Source: Myxococcota bacterium (GTDB lineage Bacteria > Myxococcota > JACRCW01). Taken from it: 13,654 nt of DNA. Position numbers and translations under genes: made by a program. The notes under the pieces were generated by a model that had not been told where the DNA came from, did no database searches, and worked only from the letters and a program-made list of their open reading frames with translations. Below, in pieces: positions 1-13,654 of the stretch. Where the stretch lies: positions 1-13,654 of the forward strand of contig JBFMGU010000279.1 in the NCBI GenBank assembly GCA_040752415.1, written 5' to 3'. How positions within the stretch are numbered: the stretch's first letter is position 1; each line of letters opens with the position of its first letter.

Positions 1-2912
1 CCATCATCCCCGCCTCCCCCGCCGGTGCTGCTGGATGTCGGCGTACTCCCAGACGAGGCATTGGCCGCGCCGGAGGATCCCGTCGAGGATCCGCACGAGG
101 AAGTGGAGGTGGGCCCCGCCGAGGTGGGTGCGCCCGACGAGGAAGACGAGGACGACGAGACCGCGGCCGAGGACGACGTGGAGGCAGCGGACGAAGCCAC
201 CGCGGCTGACGATGCGCCCGCGCTGGCGGAGGTGGCGACGGATGACGAGGTGGAAGAAGTGCTGGACGCCGCGGCGGAGGATGACGAGACGGTGCTGGTG
301 CTGCTGAGCGTGCCTGAGAACGACGAGCAGGCGCAGGACGCCGTGGTGCTCAAGGAGCTGGCCGACGACGAAGACGAGGACGACGACGCGAGCGAGGAGG
401 ACGACGCCGGAGAATCACGCGTGGAGTTGGGCGCGCCCGGCGTGCCTCCCGCAATGAACGAGGATTGCCAGCTGCCCGGGAGTGCCGGGTCCAGCTCCGG
501 GTTCACCAGCTCCAACGACGCTCCGCTGCCAGCGGCGCTCAGCGGCCAAGGCGAGGTGGTGCCATAGGCGACCTGGTCAATCACGTTGCCCATGGCCGTG
601 AGCAACTCCACCTTCTCGCCGTCATTGGCCAACTGCCCGTCGAACACGCCGTGCGGCACGAACCCGTAGGCCTGCTGGAAGGCGTCGGCGTTGGCAGCGA
701 GGACCAGGTATCCACCGCCGGGGAGCGAGGTACCCGCGGGAAAGACATACGAAATGCCACGGCTGAACGACGCCGCGTCCAGGCGGAACGCGCGACTTCC
801 CTTGTTGTGCAGCTCGACAAACTCCAGCGCCCTAGGGTCCACGCCTGGCCCCGCAACCGGCGCGTAGTGCAGCTCATTGATGACCACCTGCGACTCATCC
901 TGCGGTGGGAAATACGTGGCCCGCGCCAGGGGACTCCAATCATCGCCGTCACGCACGCGCGCCGACAACACGGTGAGCTGGTGGACCATCAGCGTCTCAT
1001 GATCATCCGCCCACAACGCGGTAGGTGCCACGCGCCCCGAGGGGTCCCGCGGATCGGCCCCGTCGAGGGTGTAGACCAGCTCGCCGTCGTTGTTGGGGTT
1101 CTCCAGCTCCACGGAGAAGTCGTGCGGGACGGCACCACCGAGGTGCGAGAACGTCGGCGCAAGCAAGCCCGGCGTGTACCAGCCGTGCTCGGAGTACTGC
1201 TCCAGGAACTCCCCGGTGCGCTCGGGGCAGTACTCGGTCAGTTTCTCGTCGCGGACGGGCACCCAGAAATCGTCACGCGTGTAGAGGAACGCGGGGAGCG
1301 ACTGATCCGCGCGGGATGCCAGGTGGTAGACGTCCCGTGCGTAGTCGCCCCAGCGCGCGGACTCCGCAATGACCGCCTGGTCCACGATGTCCGTGAGCGC
1401 GCGGTAGAGCTGATCACACCAGCCTCCCGTCAGCGCGCCCGTCCCCGAGGTGTGGAGGACCACGCGCTCATTGACGAGCTCCCGGAATGCCGGATGGGTC
1501 ACCAACCGCAGGAACAGTCGCGCGGGTGAGCCGGGTTCGTCCCAGTCGGTGATGTCGCGGTCACTGTCGCGCAGGCCGCTGTCATTGTCCCAGGGAATGA
1601 ACTTGAAGCGGGTATCCGCACCCTCACGCGAGCGGTACGCGTACCAGTTGTGGTTGGGCCAGTCGGAGTTCCCCACGTGATGTGTGAGGATGATGTAGTC
1701 CGCCAGGTTCACCAGGTCCGCGCGCTCCACAACCTCGTCGTAGACGGCGTCGGAGATGGGGCCTTCCACCAGCGCGTGCAGCTCATTCCAGGCGTCAATG
1801 CTGCCCAGTGCGGCGGTGGGCGCGTAGGAGGGCTCGGCGTCCTCGTCGGGGAGGATGAGGTCGTAGTCGTCTTCTTCACCACCGAGGTAGTTGGTGAGGA
1901 ACTCGCCATCCACGCGCTCACACAGGTTGTAGAGGCCCCAGTACAGGCCGTTCAGGTAGAGGTGGACGAACACGCCTCCGTGCGGCGCCAGGTGTCCCAT
2001 CCGACGGAACGCGGCCCGTGCGAACTCGTCGTTCACGTAATCCGCGTCGGCGCGCTGGCCGCTGGAGAAATACGGCCAGGAGCGGTTGCCGCCATTGCGG
2101 AGCAGCAGGATGTCGAACTTCCGCGCAGCGCCGCGGTTGGCCAGCTCCGGCGCCGACGCTGCGAAGACCGGGAACTCCAGTTTGGTGGGACCGTAGTCGC
2201 CGCGGAAATAGAGGCGGATGGACTTCTTGGGCGACCGGTACGGCTGACGACTTCCCTGTCCATGCACGCGCGCGCCGGCATTCAGTCCGAAGAACTCGTT
2301 CCGGTTGGGATCCAGCCACTCCATGGAGACCGGGCGCTCCCACTCCTCTCCCTTTTCCGTGGCGTTGTAATAGATGCCGCGCTCCTCGCCGAAGAGGTTG
2401 TCCGCGTCCGTCACCAACGAGATCGTGGGAATGCTGCGCAGCGCCCCGGGAAGCGCGTCACCGTATTCACGGCTGGCCACCACTTCGGGGTCCATGCCGT
2501 AATCCGCGGGGTACGGGCCGTCCTCGTCGGTCTCCGCGAATTGCGCGGGATAATCCGGCGGGTTCTCCGGCTGGCGAATGACGTCGGCGACGAAGATGTA
2601 CGTGTGCGTGACCACCTCCGACTCGCCATCCGGAGTCACGGTGACCGCGCGCAGCGCAGTGGTGCTGCTGATCGTGATGGGGCCGCTGTAGACCTCGCCA
2701 TCATTCTCGTCGGGCTCGGAGCCGTCGGTGGTGTAGCGGATGAGCGCGCCGGGCTCGTTGGTGGTGAGGGTGACCGCCAAGGGAGCGTCGTGGAATCCGC
2801 GCTGCACGCTGAACGTGGGTGGCTCAGGCTCTTCCGGCGCGGAGGTGGCCCCGGAAAGCAACAACACGCTGCCCAGAAGCATCCAGGGCGTCGGGAACTT
2901 CCGAGAAAACAT
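1..2912 (-). CDS. Secreted CotH-family kinase protein, 3' end truncated by the window edge: signal peptide, CHB_HEX_C/Fn3-associated domain, CotH kinase, second CHB_HEX_C-like domain, lamin-tail domain (LTD), Ser-rich stalk
   Basis: Not in the ORF track because its stop lies outside the window; translated by hand. ATG 2912 (in-frame alternatives 2924, 2882) has GAGGG 5 nt upstream. It begins MFSRKFPTPWMLLGSVLLLSGATSA (signal-peptide-like), then PTFSVQRGFHDAPLAVTLTTNEPGALIRYTTDGSEP (CHB_HEX_C/Fn3_assoc). CotH motifs: RMHGQGSR..PKKSIRLYF, HLYLNGLYWGLYNLCER, GNSDWPNHNWY, FIPWDND. Second module: LVYTLDGADP. LTD: VVINELHY..EFVELHN..LANDGEKVEL..ASLEL..GGTPGAPNS. Poly-Ser region ends ...STGGGGGDDG at base 1. 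The reading frame is the same at both ends (about 970 codons). Confidence 0.9.
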   Translation of the reverse strand, partial: MFSRKFPTPWMLLGSVLLLSGATSAPEEPEPPTFSVQRGFHDAPLAVTLTTNEPGALIRYTTDGSEPDENDGEVYSGPITISSTTALRAVTVTPDGESEVVTHTYIFVADVIRQPENPPDYPAQFAETDEDGPYPADYGMDPEVVASREYGDALPGALRSIPTISLVTDADNLFGEERGIYYNATEKGEEWERPVSMEWLDPNRNEFFGLNAGARVHGQGSRQPYRSPKKSIRLYFRGDYGPTKLEFPVFAASAPELANRGAARKFDILLLRNGGNRSWPYFSSGQRADADYVNDEFARAAFRRMGHLAPHGGVFVHLYLNGLYWGLYNLCERVDGEFLTNYLGGEEDDYDLILPDEDAEPSYAPTAALGSIDAWNELHALVEGPISDAVYDEVVERADLVNLADYIILTHHVGNSDWPNHNWYAYRSREGADTRFKFIPWDNDSGLRDSDRDITDWDEPGSPARLFLRLVTHPAFRELVNERVVLHTSGTGALTGGWCDQLYRALTDIVDQAVIAESARWGDYARDVYHLASRADQSLPAFLYTRDDFWVPVRDEKLTEYCPERTGEFLEQYSEHGWYTPGLLAPTFSHLGGAVPHDFSVELENPNNDGELVYTLDGADPRDPSGRVAPTALWADDHETLMVHQLTVLSARVRDGDDWSPLARATYFPPQDESQVVINELHYAPVAGPGVDPRALEFVELHNKGSRAFRLDAASFSRGISYVFPAGTSLPGGGYLVLAANADAFQQAYGFVPHGVFDGQLANDGEKVELLTAMGNVIDQVAYGTTSPWPLSAAGSGASLELVNPELDPALPGSWQSSFIAGGTPGAPNSTRDSPASSSSLASSSSSSSSASSLSTTASCACSSFSGTLSSTSTVSSSSAAASSTSSTSSSVATSASAGASSAAVASSAASTSSSAAVSSSSSSSSGAPTSAGPTSTSSCGSSTGSSGAANASSGSTPTSSSTGGGGGDD
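3..415 (-). repeat. Low-complexity Ser/Thr/Ala/Gly-rich coding tract (stalk) of the CotH protein
   Basis: The plus strand is rich in gacgacga/gacgag, the reverse complement of TCG/TCC Ser codon runs. It translates as SSSSLASSSSSSSASSLSTT...SSSTGGGGG. Confidence 0.8.
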
Positions 2913-3139
2913 GACGACCCTCATCCAGGAAATCGTGAAGGACACCCCAGCAACACCCAATCGCCTTTTTAGCGACGCACGGTGGGCATCGCCGCGCAGT
3001 GACGGCATCACGACTTGCGGCGGGCCAGGCGCTTCACGGTGCGGCTTGCGCGGATCCGTGCGGACTGGGCGCAACCGACGTCCGCGACACCCGGATCACC
3101 CGCGGGATGCCATGGCCGCGACGGCCGGGCGTCAGCGAA

Positions 3140-5890
3140 TCACAGCCCCCCGCTCAACGTCATGTAGATGCCCGCCTGGGACGCCACGTACACCACCGTG
3201 GGGTCCTGCGGGTGGAGGCCAATGGCGCTGATGGTGGCCCGTGGCGCGTCGACTTCCTGGAACGTTGCGCCGTCGTCGTCGCTGACCAGCAGTCCGTTCC
3301 CGGTTCCAACCCACACCCTGCCCGAGCCCACCGCCAGCGAGACCGCTTCGACACCCGTGAGCGCGGTGGGAAGCCAAGCGGCGCCGTTGTCCGTGGTGAC
3401 GTACACCCCGTCGGAGCACGCTGCGTAGATGGCGCCGGTGGCCGACGTATCCCTGGCAAGCTTGAAGCACTCCGCGGCGGTGATTCCGGTGGCGCGCGAT
3501 TCCCAGTTGGCGCCAGCGTCGTTGGTGTAGCGCACCACGTCCGTGTCGTCGTTCGTCAACGCCAGCGCGGTGGTGGGACCGTGCTGCACGATCACCAGGT
3601 CCTGGATGGAGAAGTTGTTTGCGCCCAGCTGCGTCCAGTCCTGTCCCGCGTTGGCCGTGACCCACAGCGCCGACGTGGTGGAGCTGGTTCCCGCCCAGAT
3701 CGTGGCGGGCTCGCTGGGGTGGGAAGCGAAGACGGTGACGTGTTCCGCGGTCAACGAGAGCACCTGGCTCCACGTCTGTCCGTCATTCTGCGACGTGTAG
3801 AGGCGCGTCTGGGTTCCGCTCAGCCAGCGATTGTCCGGCGCCAGCAACAGCGCATGCGTGTCCGACGGAGAAGGAAGACCCGAGGACGAGGCCCACGTCA
3901 GGCCGCGGTCCGTGGTTCGCAGCACCGCCGCGGAGTCCATGCCCACGAGCACCAGGTCGGGTTGCGCGGGGTTGAACGCAATGGAATTCACCTGGCCCGT
4001 CAGGTTCGCCGACGAGAGCTGGGTCCACGCGACGCTCCCGCTGAACAGCGTGGGACGGAAATCACCGGTGCCGTAGAGCTCTCCGTTGCCGTGCGGGTCC
4101 ACCACGACCCTGCCGCGCACCTCGCTGCGGACCAGTTGGAATGTCAGGGGCTGGGCGCGATCCGCGACGTAGATGCCCCCACTGGTGACCACGAGCAGCA
4201 GACCGGAGGTCACGGCCAGGTCCCGGAGACCGTTGTTGGAGACGCCGTCGACGTGCGACCACGTGCCCCCGCTGTAGCGGAACAGGTCGGAGCTGTTGAT
4301 GGCGAAGAGCGTGGCGGCGTCCAGCGGGTCCGGCTTCACCGCCAGCACCACGGCGCGGGTACCGGGGTTGGTCACGACGTCCGGCCCCAGCGTGGAGGTC
4401 CACGTGTCGGCGTTGTCGGTACTGACGTAGACGCCCAGGTTGGTGCCGGCAATGAGGGTATTGTCCGCGCGGGTCAGGGCCAGCACGTCGACGTTGGCGG
4501 GAAGGCCCACGTTCTTCGGCGACACGGAATCGCCTCCGTCGGTGGACGCATACATGCCGCTGACCGTTCCCACCCAGAGGATGCCGCCCGGTCCTGCCAG
4601 CAGGGATGTCATGGGTACCGCGGGCGACGGAATGGCGGCGGTGGTGGCGCTCCACGTGGCCCCGCGGTCGCGCGACCTGTAGATGACGTCCGCCGACGCG
4701 GCGTAGAGCAGGTCAGGGTCGTCGGGCGCGCGCGCCAGGCCAATCAGCGGGACGTCTTCCGCGCCGCCGTTGGCAATGCTCGACCACGTTGTTCCCCGGT
4801 CATCCGTCTGGAAGATGCCACCGGGCACGCGGGTCAGCATGAGCAGGCGGTCCGGAACGTCAGGATCGGTGTCGACGGAAATCACGCTGCCGAGGATCTC
4901 GCCGATCGCCGGGAAGAAACCACCCACCACGTCCACCCCTGGCAGGTCCACGGCGGGCAGCGGGGGCGAGGAGACCCTCAGGCGATATCCCAGTCCGCCC
5001 GCGCTGATCACCACGTTGTCGAACGTTGCGACGCCACCTTGCGCGAGACGAACGACGTCACCGGACAGCACTGCGCCGTTGGCGTTGCGAACCATGGATA
5101 GCGTGACGCTGGCGGCAACATGGACCCGCACACCCTGGTCGTCGCGAAGCTCGACGGTGAAGGTCGGCAACGGCTGCCCCGCGGTACCCAGCGTGGGCGC
5201 CGAGTCCACAACCAGCTGCGTGGCGGCCCCCGTGACGTCGAACGACACGCTGCTGACGGGATCCAGACCCGCCGCCTCCGCCACGAGCACGTGGCCCTGA
5301 CCGCGCACCACGGGGCGGAGGTCGTCAAACGAGGCCTGGCCGTTCATCGCGTTTCGTTGCGTGGTTCCCTCCAGGGCGCTTCCGTCGTCCAGCCGCACCG
5401 TGATGGCGTCGGAACGTTCCTGCAGCGGCACCCCGTTGGCGTCCTGGATTTCCACGACGGGAGCTGGAGTGATCGCCTCGCCGAGGACGACGCTGCTGGG
5501 TTGCTGCAGGAACACGAGCCGCGCCTGGCCGCCGGTGGACGAGCTGCTCGCACTGCTGGAAGTGGAGCCGACGGACGAGGACGTCGACGAGCTCGTGGCG
5601 GTGCCGCTGCTGGAGGTCGCTGAGCTGGAGGAAGTGGAAGAGGTGGTGACGCCGCTGCTCGCTCCGGACGACGAGGAGGATGACGACGAAGACGACGATG
5701 ACGAGGCGGACGACGTCGACGCAGCGCTGCTGGCCCCCGACGAGCTGCTGGGCGCCGGCGGGGTGGCGCACACCTCGTCCTGACAGGTCTGGCTCTCCGG
5801 GCAATCGTCGTCGGAGGCGCAAGGGAGCTCACACCCGGCCGCCAGCGCCAGGACCATGAACCCGACGAGGGAAGTGTCACGCGCGCGCAA
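3140..5890 (-). CDS. Lipoprotein: Cys-rich N-terminal module, Ser-rich linker, two Ig-like domains and an Asp-box (BNR) beta-propeller region (Ycf48/VPS10/GH74-like fold, function unknown)
   Basis: 916-aa ORF with TTG start. Lipobox LAAG-C (Cys20), then CELPCASDDDCPESQTCQDEVC and about 70 aa of poly-Ser. Two related domains follow (LVFLQQPSS..PVVEIQDANG..GQASFDDL and LVVDSAPT..FTVELRDDQG..GVATFDNV). Ten Asp-box-like motifs: TDDRGTTW, SRDRGATW, STDGGDSV, STDNADTW, TTDRGLTW, SQNDGQTW, TANAGQDW, TNDAGANW, TTDNGAAW, SDDDGATF. Confidence 0.85.
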   Translation of the reverse strand: MRARDTSLVGFMVLALAAGCELPCASDDDCPESQTCQDEVCATPPAPSSSSGASSAASTSSASSSSSSSSSSSSSGASSGVTTSSTSSSSATSSSGTATSSSTSSSVGSTSSSASSSSTGGQARLVFLQQPSSVVLGEAITPAPVVEIQDANGVPLQERSDAITVRLDDGSALEGTTQRNAMNGQASFDDLRPVVRGQGHVLVAEAAGLDPVSSVSFDVTGAATQLVVDSAPTLGTAGQPLPTFTVELRDDQGVRVHVAASVTLSMVRNANGAVLSGDVVRLAQGGVATFDNVVISAGGLGYRLRVSSPPLPAVDLPGVDVVGGFFPAIGEILGSVISVDTDPDVPDRLLMLTRVPGGIFQTDDRGTTWSSIANGGAEDVPLIGLARAPDDPDLLYAASADVIYRSRDRGATWSATTAAIPSPAVPMTSLLAGPGGILWVGTVSGMYASTDGGDSVSPKNVGLPANVDVLALTRADNTLIAGTNLGVYVSTDNADTWTSTLGPDVVTNPGTRAVVLAVKPDPLDAATLFAINSSDLFRYSGGTWSHVDGVSNNGLRDLAVTSGLLLVVTSGGIYVADRAQPLTFQLVRSEVRGRVVVDPHGNGELYGTGDFRPTLFSGSVAWTQLSSANLTGQVNSIAFNPAQPDLVLVGMDSAAVLRTTDRGLTWASSSGLPSPSDTHALLLAPDNRWLSGTQTRLYTSQNDGQTWSQVLSLTAEHVTVFASHPSEPATIWAGTSSTTSALWVTANAGQDWTQLGANNFSIQDLVIVQHGPTTALALTNDDTDVVRYTNDAGANWESRATGITAAECFKLARDTSATGAIYAACSDGVYVTTDNGAAWLPTALTGVEAVSLAVGSGRVWVGTGNGLLVSDDDGATFQEVDAPRATISAIGLHPQDPTVVYVASQAGIYMTLSGGL
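5535..5750 (-). repeat. Ser-rich low-complexity linker of the lipoprotein
   Basis: Translates as SSSSGASSAASTSSASSSSSSSSSSSSGASSGVTTSSTSSSS...SSSSTGG. Confidence 0.8.
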
Positions 5891-6689
5891 GGGCCATCAC
5901 CATCAGCACCGTGGCTGCGAGCGCCGCGCTCCCCACGACGACGGACGTTGCCGCCAGTCCCGCGAGGCCCGCGGGCATGGAGTAGAGCGCCACCAGCCGC
6001 GGAGTGCGCGTCAGCATGGGGGTCTGCAACATGGCCAGGACGGCGGGCGTCCGAATCAGCATCAACACGCCAAACGACGCGGCCGTGAGCGCCAGGCCCG
6101 CGACGAACGAGGCCAACGCCAGCGCCGTGGTCACGGTGGTGCCACCGAGGAGCACCGGCTTGAGCGTCGTTCCCTCCGCATCCTGGGGCGGTGGCGCCGA
6201 AGCCTCCAGGAACCTGGCGCGCACCAGCAGGCTCCGCACCGCGCCGGGCAGCACCTTGATGAGGGCCTCCTCTCCCTGCCCGGTCACCCGCTCCGAGACC
6301 GCCGCCGCTTCCAGGGCCGTCTTCACGTCAATGAGCCGGAGCTGGAGGAAGGAGGTGTTGCCTACGCGCGCCGCGCTCCCGACCATGAGATGCGTCACGC
6401 CCAGCGCACCAACCATGTCGGAATCCACCATGGCGCACTCGTCGGAGACGCACTTGAGGAGTTGTTGCTGCTCCACCGTTCCAATCAGCGTGGCAATCTC
6501 CGCCGGGCCCACCACCCGGAGAAACGCCCCCGAGCCGCGCAGCTCGAAGATGGCGTCGTTGGTGAGGACCTCCGTGGTCGACGGGAGGACGGGTTCCTTG
6601 GCACTGAAGGGAAACACGGCCACGGAACGGTGCGTGTCCGTTGGAACGGCCCCCGCGAGCACCGCGAGCAGCAAGGCAGCAACACCCAT
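5877..6689 (-). CDS. Exported or membrane protein with a CsgG/TolB-N-terminal-like alpha/beta domain and C-terminal hydrophobic helices
   Basis: 270 aa. Signal-like N-terminus MGVAALLLAVLAGA. The segment VAVFPF..RVVGPAEIATLI..QQQLLKCVSDEC..VGALGVTHLMVGSAARVGNTSFLQLRLIDVKT resembles the TolB-N/CsgG-like domain with a CxxxxC pair seen in myxobacterial hypothetical proteins. Two long hydrophobic segments lie at the C-terminus. Overlaps the downstream lipoprotein start by 14 nt. Confidence 0.7.
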   Translation of the reverse strand: MGVAALLLAVLAGAVPTDTHRSVAVFPFSAKEPVLPSTTEVLTNDAIFELRGSGAFLRVVGPAEIATLIGTVEQQQLLKCVSDECAMVDSDMVGALGVTHLMVGSAARVGNTSFLQLRLIDVKTALEAAAVSERVTGQGEEALIKVLPGAVRSLLVRARFLEASAPPPQDAEGTTLKPVLLGGTTVTTALALASFVAGLALTAASFGVLMLIRTPAVLAMLQTPMLTRTPRLVALYSMPAGLAGLAATSVVVGSAALAATVLMVMALARA

Positions 6690-6697
6690 GCAGGTTG

Positions 6698-6726
6698 ATT
6701 ATCAGACCGGGGCGGTGCGCGTTCAA
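6698..6726 (-). promoter_or_regulatory. Sigma70-type promoter TTGAAC-N17-GATAAT for the 270-aa gene
   Basis: Minus strand reads TTGAAC gcgcaccgccccggtct GATAAT caacctgc ATG. The hexamers match consensus at 4/6 and 5/6 with a 17-nt spacer, in an AT-richer patch of GC-rich DNA. Confidence 0.6.
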
Positions 6727-6820
6727 TTCCTCACACGTCGGGCTGGAACGGAACCTGAGGGGTGGCGGGCCTGGCGCCAGTCATGACGTCGGATTCTGCC
6801 GGCAACCCGGGGCAGTGATG

Positions 6821-9310
6821 TCAGCGGCGGTCGTCCTGCGACTGCTGGGGTCCACCCACGGGCAGGGCCACCAACGCGGGAATGTTGGCCACGAACGTGC
6901 TGCCCACGCCCAGCTCCGACGTCAGCTCCACGCTCCCGCCCAGCGCCTCCGCCATCTCCCGCACCAGCGCCAGGCCCAATCCCACGCCGGGAGTGTGCTT
7001 CCGCAGCGCGGGCTCCAGCTGCACGAAAGGCTCGAACACGCGCACCTGGTCGTCGGGATGGATGCCCGGCCCGGTGTCCTTCACGGCAACCCGCAGCGTG
7101 TCGCCCACGGTGCGCGCGTCCACCTCGACGGAGCCCCGCACCGTGAACTTCACGGCGTTGGTGAGGAGGTTGCCGAGGATGAGTCGGAGCAGGCGCGCGT
7201 CGGTGGTGATCGGTTGCGCCTCCGCGGTGTTCACCACCAGGGTGAGACCCTTCTCGTCGGCGTGGGGTCTGACGTCGTCAACCACCTCGGCCACCAGCTC
7301 GCGGGGATCCACCCGCTCCGGGGACACCCGGATGCGCCCCGCCTCGATGCGGGAGTGCTCCAGCAGGCTCTCAATGAGGACCTGCAGGCGCTTGGTGGAG
7401 GCTTCCATGCGCCGGATGGTGACGGCGTGTTTCTCGCCCAGCTGCGCGGCGTCGCGGGAGAGGCGGTAGACCTGCAGCACCAGCGCGCCCAGCGGCGTGC
7501 GCAGCTCATGGGACACCAGCGCCAGGAACTCAGTCTTCACCTGGCTGGCCCGCTCGGCGTGCTCCCGCGCCACGCGCACCGTCTCCAGCGCGGTCTGCAG
7601 CTCCCGCTGACGTCGGGCCAGCTCCTTGACCAGCGCGTCCAGGCTGCGCCCCTGCATCTGCGTCTCCGCCTCCAGCGCGTCCCGCGCGCGCTTCCGGCCC
7701 ACCTGGTTGTCCACGCGCACCCGCAGTTCCTCGACGGAGAACGGCTTGGGCAGATAGTCCTGGGCGCCCAGCTTCAGCATGCTGGTACGGAACGCCTCGT
7801 CGACCTTGGCGGTCAGCATCACCACCGGCACCTGGTCCAGCTCCACCCGGGAGCGGACCTCACGCAGCAGGGCCTCACCCCCCATCACGGGCATCATGGC
7901 GTCGGTGATGATGAGGTCCGGCGGGCTCTCCAGGGCCACGCGCAGGCCTTCCGCTCCGTCGGCGGCGGTGGTCACCCGGTAGTGTGGCGCCAACGCGTCA
8001 GCCAGGAACTGGCGCAGGTCGCGGTTGTCCTCCACCACCAGCACGCGCGGGAGGTCGGCGTCCGAGGTCACCGGCGCGGCTTCCGGTGTCACCTGCAGCT
8101 GCTCCACCGCCTGCGTGGCCGCCAGCGTCGCCACCGGCTGGGCGGGAGTCTCCACGGCCGCGCCCTCCGGCGCCTTCAGCGGCATCTCCACCACGAACGC
8201 CGCGCCACCCTCTGGCGCACTCCCCACGTGGATGGTCCCGCCGTGCAGCCGCACGAAGTCACGGGCAATGGCGAGCCCCAGCCCGGTGCCCCCGTGTTGA
8301 CGCGTGGCGCTCCCGTCGAGCTGGCGGAAGCGCTCGAACACCACCTCGCGGTCCTCCGGGCGGATGCCGGGGCCACTGTCGCGGACCTCCAGGTGCAGCC
8401 GGCCCTTCCCGTCGTCATGCGCGCTGAGCCGGACCCGCCCGCCGGCCGGCGTGAACTTGAAGGCGTTGGAGAGGAGGTTCAGCACCACGCGGGAGAGCTG
8501 GTCCTCGTCCACCTCCGCCGGGAGCACGTCCGGCACCGCAACCTCGAAATGCATGCCCCGGTCCCGCGCCACGCCGTCAAAGTTGCCCGCCAGGGTGCGC
8601 AGCATGCGCGCCAGGTCCAGGCGTGCGTAGCGCGGCGCCAGCCTGCCCGCGTCAAGCCTGGCGGTGTCCAGCAGGTCCTCCACGTGGCGCATCAGCGTGC
8701 GCGCGTTGCGGGCAATGACGTCGAGGTCACGGGCCTGGGACGGCGTGAGGTTGCCATGGGACAGCAGCTGCTCGGCGGGCCCCAGGATGAGCGCCAGCGG
8801 CGTGCGCAGCTCATGGCTGACGTTGGCGAAGAACTCGCTCTTGAGGCGGTCCAGCTCCCGGGAGCGGTCCAGCAGGTGCGCCAGCTCCCGGTTGGCCTCC
8901 TCCAGCTTCATGCCCCGCTGGTGGCTCACCACCGCGGCGTCCGCCAGCGCCACGGCCTTGGGGACCAGCGGCGGCAGCAACAACGCGGTGGCCACCGAGG
9001 CGACCGCGGTCAACGCCCTCACGCCGCCATCCACCCAGTACGCGGGATGCCAGATCACCAGCACGTCCATGAAGTGCGTGACACCGCAGGTGACGATGAA
9101 GACGGCGAAGGCCAGGTACATCCACTGGAACGGCAGGTCGCGGATGCGACGGACCAGGATCAGCAGCGTGGCGGTGATGGCAAAGTAGGCCAGGCCGATG
9201 GCGACGTTGGTGAGGACCTGCAGCCAGACCAGTCCCGGCGTCCAGAGGTAGCAGTGCCCGTGGGGCATGAAGGATTGCGGTGACAGCGCTTCCAGCAAGG
9301 CATCCAGCAC
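6821..9310 (-). CDS. Hybrid sensor histidine kinase with ETR1-type ethylene-receptor transmembrane domain; layout EBD-HisKA-HATPase-REC-HisKA-HATPase
   Basis: 829 aa, GTG start with GGAGG 6 nt upstream. N-terminus FMPHGHCYLW..AYFAI..FAVFIVTCGVTH..RALTAVASVATA (three TM segments, CxxxH). Kinase 1: SHELRTPL, NLLSNAFKFT, DSGPGI, FERF, GTGLGL. REC: VLVVED..IITDAMMP..LTA..KPF. Kinase 2: SHELRTPL, NLLTNAVKFT, DTGPGI, FEPF, GVGLGL. Confidence 0.93.
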   Translation of the reverse strand: MLDALLEALSPQSFMPHGHCYLWTPGLVWLQVLTNVAIGLAYFAITATLLILVRRIRDLPFQWMYLAFAVFIVTCGVTHFMDVLVIWHPAYWVDGGVRALTAVASVATALLLPPLVPKAVALADAAVVSHQRGMKLEEANRELAHLLDRSRELDRLKSEFFANVSHELRTPLALILGPAEQLLSHGNLTPSQARDLDVIARNARTLMRHVEDLLDTARLDAGRLAPRYARLDLARMLRTLAGNFDGVARDRGMHFEVAVPDVLPAEVDEDQLSRVVLNLLSNAFKFTPAGGRVRLSAHDDGKGRLHLEVRDSGPGIRPEDREVVFERFRQLDGSATRQHGGTGLGLAIARDFVRLHGGTIHVGSAPEGGAAFVVEMPLKAPEGAAVETPAQPVATLAATQAVEQLQVTPEAAPVTSDADLPRVLVVEDNRDLRQFLADALAPHYRVTTAADGAEGLRVALESPPDLIITDAMMPVMGGEALLREVRSRVELDQVPVVMLTAKVDEAFRTSMLKLGAQDYLPKPFSVEELRVRVDNQVGRKRARDALEAETQMQGRSLDALVKELARRQRELQTALETVRVAREHAERASQVKTEFLALVSHELRTPLGALVLQVYRLSRDAAQLGEKHAVTIRRMEASTKRLQVLIESLLEHSRIEAGRIRVSPERVDPRELVAEVVDDVRPHADEKGLTLVVNTAEAQPITTDARLLRLILGNLLTNAVKFTVRGSVEVDARTVGDTLRVAVKDTGPGIHPDDQVRVFEPFVQLEPALRKHTPGVGLGLALVREMAEALGGSVELTSELGVGSTFVANIPALVALPVGGPQQSQDDRR

Positions 9311-9316
9311 GGTGCA

Positions 9317-9365
9317 CCTCCGCCAGCACAGCCTTCATCCTAAGATTTGACGCGCGCTGCGGCAT
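9317..9365 (-). promoter_or_regulatory. Shine-Dalgarno GGAGG (9317-9321) and weak candidate promoter ATGCCG-N17-TAGGAT for the kinase
   Basis: Minus strand reads ATGCCG cagcgcgcgtcaaatct TAGGAT gaaggctgtgctggc GGAGG tgcacc GTG. The SD is clear; the -35 match is weak. Confidence 0.4.
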
Positions 9366-9397
9366 CATCCCGTCGGGCACGGGCCGGCGTGACGTGA

Positions 9398-9943
9398 TCA
9401 GGGCAGCGGGTCCGGGTCCAGCCGGTCCCAGTTGTCGTCGGGCGTGATGGGGAGCGCGCCCTGCCGGCCCAGCGCGGTGGCCAGCGGACGGACCGCGCCC
9501 ACGACGGGAAGCCAGGCCTCCGGCCACGCGTCCAGCAGCGGCCACAGCACAAAGGGACGCTCGTGCGCGTGCGGGTGGGGGAGCGTGAGGTTGGGCAGCG
9601 CGCAGCGGAGCGCGCCCACGGTGATGAGGTCCAGATCCAGCACCCGCGGGCCCCAGCGCTCGGCGCGCACGCGGCCGGCCCTCCGCTCCAGGTCATGGAG
9701 CAGGGCCAGGAGCGCCAGCGGGTCCGTCGTGGACGGAGCCTGGAACGCCAGGGCGGCGTTGAGGTAGCGCGGCTGGGGCGGCCCCACCGGCTCGGTGCGC
9801 CAGAGGCGGGAGAAGCGCAGGCCACGCGCGCCCAGCGACGGAAGATGCGTGATCAGCTCCGCGCGGGCCCAGCGCAACGTGGCGGGCGGATCCCCCAGGT
9901 TGGCGCCCAGGGCCACCGCCACCGTGAGCATGTCAGCTTCCAC
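9398..9943 (-). CDS. folK: 2-amino-4-hydroxy-6-hydroxymethyldihydropteridine diphosphokinase (HPPK)
   Basis: HPPK motifs VALGANLGD, SRLWRTEPVG..QPRYLNAA, LERRAGRVRAERWGPRVLDLDL and LTLPHPHAHERPFVLWPL. Start placed at GTG 9943 because AGGAGG (9950-9955) lies 6 nt upstream; ATG 9931 is an in-frame alternative. The ORF-track extension to 10072 lacks HPPK-like sequence. Confidence 0.93.
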   Translation of the reverse strand: MEADMLTVAVALGANLGDPPATLRWARAELITHLPSLGARGLRFSRLWRTEPVGPPQPRYLNAALAFQAPSTTDPLALLALLHDLERRAGRVRAERWGPRVLDLDLITVGALRCALPNLTLPHPHAHERPFVLWPLLDAWPEAWLPVVGAVRPLATALGRQGALPITPDDNWDRLDPDPLP

Positions 9944-10048
9944 GGGGACCCTCCTGATGCGTGCCCGCGGGACGCGGAGGCGGTAGAAGGTCGCGCCCGG
10001 GGCGGGTTGGGGAGGAGCCGGCCCTAAGACCCCGGCGGCGCTGGGAAA

Positions 10049-10078
10049 TTGACCTTGCCACGCCTGTGTCACTAGCTT
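10049..10078 (+). promoter_or_regulatory. Candidate sigma70-type promoter TTGACC-N18-TAGCTT for the FrgA-like gene
   Basis: TTGACC at 10049-10054 and TAGCTT at 10073-10078, in the divergent folK/frgA intergenic region, 14 nt before ATG 10093. Confidence 0.45.
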
Positions 10079-10092
10079 GCGCTCACGCTCCC

Positions 10093-13000
10093 ATGGAAAT
10101 GCTTGGCGCTCTCCTCTTGCGCACGGGCGTCCTGGACAAGGACGTACTGGCGGCAGCCTTGGACCGTCAGGTGGTCTACGGCGGCACGCTGGATACCGCC
10201 GTGCTTGAAATGGGGGTGCTGGACGAGCCCGCCATGGCCGAGCTGCTGGCGCGCTGGACGGGCTACCCGGTCTGTCCGCCCGGGGCCCTGGAGTCGGCGG
10301 ATCCCGCCGCGCTGGCCGCGCTGCCTGGCGCCCTGGCCTCCCGCTTCCTGGTCACGCCGTTCGCGCTGACGCCGGAGGGCCTGTGGCTGGCCACCACGGC
10401 GCCGGTGGACGTGGACAGCCTGGCGCAGCTGGGCGGCCTGATTGACCGGCCGGTCCTTCCCCACGTCACCACCGAGCTGCGCATCCGCACCGCACTGGCC
10501 CAGGCCTATGGCGTTGCGCTGGATCCGCGCTTCCAGGAGCTGGCCAGCTACCTGACCGCGCGCGCCGCGGCCCTGGCCGCGCAGGCTGCCCCGCCGCCGC
10601 AGGAGGCCCCGCCGGCGGACTCGGTGGCTTCCGCCGTGGAGCAGAGCGGGGGCAGCCGCGAGGTGATCTTCCCCGCCGCGCCACGCCCGGAGCCGGAGCC
10701 CGCCCCCGCCGACGAGGACCAGGCGCGGCCCATTGATTTCGCCGAGGCGCTGGCCCACCTGGCTGCCGCCACGGACCGCGACGGCATTGTGCAGCTCACG
10801 GTGCGCTACGCGCTGCAGACCTTCCCGTTCGTGGCGGTGCTGGGCGTGCTGCGTGGCCAGGCGGTGGTGTGGGCCGCGCGCGGTCACAAGGGGGAGAAGC
10901 CGGAACAGCCCGAGCAGCTCAAGGGCACCACCATCTCGCTGCAGGAACCCTCGACGCTGCGCACCGTGGTGGAGACGCGCGCGCCCTCGCTGGGGCGGCC
11001 CAGCACGGGGCCGGCGGGGACCACGCTTTCCGAGCGGTTGGGACGCGGCGTGCCGCGGGCGTGCCTCATGGTGCCCGTCCTCGTCGGAGGGCGCGTGGTG
11101 GCGGTGGTGTACGCGGACCACGGGGAGTGGGCCATCCGCACGCAGCAGGCCTCGGAGATCCTCGCATTCGCCTCGCGCGTGGGGCCGGCGTTCGAGCACA
11201 TCATCCGGGAGCGTCGCGCCAAGACCCTCAATCCACCCGCGCCGCCGCCTCCCCCGCCGCCGCCTCCGCCCGAGGAGCTGGCGCCCCTGGCCATTGCGGA
11301 AGCGGCCGTCAGCACGCTGGCCGCCACGCAACAGGCAGAGCCGGAGCGCTGGGTGGTGGGTGGACCGGCCGCGAACACGCTGAGCGTTCCGTCGGCGGAA
11401 GCCACCTCGTCGCCACCGGTGGAGCAATGGGTGGTGCGAGGCCCCGGGGAGAGCGCGCCGCCGGTGGAAGCCCCGCCGCCTGCTCCCCCGCCGCCACCTG
11501 CCCCCGCCGACGAGGAAGAGGACGAGGAAGAAGAGGCCGCCACGCCGGGGGAGGAGAGCATTCTCGTCGAGCCGGAGCCCACCGAGGCCTCTGCTCCCTC
11601 GTCCGACCAGCCCACCGAGACCCTGGAAGTCGACACCGGCGTGGCCACTGGCGAGGAGGTCACGGTGGCGATGGACGAGCCCGGTGGGGAACCGGCCGCT
11701 CTCGCGCCCCCAGCCCCGCCAACTCCGGAGCCCACCCCCATGGGTCCGGCCGCGGCGTGGGGTGAACCGCCCGCGACGTCCGAGCCCGCGGTTCCCGTCG
11801 AGGCTCCGCCTCCCGCCGCGCCACGCCCCGCGTTGTCTCCCAACGTGTCGCCGGAGGCCGCCGCCCTGGCCGCCGCCGCGCTCGCGCGCCTGCAGGCCGG
11901 TGACGACGACGATGACGAGGACGAGGAGGAGGGCGCCAGCGCCAAGGAGACCTCCATTGCCGAGGACACCACCTGGGCCGCGGCGATGGTGGACGTGCTG
12001 GGCAGCGGCAAGGGACGCGCGCCCGCGGAATCCGACGGCTCCTTCAAGACCTCCGACGACGCCAACACGGCCTGGCAATCCTCCCTGGCCCAGGCCGCCA
12101 AGGACGCGGGCACGCTGGAGAAGCCCGTCTATCAACCGCTCCCCGAGGACGACGACGAGGAGGAGGAGTCGCCCAAGCCGGGTGAGGAGTCGGTGGTGTT
12201 CGCGGAGGTGGCGGACAACGCCGCGGCGGGTACGCAGGCCTTCACCAAGGCCCTGAGCGACACGATCGAGAGCGGCAAGCAGGGTGGTGAGGCCGACAAG
12301 GACTACAAGGCCTTTGCCCAACCGCCCACCACCACCGACGACGACGACGACGAGGACGAAGAGCCGGACAACGTGGGCTGGGAGTCCGTGGTCTACCAGG
12401 CCGCGGAGCAGGTGCGCGCCGAGGAGGAGAAGTCCAAGGCGGCCAAGGTGCCCAACGGGAGCGCACCCAATCCGTTTGCGGTGGAGGCCGTGCCGCAGAC
12501 CAGCTCCACGCCGCCGCCGCTGCCCGCCGACGCCGCCACCTCCACTGGCGTGCTTCCCCCTCCGCCGCCCAAGACCACGCGCTCGCAGCCGCCGCCCGTG
12601 GAGGAGCCCGCGCTGATTGACCCGCCCAAGGTGTGGGTGGAAGCGCTCATGAGCGGCGTGGCGGACCGCGTGGTGGTGGCCATCCAGAAGCTGGCGGAGC
12701 TGGGAGAAGCGGCCGTTCCCGCGCTGACCGCGGCGTTCCCCGGTCGCGTCACGTTCGACCCGTTTGGTCCGGACCCCAATCCGCCCGACGCTGCGTCGGT
12801 GTCGCCGTTGATGGATGTGCTGTGCAAGATGGGCGGCACGGGGCTGCAGGTGGCCATCACGCACCTGGACAGCAAGTTCCCGGCACACCGCTACTTCGCC
12901 ACGCTGCTCTTGTGTCGCGGGTACCAGCCGGCGGTCATCCCCTACCTGCTGCGTCGCCTGCATGACGACGAGCCCCGCATCCGCCGCCTCAGCGCCGACG

Positions 13001-13485
13001 GTCTCGCCATGTACGTGGCCGACCCGGGATTCGACCAGGTGCTGCGTCATCTCCGCACGCGCGTGACCTCGCTGGTGCCAGAGGCGCGTCGCCGGGCCAT
13101 CCACTTCCTGGGCCGTTTCCGCGACGTGGGCAGCATCCCCGCGCTGGTGAACGCGCTGCGGGCCAAGGAGCCGGAGATTGTGCAGGAGGCGGGGCTGGCG
13201 CTGCACGCCATCACGCTGCAGTCCTACGGCACCAGTGAGCGCAAGTGGATCAATTGGTGGGAGAAGAACAAGCACCGCTCACGCATTGAGTGGCTCATTG
13301 ACGCCCTGCGCGACAGCGACGTGGAAGTGCGTGCGCGCGCGGGTGCGGAGCTGGCGCAGCTGCCGCGGGACACCTTCGGTTTCCGCGCCGACGCGCCCAA
13401 GCGCGACCGCGAAGAGGCCGTCAAGCGCTGGGAGAAGTGGTGGGCGGACGAGCGTCGCCGGCTGGCTCCTGGCGCAGGCTCGTGA
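10093..13485 (+). CDS. frgA: FrgA-like protein: MshEN/T2SSE_N-like N-terminus, GAF-like domain, long acidic/Pro-rich linker, C-terminal HEAT repeats
   Basis: Likely start ATG 10093 or 10099 (about 1130 aa). N-terminus LGALLLRTGVLDKDVLAAALDRQVVYGGTLDTAVLEMG is MshEN-like. Middle region DRDGIVQLTVRYALQTFPFVAVLGVLRGQAVVW..LMVPVLVGGRVVAVVYAD is GAF-like. C-terminus AFPG..RYFATLLL..LHDDEPRIR..WWEKNKHRSRIEWLIDALRDSDVEVR..TFGFRADAPKRDREEAVKRW. Domain order and motifs match myxobacterial FrgA proteins as I recall them; not verified by search. Confidence 0.75.
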   Translation: MEMLGALLLRTGVLDKDVLAAALDRQVVYGGTLDTAVLEMGVLDEPAMAELLARWTGYPVCPPGALESADPAALAALPGALASRFLVTPFALTPEGLWLATTAPVDVDSLAQLGGLIDRPVLPHVTTELRIRTALAQAYGVALDPRFQELASYLTARAAALAAQAAPPPQEAPPADSVASAVEQSGGSREVIFPAAPRPEPEPAPADEDQARPIDFAEALAHLAAATDRDGIVQLTVRYALQTFPFVAVLGVLRGQAVVWAARGHKGEKPEQPEQLKGTTISLQEPSTLRTVVETRAPSLGRPSTGPAGTTLSERLGRGVPRACLMVPVLVGGRVVAVVYADHGEWAIRTQQASEILAFASRVGPAFEHIIRERRAKTLNPPAPPPPPPPPPPEELAPLAIAEAAVSTLAATQQAEPERWVVGGPAANTLSVPSAEATSSPPVEQWVVRGPGESAPPVEAPPPAPPPPPAPADEEEDEEEEAATPGEESILVEPEPTEASAPSSDQPTETLEVDTGVATGEEVTVAMDEPGGEPAALAPPAPPTPEPTPMGPAAAWGEPPATSEPAVPVEAPPPAAPRPALSPNVSPEAAALAAAALARLQAGDDDDDEDEEEGASAKETSIAEDTTWAAAMVDVLGSGKGRAPAESDGSFKTSDDANTAWQSSLAQAAKDAGTLEKPVYQPLPEDDDEEEESPKPGEESVVFAEVADNAAAGTQAFTKALSDTIESGKQGGEADKDYKAFAQPPTTTDDDDDEDEEPDNVGWESVVYQAAEQVRAEEEKSKAAKVPNGSAPNPFAVEAVPQTSSTPPPLPADAATSTGVLPPPPPKTTRSQPPPVEEPALIDPPKVWVEALMSGVADRVVVAIQKLAELGEAAVPALTAAFPGRVTFDPFGPDPNPPDAASVSPLMDVLCKMGGTGLQVAITHLDSKFPAHRYFATLLLCRGYQPAVIPYLLRRLHDDEPRIRRLSADGLAMYVADPGFDQVLRHLRTRVTSLVPEARRRAIHFLGRFRDVGSIPALVNALRAKEPEIVQEAGLALHAITLQSYGTSERKWINWWEKNKHRSRIEWLIDALRDSDVEVRARAGAELAQLPRDTFGFRADAPKRDREEAVKRWEKWWADERRRLAPGAGS

Positions 13486-13543
13486 GCGGACGGGCGCTTA
13501 GAGGCCATTTCTACAAATTGCCCGTTCGTCGTGGCCGGCGAAC
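13486..13543 (+). other. Two overlapping, mutually exclusive stem-loops right after the frgA stop codon
   Basis: 13486-13495 (gcggacgggc) pairs with 13520-13529 (gcccgttcgt): 10 bp with two G-U pairs. Alternatively 13524-13531 (gttcgtcg) pairs with 13536-13543 (cggcgaac) around a 4-nt loop. No U-tract follows either. Confidence 0.3.
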
Positions 13544-13654
13544 ACCTAATACTACGTGGTCATCTGACGTCGTCACGGCAGTGGCCGGGAAGCACTCGCG
13601 CCGCCGGTATCCAGGGCGTGAGCCGACGCCGCAGCCGTAGGGGCTAGGCATTTC

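Follow-up and report, generated by a model that had tools for sequence, protein, structure and literature searches.

The question raised by this locus is whether a member of the Myxococcota senses ethylene, or a molecule like it, through a receptor of the plant ETR1 type with an altered binding site. The window analyzed here is the whole stretch of 13,654 nucleotides presented above, in which an earlier note, made from the sequence letters, had placed such a sensor domain at positions 8950–9275, corresponding to residues 12–120 of a sensor kinase. Our preferred answer, to which we assign a probability of roughly 0.55, is that the protein, a dimeric inner-membrane kinase, depends on copper to sense ethylene or a similar small molecule, which it is predicted to bind with low affinity and to release fast.

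A hybrid histidine kinase with an ETR1-type sensor domain

The sensor kinase gene begins with a GTG start codon at 9310, has GGAGG at 9321–9317, six bases 5' of the start, and shows a third-position GC of 0.93 in its reading frame. The gene and the parts of its product are as follows:

6821..9310, minus strand: whole gene, encoding an 829-residue membrane hybrid histidine kinase with the order ETR1_N, HisKA/HATPase, receiver, HisKA/HATPase (open reading frame, translation, Pfam domains)
9242..9271, minus strand: motif FMPHGHCYLW ahead of helix 1, residues 14–23, outside the Pfam profile (conservation)
8945..9232, minus strand: ETR1_N ethylene-binding-type domain, residues 27–122 (Pfam PF25487, E 1.2e-32; AlphaFold2 model)
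8174..8842, minus strand: first kinase core, HisKA 157–222 with phospho-His166 and HATPase_c 268–379 (domain search and conserved H166)
7712..8044, minus strand: receiver domain, residues 423–533, with phospho-Asp470 (domain search and conserved D470)
6866..7543, minus strand: second kinase core, about residues 590–815, with phospho-His601 and N, G1, and G2 boxes (HisKA and HATPase stretches)

The first kinase core also contains N, G1, and G2 boxes, and with H166, H601, D470, and both sets of ATP-binding boxes the protein has the makeup of a hybrid histidine kinase. Among 77 long homologs, H166 and D470 are each kept in 77 and H601 in 76, as is the receiver residue K522 (76/77). An NCBIfam search returned generic kinase models only, every one below its cut-off.

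The N-terminal domain aligns with Pfam ETR1_N at 112.5 bits, against a curated cut-off of 27 bits, and covers profile positions 2–97 of 97, a sequence match far above chance level. The earlier note had recognized an ETR1-type sensor domain by eye and had staked it on a significant profile match, which is what the full-profile hit provides. A BLASTP comparison with AzoEtr1 (525 residues; sequence from the Azospirillum brasilense Sp7 plasmid record, L001 2468–4045) yielded 52/138 identities, or 38% over residues 1–138, with zero gaps and an E value of 2e-33, and the nearest N-terminal domains, from Myxococcaceae metagenome-assembled genomes (MAGs), are 67%–71% identical. Judged by sequence comparison, the domain is genuinely homologous to the ethylene-binding domains of ETR1, SynEtr1, and AzoEtr1. 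Searches of the PDB returned no match to residues 1–140 at E ≤ 10 and, using Foldseek with the model of the domain, none at E ≤ 0.001, the 251 weak ones being generic helical proteins.

Because ETR1_N is already a Pfam family, and a very large one (8245 cluster representatives at E ≤ 0.001), detecting the domain is not in itself new; the new part is a variant clade within a phylum lacking prior study of such domains. In line with the earlier note, which knew of no characterized example in Myxococcota, our search of the accessible literature found no paper on a myxobacterial one.

Three substitutions in the predicted binding site

The translation gives N35, Y42, I45, T46, I72, C75, H79, and R98, and AzoEtr1 has D35, Y42, I45, P46, I72, C75, H79, and K98 at the matching positions. 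We mapped these residues onto ETR1 through the AzoEtr1 alignment and PMC11819568, which aligns AzoEtr1 D35, C75, H79, and K98 with AtETR1 D25, C65, H69, and K91, so that the offset to ETR1 is +10 in helices 1 and 2 and +7 at K91. The constant +10 offset through TM1–TM2 reported in the earlier note agrees with this mapping, and its residue assignments hold: the counterparts Y42, I45, I72, C75, and H79 are all kept, and the changes of D25 to N35 and of P36 to T46, as well as R98 at the K91 position, are exact in the translation, the codons (minus strand: AAC 9208–9206, ACC 9175–9173, TGC 9088–9086, CAC 9076–9074, AGG 9019–9017), and the alignment.

9206..9208, minus strand: Asn35, at the position of ETR1 Asp25 and AzoEtr1 Asp35 (alignment and PMC11819568 mapping)
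9173..9175, minus strand: Thr46, at the position of ETR1 Pro36 and AzoEtr1 Pro46 (alignment to AzoEtr1)
9074..9088, minus strand: Cys75 to His79 on helix 2, presumed Cu(I) ligands, equivalent to ETR1 Cys65/His69 (alignment and conservation)
9017..9019, minus strand: Arg98 on helix 3, at the position of ETR1 Lys91 and AzoEtr1 Lys98 (alignment and PMC11819568 mapping)

PMC11819568 uses a set of seven residues to predict functional bacterial ethylene receptors. Five of the seven are present here, N35 replacing Asp and T46 replacing Pro. We take the set to be D25, Y32, I35, P36, I62, C65, and H69, Y32 presumably being a member; at ETR1 P36 we know of no substitution other than alanine. C75 and H79 supply the Cys-His pair, spaced by one turn of helix 2, that characterizes the ETR1_N family, and N35 together with these two retained residues gives the protein the features of an Asn variant.

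AzoEtr1 and the myxobacterial protein have in common a gapless N-terminal domain with identical numbering, a PHGxC motif, the five shared site residues, and a three-helix region leading into a histidine kinase. Apart from D35, P46, and K98, AzoEtr1 differs in being an EBD-PAS-kinase with a receiver gene directly downstream, whereas the myxobacterial protein is without PAS, combines kinase, receiver, and kinase in one chain, and has no response regulator gene adjoining it in the window. Motifs of the FMPHGHCYLW type, probably on the periplasmic side, also occur in AzoEtr1 and Acaryochloris, and 146 of the best 150 of the 8245 cluster representatives have H17 as well as C20. According to PMC11819568, tests of bacterial ethylene receptors have been limited to two, those of Synechocystis and Azospirillum; AzoEtr1[1–130] shows saturable 14C-ethylene binding, and SynEtr1 (Slr1212, Synechocystis PCC 6803) is likewise a bacterial ethylene-binding domain protein with histidine kinase activity and phosphorelay, but is also a light receptor.

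Two of the three changes have been engineered in ETR1, a member of the same Pfam family. ETR1 D25N is still ethylene-responsive and open to inhibition by 1-MCP and silver, with a koff raised at least 100-fold, and K91R shows normal copper binding with ethylene binding at 63% of wild type (PMC10266040, PMC11971883). Both forms keep the receptor working and equal the natural residues here, and by analogy they lend published backing to the earlier note's suggestion of altered affinity. ETR1 itself keeps Pro36 where the myxobacterial protein has Thr46, and it signals mainly via CTR1 and not phosphorelay (PMC11971883); the published ETR1 forms are D25N and K91R, whereas the triple combination of Asn, non-Pro, and Arg is known here from sequence alone.

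The Asn/Arg variant marks a clade

Asn at the Asp25 position occurs in 3.67% of 1,221 ETR1-like sequences, for which fast release, suited to taxis, has been proposed (PMC10266040, PMC11971883). The natural Asn variants named in these papers come from cyanobacteria and two plants, not Myxococcota; the cyanobacterial domains share the Asn with our protein, which differs from the published variants in that Asn here is accompanied by Arg in place of Lys91 and, in most cases, by loss of Pro36. The Asn/Arg pair is frequent among the nearest relatives of this gene: in the best 150 of the 8245 representatives, positions 35/98 are D/K in 88, N/R in 59, N/K in 2, and D/R in 1.

Among the 120 closest proteins, position 35 is Asn in 114 and position 98 is Arg in 115, N35 being paired with R98 in 114/114 cases and D with K in 5/6, and position 46 is S in 77, A in 20, F in 14, T in 9, and P in 0. 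The same proteins retain C75, H79, and I72 in 120/120 and Y42 and I45 in 119/120; Cys75 and His79 are invariant in a further set (81/81), and the complete set of Y, I, I, C, and H is retained by 145 of the best 150 representatives. The combination of Asn35 and Arg98 without Pro46 is found in 114/120 closest proteins and in 32/82 genome loci, including Sorangium cellulosum So ce56, and, as read from these residue patterns, marks a whole clade composed mostly of Myxococcota. The variant binding site of the earlier note is thus real in its substitutions but clade-wide and not peculiar to this gene. Canonical D-P-K domains were found in Myxococcota at 8 of the 82 loci examined.

A tree of 233 rows has 4 changes between N and D and 6 between R and K, and independent N35/R98 switch pairs number 1 on well-supported branches and 4 on all branches of what is a poorly resolved tree (11/226 inner branches starred). 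On this tree the Asn/Arg change looks like one or a few switches. The survey of covariation proposed in the earlier note recovered the N/R and D/K pairing, but with a single independent pair on supported branches we rejected it as statistical evidence of contact: the pairing is essentially one clade event and lends almost no independent support here. The pairing fits the coupling of Asp25 and Lys91 published for ETR1 (GREMLIN 0.960, EVcouplings 0.997; PMC10266040).

The N-terminal domain is the best-conserved part of the protein, with mean column conservation among the 77 long homologs of 0.75–0.77 over residues 41–120, compared with 0.49–0.72 in the stretches that cover the kinase and receiver domains. 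From the loss of two of the seven ETR1-needed residues, the lack of neighbors with a recognized ligand-related function, and the little copper that ETR1 D25N binds in vitro (PMC10266040), one might suppose a degenerate domain that binds neither ligand nor copper and serves as a membrane anchor and dimerization module under a kinase regulated otherwise, but we consider this very unlikely, since the conservation of the domain and of its binding-site residues, with Cys75 and His79 invariant, speaks against a mere anchor, which would have no reason to retain metal-binding and polar side chains within the membrane.

Structural models

The AlphaFold2 model (mean pLDDT 87.1, pTM 0.73) predicts helices at residues 25–55, 62–87, and 91–129, that is, the three N-terminal transmembrane helices typical of the ETR1_N family. 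The N-terminus would lie outside, and the position of a basic loop (R54, R55, R57) between helices 1 and 2 fits this topology.

Histidine kinases are textbook dimers. The dimer prediction called for in the earlier note, run as a two-copy model of residues 1–130, scored 0.65 against 0.00 for the best of 3 controls, the mark having been reached in the benchmark by 20/30 proteins solved as one-chain pairs and by 1/23 solved single. Three runs share at least 96% of contacts, and partner pLDDT is at least 79. In the modeled interface, helix 1 of one copy packs against helix 3 of its partner, with contacts between C75 and C75' and between R98 and partner residues 34 and 38; residues 13–22 also belong to the interface. 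The model supports a symmetric dimer of the N-terminal domain, short of demonstration.

Genomic neighborhood

No ethylene-, alkene-, or copper-related neighbor was recognized in the window with Pfam or NCBIfam, and the folK, 270-aa, BNR, CotH, and MshEN-GAF-HEAT neighbors had 0 matches in 82 related loci at E ≤ 1e-8; as no window neighbor recurs in those loci, the context is silent on function. The neighbor at 5877–6689 matches no family, and the adjacent folK finds its best named match, no more than 60% identical, in a “Deltaproteobacteria bacterium” MAG. GC content is 65%–75%. Taken with the Myxococcaceae origin of the nearest N-terminal domains, these values make the myxobacterium-like genome of the earlier note plausible, short of proof. 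A promoter and terminator scan of 6600–9600 gave one promoter-like site, at 6726–6698 (minus strand) ahead of the next gene, and zero terminators, and so tells nothing about the kinase gene.

Proposed mechanism and competing explanations

We infer copper binding, ligand, kinetics, and the order of phosphotransfer as follows. Cys75 and His79 on helix 2 would hold Cu(I), at which a small unsaturated molecule, most likely ethylene, would bind; a polar link between Asn35 and Arg98 would pass the change to helix 3, which would set the activity of the first kinase (His166). The first kinase would phosphorylate the internal receiver (Asp470), whose state would control the second kinase (His601) and, through it, a response regulator from another locus. 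We expect low affinity and fast release because Asn replaces the Asp that polarizes the copper-binding His in ETR1, and by analogy with the plant mutants ethylene binding is likely to be weaker and faster to release; such a protein would sense changing, fairly high ligand levels and would not act as a high-affinity trap. Against this reading stand the replacement of both Asp25 and Pro36, P36 being among the essential ETR1 residues (PMC6586836), the minimal copper binding of purified ETR1 D25N in vitro and its undetectable 14C-ethylene binding in yeast and in planta, though the receptor signals (PMC10266040), and a neighborhood with no ethylene, alkene, or copper gene.

The best-surviving alternative, which we nevertheless hold to be unlikely, is a copper or redox-state sensor, in which the occupancy or oxidation of Cu(I) bound by Cys75/His79 would be the signal, with no gas involved and perhaps with help from a periplasmic His17-x-His19-Cys20. 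Such a sensor would suit the invariance of the copper ligands, the His/Cys-rich motif before helix 1 with its place in the modeled interface, and the absence of both Pro36 and the Asp that gives ETR1 high ethylene affinity. Yet the motif is also present in the ethylene-binding AzoEtr1 and hence no peculiarity of the variant clade, the pocket residues that are not copper ligands (Y42, I45, I72) show equally strict conservation, and no copper-homeostasis gene was recognized in the window, though the neighbor at 5877–6689 belongs to no matched family. Moreover, Asn weakens copper binding in ETR1, which would be odd in a dedicated copper sensor (PMC10266040).

Next in order, and improbable in our estimate, comes a different ligand bound by the same copper chemistry, such as a larger alkene, carbon monoxide, or an isocyanide from soil microbes or prey, in a pocket retuned by Asn, non-Pro, and Arg. 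Sites of the ETR1 type accept other alkenes and pi-acceptors as well, position 46 varies inside the clade (S, A, F, T), and a joint change at three positions of the pocket or relay was then held fixed across it (114/120 proteins; 59 of the best 150 of 8245), which looks like selection for a new optimum and not decay. Nothing, however, points directly to any alternative ligand, D25N alone leaves ETR1 ethylene-responsive (PMC10266040), and the canonical D-P-K domains at 8/82 loci indicate that standard sites do occur in the phylum.

Implications for Myxococcota

Whatever its ligand, surveys that demand all seven ETR1 residues would miss the Asn/Arg clade. If the clade binds ethylene, as the preferred reading of a fast-release copper-dependent sensor predicts, gas sensing would extend to Myxococcota, the published Asp25-His69-Lys91 model of affinity and signal relay could be tested on natural variants, and members of the clade would be ready-made fast-release domains of the kind sought for ethylene sensors by the authors of the D25N work (PMC11971883). 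Should ethylene not be bound, the strict retention of the Cys/His site would point to another copper-dependent signal. The question is approachable in a cultured, non-pathogenic organism, since So ce56 carries a clade member (L008 5950–7557) with an adjacent receiver (7567–7920). More tentatively, and as a proposal we would not yet wager on, Myxococcota and neighboring soil predators may harbor a large undescribed clade of fast-release, low-affinity sensors for ethylene or some other volatile, with Asn-Arg in place of the Asp-Lys relay of plant-type receptors, a lost helix-1 proline, and an unusual kinase-receiver-kinase cascade; were this true, social, predatory soil bacteria could read plant and microbial gas signals in real time.

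Genomic setting of the sensor kinase

The window has a GC content of 65–75% throughout and therefore many false open frames, and the real genes were chosen by third-position GC. The minus strand carries every gene from position 3 to about 9943.

Genes of the window (coordinates, strand, product)
3–3074, minus: CotH kinase-like, chitobiase C-terminal/Fn3-associated and lamin-tail protein, running off the window
3140–5890, minus: BNR/sortilin-type protein with BNR/sortilin repeats
5877–6689, minus: 270-aa protein, downstream of the kinase gene
6821–9310, minus: ETR1_N kinase of 829 aa, the gene of interest
9398 to about 9943, minus: folK (HPPK); longest ORF 9398–10072
9961–13485, plus: MshEN, GAF (weak match) and HEAT protein of 1174 aa

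The CotH and BNR/sortilin genes are both large, and the BNR/sortilin protein matches the F510_1955 glycosylhydrolase model slightly below its cut-off. The 270-aa protein has a signal-peptide-like hydrophobic N-terminus and hydrophobic stretches near its C-terminus; no family was found for it in Pfam or NCBIfam, and no relative among the 82 related loci described below. The sole promoter-like site in 6600–9600 lies just upstream of its gene (6726–6698). The longest folK ORF encodes 224 aa versus 181 aa in the database call for the contig, which places the real start near 9943, so that there is no true overlap with the plus-strand gene. Because the best named relative of folK, from a “Deltaproteobacteria bacterium” MAG, is only 60% identical, the host organism has no close sequenced relative. 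The plus-strand gene points away from both folK and the kinase gene, and its MshEN domain is of the cyclic-di-GMP-binding type.

An ETR1-type domain with a variant site

The kinase gene has its start codon, a GTG, at 9310, preceded at a distance of six bases by GGAGG; this choice is supported by homologs of the kinase, including the binding-tested Azospirillum brasilense receptor AzoEtr1, which likewise have 13 residues ahead of a conserved aromatic-x-P-H-G motif. The stretch that the earlier note had read as an ethylene-receptor sensor domain encodes residues 12–120, and Pfam agrees: ETR1_N matches residues 27–122 over the full model (E = 1.2e-32; 112.5 bits versus a cut-off of 27). A protein search of a plasmid collection gave 20 records with the domain, including 7 from Azospirillum, and the A. 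brasilense Sp7 record contains an ORF of 525 aa, the length published for AzoEtr1 (PMC11819568). The N-terminus aligns with AzoEtr1 over 138 residues without gaps (52 identities, E = 2e-33). Mapping to Arabidopsis ETR1 was made through this alignment and the equivalences in the available text of PMC11819568, where AzoEtr1 D35, C75, H79 and K98 are equated with ETR1 D25, C65, H69 and K91; together they show that the residue mapping of the earlier note was right. The offset of +10 holds in helices 1 and 2 and becomes +7 at the Lys91 position, in agreement with that note, and all eight residues it named stand at their numbers in the translation, with codons checked. AzoEtr1 has D35, Y42, I45, P46, I72, C75, H79 and K98. 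As read from its residues, our protein is an ETR1_N family member with the presumed copper-site residues (C75, H79) intact, in which Asn35, Thr46 and Arg98 replace Asp25, Pro36 and Lys91 of ETR1.

The variant site is a clade trait

Relatives were collected in three samples, all ranked by likeness to the window protein, which inflates the share of Asn35/Arg98 (N/R) forms, so that these shares are not whole-family estimates. A word-index search gave 5741 candidates, 543 of them proteins at E ≤ 0.001; the best 120, including the window protein, carried Asn (114) or Asp (6) at position 35, Ser (77), Ala (20), Phe (14), Thr (9) or Pro (0) at position 46, and Arg (115) or Lys (5) at position 98, in the combinations N-x-R (114), D-x-K (5) and D-x-R (1), with C75, H79 and I72 intact in 120/120. 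When 1.84 billion cluster representatives were searched exhaustively, 8245 matched at E ≤ 0.001 (5890 at 1e-10, 808 at 1e-30); the best 150 comprised 88 D/K, 59 N/R, 2 N/K and 1 D/R proteins at positions 35/98, and as triplets 58 D-P-K, 29 D-S-K and 55 N-(Ser or Ala)-R. A species-genome scan found 599 stretches, 432 of them encoding relatives; the best 80, with 2 plasmid references, make up 82 loci, a set biased towards the motif FMPHGHCY, which was among the scan patterns.

Residues 35/46/98 at the 82 loci, taxa as labelled
N/non-Pro/R: 32 loci; 21 Myxococcota, 3 Bdellovibrionota, 4 MAGs labelled Pseudomonadota, 4 unplaced
N/Pro/R: 2 loci; 1 Bdellovibrionota, 1 unplaced
D/non-Pro/K: 8 loci; mainly 3 Cyanobacteriota, 2 Acidobacteriota
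D/Pro/K: 38 loci; mainly 14 Verrucomicrobiota, 9 Pseudomonadota, 8 Myxococcota
Other combinations: 2 loci

The N/non-Pro/R loci include Sorangium cellulosum So ce56 and Sorangium sp. So ce1000. The substitutions described in the earlier note are real, but they are clade-wide in all three samples rather than peculiar to a single gene: Asn/non-Pro/Arg is a clade trait. The survey of covariation at the three positions, which that note proposed, gave a clean N-R versus D-K pattern in the relatives.

On a tree of 233 domain sequences, built with columns 35, 46 and 98 left out, we counted 4 N/D, 6 R/K and 6 Pro/non-Pro changes and only 1 independent pair on well-supported branches. On this poorly resolved tree (11 of 226 inner branches starred), the N/R group (94 rows) requires 3 changes and may still have arisen once. 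With so few changes and one supported pair, the pattern fits the published Asp25–Lys91 coupling (PMC10266040) and is not independent proof of it.

Structure models

An AlphaFold2 model of residues 1–130 (81-row alignment; mean pLDDT 87.1, pTM 0.73) has three long helices (25–55, 62–87 and 91–129), and the basic R54/R55/R57 loop between the first two suggests a periplasmic N-terminus, as in ETR1. The dimer, whose prediction the earlier note had proposed, was modelled from two copies of these residues and scored 0.65 versus 0.00 for the best of 3 controls, with at least 96% of contacts common to three runs and a partner pLDDT of at least 79. Among proteins of solved structure, 20 of 30 one-chain pairs attain the mark of the two-copy model, against 1 of 23 single chains; the model supports a dimer and is not a demonstration of one. 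In the model, helix 1 packs on helix 3 of the partner, C75 adjoins C75', and R98 lies against partner residues 34 and 38, so that, if the modelled interface is right, Asn35 and Arg98 may form a link between subunits.

Ahead of helix 1 and outside the Pfam profile lies FMPHGHCYLW (residues 14–23; 9242–9271, minus strand). Both His17 and Cys20 are kept in 146 of the best 150 of the 8245 cluster representatives and are also present in AzoEtr1 and an Acaryochloris homolog, and residues 13–22 fall within the modelled interface. The motif could be a periplasmic copper-entry or disulfide site.

Output modules and neighbouring receivers

From its N-terminus the protein runs ETR1_N, HisKA/HATPase, receiver, HisKA/HATPase; two complete histidine-kinase cores flank a single receiver in one chain (residues 157–829; 6821–8842, minus strand). 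Among the best 120 of the 543 proteins, 77 have at least 750 aa, 35 fewer than 600 aa and 8 lie between. The listed Pfam domains of the 77 fit the kinase–receiver–kinase layout, the commonest among these closest relatives (77/120), and the 35 short ones are EBD–PAS–kinase proteins (EBD, ethylene-binding domain), as is AzoEtr1. His166 (77/77), Asp470 (77/77) and His601 (76/77) are kept in the long homologs, in which the N-domain is the best-conserved portion of the chain. From the domain order, the first kinase would act on the receiver, whose state would gate the second kinase.

Across the 82 loci just one gene recurs beside these kinases, that of a stand-alone receiver immediately downstream, found at 9/34 N/R versus 16/46 D/K loci by our own crude gene calls, with four examples and So ce56 confirmed by Pfam. 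The window kinase has none there; its downstream gene is 5877–6689, without a Pfam or NCBIfam match.

Functional reading

Published ETR1 mutants indicate that two of the three changes mimic tolerated mutations. In the available text of PMC10266040, D25A abolishes binding, and D25N shows only minimal copper binding in vitro and undetectable 14C-ethylene binding; yet D25N restores receptor function in plants devoid of the five native receptors, its action is blocked by silver and 1-MCP, and the authors infer an at least 100-fold faster release rate. A sensitivity drop of about 100-fold is confirmed in PMC11971883. PMC10266040 also reports that K91R has normal copper binding and 63% of wild-type ethylene binding but makes plants hyposensitive. 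Pro36 is, with I35 and I62, counted essential for binding (PMC6586836), and its loss is a real risk to an ethylene reading of this site.

The protein departs from the seven-residue pattern by which functional bacterial ethylene receptors are predicted. Our best reading, with a probability of roughly 0.55, makes it a low-affinity sensor that depends on copper, releases its ligand fast and responds to ethylene or a chemically related compound. That the domain is instead a copper or redox sensor seems unlikely, retuning to another ligand slightly more so, and a dead anchor domain improbable.

The domain family is an established one that receives automatic annotation, and Asn variants occurring in nature have been published for cyanobacteria: among 1,221 ETR1-like sequences, 93.55% have Asp25 and 3.67% Asn, the latter “most commonly in cyanobacteria” and proposed to suit rapid sensing, e.g., taxis (PMC10266040), and the natural Asn carriers named in the available text of PMC11971883 are cyanobacterial genera only. 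No report of a Myxococcota-centred Asn/Arg/non-Pro clade with dual-kinase output was found in the searchable literature, outside which key surveys of bacterial homologs lie, nor, among the titles listed, any publication on a myxobacterial ethylene receptor in literature that names ethylene receptors or ETR1 together with myxococcal taxa or Sorangium; the one Sorangium match listed is a phosphorelay review of general scope in which ethylene and ETR1 each occur once. In So ce56 (NC_010162.1), positions 5950–7920 of locus L008 hold the gene of an Asn/Ser/Arg-type ETR1_N–PAS–kinase followed, after 10 bases, by that of a stand-alone receiver of 117 aa, an arrangement shared with AzoEtr1 and its receiver. 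This cultured and fully sequenced myxobacterium is a ready test organism.
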